A stretch of DNA of 64,000 bases, taken from NCBI GenBank assembly GCA_963707655.1, contig OY970172.1, positions 480,001-544,000 on the forward strand, written 5' to 3'. This DNA is from an uncultured bacterium (GTDB lineage Bacteria > Babelota > Babeliae > Babelales > Vermiphilaceae). The notes beneath the pieces were generated by a model. It ran no database searches, was not told the DNA's origin, and saw only the letters and a program-made list of their open reading frames with translations. Of the stretch, positions 1 through 64,000 are shown in pieces. A program made the position numbers and the translations under genes. Every line of letters begins with the position of its first letter. The stretch's first letter is position 1.

Positions 1-321
1 TTGTGCTGGCAAATGTAATTTTTGCACGAAGGGAATAAATGCGTCGGGAAGCTCTTTGTGTATTTTGTTGGTATTGAGCCATGCTTTTGTGTCAGTAATT
101 TGATTATGCGCAACGCGTAAAAATTGTTTTATAGTATGTTTAAACTGTTCGGCAGATATTATAGTTTCTGATGTGTCTGAGTCGAGCGCATTGTTGCAGG
201 CATCGTACCATTGAGAGAATGTATGATGCCTGTCCGCCATAGCTTTAGCGACGGCGGAATTGTCAAATGAAGCAGGCAGTGAAAGGAAAAAAAACAAGAG
301 TACAATATATCTTTTAAACAT
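1..321 (-). CDS. Secreted protein, 5' part only (runs off window start); possibly a calcineurin-like metallophosphoesterase
   Basis: Manual translation from ATG at 321 is open to base 1: MFKRYIVLLFFFLSLPASFDNSAVAKAMADRHHTFSQWYDAC...PFVQKLHLPAQ. Signal-peptide-like N-terminus and an AGGA RBS. Family guess rests only on the PFVQKL segment; no catalytic motif lies in the window. Confidence 0.6.
   Translation of the reverse strand, partial: MFKRYIVLLFFFLSLPASFDNSAVAKAMADRHHTFSQWYDACNNALDSDTSETIISAEQFKHTIKQFLRVAHNQITDTKAWLNTNKIHKELPDAFIPFVQKLHLPAQ
229..258. repeat. Short palindromic (REP-like) element, in frame within the CDS
   Basis: cctgTCCGCCatagctttagcgacGGCGGA hairpin; related elements at 41601-41634 and 52696-53025. 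Confidence 0.65.
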
Positions 322-569
322 AATAATCCTTATGTAATGCCTTATAGATTCATTATATTTTGATCGTATAGTGTCTGCCATTTTTGTCAAAAGAGGGTTG
401 CTGGTCTATTGATTAGGGATGGAAAAAATACCCCTTGGCCTTCTTGTTTTTGTCTGCCAGAAATAGATATGCTGCCAAGCTATTTTGTAAGATTTATTTT
501 ACCCTTGAATCATCCCCTCATTCTCTATAGACTGCTTCTAAACAGTCCACCCATTTACGGTATTATAGT

Positions 570-1010
570 ATGAATTCCAAACGTGTTAACCTTAAGCCAT
601 ATCTGTTTATTTTTTTATTATTCGTTATTGATATTGTTGCCTTCAATTTTTTGGAAAAACAACTCATATGCGCGCTACTTTGCCTATATATAGTGCAAAT
701 AACCAGGCCTTTGAAAGCCGGGCACGTATTGTTAAGTACTCTGCTCCTTTTTATCGAATCATCTTTATATTACGGCCGATTTGGGTTGCAATTTATTTAT
801 CTAACCCCCCTGCTGCTCATCGGCTTATCTATGCAAAAAACATTTTACAAAAGTAGGTTATATCCTTATTTGCTCTTGATTATCGCCCTCTTATGTGCCA
901 CCGCCGTAGAATATTTTATTTTGGGGTTATCAGTATCATTGAGCTATACAATTTCGCAAATTCTTGTTAATATAGGAATGTTATGGATACTATCTTTGAC
1001 ATATAAATAA
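570..1010 (+). CDS. Hypothetical integral membrane protein (MreD-like size and hydrophobicity)
   Basis: 146 aa with about 5 hydrophobic segments; no diagnostic motif. Confidence 0.6.
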   Translation: MNSKRVNLKPYLFIFLLFVIDIVAFNFLEKQLICALLCLYIVQITRPLKAGHVLLSTLLLFIESSLYYGRFGLQFIYLTPLLLIGLSMQKTFYKSRLYPYLLLIIALLCATAVEYFILGLSVSLSYTISQILVNIGMLWILSLTYK

Positions 1011-1011
1011 C

Positions 1012-1361
1012 AAGGTAGACAAGGCAATCGCTTTATGATTAATCGTAAAGAGGAAAGTCCGGACTCCCAACGAACAAGGTACCTCGGAAGAGTAATCAAT
1101 CGAGGGGGGCGTAAGCCCATGGAAAGTGCCACAGAAAATAACCGCCAATCGTCAGTAAAATGGCGTTGGTAAGGGTGAAAATGTGCGGTAAGAGCGCACG
1201 ATTAATGCTAGCAATAGCAATAAGGGGTAAACCCTACCTGGAGCAAGACAAAATAGGCATGTGTCGGTTGTTCGTTCCGGTTTAAACATGCGGGTATGTC
1301 GCTTAGATAAATGGTTGCCACTTGCTCTGCATAGAACAGAATCCGGCTTATTGTTTACCTT
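1012..1361 (+). ncRNA. rnpB: RNase P RNA (bacterial)
   Basis: Conserved GAGGAAAGTCCGG, GGAAAGTGCCACAGAAA, AGGGTGAAA..GGTAAGAG and ACAGAATCCGGCTTA motifs; terminal helix AAGGTAGACAA / TTGTTTACCTT. Confidence 0.97.
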
Positions 1362-1477
1362 TATTTTTATATCATTTCGAACAATTCGAAACAGAGATGT
1401 TCATAGTATTCTATAACTAAGTTCTTCTCCCCCCATTCCCATAATATCCACTATAAAAAGGATGAGTAAAAAGCAGC

Positions 1478-2245
1478 ATGAAATTCAATTCTTATTTCTG
1501 GCTTATTCCTTTTATCAGTTTTGTATTTGGTTATTATCTCGTTTCACTGGTGTATCAATCACCGGTGAGCAAAACCCCTTCTTTGGTTGGCACGTCATTA
1601 CAAGATGCTGTTTTGCAAACATCTGAATTAAATCTTAATATCCGCATTGTTGGCCACAAACAAGAAACCGATTTGCCCGAAGCTACGATTATGAGCCAAA
1701 TGCCTCAAGCGGGCACCGCTATTAAAGCAAACCAGGCGCTGTATTGCGTAATTTCTGAAAAGCCTGCTATACCCCATGTCCCTCATCTGCTCAAAAAAAA
1801 TAAAGAGGCAGTTATTGTCGAACTCAACAAGCGTGGCCTCCGCTTTAAAATCTTTTACACAGAAAGCATATTACCCCTGGATACGTGCGTTGCCCAATGG
1901 CCGAATTCAGGCACACAAGGGGATGTTACCAAGAGCGTGATTGTGTATCTTTCTGCCGGAAGCAATAAACCCATTATATGGCCCGACTTTAAAGGCATGC
2001 CATTGCCTGATGTGTTAGAATTTCTTGCCATACAAGGGATTAGCCCGATAGTGAACCATACAACATTACTCGAGCCTGGGCATGTTTGTGGGTATGATTG
2101 CCTGGTTGTTGACCAGCGCCCCGTGGCGGGCTCAATTTTGGCCCTTAACTCGAACAAAAACCTTCAAGTCCAATTGCAGGTTTGTTCACCCAACTCAAGC
2201 ACTGCGCCCAGCATGAATCGTAAAAAAAGCCGCTATCAAACCTAA
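1478..2245 (+). CDS. PASTA-domain membrane-anchored protein
   Basis: N-terminal TM followed by three PASTA-like repeats (PSLVG..L..A, SQ.P.AG, PDFKG..L, DQRP.AG). Confidence 0.8.
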   Translation: MKFNSYFWLIPFISFVFGYYLVSLVYQSPVSKTPSLVGTSLQDAVLQTSELNLNIRIVGHKQETDLPEATIMSQMPQAGTAIKANQALYCVISEKPAIPHVPHLLKKNKEAVIVELNKRGLRFKIFYTESILPLDTCVAQWPNSGTQGDVTKSVIVYLSAGSNKPIIWPDFKGMPLPDVLEFLAIQGISPIVNHTTLLEPGHVCGYDCLVVDQRPVAGSILALNSNKNLQVQLQVCSPNSSTAPSMNRKKSRYQT

Positions 2246-2428
2246 ACAATTTAGGTGTCCGCTTTCGCCCCATTACCCATTTGATTTACAAAAATATTAT
2301 TACCTGTATTATTAATACTATGTAGTGAAGAAAGCATTTTTTTGTTGTTCTTCATCAGAATATAACGCGCAATTGCGTGTTGGAAAATGGGTAATCTTTT
2401 AGTTAATCAAAAAATAGTGAGAAATATT

Positions 2429-3211
2429 ATGAAAACGATTTTTAAAACATTATTATTTTCAGTGCTTGTTACCGGCTCAACACTTTTTTCAAGCGAGTTG
2501 ACCCAATTAACAGATGTATCTCCGAACAAAGTAGAAATTGCATGGGATGTGCATGATGTGCTGGTTAAACCGCACCACTGGACAAAAATAGTTTCGCATT
2601 CTTGTAAACACGGTGGTTGGCCTTTGGCGCAAGCCATAGGATCCTTGGTCTTTTATGACTCGGTGAAATCACTCTTTACTCTGCAAATGCAAGGAAGCTG
2701 GAAAGTGGCAAAAGAGAGTTACCAAATTATTAAACAAGGCGGTACCGGTGATAGCATTAGGCATAAGATAAATCAGTATGATGAAAGACTTGGCCAATCT
2801 GCCAATGGGGTTATTGCTAATATGTTTGATCCTATGCCTGGCATGGCGAACGTTACAAAAGAGTTAGCACAATTAGGTTATTCTCAACGTCTATGCACTA
2901 ACGGCGGTTCTGGCGAGATAGAAATCGTAAAACAATCATTACCAGAAGTATTTGAATCACTCGAAGTTGGAAAAACGGTTGTTTATCAAGAAGATGGTAC
3001 TTTCAGTTCCAAAAAACCGTCATTACAATATTTTACTGAGTACCAAGATACCTATAACCCTGACCGAACAAAAACTATCGTTTTTATTGATGATAAGATG
3101 GAAAACGTTATCGGTGCTCGCGAAGCAGGCCTTACTGCCATACTTTTTGAAAATGCTGAACAGGTACGCGCTGATTTTAAAACATTGGGTATTCCTCTAG
3201 CGAATCTCTAA
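2429..3211 (+). CDS. Secreted HAD-superfamily hydrolase/phosphatase
   Basis: Signal peptide MKTIFKTLLFSVLVTGSTLFS; HAD motifs WDVHDVL, TN, KP, FIDDKMENV..A..AG. Start moved from 2387 to the ATG at 2429. Confidence 0.8.
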   Translation: MKTIFKTLLFSVLVTGSTLFSSELTQLTDVSPNKVEIAWDVHDVLVKPHHWTKIVSHSCKHGGWPLAQAIGSLVFYDSVKSLFTLQMQGSWKVAKESYQIIKQGGTGDSIRHKINQYDERLGQSANGVIANMFDPMPGMANVTKELAQLGYSQRLCTNGGSGEIEIVKQSLPEVFESLEVGKTVVYQEDGTFSSKKPSLQYFTEYQDTYNPDRTKTIVFIDDKMENVIGAREAGLTAILFENAEQVRADFKTLGIPLANL

Positions 3212-3238
3212 TAGAACAATAATCAAATAATTTTTAAT

Positions 3239-3269
3239 AAAAAAGCCTCGAACGTTCGAGGCTTTTTTT
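3239..3269. terminator. Bidirectional rho-independent terminator
   Basis: aaaaaaGCCTCGAAcgTTCGAGGCtttttttt between convergent genes. Confidence 0.85.
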
Positions 3270-5998
3270 TATTCAAGGTTATATTCTTTGCAGCGCCTAT
3301 TAACCGATGAGCGGTTTACCCCCAGAAAGGCAGCAATTTGATTCTGGTTTTTAAATTTGTTCCAGAGCATTGCCATTACTTTTTCATTACGCAGCGCATG
3401 CTTGCCCAAATCTGCTGCTTGTAACAGCTCCGGGTCATTGCTAACATGCACCGGCTGAAACTTGGTTTCTTCATAAATATTATGTTTCTTTGATTTGTGT
3501 ATGAGCAAGTTTTGCACTTTTGTTTTGAGCTCTATCAAGCTGACTGGCCGCGCACCGACCAATTTGTCTTTCTCTTTTTCATTTAACTCAAGAATATTCT
3601 TAAAATCATCTGTCTTTACCGTTTGCGCGCTAAATCCTTCTGCCAAATTGTGCAATTCCGATGCAGGCAATGTAGCCAACGGCGGCATGCTCAATGATGT
3701 TTTTTTTAATTCTTCGTACAGCGTTTTTGAAAATCTATTTTCTTCTACGAGTGCTGCGAGATTTTTATCGCTTGAACAGATGATGCGTATATTGCCCTGA
3801 TTTTTTTGATCACTTTTGAACGTGCCCCAAAAACCTGTTTTTAAATATTCAGCTAAATATTCTTGCGTTTCTTTGTCTAAGAAATCAACATTTTTAATAA
3901 ACAAAGTGCCGATATTATCAAGTTTTTCAAAAAGTGGTCGCTCGGTAGTTTTTATGCCAAAAATAGGGTTTATGCCAAAGATTTTTATGAGATAATCATT
4001 GTCCTTGACCGGTTCGTGCAAGCTTATAGTATGCAATGTCTCACGCAAATTAATGTGATGGATCAATTCAACCATTGCCTTTGTATCCTCCTCAGGAAGG
4101 TCCAACAGAAGGGCATTATTGCTCATGCCGATTTTGAGCAGATCGATCTTAAAATTAAGGAGCACTTCCCCTGAACCGGGTATGAGTTGATTAATTAATT
4201 GGCCCGACTTGGTGGTCTCTAGATACAGCAAGTAATCCCACTTGGTTGGGTCTTTAAGAAAAGAAATTTGCTTTTTTATAATGTCTGAAATTTCCGGATG
4301 ATAGATGGTGATAATGACATTGTTTTGCTCAAGATTGGGCACGCCGGATATAATAATTTTTTTACCGTCAGCATCGGTCGAAAAGGTGGTTTTTGAAATC
4401 TTGTATTCTTCTACCTGACTCCCCACTTCGCGTATTGCTTTGCTCAATGGATGACCCTCTTGCAGATTAAGATTTATTTTAATTAATTCTTTTGCAGCCT
4501 GATTGCCAAAAATAAAGCGACGATTTTTATAAAAGATAATGCCAATATCTTTTTGGTTATTCATGCGCAAGAATGAGCGCATGCTTTCTTTATACTGCAT
4601 GATTTCTTGCTCTTTATTATGCAATTCTTCTTTGAGCTCTTTTTCTTGCTGGACCAGTAAATCAAGATTCCTATTTTGTAATAAATTAATGATATTACCC
4701 AAGTAATTGGCAAAGACCAGCATCTCGTCATGGTCAACAATGCTATACAATTTGTTGGGACGCGCATTAAATTCTATGACCATATACGCGATAACTTTCT
4801 GCTTTTGATAAATGGGCAAAAACAGATCCGCATTAATTTTTTCAAGGAAATGAATCAAGGCACTGCGTCGCTTGTCTTCATCATAAAAATTGTTAAAGGT
4901 AAGTTCATCATAAATCAGAATTTGTGATTTTTTTATGAAATCACAAATATCGTTATCATGGGTACCCATAAAATCTTCAATGAATTGTTCTATTGAATGC
5001 AGTTGCTGAAATTGCATTTTACTGCTGTCATTGCGCACAATAAGCGTAACTTTTTTATGGGGAATGGTGAGAGATTTTTTTAAAAATGTTTGGGTAACTT
5101 GGGACAATTCATGAATGCCGCTCACTTTGCTAAGCTGTTCAAGAACTTCTTTAAACGTATCGACAAAGTTTGCGCGCTGCTTGGCGTGCAGATGCTTATC
5201 AAAATTGAGAAATCTGAGACCCAACACCTTTTGAATGCAGTAAAAAATACTATAACTGATTAAAAGAGTAGAGACACCCAAAATACTCGATTCGTAGATC
5301 TGTTGATGGAAAAAATGCTGTGCGGCGATAATACATTCCGCCAAAAGAAAAGGACAAAGCAGGTAAGAAATCAACACGGTGAGTTGTATTTTAAGAATTT
5401 TCGGTAATTTTTCTGTCCGTATGTTCTTGAAGGTAAAGAAAAGTGCCGGCAATATGACAATTGCCAAGAGATACAAGCTTACGTAACGTATGATGTTTAA
5501 CTCAAGTGATGATTGCAATGATGCGTCTGCCAACGCAGCATAGCGCTCCGCTTCATCAGTGAGATTATTATCAAAGAAAGCGATATAAATAAAATAAAAA
5601 ATCGTTGCCCCGCTCAAGGCTGTAGTAAATTTTTGCCACAAATTCAAACGATATTTTTTGTGAACAAAGCTTTCTATAAAGAGAGCAAGGAACTGATACT
5701 GCATAACCATTGCTGCCCACGAACAGCGAACAATAAAGATATGAAGACCGTAGGGAATCCACGGGAAGAAGATTTGTCGCGTTAGCTTGCTTATCCAGGC
5801 AACATCGCCAACCATTGATCCAAGTAATATCAATAGGAGAAAAAGCCACGGAAGCTTAAAAGATGAAGTGCGCAATCCCTTGGGAACCAAGAGCGTTATC
5901 AAATATATTTTTATGCTTAGGGCCACCCACATAGTAAATAAGAGAAAATGGGGCGTTTTCAGCATGGCATAGAGCGAAGATAGTGATTCTATAGGCAT
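3269..5998 (-). CDS. Membrane one-component regulator A: multi-TM sensor + GAF/PAS-like region + degenerate sigma54-interaction AAA+ + Fis-type HTH
   Basis: About 7 hydrophobic segments in the first 260 aa; bEBP-like motifs GTLFIKNVDFL..ETQ..L, RIICSS..NL...V...RF...LY..L, MPPL; C-terminal HTH NQNQIAAFLGVNRSSVNRRCKEY. Confidence 0.85.
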   Translation of the reverse strand: MPIESLSSLYAMLKTPHFLLFTMWVALSIKIYLITLLVPKGLRTSSFKLPWLFLLLILLGSMVGDVAWISKLTRQIFFPWIPYGLHIFIVRCSWAAMVMQYQFLALFIESFVHKKYRLNLWQKFTTALSGATIFYFIYIAFFDNNLTDEAERYAALADASLQSSLELNIIRYVSLYLLAIVILPALFFTFKNIRTEKLPKILKIQLTVLISYLLCPFLLAECIIAAQHFFHQQIYESSILGVSTLLISYSIFYCIQKVLGLRFLNFDKHLHAKQRANFVDTFKEVLEQLSKVSGIHELSQVTQTFLKKSLTIPHKKVTLIVRNDSSKMQFQQLHSIEQFIEDFMGTHDNDICDFIKKSQILIYDELTFNNFYDEDKRRSALIHFLEKINADLFLPIYQKQKVIAYMVIEFNARPNKLYSIVDHDEMLVFANYLGNIINLLQNRNLDLLVQQEKELKEELHNKEQEIMQYKESMRSFLRMNNQKDIGIIFYKNRRFIFGNQAAKELIKINLNLQEGHPLSKAIREVGSQVEEYKISKTTFSTDADGKKIIISGVPNLEQNNVIITIYHPEISDIIKKQISFLKDPTKWDYLLYLETTKSGQLINQLIPGSGEVLLNFKIDLLKIGMSNNALLLDLPEEDTKAMVELIHHINLRETLHTISLHEPVKDNDYLIKIFGINPIFGIKTTERPLFEKLDNIGTLFIKNVDFLDKETQEYLAEYLKTGFWGTFKSDQKNQGNIRIICSSDKNLAALVEENRFSKTLYEELKKTSLSMPPLATLPASELHNLAEGFSAQTVKTDDFKNILELNEKEKDKLVGARPVSLIELKTKVQNLLIHKSKKHNIYEETKFQPVHVSNDPELLQAADLGKHALRNEKVMAMLWNKFKNQNQIAAFLGVNRSSVNRRCKEYNLE

Positions 5999-6003
5999 AA
6001 CTA

Positions 6004-6032
6004 TTGATCTTCCTTTTGACTGCTATTATACT
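6004..6032 (+). promoter_or_regulatory. Sigma70-type promoter for small peptide gene A
   Basis: TTGATC (6004-6009), 17 nt spacer, TATACT (6027-6032); same hexamers and spacing as 8963-8991. Confidence 0.75.
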
Positions 6033-6093
6033 ACTACTCCATAATACTAAAGCCACAAATAATTTCTAACAACTTTATGTTTAAGGATTGCTA

Positions 6094-6174
6094 ATGATCA
6101 GTTTGTTTTTCATGAAACTTCTCACTCTTGCTTTTTTTGTTGTTATGCTGCTCCGCTACCCGCCTAATGCGTAA
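6094..6174 (+). CDS. Small hydrophobic peptide A (26 aa, MISLFFMKLLTLAFFVVMLLRYPPNA); putative ligand or partner of regulator A
   Basis: Below the ORF-track cutoff. AAGGA RBS before the ATG, conserved promoter, C-terminal YPPNA matching FPPNR of the 9034 peptide. Alternative start at 6112. Confidence 0.65.
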   Translation: MISLFFMKLLTLAFFVVMLLRYPPNA

Positions 6175-6263
6175 TAGCTTAGCTTCTCGCACCGAACAGA
6201 AGAAGTAAAGACACACTTGTGATATTATTGCAGAAAAATAGTCTTTTTACTAAAGCCTATTTT

Positions 6264-8957
6264 TTACTCTAAATTAAACTCTTTGCATCGTCTATTGACT
6301 GATGAGCGGTTGACGCCTAAAAATGACGCGATTTTATTCTGATTCTTAAATTTATCCCACAACATTACCATGATCCGCTGATCGCGCAGGGCATGTTTGC
6401 CCAGACGCGCGGCTTGAATAAGTTCAGGAGACGTTGTCTCATACGCAGCATGAAACTGCGGCTCATGTTCTATCTCGTTTTTCTTTGATTTTGCTATTAA
6501 TAATTGCTGAATCTTTGTTTTAAGCTCTTGCAGACTTATTGGTCGGACAAGAGCTATTTTTGTTTTCTCTTTATCGGTAAGCTCAAACAAATTCCCCAGG
6601 GGCTGTTCTTGGAGCGCAATAGCGCTAAAACCATCAGCCAATGTATCAAGTTCATTTTGAGGCAAAGTGAGCAATGATGGCATGCTTAAACTTGTTTTTT
6701 TCAGCTCATTAAACAACGCCGCAGAAAAAGTGCCCTCATGCACGCGTGCGGATAAATTCTGGTTACTTGAACAGATAATGCGCACCGAGCTGCTTATTTT
6801 CTGGTCGCTTTTAAAGACACGGAATATGCCATATTTTAAATATTCAGCTAAATATTCCTGCGCTTCCATCTCTAAAAAGTGAATGTTTTCTATAAAAAGA
6901 GTTGCCGTGTTATCAAGCTTTTCAAGCAACGATTTGTTTGGCGATGTGCTAAAAATAGGATTAATGCCAAACAGTTTGATTGCATTTTCAAAATTGCGTG
7001 CCGGTGATTGCAGAGTGAGAATATGCAGCGTATCACGCAGGCTGATATGGTGTATGATTTCAACGGTGGGCATAAGATCTTCAGTAGACATTTCAAGCAA
7101 AAGCGCTTTTTTGGTGAGCGCCATTTTGAGAAACTCAATTTTAAAATTGAGCAACGTTTCACCCGATCCGGGAATAAGTTGGTTAATTAACTGGCCCGAC
7201 TTGGTCGTCTCCAGATAGAGAAGATAATCCCATTTGGTTGGATCTTTGAGCAAATCAATTTGACGTTTTACAATATCGGAAATATCAGGATGATAGAGGG
7301 TAATGATAACATTGTTTTTTTCAAGATTTGGCACGCCGGCAATAACTATTTTGTTGCCATCATTATCAAGAGCAATCATTGATTGCGGCGATTTATATTC
7401 TTCTACCTGAGTGGCAACCTGCTTTATTGCTTTGGTCAGAGGATGTCCCTCGTGCGTATTAAGGTTGATTTTAACCAATTCTTGTGCTGTTTGATTGCCA
7501 AAAGTAAAGCGGCGACTTTTGTAGAATAAGATGCCGATTTCTTTTTGTTTATTGGAGCGCAAAAATGAGCGAATGCTTTCTTTATACTGGTTTATCTCTT
7601 GATGCTTGCCATAAAGCTCCTCTTTGAGCTCTTTTTCATGAGCAAGCAGTGCTTCCAATTTTCGATTCTGTAATAAATAAATAATATTACCTACATAGTT
7701 GGCAAAGACCAACATCTCATCCTGCTCAACCTTGCTATAAAAATTATTGTTGCGCGCATAGCGGTCAATAATAATATAAGCGATGAGAATATTGTTTTTA
7801 TAAAGAGGAATAAAAACATCTGCATTAAGCGCTTCTAATAGATTGAGCAATGTTTTTTGCGTCTCTTCCTCATCATAAAAATTAGTAAAATCAAGTTCGT
7901 CGGTGATGAGTATTTCTTTGTTTTTTAATACTTCCACTGCTGCCGATTGCGTTGCAAGGAAAGTTTCAATAACCATTTCAACCCTGTTGTTTTCTCCATT
8001 ACTTTCTCCGTTAACAGCCTGCTTGGCGCGGGTATAAAGCAGTGTGCGATTTACCGGAGTATTAAAATTCTCTTTAAAAAACGTCTGGGTAATATGGCTT
8101 AATTCTTTAGGATTGGTAACCATACTCAGCTGTTCAAGAACATCTTTAAAATTGTTTACAAAGTTGAATCGTGCTGCCGCTTGCACATGATCATTCAGAT
8201 TAAGAAAACGCAAACCGGTCACACGGCGCGAGCAATAATAAATCGCGTAGGCAAGCAAGAGGTTTGAAAGCCCAACCGCTGCATAGCTACTGGTAATATA
8301 TGAGGGAATAACAAAATTGAAAGGATATACTTGGATAAAATCAAAGAAAAGGTGGGGGATAATGAATGCTCTGATAATAATAGAAAGCTGTTTTTTAAGT
8401 AAGCGGGGAAGTTGCTTGTTGCGCAATTGCCAATACACATAAAAGAGACTGGGCATGATGAGCGGGAAAAGGCAATACAAAGAACAGATTCTTTGTAGAT
8501 TATAGAGTATGATGCTTTTCACGCCGGTATGCCAACTGACAAAGGCTTCAGATAAGAACGCAACAACAAAGAATGCACTGAGCAAAAGAAAGATGGCTCG
8601 GCGCAGAGTGATTTTATACTGTGGCTCTACAAAGCTTTCTATAAACAGGGCCAATGATTGATATTGTATTACCGGAAATGCCCATGCGATGCGCACCCAA
8701 AGGGTGGAATCCATGTTAGGAAGAAAAAGCCGTGAAATAAGTTCAACGATCCAGGCTGAGTCAACAACTGATGCGCCAATCAATACACCGCACAAAAGCC
8801 AGATAGATCGGTGAGAGTTTTTAGAGGCAGAAAGACTGCGCGTTAAAAGATAAATCAGTAAAAATATTTTAAAACTGAAAGTACACGCAAGAATGGTTAA
8901 CAAATAGTACTGATTACCCAGTATTGTTTCTAGAGAATGTAGAAAAGTTGTTATCAT
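6264..8957 (-). CDS. Membrane one-component regulator B, paralog of 3269-5998
   Basis: Same architecture; near-identical LKDPTKWDYLLYLETTKSGQLINQLIPGSGE block and HTH; diverged TM region. Confidence 0.85.
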   Translation of the reverse strand: MITTFLHSLETILGNQYYLLTILACTFSFKIFLLIYLLTRSLSASKNSHRSIWLLCGVLIGASVVDSAWIVELISRLFLPNMDSTLWVRIAWAFPVIQYQSLALFIESFVEPQYKITLRRAIFLLLSAFFVVAFLSEAFVSWHTGVKSIILYNLQRICSLYCLFPLIMPSLFYVYWQLRNKQLPRLLKKQLSIIIRAFIIPHLFFDFIQVYPFNFVIPSYITSSYAAVGLSNLLLAYAIYYCSRRVTGLRFLNLNDHVQAAARFNFVNNFKDVLEQLSMVTNPKELSHITQTFFKENFNTPVNRTLLYTRAKQAVNGESNGENNRVEMVIETFLATQSAAVEVLKNKEILITDELDFTNFYDEEETQKTLLNLLEALNADVFIPLYKNNILIAYIIIDRYARNNNFYSKVEQDEMLVFANYVGNIIYLLQNRKLEALLAHEKELKEELYGKHQEINQYKESIRSFLRSNKQKEIGILFYKSRRFTFGNQTAQELVKINLNTHEGHPLTKAIKQVATQVEEYKSPQSMIALDNDGNKIVIAGVPNLEKNNVIITLYHPDISDIVKRQIDLLKDPTKWDYLLYLETTKSGQLINQLIPGSGETLLNFKIEFLKMALTKKALLLEMSTEDLMPTVEIIHHISLRDTLHILTLQSPARNFENAIKLFGINPIFSTSPNKSLLEKLDNTATLFIENIHFLEMEAQEYLAEYLKYGIFRVFKSDQKISSSVRIICSSNQNLSARVHEGTFSAALFNELKKTSLSMPSLLTLPQNELDTLADGFSAIALQEQPLGNLFELTDKEKTKIALVRPISLQELKTKIQQLLIAKSKKNEIEHEPQFHAAYETTSPELIQAARLGKHALRDQRIMVMLWDKFKNQNKIASFLGVNRSSVNRRCKEFNLE

Positions 8958-8962
8958 AACTA

Positions 8963-8991
8963 TTGATCTTCAATATTCAAAAAGCTATACT
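8963..8991 (+). promoter_or_regulatory. Sigma70-type promoter for small peptide gene B
   Basis: TTGATC (8963-8968), 17 nt spacer, TATACT (8986-8991). Confidence 0.75.
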
Positions 8992-9033
8992 TGTCTTCAA
9001 ATTTCACCGAGCTATTTCCTTAGGAGGATTTCT

Positions 9034-9141
9034 ATGAACAAACTGAAAAATGTTATCAATTTCCTGTGTTCTCCCTACTTTCAAGTAGCAGTTGCGCTGG
9101 TTATGGTATTTGCATTTGATGAATTTCCACCAAACAGATAA
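9034..9141 (+). CDS. Small hydrophobic peptide B (35 aa, MNKLKNVINFLCSPYFQVAVALVMVFAFDEFPPNR); putative ligand or partner of regulator B
   Basis: Perfect AGGAGG RBS at 9022-9027, conserved promoter, basic N-terminus, hydrophobic core and FPPNR tail. Confidence 0.75.
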   Translation: MNKLKNVINFLCSPYFQVAVALVMVFAFDEFPPNR

Positions 9142-9242
9142 ATCATCTTGTTTCTTGATTCTACCATAAATGGTAAACATGAACAAATTGGGTTTTAATG
9201 CGCCTGGAAATTCAATAATGGCAATTAAAATTTTTATTAGAG

Positions 9243-9914
9243 GTGCATGACATGACTGAGCGTGAACGGGTGGAAAAAATTATCCATCTCTTGCGCAAAA
9301 ATACCGTTGGTATGGTCGATCCTGCATCTCTTTCTCTTATTAAAAAATTCGGTCACAATCCGTTTATTGTCCTGGTAGGCTGCATGCTCAGCCTCCGCAC
9401 TCAAGATAAAGTCTCTCTCCCTGCATCGCTCAGGCTCTTTGAGCACGCAAAAACTCCTCAAGAAATACTGTCACTCCCGCTCCATTCGCTAGAAAAACTG
9501 ATTTATCCGGTTGGTTTTTATCGTAATAAAGCAAAATATATTCATTTGACCTGCAAAAAGCTAATTCAAGATTTTAATGGCACAGTGCCACAAACACGAG
9601 ACGAGCTTCTTACATTGCCCGGCGTCGGACGCAAAACTGCCAATCTCGTTTTGGGAGAGGCATTTGGCATTCCGGCTATTTGTGTTGATACCCATGTGCA
9701 TAAAGTTTCTAATCGTTTGGGCATTGTAGCCACAACAACAGTTGAAGAAACAGAAGAAGCACTCATGAAAGTGCTTCCTGAAAAATATTGGATCGAATAC
9801 AATCGGCTTTTGGTTATGTGGGGGCAAAATGTTTGTTTGCCCATCTCGCCACTCTGTTCACAATGCGTTCTTTTGCCGCTCTGCCCGCAAAAAGGTGTTA
9901 TCCGCCACCGTTAA
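9243..9914 (+). CDS. nth: Endonuclease III
   Basis: HhH motif LPGVGRKTANLVL, VDTHV, and 4Fe-4S motif C-x6-C-x2-C-x5-C. Start may be the ATG at 9252. Confidence 0.95.
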   Translation: MHDMTERERVEKIIHLLRKNTVGMVDPASLSLIKKFGHNPFIVLVGCMLSLRTQDKVSLPASLRLFEHAKTPQEILSLPLHSLEKLIYPVGFYRNKAKYIHLTCKKLIQDFNGTVPQTRDELLTLPGVGRKTANLVLGEAFGIPAICVDTHVHKVSNRLGIVATTTVEETEEALMKVLPEKYWIEYNRLLVMWGQNVCLPISPLCSQCVLLPLCPQKGVIRHR

Positions 9915-9932
9915 CATGCTTATCTGCGATTC

Positions 9933-11636
9933 TTAAGATACTGTAGCGGCCTTGGCAAGCAATGCCTCAACAGTGAGGCCAAATTCCTGTTTGCCGTCTA
10001 GGTAACGTAGCGTAACGGTATTGTTTTCCACCTCTTTTTTGCCTATGACAATCATCCACGGCACTTTTTCAAGCTGTGCTGCTTTGATTTGCCCGGAAAT
10101 CTGATCAGTTGTCTCATTAAGTTCCACACGAATGCCGCGTGCCTTGAGCTGTTCCATGACAGTCTTGGCATAGGGCTTTTGTTCATCGGTAATGGTGAGA
10201 ATTTTGATTTGCACCGGAGCGAGCCAGAAAGGAAGGTTCCCTTTTAAATGCTCAAGCAAAATAGCAAAGAAGCGTTCAAACGAACCATAAATAGCACGGT
10301 GAATCATAACCGGGCGCTCTTTGTGGCCGCCTGAGGCGATATAGCTGAGGTCAAAGTTTTCTGGCTGGAAGAAATCGACCTGCACCGTGCCGCATTGCCA
10401 TTCGCGCCCCATCGAATCACGAATACCAAATTCAATCTTTGGTCCATAAAACGCGCCGTCACCTTCATTGATTTTGTACGGTATGCCGGCAGCGGTTAAC
10501 GCATTGCCCAAGGCATCGGTCGCTTTTTTCCACAATTCATCACTGCCCATTGCATTAGCCGGCTTGGTCGAAAGGCCAACATCTATCTGCTCAAAGCCAA
10601 ATTTTTTGAAAACTTCCATGTTTAACTTAATTGCTTGCAATACCTCTTGCTCAATTTGTTCCGGCGTACAATAAATGTGACCGTCATCAATAGTAAATGC
10701 GCGCACTCTAAATAAGCCATGCAAAACGCCTGAAAGTTCAAAGCGATGCACAAGCCCAAATTCTGCCAGTCGCAGTGGCAACTCTTTGTATGAGCGTGGC
10801 CGTTCTTTATAAATCAGAATAGAGCCGGGGCAGTTCATTGGCTTGATGGCGTATTGTTTATCTTCAATGCATGAGAAATACATATTATCTTTATAGTGAG
10901 CATAATGCCCTGATTGGCGCCAAAGCTCATCAGAAAGCATCATAGGGGTTTGTATTTCTACGTAGCCGGCTTTTTCAAGCAACCCGCGCAAATAGTGCAC
11001 GAGTGTATTTAAAACTGCTTTTCCTTTGGGATGAAAGAAGGGAAAGCCAACTCCCTCTTCATGAAATGAAAAGAGATCAAGTTGCTTGCCCAGGCGACGG
11101 TGATCGTAACGCATGGCATCTTCAACCTGTTGTTCATAGGTTTTAAGAGCAGCTTCTGTTTCAAATGCGGTGCCGGTAATACGCTGAAGCGCCTGGTTAC
11201 TTTTATCAGCGCGCCAATATGAGCCGGAAATATTCAATAATTTATAATATTTAATATCGCCGGTTGCATGAACGTGACCCCCTTTGCACAAATCATAGAA
11301 GTCGCCTTGGCGTGCAATGCCAACGGTTTCGCCAGGGATGCCATCAATCAATTCAAGCTTGTAGGGATTATTTTTATACAGCTCACGCGCCTTTTCTTTG
11401 CTCATCTGCTCATGAGTGATAGGCAGGTTGCGTTTTTCAATTTCACGCATTCTGGCTTCAATCAATGGCAGATCAGTTTCTTTAAAGTTTTTTTCAGGTA
11501 AGAAATCATAAAAAAAACCTTGCGGCGTTGCCGGCCCAATAGTAAGCAGTGTTTGTGGAAAAAGCTCATGAATAGCATGAGCGAGTAGATGAGCGGCTGA
11601 GTGGCGCAATATTTCTAGATCAATGTTCGATTTCAT
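9933..11636 (-). CDS. thrS: Threonyl-tRNA synthetase (short form without the N-terminal TGS domain)
   Basis: RHSAAHLLA, DLCKGGHV, DHRRLG, KPMNCP, AFYGPKI, HRAIYGS.ERF. Confidence 0.97.
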   Translation of the reverse strand: MKSNIDLEILRHSAAHLLAHAIHELFPQTLLTIGPATPQGFFYDFLPEKNFKETDLPLIEARMREIEKRNLPITHEQMSKEKARELYKNNPYKLELIDGIPGETVGIARQGDFYDLCKGGHVHATGDIKYYKLLNISGSYWRADKSNQALQRITGTAFETEAALKTYEQQVEDAMRYDHRRLGKQLDLFSFHEEGVGFPFFHPKGKAVLNTLVHYLRGLLEKAGYVEIQTPMMLSDELWRQSGHYAHYKDNMYFSCIEDKQYAIKPMNCPGSILIYKERPRSYKELPLRLAEFGLVHRFELSGVLHGLFRVRAFTIDDGHIYCTPEQIEQEVLQAIKLNMEVFKKFGFEQIDVGLSTKPANAMGSDELWKKATDALGNALTAAGIPYKINEGDGAFYGPKIEFGIRDSMGREWQCGTVQVDFFQPENFDLSYIASGGHKERPVMIHRAIYGSFERFFAILLEHLKGNLPFWLAPVQIKILTITDEQKPYAKTVMEQLKARGIRVELNETTDQISGQIKAAQLEKVPWMIVIGKKEVENNTVTLRYLDGKQEFGLTVEALLAKAATVS

Positions 11637-11686
11637 AATAGTTCATTCCTTGGCGGGAAAAAATAATAACTCTTTTATAAGAGTAG

Positions 11687-11715
11687 GGTACTATAAATCT
11701 GCTTTTCTGCCTAGC
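11687..11715 (-). repeat. 29-bp direct repeat copy 1 (promoter-like, upstream of thrS)
   Basis: ggtactataaatctgcttttctgcctagc; 27/29 identical to 15087-15115. Confidence 0.75.
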
Positions 11716-11934
11716 GGGTCATTCCTGTATCGCAGATTTTGATGAACCATGACGCCTGAGTATATTCAGGGATGTTATGAGTAACTTGCAACGCTTGCCC
11801 AGCATTATTCAGAACGTTAATTTTTTTGGCCGGCCAACAACAAGTTCTGTGTCTGCAAGTATCAGATTATTTGTTAAAATAAACATTAACACTAAAATAT
11901 TTTTATAGTTATACACAATTACCTCCACTCAGGT

Positions 11935-12381
11935 TTAATAAGTAAAAACAGATTTTTTATCCTGTAATTTTACTGTCTGTTTTTTCATAGTTGCTATCAG
12001 ATTTAGTACCCAGTTTGAGCAATGTTTTAATCGTATTATAACGCTTGAGTAGCATTGTCCATAAAAACGGGGACTTGTTATCTTTTTCTTGATTAATGTT
12101 AGCGCATCAAGCACAGCTTGCCTCATTTTTTCTGAAGTCTCAGCTTCTGTGTCTTGATCTAATGTATCTTGAAACGAATTAATTTTTTTAAATTTAATGA
12201 TAGCTTCGGTTTGTTCTGGTACAATCCAATTAATGTTTACGGAATTAATGTGTAAAGAATGCTCGGTATTGTTTATTATATTAATAGTGTTTGTTGAACC
12301 GCTGGAACTATCAGCATTAATAAACTTCACATTCGTTAATAAGATAAATGCGGATATCAAAATATTTTTATAACTATACAT
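11935..12381 (-). CDS. Hypothetical secreted protein
   Basis: Signal-peptide-like start; INIINNTEHSLHI motif shared with the 12902 gene. Confidence 0.6.
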   Translation of the reverse strand: MYSYKNILISAFILLTNVKFINADSSSGSTNTINIINNTEHSLHINSVNINWIVPEQTEAIIKFKKINSFQDTLDQDTEAETSEKMRQAVLDALTLIKKKITSPRFYGQCYSSVIIRLKHCSNWVLNLIATMKKQTVKLQDKKSVFTY

Positions 12382-12422
12382 AACTAAACTCCATTCAAAA
12401 ATAAATTAATAAAAATCTATAC

Positions 12423-12821
12423 TCACTGTATATATAGGTCATATGAACCAACAGACTGGCCATATAATGGCATCATTTCTACCGTTACAAGTGTTTTTTG
12501 TTCTACAGAAGCGGGTTGTAAGTCATGTTTAGACAGTATAGTTTCTTCTATCGTGGGAGTTTCTAATTTGGCTATAACTCGCTCAACAGGAGCACTTGAA
12601 GTAATAAGTTTTTTATGCTCAACGCTTTTATTTTTTTTATATATAAGGGCAGCTATACCAGCAATCGTAGCCACTAATAAAGAGGCAGCGACAATATTAT
12701 GTTGATTAGCAGCGGCATTGTAGAATGATTTAGCATAATCTACCGGGTTTGTAGCATGAATTAATGAAGCTTGCATCAAGCACAGCGCTACAATAAAAGA
12801 AGTTATTTGTTTACGTATCAT
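12423..12821 (-). CDS. Hypothetical secreted/membrane protein
   Basis: Signal peptide MIRKQITSFIVALCLMQASLIHA plus one TM; start moved to 12821, which follows a GGAG RBS. Confidence 0.6.
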   Translation of the reverse strand: MIRKQITSFIVALCLMQASLIHATNPVDYAKSFYNAAANQHNIVAASLLVATIAGIAALIYKKNKSVEHKKLITSSAPVERVIAKLETPTIEETILSKHDLQPASVEQKTLVTVEMMPLYGQSVGSYDLYIQ

Positions 12822-12901
12822 AATTAGATCTCCATTTGATAGTTGCTGCATTTATTGTGAGCAAAAAGCAGACAATAAATGCAGCAAATAAAACTAATAA
12901 A

Positions 12902-13291
12902 TTATGCAGCACCACAAGTAATCAAATACTTAACAGCATTGATTTTTTCTAATTCAATTGCGAATACCAATGGTCGTCGACCACCAACTTCTTGATTAAT
13001 GTTTGCGCCTAGGCGTATAGCTTCTTGTATGCCTTTAATAGAATCATTAACGATGGCTTCTAGTAAAAGATTTTGCGCTGACTTAAGATTTACAAGTTGT
13101 GCAATAATCATTGCTTTGGTGTGTGCAGGTACTGTTTGTGTGATGCTGAATGTGTTATTAGCATTTTTAGCGGAAATATGAAGCGATTGATCGCAATCAT
13201 TAACAATATCAATGGCTTGTTTTTGATTGTTAGCATAACTCGCTGTAGCGCTAAGAAGTAATATAGTTGAAAAAATATGCTTAATTTGCAT
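12902..13291 (-). CDS. Secreted protein with a C-terminal ankyrin-like repeat
   Basis: Signal peptide; IRLGANIN....RPLVFAIE....AVKYLITCGA; GGAGG RBS before the ATG at 13291. Confidence 0.7.
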   Translation of the reverse strand: MQIKHIFSTILLLSATASYANNQKQAIDIVNDCDQSLHISAKNANNTFSITQTVPAHTKAMIIAQLVNLKSAQNLLLEAIVNDSIKGIQEAIRLGANINQEVGGRRPLVFAIELEKINAVKYLITCGAA

Positions 13292-13744
13292 ATTGGCCTC
13301 CAAGATAATTAATATTAGTTGAATATAAAAACATCATAATATCAATTTAAATCACAATAAAAATTGTGTCAAACAAGAAATATAAAAAATAATTATACGC
13401 ATTTTAAAATTCAATATGAAACATTGCGGTCAGAAGGGGTTCCTTGGGGATTGGGTTCCTCAATAAATTATTAAAGAACATTGTAAACAACCCAACCGCA
13501 TGCTATATGACTTTGTTTCGCTTTTTCACCGAGTTTTATCACAATGCTTTCTCCCCCGTATTTTATCCTGGGTTACCGGTTTTTATAGCACATTGATCTT
13601 GTCCCCTGCCTCAGTGAAATCTGTTTCTTTAGCCCCATGAGGGGAAATGGGTACGGCAAACCGTTGAGACTTCTTGCCAGATTGTAATATAATTAAGGTA
13701 TAAAGCTTAAATTAAACATTTTTATATGAGTCAGGATATTACTT

Positions 13745-14314
13745 ATGAAGAAATTATTATTAATTATTCTTTACGTTGCGCCATTATTTGGAAAACAACT
13801 TGAAATAGGGCAAGAAGTTGTTGCTCAATTGAAGCAAGATGTTGAGTATGCAGAAGATTATGCACGGTTAAATCCAGATCCAACTGCTAGCCACAGAAGC
13901 GAAGTGCAAAAAATACAACAGCAGATACAGGCATTACAAACGCAACAAAATAGGAAAAAAAAGACAAAAGCGCCGAGCCCTGTGTCGACATACGCTACTG
14001 AGCAAGCACTGATCACAGCTCATGAGCAAAAAATAGTTAAATTACAACAGCAATTTGATCAACAAATGAATGCATTGAAGCAGCAAAATGAACGCGAAAT
14101 GACAACCTATAAACAGCAACAGGGTGCTCTGCAAAAGCAAGAAGAAGATTATAAAACGCAACTGGAAGCTTTGCAGAAAAGGATTGAAGAGCTTGACGCA
14201 GAATTCGCTGAAAAGAAGCATGCATTCGAAACCGCTCAGGCAGCTGTAAAAAAAGCAAAAGAAGCATATAATGAAGCGCTTAAAAAATATCATATTAACG
14301 CTCCAACCTTGTAA
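13745..14314 (+). CDS. Secreted coiled-coil protein
   Basis: Signal peptide; Q/E/K-rich heptad pattern; basic RKKKTK patch. Confidence 0.7.
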   Translation: MKKLLLIILYVAPLFGKQLEIGQEVVAQLKQDVEYAEDYARLNPDPTASHRSEVQKIQQQIQALQTQQNRKKKTKAPSPVSTYATEQALITAHEQKIVKLQQQFDQQMNALKQQNEREMTTYKQQQGALQKQEEDYKTQLEALQKRIEELDAEFAEKKHAFETAQAAVKKAKEAYNEALKKYHINAPTL

Positions 14315-14390
14315 GCATAACATGGGCATCTTCACCGGCTGAGCGATGTTATCTTTTAAAGCATTGTGATCGAGAGTATATCGGCAAGCT

Positions 14391-15044
14391 TTAATCCTGC
14401 TTTTTCAGAAGATCATAGATTTCTTTCCTTGTTGCTACAAGAGCATACGGCTCTTTGGTGAATTTTTCAGCCAGCTGCAATGCAGAAAGGCCAATATGAT
14501 GCGCACGCTGAAAAGCCTGTATTTTTTCATCCGCTTCCACTTGCCCACAGCGACTTAAAAGGACGCAACCAACAACGCGAAGATTATCCGATTCAGCAGC
14601 TATTTCTTCTAATTTAATATCGCTCTCGGCAACATTAGATGCATAGCGGATCTTTTTCATTTTGTCGGCACCGGCGGCAAGTAATATTTTAACACATTCT
14701 AAATTGCCTTGATCAACCGCTTCTTGCAGCGGAGTATGATAGCTCGCCATTACTGTGTCATTAATTTGCTTTTTATACCTTGGGTAGTAGCGGTCAAAAT
14801 CACTAAGATTTTCTTTTGCTGCCAATTTGTGCTTTAACCACCAGGCACAATCTGCATGGGCTAAATATAAATAATCGGTTCTTATGGTGAGCTTTGGGCA
14901 GATGTAGGAGCCTACAGTGTATGCAATGGCGGAAAGATCGTTGCAGCAGCCGACCTCGATTGCCTCTGCTTCATGGTCATCCATAGCGAACAGTGGCATG
15001 GAGACAAATGTTGATAAGGCGAGTATTAAAAGATTTTTTTTCAT
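14391..15044 (-). CDS. Secreted ankyrin-repeat protein
   Basis: Signal peptide ending LFA-MDD; TPLQEAVDQGNLECVKILLAAGAD. Confidence 0.8.
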   Translation of the reverse strand: MKKNLLILALSTFVSMPLFAMDDHEAEAIEVGCCNDLSAIAYTVGSYICPKLTIRTDYLYLAHADCAWWLKHKLAAKENLSDFDRYYPRYKKQINDTVMASYHTPLQEAVDQGNLECVKILLAAGADKMKKIRYASNVAESDIKLEEIAAESDNLRVVGCVLLSRCGQVEADEKIQAFQRAHHIGLSALQLAEKFTKEPYALVATRKEIYDLLKKQD

Positions 15045-15086
15045 GAATCTTCCTTTGAAAAAATGATAGCTTAATTTGCGCTCAAT

Positions 15087-15115
15087 GGTACTATAAATCT
15101 CTTTTTCTGCCTAGC
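15087..15115 (-). repeat. 29-bp direct repeat copy 2 (promoter-like, upstream of the ankyrin gene)
   Basis: ggtactataaatctctttttctgcctagc. Confidence 0.75.
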
Positions 15116-15129
15116 AAATTTCCTTATCA

Positions 15130-15166
15130 AAAAGAGAAGAGGCACTGTTAATAGTGCCTCTTCTTT
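15130..15166 (-). terminator. Rho-independent terminator after the aquaporin gene
   Basis: AAGAGGCACT-gttaat-AGTGCCTCTT hairpin with flanking A/T runs. Confidence 0.75.
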
Positions 15167-15192
15167 ATACTGCGCGTTTAGTTTTTTGTTAT

Positions 15193-15806
15193 TTAGCGCT
15201 GACTTGCCGGCAGAAAATAATGATATGCCAAGGCTGCTAAATAGCCGCCTAAAAATGCACCGCCAACATACATCAGCAGATTCATCAACATAAGACCTTT
15301 GCCGCTTATCAGACCGAAAAATGCAGCGCCCAATGCTATGGCAGGATTAAATAATCCTCCTGAAATTGGCCCGCCCAGAGCCGCAAGCGCCGGAATGGTA
15401 AAGCCGATAGCAAGACCATATATATGGCTGGCATGTTTTGAAACCGCCACATTTAATATTACCGATGCTAAAACGAAAGCCAATAAAATTTCCACACCAA
15501 AAGCTTGTAGTAATGATGCGTGTGGTGCCGGAAGCGCCACATTGCCTTGTAAAAATGCAGCCATAAGAAATGCGCCAAGGCCGCCGCACACTTGTGCCGC
15601 TACGTAATGAGGAAACTCTTTCCATTTCAAATTCCCACTCAATGCGACCGCCAATGAGACCATAGGATTATAGTCGGCCCGGAAACATACCCGCCGATGT
15701 AGACCCATGCCATAAGCATTGCTGCTATTGCTATTGCATTGCCGGTCATGACAATGGTAAGCACAAAAAAGAATGTGCCGACACATTCCATTACTATTTT
15801 CTTCAT
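15193..15806 (-). pseudogene. MIP/aquaporin family channel with one frameshift near 15678 (probably a sequence error)
   Basis: N-part MKKIVMECVGTFFFVL..YVSG in one frame; YNPMVSLA...SGGLFNPA in another; adding one base in the short G run restores the frame. Confidence 0.8.
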
Positions 15807-15986
15807 ACGTCTCCTTTTGAGATGGTGAAAAGATTTAATCAAAAAAATCTAATCATCAACCATTGTTCAAAGTCAACACTTTTACCAAGCATTTCAAGAA
15901 GCAGAAAACAATTTGACCCTCTCAACAAAAAAATGTTACGCTCACCCTTGAAAAGATGAGTAATAGAATCACCAAAGGATAATAGT

Positions 15987-16304
15987 ATGAAAAAAAGCAT
16001 CATAGTAGTCTCATTATTGACCTGCTCTATTGGTGCAATGGATACGGCCAAAACAGAAAAAACAACCCCGAAATCTTGCACAACAGGCACGCTGAACCAT
16101 GTATCCGGCAAGAATACTATCCAACAGACATCACTTCTTATTGCCGCCTTTGATGCTAAGCTTACGCATGTCCCTATGAAAAAAGATGAAAAGGGCAACT
16201 ACCTTGTCCCTCACTACAAGAATCCCAAGCAAATTTTGAGCATCGATCCGCAATTGGCAGACAAAGCAATAACGATCATATACCCCGATAGCCCGCGCAT
16301 ATAA
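15987..16304 (+). CDS. Hypothetical secreted protein
   Basis: AAGGA RBS; signal peptide MKKSIIVVSLLTCSIGA-MD. Confidence 0.7.
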   Translation: MKKSIIVVSLLTCSIGAMDTAKTEKTTPKSCTTGTLNHVSGKNTIQQTSLLIAAFDAKLTHVPMKKDEKGNYLVPHYKNPKQILSIDPQLADKAITIIYPDSPRI

Positions 16305-16320
16305 CCCAAGGATAAATAAT

Positions 16321-17116
16321 ATGAAAAAAATTATCATAGTCATCTTATTGCTGACCTGCTCTATCGGTGCAATGGATGATAGCAGCGAACAAGAAATGGT
16401 TACCCTAGATTCCAATCCGGCAGAATTGACGAGTGAAACCCCCTGTCGTAGTATCAAATACATTTCATTTCTCTATGGAATTATGACGCATAGTGTGGAA
16501 AAAGGTGTTGTGGCTCAGACCCTTGCTATTCCACATTACTATGATGGCCAGAAACGCGTGACCATCACCTTGCCTGAGGTGGGACACATATTACTCGCAC
16601 ACCATTATAATGAAACCCTAACAGCTGCCTACCTCGCAGCTTGCTTTGTCTCACCAGTACGCATGCGCGGCGATTACCTCCCCCTTTTTAGACACAATGG
16701 AAAAAAACAATGAACAGAAGAATATCATTGAACGCTACAAAGCTCGCTATGCTTATTGGGATACACACAGCGAAGCCACTCTGTTGGCTGCGCACGCCGT
16801 GTTTAACGAGTGGACGGAAAATGCTGCGAGGCCGAATGAACTAAACGCCATTAATGGCTATCGCTATCCTTCTAACATGAGAAAACTACCAAGATTAATC
16901 GCGAAATTACAAGGGCAGGCGCATGAAAATAAACCGATAGATACGATCATGGAAACTTTTGATAGCATAAACAAATTCAGCGACTACGAATTTGCACGAT
17001 ATAACCCCTTGGATGAGGGGAAATATGACATAGCGACTATCAAACAACGCGTACGCCATGAGTTAGCAAAAAAAATTAACCCTTCAAATAACAACGCCTG
17101 CTGCACTATTCTTTAA
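16321..17116 (+). CDS. Hypothetical secreted protein, probably one gene split by a frameshift near 16680-16710
   Basis: Signal peptide nearly identical to the 15987 gene; ORFs 16321-16713 and 16646-17116 overlap across C/T/A homopolymers; C-terminus ends ACCTIL. Confidence 0.55.
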
Positions 17117-17124
17117 AAGGTTGA

Positions 17125-17589
17125 TCAAATCACACATCCTTCGCTGCGCAACAATTGTATCTTTTTTTCAATACCGCCGGTATAGCCACCCAAAGCACCA
17201 TTTTTGCGCATAATGCGGTGACAGGGAATAAAAGAAGGAATTTGATTATCACCGAGCGCATTTGCCACGGCGCGCCATGCATTTGGGCGCCCTACCGCAT
17301 GTGCTAATTCTTGATACGTGATTGTCTTACCGACCGGTATGGCAAGCGTCTTGTGCCATACTTGTATCTGAAACTGCGTGCCTACCAACACCACCTGTGT
17401 TATAGCAGCCGTTGCAAACGGAATTGTTTCTTCCAACGCAGTATTATCGATAAATACGGCACGATGCACGCCCAGCGTGGTGGCAAAAACGTGTAAGATT
17501 CCTGCGGCAGTTTGATAGTAATAAGAAAAAACTTTATTGCGCTGTAGATGACGCTCAAATTCTTGGGCGGTAAATACACTAATATTCAT
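17125..17589 (-). CDS. ogt: Methylated-DNA-protein-cysteine methyltransferase
   Basis: GT.FQ..VW, IP.G.T.TY..LA, RAVANA, active site PCHR. Confidence 0.93.
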   Translation of the reverse strand: MNISVFTAQEFERHLQRNKVFSYYYQTAAGILHVFATTLGVHRAVFIDNTALEETIPFATAAITQVVLVGTQFQIQVWHKTLAIPVGKTITYQELAHAVGRPNAWRAVANALGDNQIPSFIPCHRIMRKNGALGGYTGGIEKKIQLLRSEGCVI

Positions 17590-17766
17590 AAATATAAATC
17601 CTCACTCGCCTCGCGCGCCTTCCGGCATAAAAAATGTATAAAACATTCACGCTCTTATTTTAACACAAAAAGCCGCTTCATAACACGAACAATTTACAAA
17701 ACAAGACACATCTCTTACACTTAATCTAAACTACTTTTACCCCCATAAATAATGCATTAAAAAACT

Positions 17767-19597
17767 ATGGATTTGAAAAAGATCGACCTTAAAGAATTCA
17801 CCCCGGACCGTGCAGAAATTTTTCTATTATTGCCCATATCGATCATGGCAAATCAACGCTATCTGACCGCTTCTTGAAGTGACCGGCACCCTTATCCGAT
17901 CGCGTAAAACATGAACAGTTTCTTGATAAACTGCAGGTGGAAAAAGAGCGCGGCATTACCGTAAAAGCACAAACTGCCTCAATGTTTTATGAGTATAAAG
18001 GCGTAACCTATCTTCTAAATTTGATTGATACTCCCGGCCACGTTGATTTCAGCTATGAAGTTTCTCGCTCACTCTATGCCTGCCAAGGAGCATTGCTTCT
18101 GGTGGATGCAGCTCAGGGAGTGCAGGCACAAACCATGGCAAATTTTTATCTTGCATTTGATCAAGATCTAACCATTATTCCGGTTATTAATAAAATTGAT
18201 ATGGCCAATGCGCAGATCCAGAACGAGTTACTAAGCAGATTGAAAACTTATTTGATTTTCAAGCCAGAAGAAGATTGCTCAAGCTTCGGCAAAAACTGGC
18301 ATTGGCATGCATGAAATTTTAAAGCAGTTATCAAACGAATTCCTGCACCAAAAGGCAACCTGCAAGCACCACTTAAAGCACTGCTTTTTGATTCATGGTT
18401 TGATGAATATCGCGGCGTTATCTGTTTGATTGCGATGCAAAGATGGCATCATTAAAAAAGGTGACATAATTACCCTTGCGCAAATGACAAGTGAACTATG
18501 AAGTGCTTGAACTTGGTCTAATGTATCCTGATGAAGCACCCATGGATGCACTGTATGCGGGCCAAGTTGGTTACTTGATTACCGGCATGAAAACGGTAAA
18601 AGAAGCACGTGTTGGTGATACCTATATATCATACCAAAAAACCGGTCACGCCATTTCCTGGATTTAAACCAGCAAAGCCGATGGTATTTGCCGGTATTTA
18701 TCCCGTAGAAAATTCAGAATTTGAACTATTGCGCGATGCAATTGAAAAATTAACACTCAATGATGCAAGCGTAACTGTTGAAAAGAAAACATCTGCTGCA
18801 CTTGGTCTTGGTTTCCGATGTGGATTTTTGGGATTGTTGCACATGGATGTATTCAAACAACGTCTTGAACAAGAATATAATATTACGGTTATTGCAACCG
18901 CACCAAGCGTACTATATAAAGTAAAATTGACCACATACAGGTGAAATAGTTGATATTGAAAACCCATCAGATTTTCCTGAGCCAAATCAAATCGAAGAAA
19001 TTTTTGAACCGATTATCAATGCCACCATTATTGTACCAAAACAATATTTGGGCAATATTATTAAGCTGTGTGAAGAAAAGCGTGGCAAACAAATTGATAT
19101 GAGCTATCTTGATGAAGATCGCGTTATCTTGAAATACAAACTTCCACTCAATGAAGTTGCTACCGATTTTTATGATCAACTCAAATCGCTCAGTTCCGGA
19201 TATGCAAGCTTTGATTATGAAGAAGCAGGCTATCGAACCGGCAGATTTGGTTAAAATGGATATTTTGCTCAATGGTAAAGCAGTTGATGCACTTTCATGC
19301 TATTGTGCATGAAGATAAAGCATATTATATTGGCCGAGATTTTGCCGAACGTCTTGCGAAAAGCTAATTCCGCGCCAACTTTTTGAAGTTGCCATTCAAG
19401 CAGCTATTGGCGCAAAAATTATTGCGCGCGAAAGCATTTCTGCCTTGCGCAAAGACGTAACGGCAAAATGTTATGGCGGTGATATTTCCCGTAAACGTAA
19501 ATTGCTTGAAAAACAAAAAGAAGGTAAAAAGCGAATGAAACAAGTGGGCAATGTTGAAGTTCCACAAGAAGCATTTTTGAGCATTTTGAAAAAATAA
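17767..19597 (+). pseudogene. lepA: Elongation factor 4 (LepA) with about ten or more frameshifts
   Basis: Fragments in changing frames: [71 protein letters not shown]. Confidence 0.92.
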
Positions 19598-19776
19598 ATG
19601 AGCATCCATACGAAATATGTTTTTCCTGCTTGAGTAACATTGATAAGTGCCCACTATGTAGGGGGAAATTTAAAGTAATTGGCACACGCTGCATGTTTAC
19701 TGCACGATTATTGATACAGAGACTACACCGTCATTTAAAATGAGCCATTTTTAAATAATTTTTAAAAGAGGTAAAC

Positions 19777-20595
19777 GTGAAAATACACATCTCACTACTC
19801 TTGCTACTGGCCTGCATGATGCAACAATACAGTTACAACATGGAGGAAGATTTCTCTGATGACAATTATTCAGATTCAAGCGATATCGCCGCAATGGAAC
19901 AGATTTGGGAAAACCTGCCACTAAATTTTTTATTGCCGATATTGCCACATCTGAAGCCATTAGAGCAAAGGAGTACTGTTGATGAAGCGTGGCGCACCGT
20001 ATCGCCGTTTCCCGTTTTAAAAACCAAATATTTTGAAGCGCTCTGTGACCCAGCATGCTACATAAGCGAAGATGATGACGAAATTCGCCGCAACATTGCT
20101 GCCGCTCTTTGTGTGGACGTATCTCCCAACCATCCATTCATGCACCATTATTTTGTGCATTTCATACAGAAGAGTGATTACGATCTCATAAAGCTGATGC
20201 TTTACAAAAAAGTAAATCCTTGTTGCAAAGCAGGTCCCAGCCATGCGCTCTGCTCTGCACAAACAGTACAAATGGCTCAATTATTAGTAGACCAAGGTGC
20301 CGATTGCAACGCCACCAATGAATGTGGCAATCTCATACACAATACCCTCATGAACTCATTCGAACCAAGACTAATTGGTTATTATGCGGCCACAGGAGTA
20401 AGCTTTGAGCATAGAAACAAAGACGGACTCACCCCATTAGATTATTTCTGTCGAAAATCTATGTACACCAGCAAACTTACCAAAAAGTATATTAAGGCAT
20501 TTTTGAACGCAGGAATAACTGAAGAACAAATAGCCGATGGATTTGGACCCTTACCAGAAACGTGGCAAGAAGTTGAACCACGAGATTGGCGATAA
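19777..20595 (+). CDS. Secreted ankyrin-repeat protein
   Basis: Signal peptide; AQLLVDQGADCNATN and NKDGLTPLD ankyrin motifs. Confidence 0.75.
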   Translation: MKIHISLLLLLACMMQQYSYNMEEDFSDDNYSDSSDIAAMEQIWENLPLNFLLPILPHLKPLEQRSTVDEAWRTVSPFPVLKTKYFEALCDPACYISEDDDEIRRNIAAALCVDVSPNHPFMHHYFVHFIQKSDYDLIKLMLYKKVNPCCKAGPSHALCSAQTVQMAQLLVDQGADCNATNECGNLIHNTLMNSFEPRLIGYYAATGVSFEHRNKDGLTPLDYFCRKSMYTSKLTKKYIKAFLNAGITEEQIADGFGPLPETWQEVEPRDWR

Positions 20596-20609
20596 AGAAG
20601 ATATACTGC

Positions 20610-21554
20610 ATGATTAATAAAAAACAGATACTTTTTTTTGGCATTTTTGTTGCTCCCATACTATTTTTAACCCTTGTACGCACGAATATAGATTATGAAC
20701 AGCACACAAAGCCATATATTCTCTGCACCACCAGTATAATTGGGGATACGGTACAACAGCTGGTTGGCGATACGGTTGAAATACACACCCTGATGGGACC
20801 GGGCATTGATCCTCATTTATATAAAGCGCGCGAAGGAGATGTGCACCGCTTGGCCCGTGCGAACATTATTTTTTATAATGGATTGCATCTTGAAGGTAAG
20901 ATGGCGCATATACTTCACCAGATGAATAGTTACACTGCCAGCATTGCCGTTGCTGATGCTCTTGATGCACAAGATCTTCTGGACGCAGGAATTGAAGGCA
21001 TTCACGATCCCCATATCTGGCACGATGTTATACTCTGGATAAAGGTAGTGAAACATATCACCAGCATTTTATGTGCCAAAATACCACAGCATGCGCAATT
21101 GTATCAAAACAATGCGCATGCATTGTGCACACAGCTGCAAGAATTGGATCATTATATTAAAAATAAAATTGCCACGATTGCTGAAAATAAGCGTATTTTA
21201 GTCACCGCCCATGATGCATTTAGTTATTTTGGCAAGCGTTATGGCATGAGCGTAGTCGGGTTGCAAGGAGTCAGCACCGATGCGGAAATCAGCGCCGGCG
21301 ATGTGCAAAATCTGGTAGATTATCTGGTTGAACAACAACTTCATGCGATTTTTATTGAGTCATCGATCCCGCAACGCAGTATTGAAGCGGTGCACAATGC
21401 CGCTACTGCACGCAATTGGTACGTAACTATTGGGGAAGAGCTCTATTCAGACGCCCTAGGGGATGCACACAGTGATGCTCATAATTATGGCACTATGATA
21501 AAACATAATGTTGACGCGTTGACACAAGCCTTGGCAGCAAACACTCCCTTCTAA
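20610..21554 (+). CDS. troA: Mn/Zn ABC transporter substrate-binding protein (TroA/ZnuA family)
   Basis: GPGIDPHLY, NGLHLE, DPHIW, TAHDAFSYF, LYSDALG. Confidence 0.92.
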   Translation: MINKKQILFFGIFVAPILFLTLVRTNIDYEQHTKPYILCTTSIIGDTVQQLVGDTVEIHTLMGPGIDPHLYKAREGDVHRLARANIIFYNGLHLEGKMAHILHQMNSYTASIAVADALDAQDLLDAGIEGIHDPHIWHDVILWIKVVKHITSILCAKIPQHAQLYQNNAHALCTQLQELDHYIKNKIATIAENKRILVTAHDAFSYFGKRYGMSVVGLQGVSTDAEISAGDVQNLVDYLVEQQLHAIFIESSIPQRSIEAVHNAATARNWYVTIGEELYSDALGDAHSDAHNYGTMIKHNVDALTQALAANTPF

Positions 21555-21678
21555 TCATGTATCATGCGTGCGCCCTGCGCGCCCTGGGTAATCTGTTGCG
21601 CGCAACTCGTCTGTTTATGTACATTGAATAGTAATGGAATAATTCAGGTTGCTGAGTAAGCATTAAAAAGGGGACCAT

Positions 21679-23475
21679 ATGAATCGCCTCAAACAAATGT
21701 TATTGGCTCTGTTATGCATGGGCGGTGGCATTAGCCCCATCTTGTCTGCGGAACAACCATCTGCGGAACGACTTGCTCAAGAAGAATCCAATAATGTCAT
21801 TATACTATTTCAAGACTCGGACACTAAGAAAGAAGTAGATCGCCTTCCTCTGACCAGGCAAGAATTTAATATGCTCAAAAATGCATCTCAAGTCATAGGG
21901 GATATGGTTCAAGATCTTGGACAATCTCAAGTCACAGAAATACCTCTCAATAATAAGTATATTGATAAAGCAATGTTAAGACAGGCGCTGGATATTTTAC
22001 GCGCATACGAAGGGCTAAAGTCTCTATCTTTGCCCGGATATCAGGGTGTAGTTGCGGCAAGCAAAGATAAAAACGTGTTGCAGAGAAATATAGAAAAATT
22101 GATACTGCAAATAAATGCCCTGGGTCAAGGGTTTATAATAGCAGTCGATTATCTGGGTATTGAACTACCGCTCATAAAAACAGCCATGATTAATAAGATG
22201 GTCGCCAAGAATAATCTATTATATGATTTTCCAAAAATCCTAACCGGCCACACCGACGCGGTGTATTCTATTGCGTGCAGCCCTGATGGCAAATATATTG
22301 CCAGCGGTTCCTGGGACAAAACCGTCCGTGTGTGGAATGTTGACCTGGGAACTCTCGCATATACCCTAACCGGCCACAATCAACCGGTGTATTCTGTAGC
22401 ATGGAGCCCTGATGGCAACTTTATCGCCAGTGGTTCGTCGGATAAAACAATCCGCGTGTGGGATGTGCAAACACAACAAATAGCTTATACTCTAACCGAC
22501 CGCACTAACACGGTGTATTCTGTAGCATGGAGCCCTGATGGTAACTCTATTGCCGGTGGTTCTCATGACGCAACTGTCCGCGTGTGGGATGTGCAAACGC
22601 AATCTCTTGCCTATACCCTAACCGGCCATACTGGTGTGGCATGGTCTGTTGCATGGAGCCCTGATGGCAACTACATTGCCAGTGGTTCTTTTGACGAAAA
22701 AATACGCGTGTGGGACGTGCAACGGCGAACTCTCGCATACACCCTAACCGGCCACACTGATGCGGTGCGTTCTGTTGCGTGGAGTCCTGATGGCAACTTT
22801 ATTGCCAGCGGTTCTCATGACAACACGGTCCGCGTGTGGAATGCTCACACGCATCAAGCAGCCTATATCCTAACCAAGGCAGGCTATATTGCGCCGCACC
22901 CTTATGATCATGGCAAATATAAGGTAGGCTCTGTTGCGTGGAGCCCTGATGGCAAATATATTGCCGGCGGTTCGGATGACCGAACAGTACGCGTGTGGAA
23001 TGTTCAAACGCATCAAGTAGCCTATACCCTAACCAAGGCAGGCTTTGTCGCGTGGAGTCCTAGTGACGAATATAAGGTAGGCTCCATTGTATGGAGCCCT
23101 GACGGCAAATACATTGCCAGTGGCTCAAATGACAAAACAATACTCGTGTGGGATCGGAATCCGCTCGAAAGGCTAAACCTTGCTCGAGTGTTATTGATGC
23201 ACACTATCATTGTCTCCAAGAAACTCCCCATCATAATCCCCGAGCAGTCAATACTTCAAGGACCGTCGGAAAAAGCATCTAACATCATGAGTGCCAAAAA
23301 CTCTCCGCAAAATCCGCCCCCGGTGCCGCAGGAGTTGACGCGCGTTGTCTACATGCAACAATTGTTTAACAGCCTGCCCCAGTCAATGCAAGAGTATTTG
23401 TCTACCGTGGCGAAACCTCAACCTCTTCCTCAATCAATAAAAGACGGTATTGATAAAATTTTACGAGCGCAATAG
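21679..23475 (+). CDS. Secreted protein: Skp1/BTB-like N-domain + 7 WD40 repeats
   Basis: Signal peptide; SQVIGDMVQDLG..EIPL and IIAVDYLGIE; repeats GH...V.SVAWSPDG..IASGS.D.T.RVW. Confidence 0.9.
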   Translation: MNRLKQMLLALLCMGGGISPILSAEQPSAERLAQEESNNVIILFQDSDTKKEVDRLPLTRQEFNMLKNASQVIGDMVQDLGQSQVTEIPLNNKYIDKAMLRQALDILRAYEGLKSLSLPGYQGVVAASKDKNVLQRNIEKLILQINALGQGFIIAVDYLGIELPLIKTAMINKMVAKNNLLYDFPKILTGHTDAVYSIACSPDGKYIASGSWDKTVRVWNVDLGTLAYTLTGHNQPVYSVAWSPDGNFIASGSSDKTIRVWDVQTQQIAYTLTDRTNTVYSVAWSPDGNSIAGGSHDATVRVWDVQTQSLAYTLTGHTGVAWSVAWSPDGNYIASGSFDEKIRVWDVQRRTLAYTLTGHTDAVRSVAWSPDGNFIASGSHDNTVRVWNAHTHQAAYILTKAGYIAPHPYDHGKYKVGSVAWSPDGKYIAGGSDDRTVRVWNVQTHQVAYTLTKAGFVAWSPSDEYKVGSIVWSPDGKYIASGSNDKTILVWDRNPLERLNLARVLLMHTIIVSKKLPIIIPEQSILQGPSEKASNIMSAKNSPQNPPPVPQELTRVVYMQQLFNSLPQSMQEYLSTVAKPQPLPQSIKDGIDKILRAQ

Positions 23476-23597
23476 ATAGAATTGATTCTGCCACTGCGCG
23501 CCCCGGGTAATCTGTTGCGGGCAACTCGTCTGTTTATGTACATTGAATAGTAATGGAATAATTCAGGTTGCTGAGTAAGCATTAAAAAGGGGACCAT

Positions 23598-25337
23598 ATG
23601 AATCGCTTCAAACAAATGTTATTGGCTCTGTTATGCATGGGCGGTGGCATTAGCCCCATCTTGTCTGCAGAACAACCATCTGCGGAACGACTTGCTCAAG
23701 AAGAATCCAATATGGTGGTTATACTATTTCAAGACTCGGACACTAAGAAAGAAGTAGATCGCCTTCCTCTGACCAGGCAAGAATTTAATATGCTCAAAAA
23801 TGCATCTCAAGTCATAGGGGATATGGTTCAAGATCTTGAACAATCTCAAGTCAAAGAAATACTTCTCAGTAACAAATATATTGATAGGAATACGCTCAAG
23901 ATAGTTCTAGATTTTTTACAGCGATATCAAGGATTACAAGATCTCTCTTTTCTAGCAATAGACAATAAGGTATCCAAGCCGCGCTCACATGCTGCGGTTG
24001 CTGCAATTAAAAACAAAAAGTTATTACCCACACCTCAACAATTACCACAATACACGCTATCTTCAGAGTTTATAATAGCAGTCGATTATTTAGCTATCGA
24101 ACTGCCGCTCATAAAAAAAGCACTCATCGATAACATGATTGCCAAGAATAATCTATTGGATGGTTTTTTCCATAAACTAACCACCACTGACGTAGTGGAT
24201 TCTGTTGCATGGAGCCCTGATGGCAGATATATTGCCTGTGGTTCGAATGACACAATTCGCGTGTGGAATGTGCAAACACAACAAATAGCCTATACCCTAA
24301 CCGGCTACACTGCCTGGGTGCACTCTGTTGCGTGGAGCCCCGATGGCAACTCTATTGCCAGTGGCTCTTTTGACAATGAGGTCCGCGTGTGGAATGTGCG
24401 AACACAATCTCTTGCATATACTCTAACCGGCCACACTGGCGCGGTGTACTCTGTTGCGTGGAGCTCTGACGGCAAATATATTGCCAGTGGCTCAGAAGAC
24501 GGCTCAATACGCGTGTGGAATGCGCAAACACAATCTCTTGCCTATACTCTAACCGGCCGCACTGGCGCGGTGTACTCTGTTGCGTGGAGCCCTGATGGTA
24601 ACTATATTGCCAGTGGCTCAAATGACAACACAGTTCGCGTGTGGAATGTGCAAACGCATGCTCTTGCCTATACCCTAGCCGGCCACACTCGCCAGGTGCT
24701 CTCTGTTGCGTGGAGCCCCGATGGTAACTTTATTGCCAGTGGTTCAAGAGACTACAAAGTTCTCGTGTGGGATGTGCAAACAAAACAAATAGCCTACACC
24801 ATAACCGGCCACACTCGCCAGGTGCTCTCTGTAGCATGGAGCCCTGATGGTAACTTTATTGCCAGTTGTTCGGATGGCCTCACTGTTCGCGTGTGGAATG
24901 CGCAAACGCACTCTCTTGCCTATACCCTAAACGGCCACACTCCCCTTGCGTGGTCTGTTGCGTGGAGCCCTGATGGCAAATATATTGCCATTGGATCTGG
25001 GAACAACACGGTCCCCGTGTGGGATGTGCAAGCACCCGAAAGACTGACCCTTGCTCAAGCGCTATTGATACATACTATCATTGTCTCCAAGAGACTCCCC
25101 ATCATAATCCCCGAGCAGTCGATACTTCAAGGGCCGTCGAAACAAGCATCTAACATGATAAATCCGCACCGTTTGCCGCCAGTGATTCCACAAGAGTTGA
25201 CGCGTGTTGTCTACATGCAACAATTGTTTAACAGCCTGCCCCAGTCAATGCAAGAGTATTTGTCTACTGTGGCGAAACCTCAACCTCTTCCTCAATCAAT
25301 AAAAGACGGTATTGACACAATTGTACGAGCGCACTAG
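23598..25337 (+). CDS. Secreted Skp1/BTB-like + 7 WD40 protein (paralog)
   Basis: Same architecture as the 21679 gene. Confidence 0.9.
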   Translation: MNRFKQMLLALLCMGGGISPILSAEQPSAERLAQEESNMVVILFQDSDTKKEVDRLPLTRQEFNMLKNASQVIGDMVQDLEQSQVKEILLSNKYIDRNTLKIVLDFLQRYQGLQDLSFLAIDNKVSKPRSHAAVAAIKNKKLLPTPQQLPQYTLSSEFIIAVDYLAIELPLIKKALIDNMIAKNNLLDGFFHKLTTTDVVDSVAWSPDGRYIACGSNDTIRVWNVQTQQIAYTLTGYTAWVHSVAWSPDGNSIASGSFDNEVRVWNVRTQSLAYTLTGHTGAVYSVAWSSDGKYIASGSEDGSIRVWNAQTQSLAYTLTGRTGAVYSVAWSPDGNYIASGSNDNTVRVWNVQTHALAYTLAGHTRQVLSVAWSPDGNFIASGSRDYKVLVWDVQTKQIAYTITGHTRQVLSVAWSPDGNFIASCSDGLTVRVWNAQTHSLAYTLNGHTPLAWSVAWSPDGKYIAIGSGNNTVPVWDVQAPERLTLAQALLIHTIIVSKRLPIIIPEQSILQGPSKQASNMINPHRLPPVIPQELTRVVYMQQLFNSLPQSMQEYLSTVAKPQPLPQSIKDGIDTIVRAH

Positions 25338-25487
25338 ATAGAACCACACATTCGGGGGGCTTACCATGCCCCCTCCATTATCAACTTCTGTTTCAAAGAC
25401 GCGGGACAAGGCTACGACTTTTTGATATACTTTTTTTTACTTTTTCAACGGCAAAAACCAAAACACTTTCAAGCGCACAAAGAGACC

Positions 25488-26231
25488 ATGTCAAAAAGCA
25501 ATACCGCCGCTATAGAAATAAACAATCTTACCGTTGCCTACCACAACAAACCGGTGCTTTGGCAGGTAGATTGCTCTATTGCACAAGGAGCCATGGTTGC
25601 CATTGTGGGGCCCAACGGCGCAGGAAAAACAACATTACTCAGAGCCATGCTTGGTCTGTTATCTCCTCTGGCCGGCACTATTACTTTACTAGGTAAAACA
25701 CATACGCAGATGAAAAAATCTATTGCCTATGTACCGCAACGCTCATTAGTTGACTGGGATTTTCCTGTCACTGCTCTTGATGTTGTCATGATGGGCACGT
25801 ATGGCGCATTGGGCTGGATAAAGCGACCGGGAAAAAAAGAATATGATGCGGCATATCTGGCACTTGAACAAGTTACTATGCTTTCCCATGCTCAATCTCC
25901 TATTGGCCAGCTCTCCGGCGGCCAGCAGCAACGCATTTTTATTGCGCGCGCACTGGTGCAGAATGCACCGCTGTATATGCTTGACGAGCCGTTTGTTGGC
26001 ATTGATAAAAGCACTGAACAAATAATCAGCACACTGCTCAAACAGGAACAGGAAAAAGGGAAAACAATTTTGGCGGTGCATCATGATTTGCATACGGTGA
26101 CCAGCTATTTTGATTCCGCATTACTTTTAAATAAAACCCATATTGCAAGCGGGCCATTGGCGCACAGCTTTACTCATGAAAATTTGCAAAAAACATTTAA
26201 TTATTCATCATTCTCACTGCAGGGACAATAG
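25488..26231 (+). CDS. troB: Mn/Zn ABC transporter ATP-binding protein
   Basis: GPNGAGKTT, YVPQR, LSGGQQQR, LDEPF. Confidence 0.93.
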   Translation: MSKSNTAAIEINNLTVAYHNKPVLWQVDCSIAQGAMVAIVGPNGAGKTTLLRAMLGLLSPLAGTITLLGKTHTQMKKSIAYVPQRSLVDWDFPVTALDVVMMGTYGALGWIKRPGKKEYDAAYLALEQVTMLSHAQSPIGQLSGGQQQRIFIARALVQNAPLYMLDEPFVGIDKSTEQIISTLLKQEQEKGKTILAVHHDLHTVTSYFDSALLLNKTHIASGPLAHSFTHENLQKTFNYSSFSLQGQ

Positions 26232-26233
26232 AT

Positions 26234-27091
26234 ATGTCTTGGTTCTCCCATTATTACCATCTCTGCATAATCTTATTTGGCAGTTCATTAATTGGGCTGA
26301 TTGCAGGCGCTTTGGGAACCTTTGTCTACCTGAGAAAACAGAGCTTGGTCGGCGATGCCATTTCACATGCAACGCTACCGGGTATTGTGCTTGCCCTGCT
26401 GATCACCGCTAACAAAAACCCCACTCTCTTGCTCCTGGGTGGCGCTATTTCAGGAACCATCGGCATTATTTCTGCCCTGCTCATAACACGTATAACCAAA
26501 TTACAGAGCGATACGGTGCTCGGTATAATTTTATCATTGTTCTTTGGTACCGGATTATTGTTACTATCAATAGTTCAAAAATATCCACGCGCTGACCAGG
26601 CGGTGCTGAATAAATTTTTATTTGGCAACATTGCTATTCTCTTGCCCAGCGATGTGTGGCCGCTGCTCATTGTTGGTCTACTAGCCGGCAGCACACTGTT
26701 CATATTTTGGAAAGAATTAAAGGTTTACAGCTTTGATCAGGAATTTTCAAACGGAATACCGCACCTGAATACGACGATCAATATTCTGCTTACCGCCCTA
26801 CTTGTCATGGTCATTACCATCTGCTTGCAATGTGTCGGCGTAATTCTTATGAGCTCACTATTAATTGCACCCACTGCCGCAGCGCGCCAATGGACCGTGC
26901 GTTTGGAAACAACAACAGTATTGGCCGCCTTTTTTGGTGCAGTATCTGCGGTGATAGGAACACTCATCAGTAACAGCATACATACCCCAACAGGACCCAC
27001 CATTGTGCTGGTAATAAGCACGCTTATTAGCGCATCGCTTATTCTTTCTCCCCGTCGGGGATTGCTGATGTATTGGTTTAAACGCGTTTAG
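26234..27091 (+). CDS. troC: Mn/Zn ABC transporter permease
   Basis: SLVGDAISHATLPG (ABC-3 permease motif). Confidence 0.9.
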   Translation: MSWFSHYYHLCIILFGSSLIGLIAGALGTFVYLRKQSLVGDAISHATLPGIVLALLITANKNPTLLLLGGAISGTIGIISALLITRITKLQSDTVLGIILSLFFGTGLLLLSIVQKYPRADQAVLNKFLFGNIAILLPSDVWPLLIVGLLAGSTLFIFWKELKVYSFDQEFSNGIPHLNTTINILLTALLVMVITICLQCVGVILMSSLLIAPTAAARQWTVRLETTTVLAAFFGAVSAVIGTLISNSIHTPTGPTIVLVISTLISASLILSPRRGLLMYWFKRV

Positions 27092-27107
27092 ATAGAAGAT
27101 AACAATA

Positions 27108-28196
27108 ATGAATATGCTCCAATTACACATCATGCTCATCGCCTGCCTGGTTTCTTTGGTAACTGTATTGCCGGGAACATTTCTGGTGTTACAAAACAGT
27201 GCATTTATGAGCGATGCGATTAGCCATGCGATACTACCCGGCATTGTTATTATGTTTTTATGGATCAAGCATTTGGACTCGCCACTATTGCTTATCGGAG
27301 CATCATTGGCCGGGCTCTGCAGCGTGTTGTTAACACAGCTTCTTATTCAAACCGATCGCATAAAAAAAGATGCCGCCATTGGTCTTGTTTTCCCTCTGTT
27401 TTTTTCAGTTGGGGTCATTTTAATAAGCCTGTACGCGCGGAACGTGCATATTGATGCAGATATGGTACTTTTGGGCGAACTTGCCTTTGCCCCTTTTAAT
27501 CGTTTTGTGTTCCACTCATATGATCTTGGCCCAACCGCATTGTGGAGCCTTGGCGCTATAGGAATTTTTACTGCAGCAATTATTACCATTTTTTTTAAAG
27601 AATTTGTTCTTGTATCGTTCGACAAAGAGTATGCGCAAACTAATGGATTCAGCCCACAAATTTTGTTTTACAGCATCATGGCGCTTACCAGTATTGTTGC
27701 TGTTGGCGCATTTGATAGCGTTGGCTCAATTGTTACCATTGCACTCATGATTATTCCTCCTGCCGGCGCACTCTTGCTGTGCACACAAGTAAAGCCACTC
27801 ATTGTAACCAGCATGGGAATAAGCGTGAGCGCATCATTAACCGGTTATTGCATTTCCCATCTGGCAGATGTTTCTATCGCCGGATCAATAGCCGTTGCCA
27901 ACGGCATATTTTTTATAATAATCTTCTTCATAGCTCCGCACAGGGGCCTGCTTGCATACTTCTATAGAAACAACAGACAAAAGCATGAATGGGCAGAAGC
28001 AATTTTGTGCACTACACTGCTCAAAAAAGCGGTATCGGTTCATACGCTTGCAAAAGAGCTCAACTGGTCCTTATCTTATACTCATACGGTAGTTGCCAAT
28101 GTGACGCGCAAGGGGGAACTTATTGTACGCGGAGACATACTTACGTTGTCCCCCGAGGGAAAAATCAGGGCTGAAAAAAATTATACTCATTTCTAA
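27108..28196 (+). CDS. troD: Mn/Zn ABC transporter permease with a C-terminal winged-helix-like tail
   Basis: MSDAISHAILPG; soluble tail SVHTLAKELNWS...LTLSPEGK. Confidence 0.88.
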   Translation: MNMLQLHIMLIACLVSLVTVLPGTFLVLQNSAFMSDAISHAILPGIVIMFLWIKHLDSPLLLIGASLAGLCSVLLTQLLIQTDRIKKDAAIGLVFPLFFSVGVILISLYARNVHIDADMVLLGELAFAPFNRFVFHSYDLGPTALWSLGAIGIFTAAIITIFFKEFVLVSFDKEYAQTNGFSPQILFYSIMALTSIVAVGAFDSVGSIVTIALMIIPPAGALLLCTQVKPLIVTSMGISVSASLTGYCISHLADVSIAGSIAVANGIFFIIIFFIAPHRGLLAYFYRNNRQKHEWAEAILCTTLLKKAVSVHTLAKELNWSLSYTHTVVANVTRKGELIVRGDILTLSPEGKIRAEKNYTHF

Positions 28197-28292
28197 AAGC
28201 TGATACCCGATATATTGCATTGGGCCGTTAATTTTTATTACAATTAGCATTGGCGACATGTGACATAATAAAATAAAAAAAGGGGGAGATTC

Positions 28293-28541
28293 ATGTCACT
28301 TTCAAAGTATGTCCTGTTTTTTATATGCTTAACGCTCTATGGCACTGAACAACATTATTCAGAAAAAGAGCTTTCGTTTTTGATCGCCACTGAGTATAGA
28401 ACATTACGCGCACAAGAAAATATTCTGGCACAATCACCAAGCAATGCGCAGGTTAAAAAGTCTATAGAGCAAACTATTGCGCGCATAAAAAAACGAATCG
28501 GCGAACTGGAGTGCCAAAGAGAAAAAGAGGTGAATCAATAA
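28293..28541 (+). CDS. Small secreted hypothetical protein
   Basis: GGAG RBS, signal peptide, helical content. Confidence 0.6.
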   Translation: MSLSKYVLFFICLTLYGTEQHYSEKELSFLIATEYRTLRAQENILAQSPSNAQVKKSIEQTIARIKKRIGELECQREKEVNQ

Positions 28542-28668
28542 CAGTCAACGTCGCTCAATGTCTGGATTACATATGCTTAAAATAATAAAAATATTAACTT
28601 ATTTGCGTAAAAGTTGTTCTTTCTGCTATTCTGTTGCTGTTAAATAGTTTTTTAAGTAAGGGGCTTTT

Positions 28669-29769
28669 ATGGTAGAGCCAGCCAAATCAATCGCTGAAGC
28701 ACATTTGTTTTCAGGAAACATTTTTATTTTCCATGCTTTTGATGTGGGAGAAGATATCAATCTTGAAAAAGTACGCAATTCAGGAGTAATAATTCCTCGC
28801 CCGCTTACGTTACCCAAATACTTTAAAAATTATCACATTCCCCTTGCTATCGAATTACCCAATAGCAGCCAGAGTAGCCATTGCATCAGTGCCAAAATTC
28901 ATAACTTTGGTGCAATTTCACTCACCTACAAAATTCCTTTTACCGATAGTTTAGAAAATGTTCGTAAAAATCTAGAAAAAATCGATGACCATTTTCAAGA
29001 GCAAAGCCTTGTTGACGGACAAAGCATCTTTCACCGCATAAGCAATATGATCATCAATGCCAAGTTTTTTCAGATGACATCATCGTATGTTATTATTCAG
29101 GTGGATCCTGAACCTGAATTTATTGATACGGTACAATTAAAGGCAAGTTTTGGTTCTCTGATTGCTTCAACATTGCGCTTTGAAACAGAAAGCCTTTCAG
29201 AGTTTCAAAAAAATGAAATTTTAGCCTCGGCAATTGGTTATTTCCGCGGCGATTTGATGGTGATAGATACCGAAGCATCATTTGTGTACGATGCGGAGTA
29301 TGAAGAAATTCTTGATTTCTTTGAGTTTGCCAATATTCAACAGCTTGAATTACGCTATTTTGACCTTGTGCTCGATCAACAATTAAACATGATTTATGAA
29401 GATAAAGTGCGTCGCGTACCGCTTACTTCATATCTTCCTTTTATTGGAGTGCAAACAAAAAGCCCCGTTGATGAGTTGGGTAAATTAAAAGTTGATATTT
29501 CAGTGATTACAGAACGATTGGAGGGCAGCATTAAACTTGCCGGGGAGCCTTATTTTTCTGAACTTTATGCATTATTGGTAGATAAGTTCGATTTACAAGG
29601 TTGGCAAGAAGCGGTAAATAAAAAACTTTCTATTATTTTGGATGTACGCTCGGTATTGCAAAATAAAACCGATGCGATTCGTGAAGATCTGCTCAACGTA
29701 TTGATTATTATTTTAATTTTCATTGAGCTTGTGGTGGGTCTTTTAAATTATATAACACCTGGACATTAA
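28669..29769 (+). CDS. Conserved hypothetical protein with C-terminal TM (RMD1/DUF155-like)
   Basis: FEFANIQQLELRYFD..LD motif; C-terminal LIIILIFIE helix. Confidence 0.65.
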   Translation: MVEPAKSIAEAHLFSGNIFIFHAFDVGEDINLEKVRNSGVIIPRPLTLPKYFKNYHIPLAIELPNSSQSSHCISAKIHNFGAISLTYKIPFTDSLENVRKNLEKIDDHFQEQSLVDGQSIFHRISNMIINAKFFQMTSSYVIIQVDPEPEFIDTVQLKASFGSLIASTLRFETESLSEFQKNEILASAIGYFRGDLMVIDTEASFVYDAEYEEILDFFEFANIQQLELRYFDLVLDQQLNMIYEDKVRRVPLTSYLPFIGVQTKSPVDELGKLKVDISVITERLEGSIKLAGEPYFSELYALLVDKFDLQGWQEAVNKKLSIILDVRSVLQNKTDAIREDLLNVLIIILIFIELVVGLLNYITPGH

Positions 29770-29825
29770 CAAAAAAACGGTACAATTATTTCATCTCACC
29801 TTTCATTTTCTGGACTTTAAAACAC

Positions 29826-30158
29826 ATGATTAACAAAATAATTATTACATCACTTTTGGTCGCTACTACTTTTGGCATGGAAAAAGAAATTAAGCATACA
29901 CGCCGCTTCCTCAAAACGTCTCGAGAAAGTTCTCCGTCTAACGTAGTTGATCCCTTGTTAAATGCCTGGGTTGCTAGTCTAGGAGAAGAAAAACTTTCTC
30001 TTAAGAAAAAAGAAGTTGCGCAGGTAATACATAACACACGATTAAATCAAACTAGCGAAAAACCGTTATCCGTACCCGAACTAGAAACGCTCGTAGAAAA
30101 TTGGCTCAACTCAATGACGGCGCAACGCGCAAAGACGGCGCAACGCGCAAAATTATAG
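29826..30158 (+). CDS. Small secreted hypothetical protein
   Basis: Signal peptide ending TFG-MEK; terminal TAQRAK duplicated (18-bp tandem repeat 30117-30152). Confidence 0.65.
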   Translation: MINKIIITSLLVATTFGMEKEIKHTRRFLKTSRESSPSNVVDPLLNAWVASLGEEKLSLKKKEVAQVIHNTRLNQTSEKPLSVPELETLVENWLNSMTAQRAKTAQRAKL

Positions 30159-30204
30159 ACCAACAAATGAAGCGCTCGTCTTCTTATCAGGTACACTGTA
30201 AACA

Positions 30205-30783
30205 ATGATCAAAACAATACTGAGTGTATTGCTCTTGTCCAATTCTCTTTTGGGCATGGATACTACACTAGATACAACAAAAAAACTTTGCGCGGTCCTT
30301 GACCGAAAAGATTTTATTTCTTCCTCCACGGCATTTGCCTTGCACGTTCAAACGCTGCAAAAACAGTATGAAGAACACGTGAGTTTATGCCCGCTGGTAG
30401 AAAAATATTTTCAGCATATACGCGACGAGCAGGAATCGTCTGCAGAATATAAAAACAACACAGAGCTCATACGGCAACAGTTTCGCAGCGAACCATTTCA
30501 ACAATGGCAAACGATTATTTTTGGTGTACTACAACAGATACAACGGGAAGAATACACGCAAGAACAAGTATCTGCCATAGTCGCAAAACTTGATGAAAAA
30601 CAGATCAGAACCGGATACCACTATACGTTATTTTTTTCCGGTAAAAAATCGGAAGATTACATCAAGTGCGTAGGGGCAAGCATGAACGCCGCCGACCCGT
30701 CACACTGGTTCGATTGCCAACAATTCACGATTGCAAAAACCGAGACCAAAGGCTGTGGCAACAGACTAATCAATATTATGTAA
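30205..30783 (+). CDS. Secreted hypothetical protein
   Basis: Signal peptide ending LLG-MDT. Confidence 0.65.
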   Translation: MIKTILSVLLLSNSLLGMDTTLDTTKKLCAVLDRKDFISSSTAFALHVQTLQKQYEEHVSLCPLVEKYFQHIRDEQESSAEYKNNTELIRQQFRSEPFQQWQTIIFGVLQQIQREEYTQEQVSAIVAKLDEKQIRTGYHYTLFFSGKKSEDYIKCVGASMNAADPSHWFDCQQFTIAKTETKGCGNRLINIM

Positions 30784-30914
30784 CATACGTTCATGATGAA
30801 TGGAATCCCCATAGATTGCGATCATGCAATATTCTGTTGTGTAAAGCATTTATTTTTTAAGTGCACACAGTATATGATGATCAACGTTAGTAACTAAAAA
30901 AGCATGGGGTACTC

Positions 30915-32933
30915 ATGAAAAAAATTAATTTATTTTTTATTATATATACAGCAGCTCTGTGGTGCGCAGAGGTGCCATTATTGAGTCCAGATTTTATTTC
31001 GACCGCGACGTTTGAAAAGCTATTGGCGAAAAAAGAAAAAACGGCAGAAGATTATCTGGATATCGCCGCCATCGCCTATCAAATCCCCGAGGCAGAAAAT
31101 CTGCTTGTCGCCCGTGCAGCGCAAGATCCACAAATATATAAATCTTTGCTCCTATCGACTGCAGGCAGGCGAGATTTTAAAAAACTTGCTTTGTATGCTG
31201 AAAAAGCTATTGAACAAGGAATAATTGAAGGATACTATTACGCAGCATGCGCCAGGATCAGGCTGGGAGATAAATCAAGTCCTCAAGTTCAAGCATATTT
31301 GGATAAAGCAGCTTTTCAGAAAAATGATACGCAAGATGAAGCAAAGTTACTATTGGCACATATCGCTTTTGGGGCAGGAGCCATGGATCAGGTATCACCT
31401 TTGCTTAAAGAATTAGATGCAAAAAATATAGGCGCTGCCTCACTGATGCTTGGTTATGAGTATTTGCTTCATTCGCGCAATTACACCGATAAGAATAATA
31501 CCCGAAAAGCATATGACTATTTCATGAGAGCGATAAAGGGAAAAGCACTGCCGGCTGATATGTATACTGATACCCCGGGCAATGATGCTAAAACAATGGC
31601 CTCTATAGCTCTGGGAATGATGTGGGAATTAAATAAAGTTCCCCAAGACAGGCGAACGAGCCATGAAAACCACTTTGAAAAGGCGTATCAATATTATAAG
31701 CAAGCAAATAATACTGGTGGATTAGTCAGCATGGCGCGCTTGGTATGGACCGGAAAACGACAGGACCCGGCCATGAGTCTTGCACAAGCAATAGAAATTT
31801 TTAAACATGCTGTCAAAAAATCGCCCCTAGCAGCATTTTTCTACGCTACTATTTTGCTCGAAGAAGAAAAACCCTATGAAGCGGTACACATCTTACAAGA
31901 AGCGCTTGCTGATAAAACTCATCGAGAAGCGCTTACAATGCTGCAGTTGGGCATTGCTTACTACTTTGGACTGGGAGTAGATCAAAATAAGGAGAAGGCA
32001 CAGGAATTATTTGATGCTATCAATGGAATGAACTTTGACGATGGTGGCTTTAAGGATGTCTATCTTGCGCAAAGCTACATCTATTTTTTTGGGTTGGGAG
32101 TAGATCAAGACAAGCAAAAAGCGGTTGAGCTCATGAAGAAGGCAGATGACGAAACAAGCACAGATTTTATAATGGCTCCTACCAACATATTATTTCCTGC
32201 ATTTGAACGATCGATGACAGAATATCAAGAGCAGACATTAAAAAACAAGCAAGATGAATTGTTAGCAGATATTTTGCGGGAAAAAGCAACAACGAGGCAG
32301 CCTCGCGGGAAAAATAAGAGTAAGCGCAAAGATCTTGCGCCAAAAAATGAGGCAAGTCCTGTTGCATCATCAAGCAGCTCATCTGTACCGGTTTCTATCG
32401 CGCAAGAACCAGAATTTTCTGCTATTGGCAAACCTGAACAATGGCAAGAATGGTATGGAAAGGCCGAAGATGGCAGTTTTGTAAGCGCTACTAACAGCGC
32501 CGCTCAGACTATTACTATTGATTCTCCGGCACACGCAGAACAGCTGATCTTTTTTAATGTAAAAGATCCATTCAAAAAATATCGCATAGTAAAGCAGTTT
32601 CAACATCATCCCCGCATAGCAGATCGTTCCGGCAAAGGGCCAGTGGCTGTTGATGCAACAACCGCGCACAATCACAATTTTGCACGCATGCTCGATTATG
32701 TTATGCAGGAATTTGGTCGCTATGTGCCTTTTTTAAAATCTAACCAAGATAAAACCGAAACACTCGTAGCTGATGTTATTAGAAAAAGCAGTAACGGCAC
32801 AGAAGTTGCCTGTAAGGCGGAATATGGATTTGGTCAGGATGCAAAGAACAATGTATATGTATACCATCGTTTATTGCGCCCGTTCAAAAATCAAAAACAA
32901 GAACTTGCTCGCCTGCATGCACTAATGAAATGA
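30915..32933 (+). CDS. Secreted SEL1/TPR-repeat protein with a conserved C-terminal putative catalytic domain
   Basis: LGIAYYFGLGVDQNKEKA SEL1 repeats; basic and Ser-rich linker; HHPRI, HNF...DYV, EYG and YHR motifs. Confidence 0.85.
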   Translation: MKKINLFFIIYTAALWCAEVPLLSPDFISTATFEKLLAKKEKTAEDYLDIAAIAYQIPEAENLLVARAAQDPQIYKSLLLSTAGRRDFKKLALYAEKAIEQGIIEGYYYAACARIRLGDKSSPQVQAYLDKAAFQKNDTQDEAKLLLAHIAFGAGAMDQVSPLLKELDAKNIGAASLMLGYEYLLHSRNYTDKNNTRKAYDYFMRAIKGKALPADMYTDTPGNDAKTMASIALGMMWELNKVPQDRRTSHENHFEKAYQYYKQANNTGGLVSMARLVWTGKRQDPAMSLAQAIEIFKHAVKKSPLAAFFYATILLEEEKPYEAVHILQEALADKTHREALTMLQLGIAYYFGLGVDQNKEKAQELFDAINGMNFDDGGFKDVYLAQSYIYFFGLGVDQDKQKAVELMKKADDETSTDFIMAPTNILFPAFERSMTEYQEQTLKNKQDELLADILREKATTRQPRGKNKSKRKDLAPKNEASPVASSSSSSVPVSIAQEPEFSAIGKPEQWQEWYGKAEDGSFVSATNSAAQTITIDSPAHAEQLIFFNVKDPFKKYRIVKQFQHHPRIADRSGKGPVAVDATTAHNHNFARMLDYVMQEFGRYVPFLKSNQDKTETLVADVIRKSSNGTEVACKAEYGFGQDAKNNVYVYHRLLRPFKNQKQELARLHALMK

Positions 32934-33050
32934 GTTATCTGATAATGAGATCAACATGAGTGCGCTATCACACGACTACGATCAGTTATTTTTTTAAGTA
33001 CACACGGTATATAATTGTCAAAGCTAGCCGATTAAAAACCTGGAGTACCT

Positions 33051-35096
33051 ATGAAACAAATCGGTTTATTTTTTATTGCCTATACAGCAGCACTCTTGTG
33101 TGCAGAGGCGCCATTGGTGCAGACAGAGCTTATTTCAACCATGATGTTTGAACAACTATTGGGGAAAAAAGAAAAGACGGCACAAGATTATCAAGAGATC
33201 TCAAGCTATGTCTATGAAACCCCGGAGGCAGAAAAGTTTGTTGATATCTATGCAGCGCAAGACCCACAATTATATACATCGTTACTCGCACTGACTGAAG
33301 AAAAACAAGACTTTCAAAAACTTGCTCTCTACGCGGAACAAGCAATTGAAAAAGGAATAACTGAAGGCTACTATTACGCGACTCACGCCAATCTGTGGCA
33401 ACATACACTAGGCTCTACAACCATACAGACATACCTAAATAAGGCAGCTTACGAGAAAAACTGTAAGCAAGATGAAGCAAAGTTATTATTGGCATATATA
33501 CTTAACCTGCAAGGCAGAACCCACAAGGCACTCCCTCTTATGAAGGAACTAGATGCAAAAAACATAAGTTTTGCCTCATCAATGTTGGGTGATCATTATG
33601 TGCTGCATTCACGCAATTACTCTGATCAGGTTAATACTCGAAAAGCATACGATTGCTTCACCAGGGCATTAAAGGGAAAAGTGTTTCCCTTAGACAATAG
33701 CTTAAACGGCTGTGACAGTCGTACTGTTGCTTGCGTAGCCCTAGGATCTATGTGGGAAGCAAATAAAGTGCCTCAGGATGCACGGGGAGCTCATGAAAAC
33801 TATCTGGAAAAAGCTTACCAATATTATAAACAAGCAAGTACTTCTACGGGCAAAACGCATATGGCCCGCTTGGTATGGATCGGAAAAATACAAGATCCCG
33901 CAATGAGTTCTGCTGATGCGGTAGAAGTTTTTAAAAATGAGGCTCAAAAATACAATTTAGCATCATTTTTGTACGCCACTATTTTATTTGAACAAGAAAA
34001 ACCACAAGAAGCGATACAAATATTGCAAAAAAGTGACACTGATGCAAGTCCCCTTGCAATGATGCAGTTAGGAATTGCTTGTTACTTTGGGTTGGGAATT
34101 GACCAAGACTTTGCAAGTGCAAAAAAAATATTTGATATTATTAATAAAATGAACTTTGAAATTGGGATCAAAGATGTTTACCTGGCGCAAAGCTATATCC
34201 ATTTTTTTGGGTTGGGTGTTGATCAAAACAAGCAAAAAGCGCTCAGTTTAATGAACAAGGTAAATGACGAGGCAAGCTTAAGCCTTATAATGGTTCCTGC
34301 CAACATATTATTTCCTGCATTCGATCAAGCAATTGCAGAGTATAAAGAAGAATTAGCCGAAAATGAACAAGCATTAAAAAATAGGCAAGATGCGCTTTTA
34401 GCGGAGCTTTCACGAGAAAAATCTTCAAGACAAGCGCAGCGAGGAAAAAAGACACCGTATAAGCGCACAAATCTTCTGCCAAAAAAGCCGGCACATCCTG
34501 TTGCAACATCAAGCGAGCCATTTTTACCCGCTGCAATGGCACAAAAACCGGAATTCTCTGCCATTGGGGAACCAAAGGACTGGCACGAATGGTATGGCTC
34601 GGCAGAAGATGGTAGCTTTGTAAGCGCGACTAATAGTACTGCTCAGGCTATTACCATTGATTCCCCGGCACATGCAGAACAACTGATCTTTTTTAATCAG
34701 AAAGATCCTCTAAAAAAATATCGCATAGTAAAATCATTTCAACACCATCCACGCATAGCGGATCGCTCTGGAGAAGGCGCAGATCCTGTTGATGCAGCAA
34801 CTGCGCACGATCACAATTTTGCACGCATGCTTGACTATGTTATGCAAGAGTTTGGTCGCTATGTGCCTTTGTTAAAATCGAATGCGGATAAAAAAGAGAC
34901 ACTCGTAGCCGATGTTATTAGAAGAAGTAATAATGGCACAGAAGTTGCCTGCCGATCGGAATATGGGCTTGGGCAGAACCCCGATAATACTATGTATGTG
35001 TATCACCGCTTATTGCGTCGATTGAAAAACCAAAAACAAGAGCTTGCTCGCCTGCATGCAATAATGAACGCTTCCGGCAACAAGATTAATAAATAA
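33051..35096 (+). CDS. Secreted SEL1/TPR-repeat protein, tandem paralog
   Basis: Colinear with the 30915 gene; C-terminal domain most conserved. Confidence 0.85.
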   Translation: MKQIGLFFIAYTAALLCAEAPLVQTELISTMMFEQLLGKKEKTAQDYQEISSYVYETPEAEKFVDIYAAQDPQLYTSLLALTEEKQDFQKLALYAEQAIEKGITEGYYYATHANLWQHTLGSTTIQTYLNKAAYEKNCKQDEAKLLLAYILNLQGRTHKALPLMKELDAKNISFASSMLGDHYVLHSRNYSDQVNTRKAYDCFTRALKGKVFPLDNSLNGCDSRTVACVALGSMWEANKVPQDARGAHENYLEKAYQYYKQASTSTGKTHMARLVWIGKIQDPAMSSADAVEVFKNEAQKYNLASFLYATILFEQEKPQEAIQILQKSDTDASPLAMMQLGIACYFGLGIDQDFASAKKIFDIINKMNFEIGIKDVYLAQSYIHFFGLGVDQNKQKALSLMNKVNDEASLSLIMVPANILFPAFDQAIAEYKEELAENEQALKNRQDALLAELSREKSSRQAQRGKKTPYKRTNLLPKKPAHPVATSSEPFLPAAMAQKPEFSAIGEPKDWHEWYGSAEDGSFVSATNSTAQAITIDSPAHAEQLIFFNQKDPLKKYRIVKSFQHHPRIADRSGEGADPVDAATAHDHNFARMLDYVMQEFGRYVPLLKSNADKKETLVADVIRRSNNGTEVACRSEYGLGQNPDNTMYVYHRLLRRLKNQKQELARLHAIMNASGNKINK

Positions 35097-35115
35097 TATT
35101 TAACGCTTACAAAAT

Positions 35116-35158
35116 AAAACACCGCACGATTTCGAGTCATGCGGTGTTTTATTTTTTT
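35116..35158. terminator. Bidirectional terminator
   Basis: AAAACACCGCA...TGCGGTGTTTT between convergent genes. Confidence 0.8.
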
Positions 35159-35182
35159 AAGATAAAGCATGCGCTCAAGGAG

Positions 35183-35686
35183 TTACTTGGCCACGCTCAC
35201 TTTTGCCGGTCGCAAAACAGTATCTTTGAACATAAATCCTTTTTGCAGGACCTGTACAATATCACCTGACTTATGTTCCGATGAATCAACATGCATGAGC
35301 GCTTCATGTTTTTCCGGATCAAAGACATGCTGATCTTTCATGGGAGAAACACCATATTTAGCTAACATTTTGTGCAATTCTTTTTCAATAAGCTCGCATC
35401 CTGACAGAAGAGCAGACGGGGTTTGCCCTTCTTTTTTTCCCGCCTCAAGCGCACGGTCAAAATCGTCAACAATGGCAAGTAAATCAGTCAAGATGGCGCT
35501 TTGCGCACTATTCATCCATGAATATTTTTCTTTTTCCATTCTGCGTTTATAATTCTCAAAATCTGAGCCTAAGCGAGCATATTTCTCTTTAAAATTATTG
35601 AGCTCGGTTACACATGAATCAAGTTCCTGATTATTCGTTTGCTCATTCATAGCTGATGCATTGTGCTGATTATTGTTTTCATCCAT
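35183..35686 (-). CDS. grpE: Nucleotide exchange factor GrpE
   Basis: DFENYKRR, DDFDRAL, FDPEKHEA, QKGF...VLRPAKVSV. Confidence 0.95.
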   Translation of the reverse strand: MDENNNQHNASAMNEQTNNQELDSCVTELNNFKEKYARLGSDFENYKRRMEKEKYSWMNSAQSAILTDLLAIVDDFDRALEAGKKEGQTPSALLSGCELIEKELHKMLAKYGVSPMKDQHVFDPEKHEALMHVDSSEHKSGDIVQVLQKGFMFKDTVLRPAKVSVAK

Positions 35687-35755
35687 TTTAATTGATCCTC
35701 ATCTAGAAGAAATAAGTTTTTTATACTGCTCAGTATAGCAAAAGTTTCATTTTTT

Positions 35756-36304
35756 TTAAACGGTATCAGCGTGCGGCGCTGTCGCCGGATACGTAATGGT
35801 TGTTCCCTTGACCACGGCCCATGGAGTAAGGGTATGCGGCCTGCTCTCTGTCATGCTAAAAATATCATTCACTGTTCCTCCCCGCACCAGTAAAGCATCC
35901 CCGACCAATGATCGATGGCACCGCCAGGGTACCGCCTCGGCACACATAATGACAACGGTTTTTTCATGTGCGGTTTTAACTAATTCATCAATACCTTCTT
36001 GAAACTCTTTCGTTTGCATGTAATCGGCATAGCCACGAAACGAAGCATTGCGCCATGCCATATTAATTGAATCGGCATGCGCATGACGCAAGCCACCCAA
36101 ATTTTTTTGATGACGATAGCCAATGTGATGCGATCGTAGCACCTGTGCCAATTCGGGACCATTGAATTGTGGATTGTGGCGCGATTTGGCAATGGTGCGT
36201 ATATCAACCAGTTCATTAATATGATAATGCTTGAGCAATGCAACAAAATCTTCTATTGGTCTTGTTGAGTGTCCCACCGTAAAAACAACAAAATTGGTAT
36301 GCAT
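35756..36304 (-). CDS. DUF488 family protein
   Basis: TVGHSTR, LVDIR..SRHNPQF, MCAEAVPWRCHR. Confidence 0.9.
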   Translation of the reverse strand: MHTNFVVFTVGHSTRPIEDFVALLKHYHINELVDIRTIAKSRHNPQFNGPELAQVLRSHHIGYRHQKNLGGLRHAHADSINMAWRNASFRGYADYMQTKEFQEGIDELVKTAHEKTVVIMCAEAVPWRCHRSLVGDALLVRGGTVNDIFSMTESRPHTLTPWAVVKGTTITYPATAPHADTV

Positions 36305-36407
36305 TACATTTCTCTCTTTTTTATTACTTCTCTTTTTATCTTTTTTTTTCTATAAGTAGAATAATGCTACTCATCTATTATGATTGTAGATTAAAAAGGA
36401 TCTATTA

Positions 36408-37709
36408 ATGAAGAAATCTATCGCGTTGCGCAGTCTTTTAATGCTTTGTTTTGTTTTTATACAAAGCATTTTCCCCATCGACAACCACCACTTTTATCGA
36501 GCAAGTAATTTTTTTTCTGTCTATGAAGAGCCCCGCTTTGAAGAGTGCTGGCTCAGCTCGTTTGATTTTACCATAGGAGCCGGTTCAACGCACCATAGCA
36601 AAATTGGTGGCAACTGCTGCAATGAAAAATGCACCCCGCTGCTCGACCTGTGTGGATTATACGATATGCAGGCGCTGGGCTATAATTTGCCTAATAAGAG
36701 TATAACCAACCCTGTTGATCTTGCCTTGATAAATCTTTCTCTTATACCTGAGCGACCAGATTTTGCCACTCTTTCATATCATGGCCAGTTCAATATTATA
36801 GAAGCAAATTTTTTCTTTACGCAAAACTTTGGCGACGGCATGTTTTTCCAAATGCATATTCCCGTGCGACACATGAGAATACATGACATCTATTTTGACG
36901 ATCTTTCACCCAATGATTCTGTGTACCCCAACGTTAATACACCGCAATGGCAGACATTTCTAGCATTGTATCCAACTGCTTTTGCTCAACGATTCGATCT
37001 CAATTTATGCGGCATGGATGAAACCGGTATCGGTGATTTGAGCCTGCTTTTGGGCTGGGCACGCAATTATGAAAATACCGAGACCCTTGATTTTGTTGAC
37101 TTCACGCTACGATTCGGCGTATTGGTCCCCACAGGAAGAAAAGCCAATATCAACTCCCCATTCTCATTACCTTTTGGGTACAACGGCCATGTAGGCATTC
37201 CCATAACTTTTGATGTTGCTCTGGGCTCATACGACTGGCTCACCATAGGATTACATTTGGGCGCAATGCCATTTGCCCACACAGAACAAAACATACGAGT
37301 CAAAACATCAGTACAACAAACGGGTCTCATCAGGCTCGACATTATTCGTGCCAAAATACATGGCGGCGTGTTGTGGGATGCGGTTGGGTATGTCAAAGCA
37401 GATCATGTGTGCGGGGGTCTTTCTCTGTTAGCGGGATATACGTATGCGCACAAACAGGGCAATACATTCAGACAACAATGTGAGAATGGCATAAACCCCA
37501 TTGTTAACTGTTTTGCCGAATGCGACCTGACAAATTCGGCATGGAACATGCAGACGGTAAATCTTCTGATCGAATATGATTTCCTGCGCGATTGTTCCGT
37601 AACTCCCCGTTTAGGTTTTTTTTATAATCAACCGGTAGGCGGAAAGCATATTTTTAAAACAGCCATGGTAGGCGGTACCGCCGGCATTGATTTTTCAGTT
37701 CAATTTTAA
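36408..37709 (+). CDS. Putative outer-membrane beta-barrel protein
   Basis: Signal peptide, amphipathic beta pattern, GIGDL...PTG motif, terminal Phe (IDFSVQF). Confidence 0.65.
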   Translation: MKKSIALRSLLMLCFVFIQSIFPIDNHHFYRASNFFSVYEEPRFEECWLSSFDFTIGAGSTHHSKIGGNCCNEKCTPLLDLCGLYDMQALGYNLPNKSITNPVDLALINLSLIPERPDFATLSYHGQFNIIEANFFFTQNFGDGMFFQMHIPVRHMRIHDIYFDDLSPNDSVYPNVNTPQWQTFLALYPTAFAQRFDLNLCGMDETGIGDLSLLLGWARNYENTETLDFVDFTLRFGVLVPTGRKANINSPFSLPFGYNGHVGIPITFDVALGSYDWLTIGLHLGAMPFAHTEQNIRVKTSVQQTGLIRLDIIRAKIHGGVLWDAVGYVKADHVCGGLSLLAGYTYAHKQGNTFRQQCENGINPIVNCFAECDLTNSAWNMQTVNLLIEYDFLRDCSVTPRLGFFYNQPVGGKHIFKTAMVGGTAGIDFSVQF

Positions 37710-37724
37710 AAAAGGCTCTTGATC

Positions 37725-40508
37725 ATGAATATAAAAAATAGAGTTATGTTGGGTATAGCTGCATGTTTTCTGATCATTAATAATGAATGGGCAACTACGG
37801 TAATAGAAGGAAACGGCACCCTTCCTTTTTCTTTTAATCAAACAATTAATGCTGCTGCTCTTGATAAAGCAACCGGCGCATTTTATGTTGGCCTTGCCGC
37901 AGGCGGCGGCAATAATGCAATTTCGAAAGCATTGCGCGGCGCCCCCATTTCAAGCCCCTCTTTCAATGGTATTGCAACCGATCCGGCAGTAAATAATCAG
38001 CCGATTGAAATGCTGACCATGAGCACAAGTACGGGAAACACCAATCCTAATATCGCCCTAGTTATAGAAAATGGTGTAACACCGTTCACGCAGACCATTG
38101 TTACCATCATGAATAATACGGGAAGTCCAACGCAACAGAGTAGCAGCCTGCTTGATGCAAGCGGCACGCTCAACAATAATGGTTCCGTGACATCAGGCAT
38201 TGTAGACTTGGCTGCCAGTGCCGCATATATTTTTGCAGCAGTGCGCCCATCGTCCACCTCTCCTAGTTTTAATGATTTTGGGGATACTAACAGCGGTATT
38301 GCAGTTGTCGGCATTAATCAATCAAATCTTGCCCTTATGCAAACTGAAGCGCAGCCGGGAGACGTAGGAATAAAAGCGGCAAAACTTGATCCCTCATCAA
38401 CACAAGTCGGCACACCAACACCAACCATTACGCCAAATCAGGCGGTCATGCTCTGGGACGATCAGTTACAAAGATTATACATTGGCCTCAGTGTTACGAG
38501 CGGTGGAACAGCGACCGATACGGCAAATTCTATTGTAGTCGGCTCTATTGACGACGGAACATTAACACTAGAAAATTTTTTCCCCGATTCAACACTCACA
38601 CCAGGCGACACCACAAAAATTGTGGGAGTAGAGGGAACAGACGAAACGGTCAGCGCACAAACTATACAAATAATGCACACCAGCACCGGCCCTTCGTATC
38701 TGATTTTAAATGGTGGCAATGGTGAAGATATCGATACCAACAATACCATATTTGCTCTGCCACTGGTTGATAGCGATAACCCTCTGAACGCGAGCCAAGG
38801 GTTGCTTGCAGACAAGACGCTTTTTAATAGCACCACTCATACTTTCCAAACACCGGTAACTACCAACGCGGGTCTTACTAATAGCACCGATGCGGCAGCG
38901 CAAGTAGGCGCGGGACCATTGCCAATTCAAACCACAACCCCAATATCTCAGTTGCTTGTTGCCGGCGATACGGTATATGCATCTCTTGGACAACAAGCAA
39001 ATACGCTCAATGATGCGGGTATTTTTTATTCACAAGCACTCTTTAATAATGTAGGACAAGTTATTAATTGGACCCCATGGACAAAGCGAGTTGCTCCTTT
39101 TAATAGCTTTCCCGATGCGGTACCGCAAGGACAAATCGCCTTTTTTGGTGTTGATGCGAATAATGGAGCAATATGGATGGTGAACGATACCAATAATCAG
39201 ACGGTGCGTGTTACTACATGGGATGAAGGAAGCAGCAATTCTTTGCCCTCAACTCTTAACATTGCTTTGCAAAGCGGTTGCTACAGCGTACTTGACCTCG
39301 ACCAGTCCACCGCAGGATTTGCCGGTGCAACAACAAGCCGTTACGCGTTGTTTGGCGGTGCGGCAAGAGTAGCATTTACACAAATCAGCCAGGCACAAAC
39401 AGCAACCATAAACAGCCCACAAACAGTAATAACCGATTTTTCCAATGCTGAAAATTTCTTGAATACCGCTTTGCCACAACCGGCAGGAGCCGTTGGTGCG
39501 ATAGAATACACCCGGCAGCCAACCGGAACGGCCAACAACTTTTTCTTTGCCGGAACCGACCGTGGTTTATATGCATTTGCCGATAGCAATGGCAGTGGAT
39601 TTGATGTAGCAGATTTGGGAGATTTAAATGCTGCACCGTTTCTTAGCTATGCGTGGCAAAAAGTTGGCGCCATAAAAGGTTCGGTTATTGATATTAAAAC
39701 AACGGGCAACGCCCTGTATATCATGTCAAACGAACCCAGTTCTTCGCAACCATTCAACTACACTATTTATCGTGTTCCTTTTGCGCCAACATTGAGCGCA
39801 ATGTTCGCCGCTCCCGTTATTATTGCGCAATCAGGAACAACCTCTTTAAGTTCTATTCTTGCCATGTATAACATGCAAATTATTTCAACCGCAGCTAATG
39901 GCAGCACAGAGCAGCTGGTGATCAGTACGAACAATGGCTTATATCAAAGTGCCCGGGTCGGCGGTGTGCAAGCTGCGGTCAGCCAGGCCGATGCAAATTG
40001 GAATTTAGTTGCCACCTCAAACGCGGAGCTGTTTAACGGTATTGGCTTCATAGATAATGCTGCAATTCCTACCACCCCCCCTTCAACAATTTGGCCCTTC
40101 AATCTTGCCGATCCTTCCGGATTTAAAATATACAATGGCGGAGAAACTAATCAGCTTGCCGGCAATAGCGACACTACTCCTTTCAGCTTTGTGCCGACAT
40201 TTTTTAATAGCAACAGTCCTAGTCCCTCATTTGCTACGACACCTCCCATTATTTATTTCTGGTCAGATGGCGCGCGTCGTTTTTTGATAACCCAAAATCT
40301 AGCAAATTTCACTCTTCCTACCACGATACAAAACAATTTGATAACCTTACCTTTTGATTCTACCGCGTGGGGAGCATATTCAGTAGGTGAGCAAGTGGTG
40401 GATAACAGCGTAGTTAATTCTGCCGGCGCATTGTATTGGATACGGCCCATTGGCGCCAGCGGCAGTATACTAATGGGGACAGATTTCGGCGTTGTTGCAT
40501 TTGAGTAA
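37725..40508 (+). CDS. Large secreted beta-rich surface protein
   Basis: Signal peptide; rich in N/T/S/G/A, poor in K/R/E; propeller-like motifs (FFAGTDRGLY, VISTNNGLY, MGTDFGV). Confidence 0.75.
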   Translation: MNIKNRVMLGIAACFLIINNEWATTVIEGNGTLPFSFNQTINAAALDKATGAFYVGLAAGGGNNAISKALRGAPISSPSFNGIATDPAVNNQPIEMLTMSTSTGNTNPNIALVIENGVTPFTQTIVTIMNNTGSPTQQSSSLLDASGTLNNNGSVTSGIVDLAASAAYIFAAVRPSSTSPSFNDFGDTNSGIAVVGINQSNLALMQTEAQPGDVGIKAAKLDPSSTQVGTPTPTITPNQAVMLWDDQLQRLYIGLSVTSGGTATDTANSIVVGSIDDGTLTLENFFPDSTLTPGDTTKIVGVEGTDETVSAQTIQIMHTSTGPSYLILNGGNGEDIDTNNTIFALPLVDSDNPLNASQGLLADKTLFNSTTHTFQTPVTTNAGLTNSTDAAAQVGAGPLPIQTTTPISQLLVAGDTVYASLGQQANTLNDAGIFYSQALFNNVGQVINWTPWTKRVAPFNSFPDAVPQGQIAFFGVDANNGAIWMVNDTNNQTVRVTTWDEGSSNSLPSTLNIALQSGCYSVLDLDQSTAGFAGATTSRYALFGGAARVAFTQISQAQTATINSPQTVITDFSNAENFLNTALPQPAGAVGAIEYTRQPTGTANNFFFAGTDRGLYAFADSNGSGFDVADLGDLNAAPFLSYAWQKVGAIKGSVIDIKTTGNALYIMSNEPSSSQPFNYTIYRVPFAPTLSAMFAAPVIIAQSGTTSLSSILAMYNMQIISTAANGSTEQLVISTNNGLYQSARVGGVQAAVSQADANWNLVATSNAELFNGIGFIDNAAIPTTPPSTIWPFNLADPSGFKIYNGGETNQLAGNSDTTPFSFVPTFFNSNSPSPSFATTPPIIYFWSDGARRFLITQNLANFTLPTTIQNNLITLPFDSTAWGAYSVGEQVVDNSVVNSAGALYWIRPIGASGSILMGTDFGVVAFE

Positions 40509-40527
40509 AACTAAAGGGACATTACCT

Positions 40528-41004
40528 ATGAAATTGATCGCATTGCTCTCATTCATGTGCTTTACTTTGGCCATGGAAGATATATCAGACAGAAATCAAT
40601 ATCTGATACTTGAAAATGAACTCGAAAGAGAAGCGGCTTTAGTTGATACTTGTAGAGATTTTCTCATTGATACTTTACTTATTGAACTGCAAGGTGAACT
40701 ACAAAACGAACAATCAATCGTGCACGAAGTAGAAAACGAAAAGCTCAGAAGAATAGTTAACGCCATCGCTGAAAGAAAACAGCACTGGGGACAATTGCCT
40801 TGCCACCAATTTTTAGACACTTTTAACGTCGTCGATCCAACCATGCCCAAGCCGCAATTATTGACATGCTTCAAAACTATATGCGATCAATACAAACGCA
40901 AAGAACCTTTTATAGATTTGGTGAAAGAAGAATGTATGAAAGAAAAGCCTTTAAGCTTTACACAGCTGCTTGAAAAAAAAGGGGCGCTTACAAAAGATCA
41001 ATAA
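40528..41004 (+). CDS. Secreted hypothetical protein
   Basis: MKLIALLSFMCFTLA-MED; start moved from 40492. Confidence 0.65.
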   Translation: MKLIALLSFMCFTLAMEDISDRNQYLILENELEREAALVDTCRDFLIDTLLIELQGELQNEQSIVHEVENEKLRRIVNAIAERKQHWGQLPCHQFLDTFNVVDPTMPKPQLLTCFKTICDQYKRKEPFIDLVKEECMKEKPLSFTQLLEKKGALTKDQ

Positions 41005-41410
41005 GCTGCTGTTTTATATTTTTTATTAAACCAAGAATTAAGCTTTCTTTGAAAAAAGCTTTTTCGTCAAATGCAGCCTGCTCTTCCTCCATGTAGGTAA
41101 GAATATCAATGAGATATGAAATATCACTGACCAAAATTTTTTGTTCTCCAGAGAATTGAACAAGCTTGTTTATACATTTCTGCATACGTGTTAAACGGCC
41201 AACAACAAGGTCGTGATACATAAAAAAATCATCTACCAATGGCTCTTCTTCCCGTATCATGCGGCTCTCGCCCCATGCCTGCATACCCAGATTAAGAATC
41301 AGGGCATACGGTGATTCAGGCAACGCGCCCCACATTTCACGAGAATAACTCGTTGAAAAACATACAAAAAACGAAAAAAAAACTACATAGAATGGTGCTT
41401 GAACACTCAT
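40988..41410 (-). CDS. Hypothetical secreted protein
   Basis: Hydrophobic N-terminus, GGGG RBS. Confidence 0.55.
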   Translation of the reverse strand: MSVQAPFYVVFFSFFVCFSTSYSREMWGALPESPYALILNLGMQAWGESRMIREEEPLVDDFFMYHDLVVGRLTRMQKCINKLVQFSGEQKILVSDISYLIDILTYMEEEQAAFDEKAFFKESLILGLIKNIKQQLIDLL

Positions 41411-41509
41411 TATTTCCCCTAATACTCAACGAGAGAACCGCCAAGATCCTCTTTATTGTAAGTATCAGTTAAAAATATTCTATTTGTCAATAATGCAGTG
41501 ATAGGGAGT

Positions 41510-41546
41510 AAAAAAAGAGGCTGCATGGTATAGTGCAGCCTCTTTT
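41510..41546 (-). terminator. Rho-independent terminator downstream of ssb
   Basis: AAAAGAGGCTGCA-tggtatag-TGCAGCCTCTTTT. Confidence 0.75.
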
Positions 41547-41600
41547 GTGATTCGTTAAACGGTTAAACCCCGTTGTATCGCGTAATTATTGGGATAGCTT

Positions 41601-41634
41601 GCCCTACTTCGCTCCTTACAGAGCTATGAAGGGC
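41601..41634. repeat. Palindromic REP-like element
   Basis: gccctaCTTCGCTCcttacaGAGCtatGAAGggc; same CTTCGCT/AGCTA core as the 229 and 527xx-530xx elements. Confidence 0.55.
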
Positions 41635-41691
41635 TAATTTCATCCCCAGACTAAAAATCCACTTGAGATTTTTCTAGCCGATAGGATGAAA

Positions 41692-42285
41692 TTAGAAAGG
41701 AAGATCGTCTTGAAATGGCGGCGCATCTTTAAAATCAATTTCTCCGCCCGGCATAACATCTGAGTCAGCATCTTTCTTTCTGCGTGGTTTGGCAGAAACA
41801 GCATCTTCTGTATGCGCATCTTTAGTTGCATAGCCAGATTTACCGCGCCCTTTGATCTGATTAATTTGATTAAGAAGATCTTTTTCCATCTCGCCGGAGA
41901 CAGTGCTTTCTCCACCAAATTCTTTTTCATCAGAAATAGAGTCTGCGCCTTGGTTGGATGATAAAAAGACAACGCGGTCAGCAACAATAGAATGCTTGCT
42001 GCGTGTTTGACCATTGGCATCTTCCCAACTATCAAACTTCAAGCGCCCTTCAACCAATGCTGGACGTCCTTTTTGTAGATACTGGCGGCAACTTTCTGCC
42101 TGAGCACCCCACACATCAACATCGATGTAGCAGACTTCTTGAATCATGCTGCCCGACTGCTTATTTTTAAATTGACGATTGGTAGCCAGACCAATTCTGC
42201 AAACAGCTTGTCCTGATGCGAGCTGCTTGTAATCAGGATCTCGAGTCAAATTACCAATTATGATAATGCGATTAAAACTTGCCAT
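41692..42285 (-). CDS. ssb: Single-stranded DNA-binding protein
   Basis: NRIIIIGNLTRDP, LQKGRPALVEGRL, acidic tip DDLPF. Confidence 0.96.
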   Translation of the reverse strand: MASFNRIIIIGNLTRDPDYKQLASGQAVCRIGLATNRQFKNKQSGSMIQEVCYIDVDVWGAQAESCRQYLQKGRPALVEGRLKFDSWEDANGQTRSKHSIVADRVVFLSSNQGADSISDEKEFGGESTVSGEMEKDLLNQINQIKGRGKSGYATKDAHTEDAVSAKPRRKKDADSDVMPGGEIDFKDAPPFQDDLPF

Positions 42286-42377
42286 AGTAAAAAACCTTTA
42301 TGTATATAAAAAAATTGTGCACAAATTTTAAGATTAACGAGAAAAAAAAATTTCTCAAATCACCGAATAAGCATCGA

Positions 42378-42704
42378 TTATTTTTTCTTCTTTTCTTTCA
42401 GCTTTGAAGGCATATATTGCAACGTATAATCAAGTTGTTTGGTGATAAACGTTAAATCATCCAACGCTGCCTCATAATCTGTCCTGCTCATCTTTTTTTC
42501 CCCTTCAATAATTGCAAGCTTCGTATTAGTAATCTGCGTGTTCAAAGTATTTATATTTTTTTCTGCGTAGACAGACTCAACAAAACAAGATTCTCTTAAT
42601 GCGCTAATTGAAGCAGTAGAGATTTTTGGTTTTGTTATTACAAAATCTTCTGCCATGCCATGATGCATAAGAAAACAAAATAATATGATTACTGTTTTTT
42701 TCAT
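42378..42704 (-). CDS. Small secreted hypothetical protein
   Basis: Signal peptide; ATGA overlap with the upstream gene. Confidence 0.65.
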   Translation of the reverse strand: MKKTVIILFCFLMHHGMAEDFVITKPKISTASISALRESCFVESVYAEKNINTLNTQITNTKLAIIEGEKKMSRTDYEAALDDLTFITKQLDYTLQYMPSKLKEKKKK

Positions 42705-43306
42705 ACTTTGCTTCCTTGCAATAAACCAAATCCTATACGAATGTATTGTATTAATGAAAGCAGCACCAAGCCCACTACTAGGGTAAAGGCTGCATAATAG
42801 GTTTTAAGCGGAAACCAATTTAAAAAATTACAGGCAAAAAGCCATGCAATAAAAAGAACTTGCATAAACGTGGTAATTTTACTGATAATCGTTGGCTGCA
42901 CCTGCATAAATCCACGCATAACATACAGCGCGCCAACCCCTACGACAATAATTACTTCACGAACAAAAATAATGGCGACGAACCAGAACGGTATATGCAA
43001 CAACGATCTATTTTGAAAAGCAAGAGTAAAAAAACACGCAAGGGTAAGCACTTTATCTGCAACAGGGTCGAGCCACGCACCAAGCAAGGTTTTTTCATTG
43101 CGCCAACGAGCCAAGTTGCCGTCGAGTGTATCGGTAATGGCGGCGCACACAAACAATAAAAATGCATAATTCCATTGTTCGGCAATCATGGTATACACAA
43201 TAACGGGCGTCATGATAATGCGCGCAATCGTGAGCCAGGTAGAAAGCGTGAGACGTCTTTCACGCTTGGGAAATTTTGTAAAAAAAGAAAATCTTAATTT
43301 CATCAT
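42701..43306 (-). CDS. CDP-alcohol phosphatidyltransferase (PgsA-like)
   Basis: TDTLDGNLAR....T.LGAWLDPVADK motif; start moved from 43420. Confidence 0.9.
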   Translation of the reverse strand: MMKLRFSFFTKFPKRERRLTLSTWLTIARIIMTPVIVYTMIAEQWNYAFLLFVCAAITDTLDGNLARWRNEKTLLGAWLDPVADKVLTLACFFTLAFQNRSLLHIPFWFVAIIFVREVIIVVGVGALYVMRGFMQVQPTIISKITTFMQVLFIAWLFACNFLNWFPLKTYYAAFTLVVGLVLLSLIQYIRIGFGLLQGSKV

Positions 43307-43380
43307 AAAAAACCAACATGGGTAAAAAGATAGATTGATGATACTCAAGTCAGTATACAACAAGAATATATTAGGTAAAA

Positions 43381-44442
43381 TTAGCTGTGCGATTGTGCAA
43401 TAATGCCGGCACCCAAACAAATATCCCCATCATAAAATACGGCAAACTGTCCGGGTGATATTCCTTGATCGCGCTCGCTCAAGACAACCTCTGCTTTACT
43501 GTCTGAAAGAGGTTTAAAGAGGCAATCATAAATCGCAGCACCATGACGCAATTTTACTTGTACATGTTTTTTTTCAGGAACTCCTGCGAACCAGCGGCAA
43601 TCTTCAACCACAAAACGGTCACGCATTTTATCTGAGGCATAATAATCGCGGGAAATAAAAAGAATATTGCGCTCCGCATCTTTGCTTACCACGTACCAGG
43701 GGCCGCCAGCCAAGCCCAGGCCTTGGCGCTGACCAATAGTGTGGTACCAAAAGCCTTTGTGTTCACCCAGAATTTTGCCCGTTTCATATTCTATGATGGC
43801 ACCGGGCTTTTCTCCCATATAATGGCCAATAAAATCGCTAAATTTAATTTTTCCTAAAAAACAGATGCCTTGGCTGTCTTTTCTGTTTTGATTGGACAAA
43901 TTATAATGCTTTGCCAATTCGCGCACCTGCTCTTTACGCAAGTGGCCAATAGGAAACAGTGCGCGAGAAAGTTGTCTTTGATTTAAAAAGGAGAGGAAAT
44001 AGGTTTGATCTTTTATAAGATCGGGTGCTTTGACAAGCTTGAAAAGAGCATTTTCTTGTACAACCTGTGCATAGTGACCGGTAGCAACTTTATCAAACGA
44101 TGCATCAATTTTATCGTAAAATATGCCAAACTTAATGCGCTGATTGCATAACACATCAGGATTTGGTGTGCGTCCCGCTTTAACTTCGGCTATGGTGTAA
44201 GAAACAACCTGCTCCCAATACTCTTTTTGTAGTGAAACTACTTCAAGCGGAACACCTACTTGTTCGCAAACCGAGCGCACATAGGCAAGATCATCTTCCC
44301 AAGGACACGTGCCCAAAAAAGATGTCTCGTCCTCGAGCCAAATTTTAAGATAAAAAGCGGTTAATTCATGCCCCTGCTCTTTTAAAAGCTGAAGAGCAAC
44401 CGAGCTATCAACACCGCCGGAAACTAATACTGCTATTTTCAT
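43381..44442 (-). CDS. mnmA: tRNA 2-thiouridylase
   Basis: SGGVDSS, TPNPDVLCN, ATGHYA, KDQTYFL, SQGICF, PGQFAV. Confidence 0.96.
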   Translation of the reverse strand: MKIAVLVSGGVDSSVALQLLKEQGHELTAFYLKIWLEDETSFLGTCPWEDDLAYVRSVCEQVGVPLEVVSLQKEYWEQVVSYTIAEVKAGRTPNPDVLCNQRIKFGIFYDKIDASFDKVATGHYAQVVQENALFKLVKAPDLIKDQTYFLSFLNQRQLSRALFPIGHLRKEQVRELAKHYNLSNQNRKDSQGICFLGKIKFSDFIGHYMGEKPGAIIEYETGKILGEHKGFWYHTIGQRQGLGLAGGPWYVVSKDAERNILFISRDYYASDKMRDRFVVEDCRWFAGVPEKKHVQVKLRHGAAIYDCLFKPLSDSKAEVVLSERDQGISPGQFAVFYDGDICLGAGIIAQSHS

Positions 44443-44489
44443 GAAAAACTCTGATTTAAATTGAATTAGTTTTTAGTGTAGCAGATATA

Positions 44490-44533
44490 AAAAAAGGGTC
44501 TATTAAAAGCACTTTTTAATGCTTAATAGACCC
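44490..44533 (-). terminator. Rho-independent terminator after the 44562 gene
   Basis: GGGTCTATTAA...TTAATAGACCC hairpin preceded by an A run on the + strand. Confidence 0.6.
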
Positions 44534-44561
44534 AAAATATTACGTAAAAAAATCTTATTGA

Positions 44562-45029
44562 TTATTTATTCGGATTAGAAGAAACTCTGCCAAGCCAGCG
44601 AGCAAAATTAACGGGAAAACAGACCAAATCAACAATTCCTTCTACTTCATATTCCTGCTTTACGGGACGACGTCGTATTGTTTCATTGTGATTATCATGC
44701 CTCTTGACTCTATATGAGGCGTTAATAATCTGCATAGTCTCTTGGTCAACTGATCCAGCGTTATCCGCAACACCGTGTGCTTTTAATATCGACAATCTGG
44801 CCTCGTCTAACTTGCCATTAAGCGAACAGCGTTCTTCGTTTTTTGCGATGCATTCTTTGCAAGCACTCCATATCTGCTCTGATGCTTCCAAATTCATCAT
44901 TCCTAAACTCTTCCACACGCCATCAACGCGCTCTTGATTTGCCTCAAAGCCAGTGCGTAATTGCACCGCATAAGAAGACAACGAGCACAATAAGGATAAA
45001 ACGAAAACACCCTTAAATACTTTTACCAT
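44562..45029 (-). CDS. Secreted hypothetical protein
   Basis: Signal peptide ending SSYA; AAGGA RBS. Confidence 0.65.
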   Translation of the reverse strand: MVKVFKGVFVLSLLCSLSSYAVQLRTGFEANQERVDGVWKSLGMMNLEASEQIWSACKECIAKNEERCSLNGKLDEARLSILKAHGVADNAGSVDQETMQIINASYRVKRHDNHNETIRRRPVKQEYEVEGIVDLVCFPVNFARWLGRVSSNPNK

Positions 45030-45145
45030 ATCATAATTCCTTTATTTAAAACTCAATTATAAATTTATTTACTATTATACATAAGAATATCAATAATCAG
45101 CCAATGCGTCAATCGGGGAAAAACCCTTTATCCCGCCAAGAATTA

Positions 45146-45175
45146 TTGAATATACCACACAAGGATTGCTATTAT
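45146..45175 (+). promoter_or_regulatory. Promoter (extended -10) of the 45224 gene
   Basis: TTGAAT-N18-TATTAT with TG before the -10; same layout at 45755-45784 and 46346-46375. Confidence 0.55.
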
Positions 45176-45223
45176 TAATATGATATAGAGATAGAGATAT
45201 TTGAAGTAAAAATGGGAGAACTC

Positions 45224-45637
45224 ATGAATAAGATACAAATATTTGCCGTTGTTGCCGCTTTATTGGCATCAGGCAGTGCATTGGCCAACGTGCTCATATA
45301 TAACCAAACCCTCTACCCAATCAAAGCTATTGTGAAATGGGATGGTGGGTCGAAGACCATTGAGAATATACAACCAAATGCCAAACGCGACAATCCAACA
45401 AAAGAAGATGCCAAAATCACCGCTGACGTAGTGAATATCAAGAGACATTACATCATATTTGCCGAGTACAATGGAAAATATGTACAGGTGGCAGATGAAA
45501 AGGTAAGCGATGCCGGAAACAGAAGAGTGTTTGTTACCTACACAGGGGATAAACCTTTTGATGAAAATGCCGGAGCTTCTGAACTAGTACTTAATCCAAA
45601 AGGATTCAGGGTACGAACCGAGCCATATACTCGATAA
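45224..45637 (+). CDS. Small secreted beta-rich protein
   Basis: Signal peptide ending ALA; IYNQTLYPIK; paralog of the 45834 gene. Confidence 0.75.
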   Translation: MNKIQIFAVVAALLASGSALANVLIYNQTLYPIKAIVKWDGGSKTIENIQPNAKRDNPTKEDAKITADVVNIKRHYIIFAEYNGKYVQVADEKVSDAGNRRVFVTYTGDKPFDENAGASELVLNPKGFRVRTEPYTR

Positions 45638-45651
45638 AAAACCTTACATAA

Positions 45652-45691
45652 GAAAAAAACCCTGCATAGCTTAGTTGTGCAGGGTTTTTTT
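45652..45691 (+). terminator. Rho-independent terminator
   Basis: AAAAAACCCTGCA...TGCAGGGTTTTTTT. Confidence 0.85.
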
Positions 45692-45833
45692 TGTGTCTCT
45701 TTAATGCCCTTATGCGAATCAACTGCGTCTTCTTTTACTTTCCCGAATAAAATATTGCATATCTGAATATTAAACTGCTATTCTCTAACTAAATAGAATT
45801 AAAATGCTGTATCACAACAGAAAAGGAACAATA

Positions 45834-46214
45834 ATGAAAACACTAAAGCTTATGGCTACCCTGCTTGCCCTCTTGGCAACCGGACAGGCAATGGCTTGGA
45901 CGCGCATAGCAAATCACACCTCTTATCCCATTAAATTTCGTGCAGCGCTCAAAGGCGGCGATATTTTTGGTGGTAAAAAATACCCAAGCATTGACTCTAT
46001 ACCCACCATTGCTCCCAAAACCGACCTTTTCACCAATGAGGGTTTAATGAACCTAAGAACCCGCTATGATGTTTATGCAGATTTTGGCGATGGACATTTT
46101 GTGCAAGTCATTTCCCAAAGAGTCGGCAATGAGGGCGGAAACAGACAGCTCGATGTATACCGTGATGACGACGGAAACTGGAGAATCTCTTCTTTAGTAA
46201 GAGGCGCCAATTAA
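45834..46214 (+). CDS. Small secreted beta-rich protein (paralog of 45224)
   Basis: Signal peptide ending AMA; IANHTSYPIK; shared Y...A.....VQV...GNR motif. Confidence 0.75.
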   Translation: MKTLKLMATLLALLATGQAMAWTRIANHTSYPIKFRAALKGGDIFGGKKYPSIDSIPTIAPKTDLFTNEGLMNLRTRYDVYADFGDGHFVQVISQRVGNEGGNRQLDVYRDDDGNWRISSLVRGAN

Positions 46215-46225
46215 TTAAAAGATAA

Positions 46226-46264
46226 TAAAACCTCGCATGGTCGTTGCATCATGCGGGGTTTTTT
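46226..46264 (+). terminator. Rho-independent terminator
   Basis: AAAACCTCGCATG...CATGCGGGGTTTTTT. Confidence 0.8.
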
Positions 46265-46452
46265 ATTATGCCAGTCTCTTTCTTCATAAAGATTACTGCA
46301 GCAACCGCATTTTTTATATCATTGTTACTTTATTGAATGAAAATATTGCATATTTGCATATTAAAATGATACTGTTGAAATGAAGTTAAATATGATAGCA
46401 AATGGTAAAAAATATAGTATTACTCTAAAACAGTAAAAAGGTCAGGAAAGTC

Positions 46453-47793
46453 ATGAAGTTATCAAATATAAAAATAGCAATTGCGTTGGCATTTGCGTTC
46501 ATGCTTGGCACAACACAAGGTACTGCCCATCTGATTGGGATCAGTAATAAAACGGGTCAGGGATTCCCTACTCCCCGCATAGCGATTAGTGGCACTACTA
46601 TTACCTCAATCCCCTACACGGCAAACAATGTGGGATTGCAAAACATAAAAGTAAATCTGCCCGTAGAAGTTACTTTGAACTATGACTCAACAATCAATGA
46701 GGGCAAACCCTATACGATTAGAATTGAAGAAAGCGGCAGCCTTGGCAACTGTCAGGGTAATAAAAAGATGATCGTGGCAAAGATTTTAGAAGGCGGCGCA
46801 CCACAACAAACGTGCTGCGTTACTTTGGCAAAAAACTCATTTTCACTCAGTAGTGATCCCTATGAATGGGAAAACGTTGTTTTAGCTATCGCTAACAATA
46901 CCGAATACAAGACAAATACTAAAGCTCTGCCTTTTAAGTTTGGCGTTGCCCCATGGACCACTACAAAATTACCCTGGAATAAAATGACCGTGGAAAAAAC
47001 CGCGGACACATCGAAAAACGCAGCCAAACAATTCACTCATGAATGGAGCTCGGGCCCAGAAAATGGATTAAAGGGATTAAAAGTAATGCAAGGCAATACC
47101 GCCTGGATGGGTGGAGACATTACACAAAACCTTATACCAAAAAAAGGTTTTGATCATATAACTCACATTTATAACAATACCCCATACGTGCTTAATGTAA
47201 CGAGAAACATTCGCAACAGCGCGCAGTCGGGATCAAACTTTAATCAGCTCATACCAGCGTGGAGTGCTGTTCCGTGGACCATGGCATGGATTCCAACCAT
47301 TCCTAAATCAGATTTTCATCCTGACCAGGATCAACAATTATCAGCAATTCAAATCTATGCACTCTATGCCCCCGACGCTGATCAACCAAAGCTGCCCGGA
47401 GCCGTGCCAATTCTTACCAAAACCGGCTCAACTGAGCATTCCGTAGGCAAAGATACCGACGATATTATTGCCGGCATGCAGGCGGGCCACTCCGAGTACA
47501 TCTCTGGGCTATTGGGTGAAACACCTATCAAAGATTTAATGCCCAACATAGACAAAGATCAATACGCTGTTGGTAATGAGTATTTCAGAATATTTACCAT
47601 TGATAATCAAAACGGCACTACCTATATACAAAAGTGCGATAATTCTACCCAGGAATGCCAAGATTATGCAACAGTGCCCGCACCAAAAACCAATCCACAA
47701 TTTGGTTACTTTAAATTAATAGTAAGTGAAGATAGAGACGACATAAAACTTAATCTTTCACCGGCTCCTTATGAAAAAGTGTTAGAAGATTAA
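46453..47793 (+). CDS. Secreted multi-domain beta-rich protein
   Basis: Signal peptide; ISNKTG and IYNNTPY domain-start motifs. Confidence 0.75.
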   Translation: MKLSNIKIAIALAFAFMLGTTQGTAHLIGISNKTGQGFPTPRIAISGTTITSIPYTANNVGLQNIKVNLPVEVTLNYDSTINEGKPYTIRIEESGSLGNCQGNKKMIVAKILEGGAPQQTCCVTLAKNSFSLSSDPYEWENVVLAIANNTEYKTNTKALPFKFGVAPWTTTKLPWNKMTVEKTADTSKNAAKQFTHEWSSGPENGLKGLKVMQGNTAWMGGDITQNLIPKKGFDHITHIYNNTPYVLNVTRNIRNSAQSGSNFNQLIPAWSAVPWTMAWIPTIPKSDFHPDQDQQLSAIQIYALYAPDADQPKLPGAVPILTKTGSTEHSVGKDTDDIIAGMQAGHSEYISGLLGETPIKDLMPNIDKDQYAVGNEYFRIFTIDNQNGTTYIQKCDNSTQECQDYATVPAPKTNPQFGYFKLIVSEDRDDIKLNLSPAPYEKVLED

Positions 47794-47806
47794 TCAGGAG
47801 AAGACT

Positions 47807-49462
47807 ATGAAACGAATACAAATACTAAGCATATTATTACTGGCCACTGGCCAGCAAACATTACCGGTTGTGCCCAAAGGGGTTAAAGCGCCCGCACGAG
47901 CAATAACCGCTATCGGTGATGCGCCAACACAATACACCGTGGTTTATACCAAAATAACCAAAGATCCTAAAGATCAAGAAGGAAAGCCGGTCGTTATACG
48001 CACACAAAAGAGCACCAAACCCGCCGGAGCCGGATCCGCGCCAATCAATGAAGAACTGGCTATCCCACAAGCTGATATTATTTTAAGCGCCGGCGCATTG
48101 CCTGACGCAGCAGCAAAAATTGCCGGGTTTATAGATCCTCGCGCAGGAGCGGCAGTCAAAGCAGGTTCAGCCATTCTTGATCAAGCACTTAATTTCGCGG
48201 GTCAGGAATTAAGTAAAAAGTATAAACTTAATTCTTTTGAAATAAAGCTTATAGAGCTTTTGCCTACCCAATATTATGAATTTGATGATTCCAACAACTC
48301 GATAAAAGTGAAACCTGCCTTTTTACCTGCTTTAGAAAAATATACCCAGATTTTGGCCAACTATGATGCTGTAGCAAAACCGTATAATAAGGCAGCAGTA
48401 AAATATAATAAACTGAAAAATGCATTACCGGAACAACGCCCACCTCCTAATAAACCAAAAGAACGCGCAGATTGGGATAAACAATATCAAGAAGCACTGA
48501 ATGTATATAATAATGAGTTGATGCCAGAATTAAAGAAAAAAGTTGGCATAGAATCACAATTAACCGAGTATGCACTCCATCGCGTTGCTTTAATGGCGAG
48601 CCAGGATGAACCGGGCGATGGCTGTAAAGCGACAGGAGAAAAAGGATGGGAAGGCCCATGGTCTCTTTACCTCTACTACTTCCTTGGTAGCAAGCAAACC
48701 AATAGAATTAAAGTGGATTTCTGCGCGCAAAAAGGGGTGACGCAAGATTTTGCTATTCGATTGAATCGCAATGATCAGGACGACAAAGGAAATTTTGTTG
48801 CCGGCGGCGTTAATCTGGAAGCAACAAGCAACAATACTATTAAATTCCCGGTAGAAATAGCGGCCGGAAAAATGAATTGGAACAGCAAGCAATCTGCAAA
48901 ATACAGCTGGTTCGATGATATGATTACCAATGAAAACGGTGGGGATATTGCAACCTATCTATATCCATATGACCTTTTCAACCTTGAGCAAAAACGTTTG
49001 AAAGAGCAAGCTGACAAAAACGATGCCCGCACCAAAGAAAACGTTGATAAGTTTAATGGCGCACTTGACGAATTAGACAAAGCAATGAAAGACATAAAAG
49101 ACAAAAAAGGCATAGTAGATAAAGTCTTAGGCGGCAGCGACAAAGATAAGGATAAAGACAAAGGCTCTGAAACGCCTGCTCCCGGGGGAGAAAAAGTTGC
49201 TGACAACTCTTTGATACCAAAAGGCAACAATGGGGCAAAAGAGTCAAAAAAAAACTACTATGCGATCTTAGGAGTAAGCAAAACAGCAACTGCGGCCGAG
49301 ATAAAAAAAGTATATTATGCGCTGGCAAAGACCAAGCATCCTGACAAACAGCTAGACAACCCAAACGCAGAAGCAGAATGGAAAGAAATTGGCGAAGCGT
49401 ATAGCGTATTATCAGATCCGGATAAAAGAAAAGCTTACGATCTAGCCGTTGCAGCAGGATAA
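47807..49462 (+). CDS. Secreted protein with a C-terminal DnaJ (J) domain
   Basis: Signal peptide; NYYAILGVSKTATAAEIKKVYYALAKTKHPDK...EAYSVLSDPDKRKAYD at the C-terminus. Confidence 0.88.
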   Translation: MKRIQILSILLLATGQQTLPVVPKGVKAPARAITAIGDAPTQYTVVYTKITKDPKDQEGKPVVIRTQKSTKPAGAGSAPINEELAIPQADIILSAGALPDAAAKIAGFIDPRAGAAVKAGSAILDQALNFAGQELSKKYKLNSFEIKLIELLPTQYYEFDDSNNSIKVKPAFLPALEKYTQILANYDAVAKPYNKAAVKYNKLKNALPEQRPPPNKPKERADWDKQYQEALNVYNNELMPELKKKVGIESQLTEYALHRVALMASQDEPGDGCKATGEKGWEGPWSLYLYYFLGSKQTNRIKVDFCAQKGVTQDFAIRLNRNDQDDKGNFVAGGVNLEATSNNTIKFPVEIAAGKMNWNSKQSAKYSWFDDMITNENGGDIATYLYPYDLFNLEQKRLKEQADKNDARTKENVDKFNGALDELDKAMKDIKDKKGIVDKVLGGSDKDKDKDKGSETPAPGGEKVADNSLIPKGNNGAKESKKNYYAILGVSKTATAAEIKKVYYALAKTKHPDKQLDNPNAEAEWKEIGEAYSVLSDPDKRKAYDLAVAAG

Positions 49463-49468
49463 CCACCC

Positions 49469-49516
49469 AAGAAAAGAGAGACGCAGAATATTTCCTCGTC
49501 TCTCTTTTCTTTTTTT
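49469..49516 (+). terminator. Rho-independent terminator
   Basis: AAGAAAAGAGAGACG...CGTCTCTCTTTTCTT followed by a T run. Confidence 0.8.
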
Positions 49517-49602
49517 AACAGCTAAAAGGTGACAAAAAAGCGACTCTATAGTAATTTTTAAACCATAGAGTGTCACCCTTAACTATTTCAGGCTTTTTTT
49601 AT

Positions 49603-51249
49603 ATGAACCTTATCGAACAGATTCAGCAAGCATTTATTACCCATCTATCTTCTTTATACGCACTATCCCCCGATCAGCTTCGCGAACATTCGTTAAGCAT
49701 TAATACCGATGATAACAAACAAGATTTTGGTGATTTAAACAGTGCGGCAGCTTTAGCTTTGGCCAAAGAGCTCAAGCGCAACCCTCGCCACATTGCCGAA
49801 GAAATAAAAAATTCATTTACCCATAGCGCCATAGAAAAAATAGATGTTGCCGGTGCAGGATTTATCAATCTTTTTTTTACAAAAAATGCGTTACATGAGA
49901 TTGCCCGGGAGCTCTTTACCCAAAAAGCGCTCTTCTTTAAGCCCGCGCAACTCCTGCCAAAAAAATTTAACATAGAATTCGTGAGCGCCAATCCAACCGG
50001 CCCCCTGCACTTTGGCCATGGCCGCAGCGGCATTATTGGCGATGTTTTGGCCAACGCTCTCCGCTTTCTGGGCCACGCGGTGACTAAAGAATTTTATATC
50101 AATGACGCAGGATCACAAATTCAAAAACTCGGCGCATCATTCAAAGCACGCGTCGCCCAGGCCGCAGGTATCGAAAGCCCTGTTCCTGAAGATGGTTATC
50201 AGGGAGAATATTTAGTTGCCCTCGCAGAGGAATGCCTAGCAACTCATGACAAAACAGTGCTTGAAAACAATGATCAGTTCTTTGAAGATTACGCAAAAAA
50301 CAAACTGCTCGAACGCATTAAAAATACTCTCATCAATTATGGTATCACGTTTGATGTCTGGTTCTCTGAAAAAACATTACACGTAAACAAATCAATAGAA
50401 GAAGCGATCGCAAAACTTAAAGAACAGGGCCATCTTTTTGAACAAGAGGGAGCGCTTTGGTTCCGCTCTACTGATTTTGGTGATGATAAAGATCGCGTAC
50501 TGCAAAAATCAAATGGCCAATGGACCTATATTGCAGCCGATATCGCCTATTTATTGAATAAAGTAAATCGCGGCTTTGATAAGTTGGCAGTGGTCCTTGG
50601 GCACGATCATCATAGCTATGCGGTCCGCCTGCAAGGCATTCGCACATCGCTGAATTTAAAGCCGACGCTGGACATTATACTCTATCAGTTGGTACGCATG
50701 AAAGAAGGTGGCGAGCTGGTGCAAATGTCTAAACGCACCGGCGTTATGATTACCTTGCAAGATGTTATCGATGCGGTCGGCACCGATGTTGCCCGCTTTT
50801 TCTATCTTCACCGCAAGGCCGATGCCCAGTTGGAATTTGATCTTGAGCTGGCTAAAAAAAGAACCGACGAAAATCCTGTTTATTATGTGCAATATGCCTA
50901 CGTGCGCATCCTTTCGATTGTAAACAAGGCAAACCAAGAAGCAGAGCTTGGCCAAATCAGCGCGGCCGATGCAGCGTATCTGGGCGCTGAAGAAGCGCTG
51001 CTCTTGAAAAAAATCGTCTCTTTAAAACATCTTCTTGAGACGATAGGCAGCAACCACCAAACCCACCTGCTCACCTACTACAGCATTGAGCTCGCCGATG
51101 CTTTTCATCGCTATTATAGCAAGCACCGGGTAGTCGATCTTACCGAGCCAAAACGCAGCCGGGGCAGACTGCTACTCCTTGAAACCCTCAAGACAACCTT
51201 TGGAACAGTTCTCGACATTCTGGGCATTAGCAAACCAGAAAAAATGTAA
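49603..51249 (+). CDS. argS: Arginyl-tRNA synthetase
   Basis: EFVSANPTGPLHFGHGR, MSKRTG, NPVYYVQYA, terminal PEKM. Confidence 0.96.
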   Translation: MNLIEQIQQAFITHLSSLYALSPDQLREHSLSINTDDNKQDFGDLNSAAALALAKELKRNPRHIAEEIKNSFTHSAIEKIDVAGAGFINLFFTKNALHEIARELFTQKALFFKPAQLLPKKFNIEFVSANPTGPLHFGHGRSGIIGDVLANALRFLGHAVTKEFYINDAGSQIQKLGASFKARVAQAAGIESPVPEDGYQGEYLVALAEECLATHDKTVLENNDQFFEDYAKNKLLERIKNTLINYGITFDVWFSEKTLHVNKSIEEAIAKLKEQGHLFEQEGALWFRSTDFGDDKDRVLQKSNGQWTYIAADIAYLLNKVNRGFDKLAVVLGHDHHSYAVRLQGIRTSLNLKPTLDIILYQLVRMKEGGELVQMSKRTGVMITLQDVIDAVGTDVARFFYLHRKADAQLEFDLELAKKRTDENPVYYVQYAYVRILSIVNKANQEAELGQISAADAAYLGAEEALLLKKIVSLKHLLETIGSNHQTHLLTYYSIELADAFHRYYSKHRVVDLTEPKRSRGRLLLLETLKTTFGTVLDILGISKPEKM

Positions 51250-51329
51250 TTGATAAAAATAGAAGATATGGCAAACTTAAAGAATTAATTCATAATTCAG
51301 ATTAAAAAATTAGCACAAAAGGACACACT

Positions 51330-51929
51330 ATGGCTAAAGTAGATATGGCACTCATCCAAAAACTACGAGATATTACCGGCCTTGGTATGATGGATTGCAA
51401 AAAGGCTCTGGAAGAAACAGACGGGGATGTAGAAAAAGCAGTTGAACTACTCCGCAAAAAAGGGGCTGCCATTGCATCTAAAAGATCTGACAAGAGCACT
51501 GCTGAAGGCCTTGTTCACGCTTACATTCATCCCGGCGCACGCGTTGGTGTTATGATTGAAGTAAATTGTGAAACTGATTTTGTTGCCAATACCGATGCCA
51601 TTAAACAATTCGCTAGCGACATATGCATGCATATTGCTGCATTAAAACCACTCTACCTTGCACCTGAAAATGTTGATGCCAAGTTTGTTGAGCTTGAAAA
51701 AAATATTTTTGCCGAGCAACTCAAAACATCAGGAAAACCTGAAAAAGTTATCAATCAAATTCTTGAAGGCAAGATCAATAAGCTTTATGATGACATTTGC
51801 CTACTCAGACAAAAATTTGTAAAAAATGATCAATTGACCGTACAAGATTTGTTAAACGACTTGATGGCAAAAACAGGCGAGCGCATTCAAATTAAACGCT
51901 TTGCACGTTATGAAATTGGTGCCTATTAA
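51330..51929 (+). CDS. tsf: Elongation factor Ts (short form)
   Basis: LRDITGLGMMDCKKAL, EVNCETDFVA. Confidence 0.96.
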   Translation: MAKVDMALIQKLRDITGLGMMDCKKALEETDGDVEKAVELLRKKGAAIASKRSDKSTAEGLVHAYIHPGARVGVMIEVNCETDFVANTDAIKQFASDICMHIAALKPLYLAPENVDAKFVELEKNIFAEQLKTSGKPEKVINQILEGKINKLYDDICLLRQKFVKNDQLTVQDLLNDLMAKTGERIQIKRFARYEIGAY

Positions 51930-51950
51930 TTTTCAAAAAAAGGATTTGTC

Positions 51951-52544
51951 ATGGCAATACAACCTATTACACTCGTTGAAAACGATATAAAATCTTTTCA
52001 AACTCCTATGGAAGTTGAAATGGCAAAAGCCATTAAACATTTCGAAGGAGAATTAATCAAAATAAGAACCGGACGTGCGCACACATCTATGGTAGAAGAT
52101 TTACCAATCTCCTGCTATGGACAACCGCCAATGGCCCTTAAATCATACGCTGCCATTGCAGCTCCTGATGTTCGCCTTATTACTATTCAACCGTGGGACC
52201 TTACTCTGATTGATGAAATAGAAAAAGCTATTAAAAACTCAGATTTAGGCATTAATCCAACCAATGATGGCAAGGTTATCAAATTAGTTTTGCCTGAAAT
52301 GAGCAGCTCTCGCCGCGATGATTTGGTAAAAATATTGGGCAAAAAGCTTGAGGAATGCAAAATCTCTATTCGCAACGTGCGCAAAGATTTTCACAATATC
52401 ATGCGCGATGCAAAAAAAGATAAAAAGATATCAGAAAACTTTTATAGCCGGCTTGATGATACATTACAAAAAGTTACCGACAACTACACATCAAAAGCTG
52501 ATGCTTTAAATGATAAAAAAGAAAAAGAAATAAGATCTTTTTAA
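51951..52544 (+). CDS. frr: Ribosome recycling factor
   Basis: IRTGRA, IQPWD, LGINPTNDG, IRNVR. Confidence 0.95.
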   Translation: MAIQPITLVENDIKSFQTPMEVEMAKAIKHFEGELIKIRTGRAHTSMVEDLPISCYGQPPMALKSYAAIAAPDVRLITIQPWDLTLIDEIEKAIKNSDLGINPTNDGKVIKLVLPEMSSSRRDDLVKILGKKLEECKISIRNVRKDFHNIMRDAKKDKKISENFYSRLDDTLQKVTDNYTSKADALNDKKEKEIRSF

Positions 52545-52622
52545 GATTATCTGATTAATATCTTTATTTTCTCTCTTCTTTTGTTAGACTATTGTGCAGT
52601 AATAGAAAGCATTGAAATACAC

Positions 52623-52698
52623 GGGCTGCTAGCTCAATTGGCAGAGCAACAGACTCTTAATCTGTGGGTTCTTGGTTCGATTCCAAGGCAGCCCACCA
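52623..52698 (+). tRNA. tRNA-Lys(CTT)
   Basis: GGGCTGC acceptor stem; anticodon arm ACAGA-CTCTTAA-TCTGT; GGTTCGA T-loop; encoded CCA. Confidence 0.95.
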
Positions 52699-53025
52699 GC
52701 CTACGCCGAGGCTACGGCTGGCAGAGCCATTTCTTCTGAGGAAGAAAATTGACATTTATAGCAAAATCGTAGGCTGTCCGCCGAAGCTTGCCGAGTCTAA
52801 AATAGTGCTCCTTCAAAGAGCACCAGACCCGGATAAGCGAAGGCTGGACCTGAACGCCAAGGCTTCGTATGGCAGGCCAGTTCCTTTAGATGAAAAATTA
52901 GCCTCAAAAAAAATGAAGCAGGCTTGTTCTTCGTAGCTCTGTACTTTTGTACATCAAAGGTGTTTACTGGTCATAGCCCATATAAACAACCGCTGGCTTA
53001 GTTAAAGCGGAAAGAGCGAAGTAGA
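52696..53025. repeat. Cluster of nested palindromic REP-like elements between the two tRNAs
   Basis: ccagcctacgccgaggctacggctgg; gtccgccgaagctt...aagcgaaggctggac; cctgaacgccaaggcttcgtatggcagg; ttcttcgtagctct...agagcgaagtagaa. Confidence 0.6.
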
Positions 53026-53051
53026 AAGAGCAGATTTATTAGTCCACCTAA

Positions 53052-53138
53052 GCAAGAGTGGCGAAATTGGTAGACGCGCTGGACTTAGGATCCAGTTCCC
53101 GAAAGGGAGTGGGGGTTCGATTCCCTTCTCTTGCACCA
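53052..53138 (+). tRNA. tRNA-Leu(TAG)
   Basis: Anticodon arm CTGGA-CTTAGGA-TCCAG; long variable arm; GGTTCGA; CCA. Confidence 0.95.
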
Positions 53139-53154
53139 AAAAAAGGAAGAGAGC

Positions 53155-54480
53155 ATGGAGATATTAATGAAGCAAGGCCACCATGAAGCAGAAGCATTGG
53201 AATTTAATTTTCATCAGCAAACCCCTACTCTGTGGTATGCGCAGATCAATGCACCGCGCGAATTAGTCAGCTTTATCTATCATGAAGCAATTAAAAATCA
53301 GCAACATGATATGCACACTGCCGGCTTTGCCAAAGGCACCGTTCCTTTTGAATATATAGAACAGGCATTAAAAGCAACCCTTGTTTCTCATGTTAAAGAT
53401 TTCCTTCTCTCTTTTTGCGTAAGTAGTTCACTCTATGAAGAGCTGCGCAATCGCAAAATTATCGTCGCCGGCACACCCCGTTTACATTCACTTGATATAA
53501 ATCCGCCGCATCACGCATCATTTACCTTTGAATTATCTACGATAGCCCCTATCGCTTTGCATGATTGGCAATATTTTCCTTTCAAGACCCCAAAAAGAAA
53601 AAATTACAAAGATCTGGATCGGCAAGTAGAACTCTTTATCAAAGAAGAAAAAGACAATCTCAAAGATTATATGATCACTACCATAGATGTTGGTGACTGG
53701 GTATGTTGTGATATTGCTCTTGCGAAAAACAATGAAGCCGCATCATTTTTGCCTCATATTAAAGAAACTGTATGGCTTCGTCTGGGTGATGAAGAGGCTG
53801 ACGCACCATTAAGAGATGTTTTTCTTAATAAACAATTACATCAACAATTCATATCACACAGCCCTGCCCTACAGGAATATTTTAGCCCGCATCTTGCCAC
53901 AAAATATAATTTTATTGTCACCATTAAAGAAATAGTGAAAAATTCATTTTTCTGCCTGGAAGAATTTAAGCGTCATTTTAAGCTTAAAACCAATAAAGAT
54001 GTAAATCTTAAATTAATTGAAGTTTTTTCTTATCGTAATGATTTATCGCTGCGCCGCACCATAGCAGAAGAATCGTTGAAATTGATGCTCACAAAACATA
54101 AATTTGAAGCCCCTCTCCATTCTATTTTGCGCCAGCAACAACTCTTGCTTGAAACCATTCAGATGAATCCTGATTATCATGTATATCGGGTACAGAAAGA
54201 TTTTCAATCGTGCGTCAGGCAACTGGCAGAAAAACAGGCTAAAGAAGCATTGTTCATTGATCATGTCGCCTACCAAGATACTATCAACGTCAACAGTGCC
54301 GACATCAAAAGCTACCTTACCCTAACGCAACGACCACGCATGAAAGAATTTATTTATTTTGAATTGATGTCGACCAAGTATCAAGGTCGCGAAACCCCTA
54401 TTACTTCGCAGGCCCTTAAACAAATCTGCCTCAGAGAAAAGACATTAAATCATATTATCCATTATCTCACTAAAAAATAG
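53155..54480 (+). CDS. tig: Trigger factor-like protein (divergent)
   Basis: GFAKGTVP resembles the GFRxGxxP signature; GDWVCCD FKBP start; typical size; follows tRNA-Leu. Confidence 0.7.
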   Translation: MEILMKQGHHEAEALEFNFHQQTPTLWYAQINAPRELVSFIYHEAIKNQQHDMHTAGFAKGTVPFEYIEQALKATLVSHVKDFLLSFCVSSSLYEELRNRKIIVAGTPRLHSLDINPPHHASFTFELSTIAPIALHDWQYFPFKTPKRKNYKDLDRQVELFIKEEKDNLKDYMITTIDVGDWVCCDIALAKNNEAASFLPHIKETVWLRLGDEEADAPLRDVFLNKQLHQQFISHSPALQEYFSPHLATKYNFIVTIKEIVKNSFFCLEEFKRHFKLKTNKDVNLKLIEVFSYRNDLSLRRTIAEESLKLMLTKHKFEAPLHSILRQQQLLLETIQMNPDYHVYRVQKDFQSCVRQLAEKQAKEALFIDHVAYQDTINVNSADIKSYLTLTQRPRMKEFIYFELMSTKYQGRETPITSQALKQICLREKTLNHIIHYLTKK

Positions 54481-54490
54481 GAGCCTTTTT

Positions 54491-55423
54491 ATGGATAATA
54501 CAACCCATCATCCCCTTATTATTATCGGTTCCGGTCCTGCCGGCTTAACTGCCGCAATCTACGCCGGACGTGCCAATGTATCTCCCCTGGTTATTGACGG
54601 TGACGATCCTGGTGGGCAACTTATGGGTACTTCGATTGTTGAAAATTGGCCCGGAGAGAAAAGCATTTTGGGCCCCCAGCTCATAATGAATATGCGAGAA
54701 CAGGCAGAAATCAATGGTGCCTCTTTTATGGGAGACATGGTCACCGCCGTTGATCTAAGCACAAAGCCCTTTATCTTACAGACACGTAACAACAAGCAAC
54801 TTACTGCCGATTCGATCCTGATTGCAACGGGAGCCCGCCCAAAAAAAATTGGCTGCTCTGGGGAAAATGAATATTGGGGCAAGGGAGTAACCACCTGCGC
54901 CGTTTGTGATGGCAATTTTTATAAAGACAAAGCGGTTATTGTAGTTGGTGGCGGGGATACCGCCATGGAAAATGCCTCATTTTTAACAAAATTTACCGAT
55001 AAAATCACTATTATCCACCTTCGTGACAAGCTAACCGCTTCAATGGCCATGCAAGAAAAGGTGATTAACAACCCTCACATCAAAATAATCTATAATAGCA
55101 CCGTGCAAGCAATCACCGGTAACGGAAGTCATGTAACCGGCGCACGCATCATTAATCAGCAAACCGGTGCCGCACATGATATGGCGGTTGATGGGGTCTT
55201 TGTATCGGTCGGCCTGAGTCCCAATACTAAAATCTTCGAAAATCAGCTTGAAACGACCCCATACGGCTTCCTGAAAATCACTGATGAAACCAAAACATCG
55301 GTCGCCGGGGTGTTCGCCGCCGGGGATGTCTTTGACTGCAAATACCGTCAAGCAATAGTGGCCGCCGGTTCAGGGTGCAAGGCTGCTCTTGATGCCGAAC
55401 ATTACCTGAAAAATATTATTTGA
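54491..55423 (+). CDS. trxB: Thioredoxin reductase
   Basis: IIGSGPAGLTAA, CAVCDG, GGGDTA, FAAGDV. Confidence 0.96.
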   Translation: MDNTTHHPLIIIGSGPAGLTAAIYAGRANVSPLVIDGDDPGGQLMGTSIVENWPGEKSILGPQLIMNMREQAEINGASFMGDMVTAVDLSTKPFILQTRNNKQLTADSILIATGARPKKIGCSGENEYWGKGVTTCAVCDGNFYKDKAVIVVGGGDTAMENASFLTKFTDKITIIHLRDKLTASMAMQEKVINNPHIKIIYNSTVQAITGNGSHVTGARIINQQTGAAHDMAVDGVFVSVGLSPNTKIFENQLETTPYGFLKITDETKTSVAGVFAAGDVFDCKYRQAIVAAGSGCKAALDAEHYLKNII

Positions 55424-55587
55424 ACACTCATATTGAAAAAAAGCGATTTTAGCGTAAAATAAGGTAAGAGTTTATCTTGTTTTCAATTTCCCCCGCACAC
55501 TCACTGGTGTATTAGGGATAAAAATGAGTGGTAATTTCAAATTTTCATAATAACAATATATCTGATAGCATTTTATAGGGAAACATC

Positions 55588-55731
55588 ATGTCAGTTACTT
55601 TTTTTAGAAAGAGCCGTAAAAAAAGAAATAAAAAACACGGTTTTCGTAAAAGAATGGCAACACGTCACGGAAGAAAAATTCTTAATAAGCGTCGCGCCAA
55701 GGGTAAAAAACGTTTGGCAGTTAGTGCTTAA
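55588..55731 (+). CDS. rpmH: 50S ribosomal protein L34 (not in the ORF track)
   Basis: [47 protein letters not shown]; directly upstream of rnpA. Confidence 0.95.
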
Positions 55732-55771
55732 TCACTAATTCTACCTCCAAACAGATACAGCTTAATATTCA

Positions 55772-56140
55772 ATGAAATCAATCCCCAAAAGATTATCTCA
55801 TTTTGGTAAAAACGAGGTTTCGCGATTTTTTAAAACGGCAAAGCGCGGTTTTAAGAATCCAAACCTCGATATTTTACTTCTTCCCCAAGCGCACGATTCA
55901 GGAAGAATCTTGGCAGTCATTTCTGCTAAAATCGCTCCGGCACACTTACGCAATTTTATACGCAGAAGATTGAAAGCGATCTTCTATGAAGAAAAACTAT
56001 TCCTGCTGGGATATGATTTTATCATCATCACCAAAACAGCGGGTCTCCATCTCCCCTTCCAAAAACTTAAAGAAGTAACGCTTCTTGGCGTGGCCCGCGC
56101 TGTTGCTTCAATGAATAATCACAAAGAATTATCACAATAA
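55772..56140 (+). CDS. rnpA: RNase P protein component
   Basis: K...AHLRNFIRRRLK RNR-like motif; follows rpmH. Confidence 0.88.
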   Translation: MKSIPKRLSHFGKNEVSRFFKTAKRGFKNPNLDILLLPQAHDSGRILAVISAKIAPAHLRNFIRRRLKAIFYEEKLFLLGYDFIIITKTAGLHLPFQKLKEVTLLGVARAVASMNNHKELSQ

Positions 56141-57541
56141 ATCCCCTGCCAATCTACTCAGCTCGCTGCGCTCGCTTGTTTCAAGATATACGCTGCCAAA
56201 AAGCTTTTGATTTTTAAATTTCTCACTCGTTACCACCAATCCATTGCTGCTAAAATCAAGATACGGAGAATCTATCTGATAAGGGTCACCGGCAAGAATA
56301 ATTTTACTGCCCTCTCCTACACGGCTCACCAGAGTTTTTACTTCGTGAGGAGTTAAATTTTGCACTTCATCAATAAGAATAAATTGATATGGTATGGAGC
56401 GGCCACGCATATACGTAATCGCTTCGAGGCTTAATTTGTCGTGACGGACAAGATCCTGAATCGGCCCAAGGCCGGCAGCATCAACATGGCGATCTTGTTT
56501 AAAAAAGCGTTTTTTGCCGTTGCCATTGCGCCGATGTTTGTTTTCGTGGTACTCGTCTTCAACATGTTGCATATGCTCATTTGCTTGGCCCGCATGTACA
56601 ATAAAATCGATATTGTCATAAATAGGCAGCATCCAGCTTTGCAATTTTTCTTCAAGCGTACCGGGCAAATAGCCAATATCTTTACCAAGAGGAACAATGG
56701 GGCGCGATATTAAAATTTTTCTATAAATATCTTCAACCAATACTTTGTGTAACCCTGCTAAAAGCGCCAAGAATGTTTTTCCTGTTCCGGCAGGACCAAA
56801 CAGACTCACAAAAGGAATGGAATCATCGAGCAATAAATGGAGCGCCATTAACTGCTGTGGGTTACGTGACTTTAAGGACCATTTAAAAAGTGGCTCCTCA
56901 ACCGATTCAAAATGATTGTTTCCTTTGTAGCAAAAAATACGGTAGTTGTAAGGATTGTTCTGACTTTCAACCAACACAAATTCATTCATGGTGAATTTGT
57001 AATCCTGAGCAAATTCTTTGAGCATATCAGGAACATCTTTTTTCAGCTGTATAGAAGGAACAGATACCTTGACCCATCCTCTATAAAAACTATCTTGCGA
57101 AATATGCTCTTTAACATAATCCTCGGCAGCCAGACCCAATGTATCTGCCTTTACCCGCGCATTTAAATCTTTAGAGATAAAAATAACTTCATAACCGCTG
57201 CTTTTATATTCCAATGCGGTGAGTAGAATGCGATTATCGGCAATATTCATTTTAAAAGGAAGCGCAACTGTTTCAAGCGAGTGAGAGAATAATACTTTGA
57301 TCATGCCGCCGTTATCAAGCTGCACTCCGATGCCCAAACAACCCTGTGCACGCAGCGCATCAAGTTGACGAATTGCTTCACGCGTATTGCGGCCACGATC
57401 AGTGGTATCTTTTTTAAATTCATCAAGCTCTTCCAGCACTGTGGCGGGAATGCCAACAAACGCTCCTTCAAAAGCAAACATGGCGTGTGGATCATGCATT
57501 AATACATTAGTATCAAGAATATATAATTTTCGATTTACCAT
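56132..57541 (-). CDS. PIN-PhoH family protein (PhoH2/YlaK-like)
   Basis: PIN motif LDTNVL; GPAGTGKT; RGRS; DEVQN; GDPYQID. Confidence 0.93.
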   Translation of the reverse strand: MVNRKLYILDTNVLMHDPHAMFAFEGAFVGIPATVLEELDEFKKDTTDRGRNTREAIRQLDALRAQGCLGIGVQLDNGGMIKVLFSHSLETVALPFKMNIADNRILLTALEYKSSGYEVIFISKDLNARVKADTLGLAAEDYVKEHISQDSFYRGWVKVSVPSIQLKKDVPDMLKEFAQDYKFTMNEFVLVESQNNPYNYRIFCYKGNNHFESVEEPLFKWSLKSRNPQQLMALHLLLDDSIPFVSLFGPAGTGKTFLALLAGLHKVLVEDIYRKILISRPIVPLGKDIGYLPGTLEEKLQSWMLPIYDNIDFIVHAGQANEHMQHVEDEYHENKHRRNGNGKKRFFKQDRHVDAAGLGPIQDLVRHDKLSLEAITYMRGRSIPYQFILIDEVQNLTPHEVKTLVSRVGEGSKIILAGDPYQIDSPYLDFSSNGLVVTSEKFKNQKLFGSVYLETSERSELSRLAGDLL

Positions 57542-57828
57542 TATTCTGCTCTTCTTTTTTTTGTAAGTTTTATGGTTTCTGCTTCACCTACTTACCTGCA
57601 TCCTACCATACCACTAGTGGTCAATCAACGAATGAAGACAATGATAAAAATAGACCTATAACAACGGGAAAAATGATGAAAAATCATGCCGTTTGGCGAA
57701 GGTCAAGCATATCATTATGTGTAGGCATTTGATTCTGCAAATCCGCTACAAAAAGTTTGCACGACCAAGAAAAACAAGCTAATCTGTTTTCAATTTTTTA
57801 TTCAACACTCTATAAAAAGGATCGAGCA

Positions 57829-58266
57829 ATGAAGAAAATTATATCTGCTTTAGTTATTTTGCAGACTACTACCACGCTTGGCATGCATTTCGTTCCCGCG
57901 CTCGTAGCAGGAACAACACCGCTCACCATACCGGCAGCCTATTATTGGAAAAAGAACTTGAACAATACTGACCCGGCTAAAGATACCTGGAGACCCTTTG
58001 TACAAGCCGCAGTTTATGGGATGGTCCCGGGGATCAATATAGGCTTGGCACTAATTCTTGGTGTCGGTGGTGCACTATACGCGGCAGAAGATAGATTAAA
58101 CCACTGGGCAGCATACGAAGAAGCGCGCCCCTTATTTCTCGAAGAAAAAGAGAAAGCTACGGCCATAGGATTTCTTAGTGGCATTTCACTGTATGCGGCC
58201 ATTCCTCTTGCGTTGAAGGCATTTAAAAAAGAAGCACTCAATGCCGCCATGAAACCAAAATTATAA
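57829..58266 (+). CDS. Hypothetical secreted/membrane protein
   Basis: AAGGA RBS; signal peptide ending TLG-MH; two hydrophobic helices. Confidence 0.6.
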   Translation: MKKIISALVILQTTTTLGMHFVPALVAGTTPLTIPAAYYWKKNLNNTDPAKDTWRPFVQAAVYGMVPGINIGLALILGVGGALYAAEDRLNHWAAYEEARPLFLEEKEKATAIGFLSGISLYAAIPLALKAFKKEALNAAMKPKL

Positions 58267-58375
58267 GAGAAAAATTGAGCGACAATAAAAAACTCTAGAC
58301 AAGTTTTTAGCCAATTACATATTTTAAACAGCAGTGTGTAAAAAGAGTTACGAGTAGTTGCAAGGAGAAAAAAGT

Positions 58376-59245
58376 ATGAACAATACTCTACAATATCATC
58401 ATATGATACGTACATTGCGTCATTTCTTTCAAGACAAAAAAGGATTTATAGAAGTTCCCGCCCAATCGCGCGTCTCTATTCTAGCCGCCTGCGAACAACC
58501 AAAAACAATCACTCCGTATACCATCGGAGGTAAAACATACCCACTGCCACAGACAGGACAAATGTGGCTGGAATACGAATTATTAAAACACCCGGAATTT
58601 CTGGGTGTTTTTTGTATAACCACCAGTTATCGCGATGAACCGAATCCCATTGAAGGGCGCCATCAGCGTGTTTTCCCCATGTTTGAATTTGAATCACATG
58701 GGGGTTTTGAGGAGCTCAAAAAACTGGAAGAAGAACTATTGTTGCATTTAGGCTTTGAAATGCCTATCAATATAGAATATTCTTTTGCTGCGCAGCGCTA
58801 TGAAACTGAGATCTTAGAAGCAATTCATGAAACGGCACTTGAAAAAGAATATTCCAGCGTTATCAGCCTTGAGCATTTTCCCGAATATACCAACCCTTTC
58901 TGGAACATGAAGCGGGGCACATCAGGTTTATACAATAAAATTGATGTGTTGCTCCACGGTATGGAAACCATCGGCTCTGCCGAACGCGAAACCGATGTCC
59001 AGTGGATGAGAGAGCGCTTCTTCACTATTGAGCAGGGAGAATACGCCCATCTATTGTTCAGCAAATTTGGTAAAGAACGGGTAATGGCAGAACTTGATGC
59101 ATACCTTGCATTGCCCATGATATCACGCTTTGGCGGTGGCATTGGACTCACCCGTCTTGCGCGTGCTATGGAACTGTCTGGATTGTTTAATAAATCAAAA
59201 ACTATTTACAAAACACAAATAATCGGATCACAAATCTCATTGTAA
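58376..59245 (+). CDS. Class II aaRS paralog lacking the anticodon domain (AsnRS2/asparagine synthetase-like)
   Basis: LPQTGQMWLE, motif 2 SYRDE...RH..FPMFEFE, ETIGSAER, motif 3 GGGIGLTRL; only about 290 aa. Confidence 0.8.
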   Translation: MNNTLQYHHMIRTLRHFFQDKKGFIEVPAQSRVSILAACEQPKTITPYTIGGKTYPLPQTGQMWLEYELLKHPEFLGVFCITTSYRDEPNPIEGRHQRVFPMFEFESHGGFEELKKLEEELLLHLGFEMPINIEYSFAAQRYETEILEAIHETALEKEYSSVISLEHFPEYTNPFWNMKRGTSGLYNKIDVLLHGMETIGSAERETDVQWMRERFFTIEQGEYAHLLFSKFGKERVMAELDAYLALPMISRFGGGIGLTRLARAMELSGLFNKSKTIYKTQIIGSQISL

Positions 59246-59276
59246 TACAGGAATTTTGGGTCATAGAATTTTTATT

Positions 59277-60404
59277 CTATGACCCGGATGCATCTGCCTG
59301 TTCAGAGAGATAGCGCGAGGCAAGATATGGGTCGTGCATCGCACCGGTACCGCTCAAAACAATATCGGCACCCAGATCAAAAAATTCTTTAAAATGTTCT
59401 GTGCTTGTTATACCGCCGGTAGCAAGAATGATCAGATCAAGATTATCTTGCATAATAATCTCACGAGCATCAACAATAAATTGTTTTGCCAGGGTGCGAA
59501 TTGGCGCACCGGAAAGGCCACTCGTAATACGACCGGTCCCAAAAAACGGTACGCCCTGAGCAGTGACAATTTTTACCGGCACAGAATTAATCCCACATAT
59601 TGCCCGCGCACCGGCTTGGGCAGAGCTCTTTAAAATTTCTCTCATTTGTTCTTTGCTGTCAAAAACCCCAACTTTAATAATGATAGGAAGGGGAACAACA
59701 CGCTGCACGCACTGTATGATAGTATGAACCATAGCAGCATTTTTATAAAAAAATCCGTGCACAACATTGGGGCAGGAAAGATTCAATTCAATAATCTGTG
59801 CACCCGCCTCATATGCTAGCTGAGCAGCAGCAGCAAAATCATGGGCGATGGTGTGCTCATCGGCCCCTCGACCAAACACAGAAACAATCAGCACTTGTCC
59901 TTCATGCAATGTCGCACGAGCCTGCGCAATATCATGCATTATTCCTTCAGGAGAATCTGAAGGATTACCCAGCGAATTGCTTATCGCGATCATGCTGGCA
60001 TCTTCCGGCGGTGTATCGGTTGCATAAAATGGTGCGCCAATATCATGATTACCGATCTGCCGGTTGCATGAAACATAGCAGATATTGGGCAATGGATGAC
60101 TGCGCACTTTACCGCTACAGATTGTTTTATAGGTGAGTACATCAAAGCCGAGCCCGGCTGCCAGCGCTATTCCTCTACTCGTCATTATGGCACAGGCGGG
60201 AATCCCTATTGGTGATATGATCGGGTATCCCAATAAAGAGCCCCATTGCGATCTTGGCGGCACATATCGTTGCGAAATAGAGCAATCAAGAGAAGATGTC
60301 TGTTTATAATTTTCCTCAAATGATTTGGTTATGTCATACAAATGAGCAGTGGCAGCAGTTGATGAAAGGCAAAGAATTATGCACAGAAAAAATAGCGGTA
60401 TCAT
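59277..60404 (-). CDS. Dihydroorotate dehydrogenase-like FMN enzyme with an N-terminal signal peptide
   Basis: TYKT, ELNLSCPN, GLSGAPI, TGGI; coupled to the UMP synthase gene. Confidence 0.85.
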   Translation of the reverse strand: MIPLFFLCIILCLSSTAATAHLYDITKSFEENYKQTSSLDCSISQRYVPPRSQWGSLLGYPIISPIGIPACAIMTSRGIALAAGLGFDVLTYKTICSGKVRSHPLPNICYVSCNRQIGNHDIGAPFYATDTPPEDASMIAISNSLGNPSDSPEGIMHDIAQARATLHEGQVLIVSVFGRGADEHTIAHDFAAAAQLAYEAGAQIIELNLSCPNVVHGFFYKNAAMVHTIIQCVQRVVPLPIIIKVGVFDSKEQMREILKSSAQAGARAICGINSVPVKIVTAQGVPFFGTGRITSGLSGAPIRTLAKQFIVDAREIIMQDNLDLIILATGGITSTEHFKEFFDLGADIVLSGTGAMHDPYLASRYLSEQADASGS

Positions 60405-60411
60405 AATTTCC

Positions 60412-61878
60412 TTATGCCGCTTTGTTTATACGCTCTTGGTATGCGTGCCACGCGCGATTTTTGTATTCATGGGCCACAACAGATGGCTGCGTTGTCTGAT
60501 AAATAGCGCGGCCCACAATAACAATATCGCTTTTTTGTTCACTAATCGCATATTCAGGAGTGTTATAACGTTGATTTAGCACGTCTTGCTGCAGTGTGCC
60601 ATGAATGCCGGGGGTACAGACGATAAAGAAAGGGTTATCATTTAACGCTTCCTGTGCTATAAAGCCAACAACAAAATCATCATACAGATTTGCCATTTCA
60701 ACTACCCGCTGCGTGTAAGTATCATCAATCATATTGTTACGGCTACTCAATTGTGCAACCAAAAGCAAGCCGCATTCATTGTTTGGTGCCGCTTCTGCCA
60801 ACGCCTTGATTGTTTCCGGACCGGCAATCGCATGCGCAATCACGATGTCTGCCCATTGGCTAATGTGATACGTGCCACCAGTATATTGGTGTTGCACGGT
60901 GGAACCGATATCGGCAAATTTGCGATCTTCAACAATCAGAAAATTATGCTTGCGGGCAAGAGATTGTAATTGCTCAATAAGCTCATCATCAAAATCTTCG
61001 ATCATATCAATGTGAGTTTTTAAAAAACAAATTTCAGATCCCACTGCATCGGCAAGAGCGAGCAAAGCTGCTTTGGTAGTAACATCTGCAGCAACGGCAA
61101 GATTGCTTTGTTTGTCGTGCATGATAGTAAATAATTTTTTTGCGGTGCGATTATGCGCCAATGCAGCGCGCTGATCATAGGTAAGTATGGTATTCGCGGC
61201 AATACGGTGACTAGCGCAAAATTGTTTAATTTCGGCAGCTTTCTCATACGTAATGTATCCTTGGCCGGCGAGTGCCTGTAATATTTCTGACATCGTGAAC
61301 AAGACATGTACTCGATAGCCATGTTGTTGTATATGAGCAACACCCCCCTGCTCTCGATCAATCACCACAAATACATCATGTACGATTAATCCCTCAGCCT
61401 CGAGCCCTTTTACCGATTCCAAAATACTGCCACCGGTAGTCACCACATCTTCAACCAACGCGCATCTGTTGCCGGGGGCGAACATCCCTTCAATTAATTT
61501 TTTTGTGCCATATGCCTTTGCTTCTTTGCGCTGCATGATCATAGGACAATTGCTTTTCAACGCAATTGCTGTTGTTAACGGCACCGCAGCGTAAGGCACA
61601 CCGCAGAGCAGATCAAAAGATCTATTCACCATTTTTTCTTCCATAAGATGCGCAAGAAGGCGCAATGCTTCCGTATCGGAAATAATCATACGCATGTCAA
61701 AATAAATGGGAGAAACGGAACCGTTTTTAAGCGCAACATCTTGTATTTTTATTGCACCCATCTGATACAGCTCTTTTATTAAATCTTTTTTTAACTGGTG
61801 ATGAGAGCGAGAATAATCAAAACTGCTTGCCTGCAATGAAAGAGAACACAACACTAAGAGCATTATTCGACAGATCAT
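60412..61878 (-). CDS. Bifunctional UMP synthase (OPRT-OMPDC fusion) with an N-terminal signal peptide
   Basis: OPRT: LKNGSVSPIYFD, VEDVVTTGGS. OMPDC: LKTHID, EDRKFADIGST, TPG, QRY.TP, IVGR. Start at 61878 after an AAGGTGA RBS. Confidence 0.92.
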   Translation of the reverse strand: MICRIMLLVLCSLSLQASSFDYSRSHHQLKKDLIKELYQMGAIKIQDVALKNGSVSPIYFDMRMIISDTEALRLLAHLMEEKMVNRSFDLLCGVPYAAVPLTTAIALKSNCPMIMQRKEAKAYGTKKLIEGMFAPGNRCALVEDVVTTGGSILESVKGLEAEGLIVHDVFVVIDREQGGVAHIQQHGYRVHVLFTMSEILQALAGQGYITYEKAAEIKQFCASHRIAANTILTYDQRAALAHNRTAKKLFTIMHDKQSNLAVAADVTTKAALLALADAVGSEICFLKTHIDMIEDFDDELIEQLQSLARKHNFLIVEDRKFADIGSTVQHQYTGGTYHISQWADIVIAHAIAGPETIKALAEAAPNNECGLLLVAQLSSRNNMIDDTYTQRVVEMANLYDDFVVGFIAQEALNDNPFFIVCTPGIHGTLQQDVLNQRYNTPEYAISEQKSDIVIVGRAIYQTTQPSVVAHEYKNRAWHAYQERINKAA

Positions 61879-62065
61879 AGCTTCACCTTTTTTTGTAGTA
61901 TGGTTATTAAAAATCTGTGATGAAAATACCAAATTTGTAGAAAAATAAAAATTACTTGTTATGGGTTTATAAGTAAATAAAAGTGTAGCAATCAAAAATG
62001 GACGCTTTGTATAATAGGAAATGCATCTGCTTCTTGCGATTTGATTATTGTGTATAAGGCTAAAG

Positions 62066-62950
62066 ATGAATATTTTTCTTTTTATCGTGCTTATAATGAG
62101 CACATCTCTTGGCGCCATTTCAAATAAAGAAGGGTATGCTATGCAAATCCATGAAGGTAATTTGTTGCTACCCATTTCCCAGCGCCCAACTCCCTTCTAT
62201 TCTTTCGGTCAAACCATAGCAGATACAAACGATTTTTTGTTTTTTGAATCAATTACCGCTTTGGAAGGCAAACAGAGAGAAAAAGAATATATCAATTCGA
62301 TACCACAATTTCTCTATGCCCCGACTGATGATCTCGCGCTTTTAATCGTTCCCATGCAAGCGCTGAATTATAGGTTGAATAACTGCTCTTCATCAGGATT
62401 TGCCGATACCTTGGTACAACTCGAATATGCCTATACAAAACAATATAAGGAAACAAGTACAAAACGAGCGACTATTATTGGCGCTATTCAATTGCCAACT
62501 GGGTCGGCCCACAAAAACCCGCCAACCGGCTTTGGTTCACCGAGTTTCTTCTTCGGACTTACGGGTTATCGCACTGCAATTAATTGGTACTGCTATGCTT
62601 CTCCCGGCTGTTATCTGACCACGCCACGCAATGGCACTAAATTTGGCAATCAATTTTTGTATCAAGTAGGCGTTGGTCATAATCTTCATCATTTTAAAAA
62701 ATGGATCTTATTGCTTCTGATTGAAGGCAACGGCATTTATTCACAACGCGATAAAATTGATGGATGCATTAATCCCAATTCCGGCGGCAATATTTTTTAT
62801 GTTGGCCCCACCTTATTTCTTTCAAACAAACGTTTTATTTTCAAAGTCGGCATACAATGCCCAGTGGCTCAACATCTCTATGGGGCACAACCTCAAAACA
62901 GAATTTTAGCCGGTATAAGAATTGGGATTAAATTTACCAATGTTAACTAA
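62066..62950 (+). CDS. Putative outer-membrane beta-barrel / transporter-family protein
   Basis: Signal peptide; SGFADT..QLEY, LPTG...PPTGFGS, NSGGN...GP motifs. Confidence 0.65.
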   Translation: MNIFLFIVLIMSTSLGAISNKEGYAMQIHEGNLLLPISQRPTPFYSFGQTIADTNDFLFFESITALEGKQREKEYINSIPQFLYAPTDDLALLIVPMQALNYRLNNCSSSGFADTLVQLEYAYTKQYKETSTKRATIIGAIQLPTGSAHKNPPTGFGSPSFFFGLTGYRTAINWYCYASPGCYLTTPRNGTKFGNQFLYQVGVGHNLHHFKKWILLLLIEGNGIYSQRDKIDGCINPNSGGNIFYVGPTLFLSNKRFIFKVGIQCPVAQHLYGAQPQNRILAGIRIGIKFTNVN

Positions 62951-62971
62951 TATCGTTTATGGCTATGTGCA

Positions 62972-63538
62972 TTATTTGCGTATACTCTTTGCCGCGAGTG
63001 AAAGCATGATCCATGTCCAACCGGTAAAAATCATATCAACGCCCAGCAGCAATCCGAGAGCCCAAACTCCTGACACCGGCCACTGTTGCCAAATAAGAAT
63101 GCCCAAAATAGTGGTACAAATACCATTTATCAAAAGCCATAATCTGTGCGGCATCTGATTTAAAAGAGCAAAGATAACTTTTAAAATTCCCGATACAATG
63201 AAAAATATTGAGAGTACAAAGGTTAAACTAATGGCGTTTATCACCGGGTTATATATCATGTAACAACCGGCAACAAGAGAGAGTACGCTTAAAAACATAT
63301 GAAGAAAAAAATTACTCCAGCGATTTAATTTAAACGCCTGAATTCCTTCAAAAACCCCCAGAATTATGAGCGCAACGCCAAGGTATATGACAGAAAAAAT
63401 AGTCGCCGTATATGCGTAATAAATTGCCAGACTTCCTAAAATTACCAGCCCTATGCCCAGAGCCAGATACCAGCCCCAATTTTCTTTTAATTGCTTAAGT
63501 GATAATGGATTTTTTTCTGCTGCAAAAATATTTTTCAT
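62972..63538 (-). CDS. HdeD/DUF308 family membrane protein
   Basis: WGWYLALGI; six TMs; WP....W.LGLLLGVD...GW. Confidence 0.88.
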   Translation of the reverse strand: MKNIFAAEKNPLSLKQLKENWGWYLALGIGLVILGSLAIYYAYTATIFSVIYLGVALIILGVFEGIQAFKLNRWSNFFLHMFLSVLSLVAGCYMIYNPVINAISLTFVLSIFFIVSGILKVIFALLNQMPHRLWLLINGICTTILGILIWQQWPVSGVWALGLLLGVDMIFTGWTWIMLSLAAKSIRK

Positions 63539-63586
63539 GATGATTTTTTCCTCACGATAATGGGGATAAACTTTATTCATATCATC

Positions 63587-63834
63587 TTATGAAAAATCAG
63601 GCACCATAATCAATACATGAGCGGTAACTAGCTGTTCTTGCCACTCATCCAGGCTTAAAATCTTGGAGAGGTTTCTCTGGAGAGTAGAATACCCTGCAAA
63701 CATCACCCCAAGAAAACCACGCTCTTTAGCTTGTTCTGTTGCGGTTTCCTTTTTATTGTTTGCCACAGTATTTACCACAGTAGTAGTCACCGAAAAATTA
63801 ATATTATATTTATAAGTAATGCTTTATTCATCAT
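63587..63834 (-). pseudogene. Small secreted protein with a probable homopolymer frameshift near 63795
   Basis: MMNKALLINIILIF from the ATG at 63834 joins SVTTTVVNTVANNKK... if one T is added to the T run. Confidence 0.45.
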
Positions 63835-64000
63835 GTTTTTCACCACAATTTATTATAGAGTTGATTGTATTTGAACATTAATTTCATTAATTTTATTGGT
63901 ACCCAATACCCAAACGGAAATCAGAGTGATCAATCGCATTTTCTCATATAACCTTCTAATACAATAAAATTTAATTAATGCTGTATCAAAACACTCATCC

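Follow-up and report, generated by a model that had tools for sequence, protein, structure and literature searches.

The genes shp and rgg have been described in PMC3679016 as divergently transcribed, with SHPs cut ahead of a conserved acidic residue, an SHP1299 precursor ending in F-P-P-F-G, and several paralogous shp/rgg pairs per genome. For prgQ and prgX of pCF10 in Enterococcus faecalis, PMC3181467 describes genes that are convergent over 223 nt and subject to reciprocal RNA control. MgrB/PhoQ-type modulators are presented in PMC2789325 and PMC8404706 as single-pass peptides of a few dozen residues that exert feedback on a sensor, at its membrane or periplasmic portion. The locus analyzed here carries two regulators, each with a small gene facing it, and we consider it moderately probable, as judged from sequence, that each regulator belongs with its small gene in a single functional module in which a peptide is matched to a receptor-regulator. 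The most likely reading is a cognate peptide-receptor pair under reciprocal control, and most likely one of a kind so far undescribed; a literature search found no paper on such a 7TM-regulator/Pro-Pro-peptide system, in line with the initial annotation, which had not recognized a described system.

The window, that is, the whole analyzed stretch of 64,000 nt (GCA_963707655.1 OY970172.1:480001-544000), comes from a parasitic Dependentiae bacterium. Regulator 1 (3269..5998, minus strand; 909 aa) consists of a 7TM sensor domain (residues 1-265; 5204..5998, minus strand) with a predicted N-terminus out and C-terminus in, GAF-like and PAS-like domains, a degenerate AAA+ core that is sigma-54-activator-like and ATPase-dead (residues ~590-838; 3485..4231, minus strand), and a C-terminal Fis-type helix-turn-helix (HTH; residues 856-905; 3284..3433, minus strand) that is nearly invariant family-wide. 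Regulator 2 (6264..8957, minus strand; 897 aa) is a paralogue of regulator 1 with 51% overall identity (469/914), and its 7TM sensor domain was placed by alignment at residues 1-253 (8199..8957, minus strand). The two regulators were said to differ most in the sensor and to be alike in the HTH, and they showed 35% identity in the first 280 residues and near-identity in the last ~40. Peptide gene 1 (6094..6174, plus strand; ATG at 6094, stop ending at 6174) encodes 26 aa, MISLFFMKLLTLAFFVVMLLRYPPNA, with a hydrophobic core and the tail R-Y-P-P-N-A; it is preceded by a predicted promoter (6004..6032, plus strand; TTGATC, 17 nt, TATACT) and a Shine-Dalgarno-like AAGGA (6083..6087, plus strand). 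Peptide gene 2 (9034..9141, plus strand) encodes 35 aa, MNKLKNVINFLCSPYFQVAVALVMVFAFDEFPPNR, with a hydrophobic core and the tail D-E-F-P-P-N-R, and is preceded by a predicted promoter with the same elements (8963..8991, plus strand; TTGATC, 17 nt, TATACT) and a Shine-Dalgarno AGGAGG (9022..9027, plus strand). On re-reading, the coordinates and sequences of both small ORFs and their ribosome-binding sites agreed with the initial annotation, and the start-to-start distances of 95 nt (peptide 1/regulator 1) and 76 nt (peptide 2/regulator 2) correspond to the 77-96 nt given there when counted inclusively. Neither window peptide matched a Pfam family.

Whether such ORFs are a general feature of these regulators was judged by a rule set before counting, namely an ORF of 18-70 aa with a hydrophobic core and Pro-Pro within the last six residues. 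In the survey set of 121 non-redundant homologous regulator loci from Dependentiae/Babeliales, a back-to-back ORF of this kind was found at 82 loci, as the search upstream of regulator homologues proposed with the original observation had anticipated, compared with 1/121 on the regulator strand and 0-1/121 in each of 20 dinucleotide shuffles. In the window's own genome, a single contig of 1.09 Mb that is 88.6% complete by markers, 15,130 ORFs began with ATG and encoded 18-70 aa, and 40 of them satisfied the rule; 7 of these 40 had a Shine-Dalgarno sequence, and exactly 2 also had the promoter pattern, these being both window peptide ORFs. The promoter pattern TTGNNN-N16-18-TANNNT was present on the peptide strand at 92/104 loci, compared with 6/104 on the opposite strand and a shuffle mean of 14.3, and a Shine-Dalgarno-like 4-mer preceded the peptide ORF at 90/104 loci (shuffle mean, 3.6). 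Selection at the protein level had been suggested by the different Pro and Asn codons of the two window tails (CCG CCT AAT vs CCA CCA AAC); it was borne out across the family by the use of all four Pro codons (CCA 79, CCT 76, CCG 27, CCC 4) and by a pooled pN/pS of ~0.37 (9 close pairs). At the level of sequence, these results showed genuine, conserved peptide genes that are competent for expression, each with a predicted promoter and a ribosome-binding site, and that are under purifying selection.

The part of the tail that is shared turned out to be smaller than the PPN motif first proposed, since N followed PP in only 3/104 peptides and [Y/F]PPN was confined to this window. Across the family, the tail has 1-3 residues after x-P-P (or P-G), which an acidic residue, or Arg in the second paralogue, often precedes, and Pro-Pro with this short tail is the only conserved element of the peptide. 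Two residues followed PP in 63/104 peptides and 1-3 residues in 87/104; the position two before PP was D/E in 42/104, G in 14/104, and R in 10/104, and the position three before PP was D/E in 15/104. The conservation of PP is confounded, because CCNCCN also lies in the predicted antisense leader of the regulator (as GGNGG) and because RxPP is a ribosome-arrest motif. The median peptide length was 32 aa, the motif started at a median of 3 residues past the hydrophobic window, and the charges flanking the core were asymmetric, with 167 K/R and 13 D/E on the N-terminal side vs 53 K/R and 74 D/E on the C-terminal side. In some relatives, the precursor carried the PP unit two or three times.

As modelled, the regulator joins a GPCR-like 7TM bundle to a sigma-54-activator core that is ATPase-dead and to a Fis-type HTH. 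The model of the whole regulator contained the 7TM bundle, alpha/beta domains, the AAA+ domain, and the C-terminal HTH, so that a receptor-like domain and the DNA-binding output would reside in one polypeptide, as had been proposed. The 7TM model of regulator 1 (pLDDT 91.1, pTM 0.89) was compared with 48,161 chains by VIA-align, and the best 50 all had the GPCR fold (Z 14.3-16.7; rmsd 3.5-5.8 over 213-258 residues, e.g., 3.9 over 225 residues), whereas the matches found for this domain by Foldseek were weak (best E 2.8e-3). Because helical bundles reach Z ~14 from arrangement alone, the match indicates fold, not kinship, to GPCRs. When placed by eye, the basic loops of the model were on the cytoplasmic side and the invariant residues W68, R91, W94, and E166 in the outer halves of the helices. 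A profile of the 7TM domain matched only 412 cluster representatives among 1.84 billion; the best 150 of the 412 were mostly ~900 aa, and the shorter ones may be fragments. The ESM Atlas had suggested HisKA_7TM (PF16927; 18% of one cluster, with a score of 0.92), an assignment that was rejected, as 0/60 7TM domains matched this profile at E up to 1.

A Pfam search of the regulator returned Sigma54 activator domains alone (profile positions 86-167 of 168 covered), with no Rgg, TPR, or kinase domain. Foldseek assigned the central domain to the bEBP AAA+ fold (NtrX, 3e-10; PspF, TM 0.70-0.72 by target; also VpsR), and NCBIfam alignments extended to the C-terminus with scores all far below the cut-off (e.g., DhaR, 52.5 vs 551 bits). 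In the alignment with the NtrC-type structure 3dzd, the motifs Walker A ('GesGtGKe', aligned to 'elpeeDllp' of the regulator), GAFTGA ('GaFtGa', which reads 'inp.lf.ga'), and Walker B ('gtLFlDEv', aligned to 'gtLfikni') were all absent. Sigma54_DBD was found in 0/41 genomes, including the window's own, compared with 4/14 known genomes used as a control, and Sigma54_CBD had no match in the own genome. Because sigma-54 was not found, the HTH would act with an ordinary sigma factor.

The two genes had been described as divergent; this held for the ORFs, which are back-to-back, whereas the transcription units are probably convergent. Among 110 loci (80 + 30), 79 (65/80 + 14/30) had an extended -10 element immediately beyond the stop of the peptide gene on the strand of the regulator; the peptide strand had one at 11 + 3 loci, and the shuffles averaged 10.5 + 4.0. 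The likely promoter of the regulator therefore lies past the peptide stop on the opposite strand, and the peptide gene would be nested antisense in the regulator leader. At the 78/110 loci with both patterns, the median predicted overlap of the two transcription units was ~150 nt. In the window, the predicted regulator 2 promoter (9158..9186, minus strand; TTGTTC, 17 nt, extended -10 TGGTAGAAT), 17 nt past the stop of peptide gene 2, would yield a leader of ~194 nt antisense to the entire peptide gene 2. The promoters of both genes are pattern matches rather than mapped transcript ends, and regulator 1 has a loose -10 match only, a weak candidate extended -10 (TGCAATAAT; 6224..6232, minus strand) that does not satisfy the strict pattern. 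A convergent layout with the peptide gene antisense within the regulator leader, as in prgQ/prgX, is new relative to the initial annotation and likely.

The peptide genes were shown to travel with the regulator rather than with its other neighbours. Eighteen of the 121 regulators face the 3' end of another regulator, not nth (HhH-GPD, endonuclease III-like), and 13 of the 18 retain a PP-tailed hydrophobic ORF; at the other 5, just a short ORF that contains PP is left, and it has no hydrophobic core. In 8/8 genomes with tandem pairs, every copy had its own P-P- or P-G/P-T-tailed ORF, and in 6 of these genomes one copy had an RxPP tail and the other an acidic or neutral one. The RxPP peptides of G011 and G012 were not hydrophobic; at least these and the coreless second-copy peptides cannot act as membrane-inserted ligands. 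The sensor domain diverged faster than the rest of the regulator. The suggested co-variation of peptide and sensor was found in part, the divergence of the tail tracking the 7TM domain (partial r 0.185, reached by 0/300 permutations) and not the cytoplasmic part (0.022), in a partial Mantel test that is weak and inflated by shared ancestry. No charge complementarity between tail and receptor columns survived 1,002 tests, the best p (5e-5) falling at a cytoplasmic position.

Three other explanations of the small gene were weighed against a peptide-receptor pair. It is distinctly unlikely that the small gene encodes a membrane peptide with a function of its own (as an accessory in stress or transport, or type I toxin-like) that may be a target or gene-order neighbour of the regulator and does not act on the sensor domain. 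Type I toxin-antitoxin loci typically combine a small hydrophobic peptide with an antisense transcript, and gene order is conserved across the order (among 129 regulators, 71 nth-like neighbours and, assigned by eye, 66 recombinase-like and 43 ThrRS-like neighbours), so that adjacency alone is weak evidence. When the regulator is duplicated, however, the peptide gene comes with it and the other neighbours do not, and the own genome has as many peptide genes as regulators, 2 and 2. Also against an independent peptide, tail class differs between paralogous copies, tail divergence follows the 7TM domain, and the predicted promoters of the peptide and regulator genes interlock. A functional transcript, namely a cis-antisense RNA that controls the long leader of the regulator and in which the ORF is incidental or secondary, is very improbable. 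The entire small gene would be antisense to the leader wherever the regulator promoter is predicted past the peptide stop, and the Qs and Anti-Q RNAs from the overlap region of pCF10 are described as regulators (PMC3181467); the pCF10 RNA, however, is bifunctional and still encodes a peptide. Against an incidental ORF are the Shine-Dalgarno sequence kept at the right distance (90/104), the frame that is open at most loci, the low pN/pS, and the retention, with varied codons, of the amino-acid classes (basic N-terminus, hydrophobic core, acidic or aromatic residue before PP).

It is also quite improbable that the small ORF serves as an upstream ORF with a regulatory role, in which a ribosomal pause two codons ahead of the stop, at Pro-Pro (or, in the second paralogue, RxPP), controls read-through into or translation of nth, or pairing between the peptide mRNA and the antisense leader, the peptide itself having no role. 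PP is the sole near-invariant element and is directly followed by G in 30/104 peptides, and some second-copy ORFs retain PP yet lose the hydrophobic core. Arg stands two before PP in 8/12 rows of the P0001 clade and in 6/8 second copies; RxPP is described as arresting ribosomes, with Arg critical, in PMC10951233, which cites a RAPP upstream ORF controlling an operon. In addition, nth follows the peptide gene on the same strand in 80/108 loci at a median of 68 nt, and the gap between them is without a promoter pattern of its own (17/80; shuffle mean, 11.7) and seldom contains a terminator (9/80). In the window, the endonuclease III-like gene (HhH-GPD; 9243..9914, plus strand) lies 3' of peptide gene 2, the gap between them has no promoter pattern of its own, and the two genes are possibly co-transcribed. 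However, Arg is missing two before PP in 94/104 peptides, in which D/E and G prevail, and a pause requires neither the hydrophobic core, nor the positive-inside asymmetry, nor purifying selection on the whole ORF. Since a peptide with a median of 32 aa and the motif 3 residues past the core would still be within the exit tunnel at the pause, force sensing of the SecM/MifM type cannot work; moreover, EF-P is encoded in the genome, and at the 18 tandem copies no gene follows in the same direction.

In the peptide-receptor reading, the peptide would insert so that the basic N-terminus is cytoplasmic and the short tail (in many cases an acidic residue or Arg, followed by x-Pro-Pro-x-x-COOH) is at the periplasmic face, where the tail would meet an outward-facing polar/aromatic pocket in its own regulator's GPCR-like 7TM bundle; the peptide may either stay anchored or be cleaved within the membrane ahead of the tail. 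The signal would pass from the 7TM bundle through the GAF-like and PAS-like domains and the dead AAA+ core to the C-terminal HTH. With the peptide promoter firing away from the regulator and the regulator promoter firing back through the peptide gene, mutual repression of the convergent units, through collision and through antisense pairing, would be expected and would give a switch as in prgQ/prgX. Within this reading, local action, autocrine or membrane-tethered, is a tentative possibility, and true cell-to-cell signalling is rather doubtful. Still bolder, and unlikely, is the idea that Dependentiae, which are obligate parasites living inside protists, signal by peptide pheromones through a system of their own making, in which a precursor of ~30 residues is cut to an acidic or Arg-x-Pro-Pro-x-x peptide of 5-8 residues that is sensed from outside by a GPCR-like 7TM domain fused to a transcription factor, the genes being wired as a convergent-promoter toggle. 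If true, this would mean sensing without a kinase, import, or sigma-54, and the population within one host cell would switch state together (infection-density sensing); the charge-reversed tails of two paralogous modules would keep the channels apart, and precursors with repeated PP units would be multi-copy pheromone precursors.

Among known systems, AgrC/AIP and ComP/ComX have a polytopic membrane sensor that recognizes a small peptide encoded nearby, and diverging pairs exist. The sensors AgrC and ComP are histidine kinases that act through separate response regulators, and each system has a processing enzyme dedicated to it (AgrB, ComQ), whereas neither a kinase domain nor an adjacent processing gene was seen here. 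The likeness to Agr/ComQXP drawn in the initial annotation is loose, and SHP/Rgg and prgQ/prgX are closer. The MgrB/PhoQ pair differs in its histidine kinase sensor, in the lack of a PP tail, and in having no sequence relation to the present peptides, and mgrB is not adjacent to phoPQ. NtrX and VpsR, sigma-54-independent bEBP relatives like TyrR, share with the regulator the bEBP AAA+ fold and C-terminal Fis-type HTH and work without sigma-54; in the present regulator, each of Walker A, Walker B, and GAFTGA has been replaced, and a 7TM bundle forms the N-terminal sensor. The RxPP arrest peptides ApdA and ApdP resemble the second-paralogue peptides in a hydrophobic N-terminal segment and a C-terminal R-x-P-P, as in window peptide 1, whereas window peptide 2 lacks R-x-P-P, as do 94/104 family peptides. 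At loci of the SecM/MifM/ApdA/ApdP type, as at most loci here, a same-strand gene follows; it is a protein-localization gene at the Sec/YidC-monitoring loci, and nth or the 3' end of another regulator here. Such peptides need the motif distant enough from the hydrophobic segment that this segment can emerge from the ribosome, and that of ApdA and ApdP is placed at residues 120-134, far from the N-terminus, in PMC10951233, compared with a median of 3 residues past the hydrophobic window here.

The receptor of SHP/Rgg is a cytoplasmic Rgg/TPR protein with an N-terminal XRE-type HTH, in contrast to the unrelated regulator found here, a membrane protein that combines a 7TM domain, a dead AAA+ core, and a Fis-type HTH, and the import by oligopeptide permease that SHP/Rgg needs would not be needed. 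The acidic residue of the present peptides is just 1-2 residues ahead of PP, unlike the acidic residue at the SHP cleavage site, and the own genome has an M50/Eep-type protease gene; M50 genes were likewise found in all 14 control genomes. SHP/Rgg and the present loci agree in a short hydrophobic peptide gene back-to-back with its regulator on the opposite strand (here 82/121 vs 1/121); the C-terminal end of the SHP precursor is its active part, and PP stands near the end both in SHP1299 and here. The proteins of prgQ/prgX (iCF10 peptide and PrgX) are unrelated to those described here, and conjugation genes lie downstream there in place of nth. In pCF10, a small hydrophobic peptide gene and a regulator gene lie on convergent promoters, that of the regulator within or past the peptide unit, so that the 5' parts are mutually antisense; promoter patterns predict such a layout here, over ~150 nt.

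Regulator 1 (3269–5998, 909 residues) and regulator 2 (6264–8957, 897 residues) are paralogues, are both encoded on the minus strand, and showed 51% identity over their whole length. The source contig is a single contig of 1.09 Mb, of which the window covers bases 480001–544000, and the source names of the regulator homologues were Dependentiae/Babeliales. Pfam recognized no part of the regulator other than a sigma-54 activator domain, and of that domain just the C-terminal half; every one of the NCBIfam matches was far under its cut-off. Alignment of a 28-homologue profile to NtrC-type structures indicated that the Walker A motif, the GAFTGA loop, and the Walker B motif were all replaced. The sigma-54 DNA-binding domain was found in none of the 41 genomes searched, the own genome among them, and the core-binding domain was not found in the own genome. 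The database label "sigma-54 interacting regulator" is probably wrong in function. In a structure model, residues 1–265 formed seven membrane helices (pLDDT 91.1, pTM 0.89); the top 50 of a structure search (all versus representatives) consisted of GPCR-fold chains only (Z 14.3–16.7), and Foldseek with the 7TM domain gave weak matches (best E 2.8e-3). We regard the resemblance of the modeled domain to GPCRs as a matter of fold rather than of kinship. In the full-length model (pLDDT 78.8), two further alpha/beta domains followed, then an AAA+ core, and a C-terminal HTH; the labels GAF-like and PAS-like for the alpha/beta domains were assigned from secondary structure and source names only. The 7TM profile matched 412 cluster representatives among 1.84 billion, and the best 150 of these 412 were mostly approximately 900 aa long, with shorter entries that may be fragments. 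HisKA_7TM, a lead from the ESM Atlas for the identity of this domain, was unsupported because no Pfam family was matched by more than one member among 60 7TM domains.

Dependentiae have genomes of approximately 1 Mb and very few regulators. The own genome carries two copies of the regulator; since the regulator was kept in 35 of the 41 related genomes sampled, often as tandem copies, it is likely a main environmental switch of this lineage. Some genomes had a third, far more distant paralogue (approximately 31% identity) in tandem with two regulators, as at positions 17580–20288 of contig C12 in genome G020, and genome G013 had several split or partial copies.

Opposite the start codon of each regulator lies a small plus-strand ORF, encoding peptide 1 (6094–6174, 26 aa) and peptide 2 (9034–9141, 35 aa), with gaps between the start codons of peptide and regulator of 95 and 76 nt, respectively. 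The sequences, Pro-Pro-Asn codons, and ribosome-binding sites of both ORFs agreed with the initial annotation, and Pfam assigned neither peptide to a family. An Rfam search of 5900–9400 gave a single match at chance level (E 0.92). To survey homologous loci, 178 regulator loci were reduced to 145 distinct regulators, 121 of which had distinct upstream DNA of 350 nt or more; because near-relatives remain among these 121 loci, the locus counts do not represent independent events. A peptide rule was set ahead of counting: a length of 18–70 aa, Pro-Pro among the six C-terminal residues, and a mean hydropathy of at least 1.6 in a window of 13 residues. Such an ORF was present on the divergent strand at 82 of the 121 loci, compared with one of 121 on the regulator's own strand; the 20 dinucleotide-shuffled sets yielded 0–1 of 121 apiece. 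Most of the other 39 loci had variants, with a longer tail or, in one monophyletic group, P-G-G in place of P-P-G. A looser selection, biased because P[PGT] tails were favored in it, found a hydrophobic ORF at 110 of 121 loci, and 104 of these 110 had a Pro-Pro or P[GTS] tail. An SD-like 4-mer preceded the ATG in 90 of the 104 (shuffle mean 3.6), all four Pro codons were in use, and the pooled pN/pS of nine close peptide pairs was 0.37. Among 15,130 small ATG ORFs of the own genome, 40 conformed to the peptide rule and 7 of them also had an SD sequence; only the ORFs at 6094–6174 and 9034–9141 combined the rule, an SD sequence, and a promoter.

The peptides had a median length of 32 aa. The N-terminal flank of the hydrophobic segment contained 167 K/R versus 13 D/E, and the C-terminal flank 53 K/R versus 74 D/E, a charge distribution that fits an orientation with the N-terminus in and the C-terminus out. 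The tail motif started a median of three residues past the hydrophobic window, and Pro-Pro was followed by two residues in 63 and by 1–3 residues in 87 of the 104 peptides. The residue immediately after Pro-Pro was Gly in 30 of 104 and Asn in just three, so that the PPN motif initially proposed as conserved did not hold beyond Pro-Pro. Two positions before Pro-Pro, D/E occurred in 42, Gly in 14, and Arg in 10 of the 104. The second Pro was replaceable inside a lineage, as one monophyletic regulator group (loci L042, L044, L050, L052, L109, L110, L111, L163, and L166) had peptides ending in P-G-G, P-G-S, or P-T-G in place of P-P-G. Some longer peptides (loci L165, L126, L143, L127, and L101) carried two or three x-P-P-x units past the hydrophobic segment, an arrangement reminiscent, by analogy, of multi-copy peptide precursors.

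On the peptide strand, a sigma-70-type pattern was found at 92 of 104 loci (other strand, 6 of 104; shuffle mean 14.3), mostly TTGAnC, 17 nt, and TATACT; the median distance between the start of its -35 element and the regulator ATG was 7 nt. A search for a conserved operator-like repeat around this promoter yielded none beyond the extended -35 (taTTGAnCTT) and -10 elements. In the intergenic region, 12 of 104 loci had a sigma-70 -35/-10 pattern that could serve the regulator, a shuffle-like frequency, and the search was therefore extended beyond the peptide gene. There, an extended -10 element (TGnTAnnnT) occurred on the regulator strand a median of 13 nt past the peptide stop, in 65 of 80 nth-linked loci (those with an endonuclease III-like gene downstream of the peptide gene) and in 14 of 30 other loci. 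The peptide strand had it in 11 nth-linked and 3 other loci, and the corresponding shuffle means were 10.5 and 4.0; the motif was spotted in the data first, and the pattern then tested was the textbook element. TANCAYAR, which followed the peptide stop in 45 of 80 loci and was considered as an nth promoter or hairpin, is better read as the reverse complement of this element. For regulator 2, the predicted promoter is TTGTTC-17-TGGTAGAAT (9186–9158, minus strand), and the sole match past peptide 1 was a loose extended -10 at 6232–6224 (minus strand). Both promoter patterns were present in 78 of 110 loci, with predicted transcription units overlapping by a median of approximately 150 nt. Because the predicted extended -10 of the regulator lies beyond the peptide stop, the peptide gene would be nested antisense within the regulator leader in a convergent layout. 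Just past peptide gene 2, the palindrome TACCATAAATGGTA (9162–9175) shares bases with the extended -10 predicted for regulator 2, and related loci had palindromes with swapped bases at the same place (e.g., TAGCAT...ATGCTA in L060 and L066); this would be as compatible with a hairpin in the RNA, or with the binding site of a dimer, as with the promoter.

Peptide gene 2 is followed on the plus strand by the endonuclease III-like gene (nth; HhH-GPD, E 1.5e-25) at 9243–9914. Such a gene lay 3' of the peptide on the same strand at 80 of 108 loci, with a median gap of 68 nt. In this gap, an nth promoter pattern on the peptide strand was found at 17 of 80 loci (shuffle mean 11.7) and terminator-like hairpins at 9 of 80 (versus 0–5); therefore, nth may be transcribed together with the peptide gene, as the distal gene of an RNA that reads through the regulator promoter. 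The wider gene order around the regulator locus was likewise conserved, and thus the adjacency of peptide and regulator is weak evidence by itself. In 18 of the 121 cases, however, the regulator faces another regulator's 3' end and not nth, and 13 of these 18 loci retained a Pro-Pro-tailed hydrophobic ORF, the remaining five having just a short Pro-Pro-containing ORF with no hydrophobic core. In all eight tandem-regulator genomes, every copy had its own ORF with a P-P or P-G/P-T tail. The tail was acidic or neutral at the nth-proximal copy, and R-x-P-P at the other copy in six of eight, two of the six being not hydrophobic. Second-copy ORFs that kept R/Q/H-aromatic-P-P and lacked the hydrophobic core (L185 of G011, L186 of G012, and L188 of G020) may represent either gene decay or a non-membrane variant; the same form was seen at L098, L105, L116, L119, and L172, and both peptide ORFs of G020 were barely hydrophobic. 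In a FastTree phylogeny of 104 regulators, regulator 1 was grouped in a 12-row clade without nth, with Arg in 8 of 12, and regulator 2 in a clade of 54 rows that is linked to nth and lacks Arg, indicating that the charge difference mostly dates to one old duplication. Divergence of the tail correlated with that of the 7TM domain after removal of the cytoplasmic part (partial r 0.185, which none of 300 permutations reached), whereas the reverse, tail versus cytoplasmic divergence with the 7TM part removed, gave 0.022; shared ancestry inflates this test. A search for receptor columns whose charge complements that of the peptide tail gave nothing that survived 1,002 tests. Complex prediction for the regulator 2 7TM domain and peptide 2 from alignments, run without controls, gave scores of 0.33, 0.01, and 0.20 against a mark of 0.32, and is taken neither for nor against binding.

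Elsewhere in the window, a plus-strand gene at 1478–2245 encodes a membrane-anchored protein of 255 aa, which contains a PASTA domain (E 1.1e-15). Short plus-strand ORFs at 17937–18314 and 18609–18944 resembled, by eye, pieces of a LepA/EF4-type GTPase, whose gene looks fragmented (region 17937–19272). Ankyrin-like and WD40-repeat proteins were recognized by eye at 14391–15044, 19777–20595, and 21679–23475, the last being a 598-aa protein in which a WSPDG-containing unit recurs many times; an intracellular parasite would be expected to have eukaryote-like repeat proteins of this sort.

We lean towards a putative cognate peptide-receptor pair, in which the peptide, by its periplasmic tail, would contact the 7TM bundle at its outer pocket, the HTH would deliver the output, and convergent transcription would make each gene restrain the other. 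Within this reading, a tethered or autocrine role of the peptide is a tentative proposal, and that of a diffusible pheromone is unlikely. That the product is an independent membrane peptide appears distinctly unlikely. As a pausing upstream ORF, the small ORF would account for a tail like R-x-P-P, a known arrest motif in which Arg is critical (PMC10951233), and for nth, possibly co-transcribed with the peptide; however, Arg is missing in 94 of the 104 peptides, a peptide this short would not permit force sensing, EF-P is encoded, and a pause would not explain the hydrophobic core. We consider pausing improbable. A function purely at the RNA level seems very improbable. The CCNCCN of Pro-Pro falls within the predicted antisense leader too, a caveat for every reading.

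If the peptide is the ligand of its regulator, the signaling architecture would be one not described before: it would join a GPCR-like seven-helix receptor and a DNA-binding output in one chain, paired with its own micropeptide and derived from a sigma-54 activator whose motor has been lost. Our literature search found no publication on the regulator-peptide module and none joining Dependentiae with sigma-54, and, of transcriptional regulators, the available text of PMC6561590 named merR, yebC, and fmdB only. With the peptide as ligand, two features of Gram-positive pheromone systems, a small hydrophobic peptide encoded opposite its regulator and a switch made of convergent promoters, would extend to an unrelated diderm phylum. 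According to PMC3679016, SHP genes are transcribed divergently from rgg, cleavage of SHPs takes place before an acidic residue that is conserved, and F-P-P-F-G forms the C-terminus of the SHP1299 precursor, features that make SHPs a close formal parallel to the window peptides. On pCF10, as described in PMC3181467, prgQ and prgX are convergent over 223 nt and produce reciprocal antisense RNAs that create a switch, the short RNA serving as the message for the peptide iCF10 as well; this is the same geometry as the nesting of the peptide gene in the regulator leader, for which the promoters here are predicted only.

Follow-up and report, generated by a model that had tools for sequence, protein, structure and literature searches.

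What keeps the same 14 bases at the start of two neighbouring regulator genes when the DNA around them has diverged? The question arises in a 64,000-nt stretch of the genome of an uncultured Babelota bacterium (contig OY970172.1; hereafter the window), where the plus-strand sequence AACTATTGATCTTC lies at 5999–6012 and 8958–8971. Each copy starts right after the CAT of a regulator's ATG (5998 and 8957), and with CAT included the identity between the two loci extends over 17 bases. Each also holds TTGATC (from 6004 and from 8963), followed after exactly 17 nt by TATACT. The original prediction had reported this arrangement, diverged flanks included, and the coordinates agree with it; from it the prediction read a sigma-70-type promoter aimed at a peptide ORF and seated on the regulator's start region, two transcription units likely meeting face to face, and, in the conserved bases flanking the -35, a possible operator of an autoregulatory loop. 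It also called for a genome-wide scan, which we ran (1.09 Mb, at most one mismatch) and which returned only the two copies seen here. Among the short pieces obtained from 4 of the 11 DNA read runs, two match parts of 8970–9132 with no differences.

Babelota, a widespread group, live only inside protists as obligate parasites, and to our knowledge almost nothing has been described of their gene regulation. A literature search that took in few subscription journals and no supplements yielded no description of the cassette analysed here (Table 1).

Table 1. Features of the two regulator–peptide loci, in window coordinates
Feature	Position	Strand	Details
Regulator 1	3269..5998	-	909 aa; 7TM-GAF-coiled coil-PAS-degenerate bEBP AAA-HTH; tandem copy; domain order from the model of regulator 2
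Peptide-1 box TATTGATCTT	6002..6011	+	holds -35 TTGATC 6004-6009; 5 nt from regulator 1 ATG; candidate operator
Peptide-1 -10 hexamer TATACT	6027..6032	+	17-nt spacer; putative start ~6039-6040
Peptide 1 ORF	6094..6174	+	26 aa, MISLFFMKLLTLAFFVVMLLRYPPNA; SD-like AAGGA 6083-6087; R-x-PP type
Hairpin	6233..6265	.	between peptide 1 stop and regulator 2 stop; weak candidate terminator, -8.5 kcal/mol
Regulator 2	6264..8957	-	897 aa; GPCR-fold 7TM (~16-250), GAF, PAS, bEBP-like AAA, C-terminal HTH
Peptide-2 box TATTGATCTT	8961..8970	+	holds -35 TTGATC 8963-8968; 5 nt from regulator 2 ATG; candidate operator
Peptide-2 -10 hexamer TATACT	8986..8991	+	putative start ~8998-8999
Peptide 2 ORF	9034..9141	+	35 aa, MNKLKNVINFLCSPYFQVAVALVMVFAFDEFPPNR; SD AGGAGGA 9022-9028; (D/E)-x-PP type
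Reverse promoter	9158..9186	-	-35 TTGTTC (9186-9181), 17 nt, TG, -10 TAGAAT (9163-9158); predicted start ~9151
nth-type HhH-GPD glycosylase gene	9243..9914	+	first ATG 9252

A conserved promoter sequence adjoining the regulator start codon

Taken by itself, a match to 9 of the 12 consensus positions is not above chance (17 found in 7 kb against 18.9 expected), and we judge the forward promoter to be real because it is conserved across loci. Among 182 non-redundant Babelota loci homologous to the two studied, a fixed generic matrix gives it a score of 9.25, compared with 4.69 (sd 0.12) for dinucleotide shuffles, and 90% of the loci lie above the 95th percentile of the null. The -10 hexamer reads TATACT in 117 and TATAAT in 31 of the 182, the spacer is 17 nt long in 159, and the spacer columns carry almost zero information, giving the general pattern TTG-17-TATA(C/A)T. 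The conserved unit at its upstream end is the 10-base box TATTG(A/C)T(C/A)TT, which contains the -35, and not the full 14-mer. As judged from this conservation, the element is a phylum-conserved sigma-70-type promoter sequence with the 14-mer as its regulator-proximal end, and it is very likely to be functional. Both its direction towards the peptide ORF and its position on the regulator's start region, as originally predicted, stand: in 129 of 164 loci, 3–8 nt separate the ATG from the start of the -35.

The supposed special meaning of the 14-base identity does not. All 14 positions agree in just one of 37 same-locus tandem pairs, the pair studied here, and the exact 14-mer is present in 3 of 205 regions. 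Pairs within a genome are alike at 8.35 of 14 positions and permuted pairs at 8.51, a comparison on which we reject concerted evolution of the paralogs and a special role for the complete match. By these sequence counts the full identity is a coincidence.

A candidate operator around the -35 hexamer

The unscored flanks of the -35 are conserved in the cassette, with T-2 in 135, A-1 in 129, T+6 in 140 and T+7 in 118 of 163 promoters; in other strong promoters of this genome the same bases occur in 61, 68, 48 and 55 of 174. T-2 is found in 137 of 164 cassette promoters and in 2/16, 1/7, 3/8 and 7/21 orthologous control promoters of rplM, rpsB, rplU and groES, respectively, while T+6 is common in groES promoters too (13/21). 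We give slightly less than even credence to the box being this regulator's operator. Fis-type HTH proteins usually bind dyads. No second half-site, inverted or direct, was found within ~400 nt of the box (best off-site count 6/169, inside a coding region), and no palindromic operator at a fixed position, the palindromic motifs from EM being diffuse and set against a mononucleotide null only. The idea of a Dam site was ruled out, as the TTGCTA variant lacks GATC and the observed/expected ratio of GATC is 0.99.

Alternatively, strong promoters read by the one sigma factor of Babelota may simply favour the box as an extended -35, with the regulator binding elsewhere and the head-on overlap reflecting compact gene packing. 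This we consider possible but doubtful. The lack of a dyad and the centring of the box on the -35 itself are consistent with it, as are the promoters of atpB, which show T(A/G)TTGC..T and TATA(C/A)T: the same box precedes atpB in 26 of 27 strong promoters, is kept in one of two regulator-lacking genomes examined in family f2 (G114) and is absent in 4/4 regulator-bearing genomes examined in family f4, a distribution suggesting that the box may be a matter of strong-promoter style. Against this reading, the promoters of rplM, rpsB, rplU and groES and other strong promoters of this genome mostly lack T-2 and a purine at -1, and a reverse promoter at the very same loci (see below) has no conserved flanks. 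In families that lack a full-length regulator, a strong promoter of this type is missing from all 20 atpB upstream regions, with the proviso that atpB is divergent there and its start calls are crude. Further control sets were too small, with 6 of 47 thrS regions and none for two other genes usable.

It is scarcely credible that the 14-mer is kept only as the regulator's translation-initiation region, which the original prediction had set against its own reading, or through recent duplication or gene conversion. In favour of this are the contact of the 14-mer with the ATG and an A-rich regulator leader, in which A occupies -3 in 70%. The box is no ribosome-binding site, however, because its position follows the -35 even where the ATG is farther off: its flanks are kept in 27 loci in which -35 and ATG are 11–40 nt apart, and only 27 of 182 regulators have an SD. 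Conservation also extends to the -10 and its 17-nt distance from the -35, and between the paralogs, which share 51% identity, the spacers are saturated.

A putative opposing promoter past the peptide stop

Just past the peptide stop, on the other strand, sits a conserved extended -10 promoter sequence of the pattern TTG-17-TGnTAnnnT. In its strict form it is present at 77 of 116 nth-adjacent loci, locus 2 among them, where shuffles give 0.92 and the opposite strand 2, and its TG, which was not scored, occurs in 72% vs 6%. No other regulator-directed promoter signal was found in the nth-adjacent loci. A shared bidirectional -10 was tried as the regulator's promoter and rejected, since the overlapping reverse TATAAT occurs in 36/100 and 15/46 loci with no fixed partner -35; that rejection does not extend to tandem copies.

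The reverse promoter is predicted to serve regulator 2. Given its position past the peptide stop, the regulator mRNA is expected to run antisense over the whole peptide gene for ~150 nt, and the overlap has a median of 152 nt in 102 loci. A head-on overlap at locus 2 is thus very probable on promoter positions, and the face-to-face arrangement originally proposed is supported there and in most nth-adjacent loci. It mostly does not carry over to the tandem copies of the locus-1 type, where the strict pattern appears in 4 of 52; locus 1 itself has a weak reverse candidate only. Transcription from the reverse promoter probably reaches regulator 1 by read-through, and the same is probably true of the tandem locus-1-type regulators. 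Pairing of the antisense of the peptide SD with the box on the regulator mRNA gave no signal in nth-adjacent loci (p 0.47) and a weak, kin-driven one in tandem loci (p 0.018).

Peptide genes and regulators

An SD-led ORF with a PP motif lies divergent from the regulator at 160 of 205 loci, against 0–1 in shuffles. The peptide precedes nth in 116 of 182 loci and, in the 52 tandem loci, faces the end of a convergent regulator gene. Terminator-like hairpins follow in 15 of these 52 (0–2 in shuffles) and in 2 of the 116 nth-adjacent loci, where no forward promoter signal was found after the peptide stop; nth is probably co-transcribed with peptide 2.

The 7TM domain of the regulator resembles GPCR folds among solved structures (Z 14–16.8; best match Z 16.8, rmsd 4.0 over 227 residues). 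Its look-alikes in a structure atlas, searched with the homologue P0001, are HisKA_7TM clusters (TM ~0.67), and the PF16927 (HisKA_7TM) profile matched 1 of 60 members (E 0.035). The likeness is one of fold alone, implying neither ligand nor homology, and unlike HisKA_7TM proteins the domain is joined to a DNA-binding regulator, not to a kinase or cyclase. A single-sequence model of the domain (pLDDT 48) was left unused.

Pfam matches of the regulator are to bEBP only, and the best Foldseek match is NtrX (5m7o); NCBIfam matches to DhaR, NtrX and TyrR all fall below cut-off. The AAA domain of regulator 2 lacks Walker A, GAFTGA and Walker B. Across 92 regulator sequences, GAFTGA occurs in none and GxxGxGK anywhere in one, the DE of Walker B reads KN, QN or EN, and the HTH is nearly unchanged, with residues V882, R884, S885, R889 and R890 invariant. 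RpoN (PF04552) was not found in any of 41 genomes searched, in a test whose control matched in 4 of 14, and the PF04542 profile gave one sigma-70 gene only in this 88.6%-complete genome, which disfavours an alternative sigma factor. With its motifs lost and RpoN not found, the regulator does not appear to be a sigma-54-dependent enhancer-binding protein. NtrX, TyrR, DhaR and VpsR are sigma-54-independent bEBP homologues with which it shares an AAA fold and a C-terminal HTH; it differs from them in having lost all three catalytic or sigma-54 motifs and in taking its input from an N-terminal 7TM domain of the same chain.

A proposed peptide-sensing switch and its alternatives

We lean, with modest confidence, towards head-on promoters acting as the switch of a likely peptide-sensing cassette, which is the best explanation of the arrangement. 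The forward promoter would drive the micropeptide, and the reverse promoter past the peptide stop would drive the regulator, with the units overlapping head-on for ~150 nt. The regulator mRNA would carry a leader of ~195 nt, antisense to the peptide gene and crossing the peptide promoter, so that interference or pairing with its antisense would let each transcript dampen the other. Once exported or inserted into the membrane, the peptide would use its C-terminal (D/E or R)-x-PP-x segment to bind the 7TM domain of GPCR fold; binding of the HTH to the -35 box would follow and set transcription of the peptide (and nth), closing a feedback loop. That the peptide is the regulator's ligand is fairly likely. 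Similarity among peptide cores is tied more closely to the 7TM domain (partial r 0.161) than to the cytoplasmic part (0.059; permutation sd 0.037, kin not independent). Modelled as a complex, peptide 2 and the 7TM domain scored 0.29 against a mark of 0.32.

With the same promoters, the peptide could also stay in its own membrane and act in cis on the 7TM domain, providing a feedback brake and not a cell–cell signal; the membrane peptide MgrB is an analogue. This is unlikely, though well worth weighing, since the peptides contain a hydrophobic stretch of ~12 residues (9-residue Kyte-Doolittle median 3.0), PP is followed by only 1–3 residues in 139 of 163, and a clear A-x-A site for signal peptidase was not found in them. 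Repeated PP units in 6 of 182 precursors suggest processing instead, the residues around PP vary strongly between loci, and a gene for an M50 (RseP/Eep-family) protease is present.

Highly improbable, to our mind, is a type I hydrophobic toxin unrelated to the regulator, the reverse promoter yielding its antisense antitoxin RNA as in Ibs/Sib. The short hydrophobic ORF and the convergent promoter close behind its stop would suit such a pair, but in every case the gene from which the ORF diverges is this regulator, with one ORF per paralog, and the regulator has no other promoter candidate. Between the reverse promoter and the regulator ATG, 0 of 85 leaders have a terminator, a weak test because shuffles gave 0 too. 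A shade less probable again is a proline-sensing or ribosome-stalling leader peptide controlling downstream nth: PP does lie close to the stop, and the 116 peptides before nth have neither a separate forward promoter nor, with few exceptions, a terminator after them, but the 52 that face a convergent regulator end, often with a hairpin, have nothing to lead, and the conserved basic-hydrophobic N-part would be unneeded in such a role.

Discussion

The peptide-sensing switch favoured here would use unrelated parts to repeat the logic of Rgg/SHP in streptococci and of pCF10 in enterococci. Rgg proteins are soluble, and an RRNPP receptor consists of an N-terminal HTH and a helical-repeat peptide pocket; the regulator as modelled, with its N-terminal 7TM domain and C-terminal HTH, has a different build. 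Rgg2/SHP2 and Rgg3/SHP3 of Streptococcus pyogenes are two pairs of regulator and short hydrophobic peptide whose regulators bind a conserved -35 motif common to the peptide promoters, identical at 22 of 23 nt (PMC3509411), and the two pairs described here likewise have a common -35 motif and a hydrophobic peptide gene divergent from the regulator (160/205 loci). The shp promoters are described as having no recognisable -35, whereas here it is near consensus (PMC3509411). The common box here spans 10 nt, is only a candidate for binding and is paired with a 7TM membrane protein that has a dead bEBP core.

In prgQ/prgX of the Enterococcus faecalis plasmid pCF10, transcription is convergent over 223 nt: the promoter of the regulator faces the peptide operon, whose mRNA is antisense to that of the regulator (PMC3181467). 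The present regulator promoter is similarly placed opposite and downstream of the peptide promoter, with an overlap of ~150 nt predicted at the sequence level only. Unlike that plasmid conjugation switch, with its two peptides, Anti-Q attenuation and RNase III cleavage (PMC3181467), this is a vertically kept chromosomal cassette beside nth; no attenuator and no plasmid match were found, and the likeness is one of architecture.

The regulator has a strong match in 172 of 239 genomes of the phylum. Both paralogs are carried by the cultured strain Noda2021 (PMC8812299), which makes the predictions directly testable, and the cassette gives promoter positions exactly, together with candidates for the operator, the ligand and a target (atpB). 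In the C. destructans genome paper, quorum sensing is reported absent in that isolate (PMC6561590). We advance, tentatively and as something we think may well prove wrong, the possibility that most Babelota have an undescribed class of quorum sensing, in which a GPCR-fold 7TM receptor would itself be the transcription factor, a processed xPP ligand would exist in strain and paralog dialects, head-on promoters would make the response switch-like, and the same -35 box would control the ATP synthase operon, timing the parasite's cycle inside protists.

Results

Records containing relatives of the regulator bear the title Ca. Dependentiae or Babeliales, and the regulator profile matches 200 of 239 phylum genomes (172 strongly, 28 weakly with E of about 1e-13 or higher). 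The 206 loci gave 279 regulator N-termini, of which 211 were unique and had 330 nt or more of upstream sequence; an 85% identity filter left 205 regions, 182 with a called peptide, the other 23 being excluded from promoter counts. An SD-led ORF of 15-70 aa with PP occurs in 160/205 regions, whereas each of ten shuffled sets gave 0-1; peptides were called by a proline motif, so the PP motif is partly selected, and the promoter tests are not so selected. The peptides begin with a mostly basic stretch, continue with a hydrophobic run and carry PP near the stop, with all four proline codons in use; (D/E)-x-PP is found mostly in the nth type and (R/K)-x-PP in the tandem type. In one clade, nth-adjacent peptides (loci L049, L053, L054, L062, L128, L136, L140, L150, L155 and others) finish in x-PG or x-PT rather than PP, showing that the first proline is not strictly conserved.

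The original prediction, of an identical 14-mer abutting both regulator starts, was confirmed: the copies lie immediately behind the reverse-strand ATGs of the 909-aa and 897-aa ORFs, each holds TTGATC with TATACT 17 nt further on, and no other copy exists in the 1.09-Mb genome at up to one mismatch. The conserved unit is not the 14-mer, which is exact in 3/205 regions, identical (14/14) in one of 37 tandem pairs, no closer in same-genome than in permuted pairs, and poor in information at its outer positions, but the box TATTG(A/C)T(C/A)TT, TATTGATCTT being the commonest form (34 counts).

Matches to 9 of 12 promoter consensus positions are frequent by chance (17 found, 18.9 expected), and a comparative test was therefore needed. 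Under a fixed generic scoring matrix, the 80-nt stretch at the regulator ATG reaches 9.25 in the peptide direction, against 4.69 (sd 0.12) in shuffles, and 4.57 against 4.19 in the regulator direction, which bears out a sigma70 promoter aimed at the peptide ORF. Its -35 starts 3-8 nt from the regulator ATG at 129 of 164 loci. Tandem-class promoters retain extra bases past the -10 (TATACT-AC-T, C-rich, then G), and in several a short inverted repeat surrounds the predicted start. The genome's third-ranking match to the extended promoter is TATTGCACTT, with an 18-nt spacer and TATACT. It sits ~1 kb before the window and ~4 kb from the cassette, 38 nt ahead of a 151-aa ORF.

Conservation solely as the regulator's ribosome-binding region can be ruled out: in the 27 loci whose -35 lies 11-40 nt away, the flanking bases persist (T-2 in 22, T+6 in 25, T+7 in 20). 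An SD core precedes 27/182 regulators versus 178/182 peptides. Regulator leaders are A-rich and mostly lack an SD, with A at -3 in 70%; about 55% of this genome's called genes have an SD core.

The box would, quite possibly if short of probably, be a putative operator of the regulator. It differs at unscored positions from this genome's other promoters, and T-2, present in 137/164 cassette promoters, is scarce in orthologous promoters of rplM (2/16), rpsB (1/7), rplU (3/8) and groES (7/21), counting strong promoters only, from 29-30 regions per gene. The nearly invariant HTH recognition helix fits a single conserved site. The main rival, a strong-promoter style without an operator, draws on T+6 being common in groES promoters also, on the lack of a second half-site of the box in our search, and on the box fronting atpB. 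When 68 family genomes were scanned for the pattern, the cassette was the most frequent match and atpB recurred among the 60 distinct matches inspected; T-2 occurs in 26/27 strong atpB promoters. Families without a full-length regulator had a strong box-type promoter in 0/20 atpB regions, those atpB genes being divergent. The box before atpB is retained in G114, an f2 genome lacking the regulator, and absent from four regulator-bearing genomes of family f4. Either atpB is a candidate regulon member or its box may signal a strong-promoter style.

Only one sigma-70 gene was found in the window's genome. Ahead of region 2 it is broken by several frameshifts, pointing to indel errors in the assembly. 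A unit repeated at 1287-nt spacing, in two clusters on opposite strands, is possibly a repeat protein gene.

Positions of promoter elements and associated features (window coordinates, or those of the window's own contig where marked G000:C1)
Feature	Position	Strand	Remark
14-mer, locus 1	5999-6012		
14-mer, locus 2	8958-8971		
Tandem-class promoter, bases retained past -10	6027-6040		
Reverse promoter, locus 2	-35 TTGTTC 9186-9181; -10 TAGAAT 9163-9158	-	17 nt between; window sequence
Reverse promoter candidate, locus 1	near 6176-6204		weak
Third-best extended promoter match	G000:C1 ~478948	-	
atpB (ATP synthase subunit a) promoter	G000:C1:613698-613728; loci L267-L296		T(A/G)TTGC..T box + TATA(C/A)T; outside window; ~90 nt before start, many families
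Sigma-70 gene	G000:C1:649481-651700		
1287-nt repeated unit	G000:C1 ~449102-450389; 559254-563115		

The 80 nt past the peptide stop contain an opposite-strand promoter. At nth-adjacent loci these score 6.80 versus 4.67 with the fixed matrix, the unscored TG extension is present in 72% versus 6%, and the strict pattern TTG-N17-19-TGnTAnnnT occurs in 77/116 (shuffles: 0.92; forward strand: 2); no other regulator-directed promoter signal was found there. Across 102 loci the median predicted overlap between both starts is 152 nt; the predicted regulator leader has a median length of 195 nt, with terminators in 0/85 leaders, a weak test. The regulator mRNA would thus carry the whole peptide gene in antisense and cross the peptide promoter. 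The predicted face-to-face arrangement is supported at locus 2 and not clearly at locus 1; tandem copies show the strict reverse pattern in 4/52 and hairpins past the stop in 15/52, with no fixed alternative regulator-promoter site. Since locus 1 has only a weak candidate, transcription from 9151 probably reads through to regulator 1; it would then also pass antisense over peptide 1.

At nth-adjacent loci, no separate promoter signal precedes nth, and terminators between peptide and nth are rare (2/116), which makes a single transcription unit of peptide 2 and nth probable.

The AlphaFold model of the regulator (92 sequences, pLDDT 83.6) has seven N-terminal helices followed by GAF-like, coiled-coil, PAS-like (our reading of secondary structure in the model), AAA and HTH parts. 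The AAA part matches bEBPs yet has lost Walker A, GAFTGA and Walker B, and RpoN was not found in any of the 41 genomes searched; the regulator lies outside the sigma-54-dependent bEBPs, and the cassette is not an RRNPP member. In a wide search the helical domain aligns with GPCRs (best Z 16.8, rmsd 4.0, 227 residues), a statement on fold alone since helical bundles may reach Z 13-14 by chance. It resembles HisKA_7TM clusters in the Atlas, and at sequence level it forms a compact family of 399 clusters.

Discussion

The cassette is best read as a peptide-sensing system, which would be wired like pCF10 prgQ/prgX and Rgg2/3-SHP2/3 but, unlike both, with a membrane one-component regulator. The prgQ and prgX units converge over 223 nt and are controlled by interference and antisense action (PMC3181467), and both Rgg regulators bind a motif common to the promoters, at the -35 (PMC3509411). 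Because the peptide promoter is near-consensus, we lean toward repression or modulation as the regulator's action.

Indirect support for the peptide as ligand comes from its core similarity, which is more closely tied to the 7TM domain (0.161) than to the cytoplasmic part (0.059; kin not being independent), from an M50 protease gene, and from PP units repeated in 6/182 precursors, which resemble repeated pheromone precursors. Two or three units occur at L005, L017, L024, L029, L082 and L085 (e.g. SVFPPI twice). The same peptide could instead be a membrane-bound feedback peptide, or the pair a type I toxin-antitoxin system. The ORF might also be a leader peptide for nth; the downstream neighbour is nth in 116 of 182 cases, the end of the upstream paralog in 52 and others in 14.

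No description of the cassette turned up in the literature searched, which included PMC8812299, PMC6561590 and PMC12172432. The finding is real: ordinary as a promoter, it is unusual within what is predicted to be a phylum-wide head-on peptide-regulator switch.
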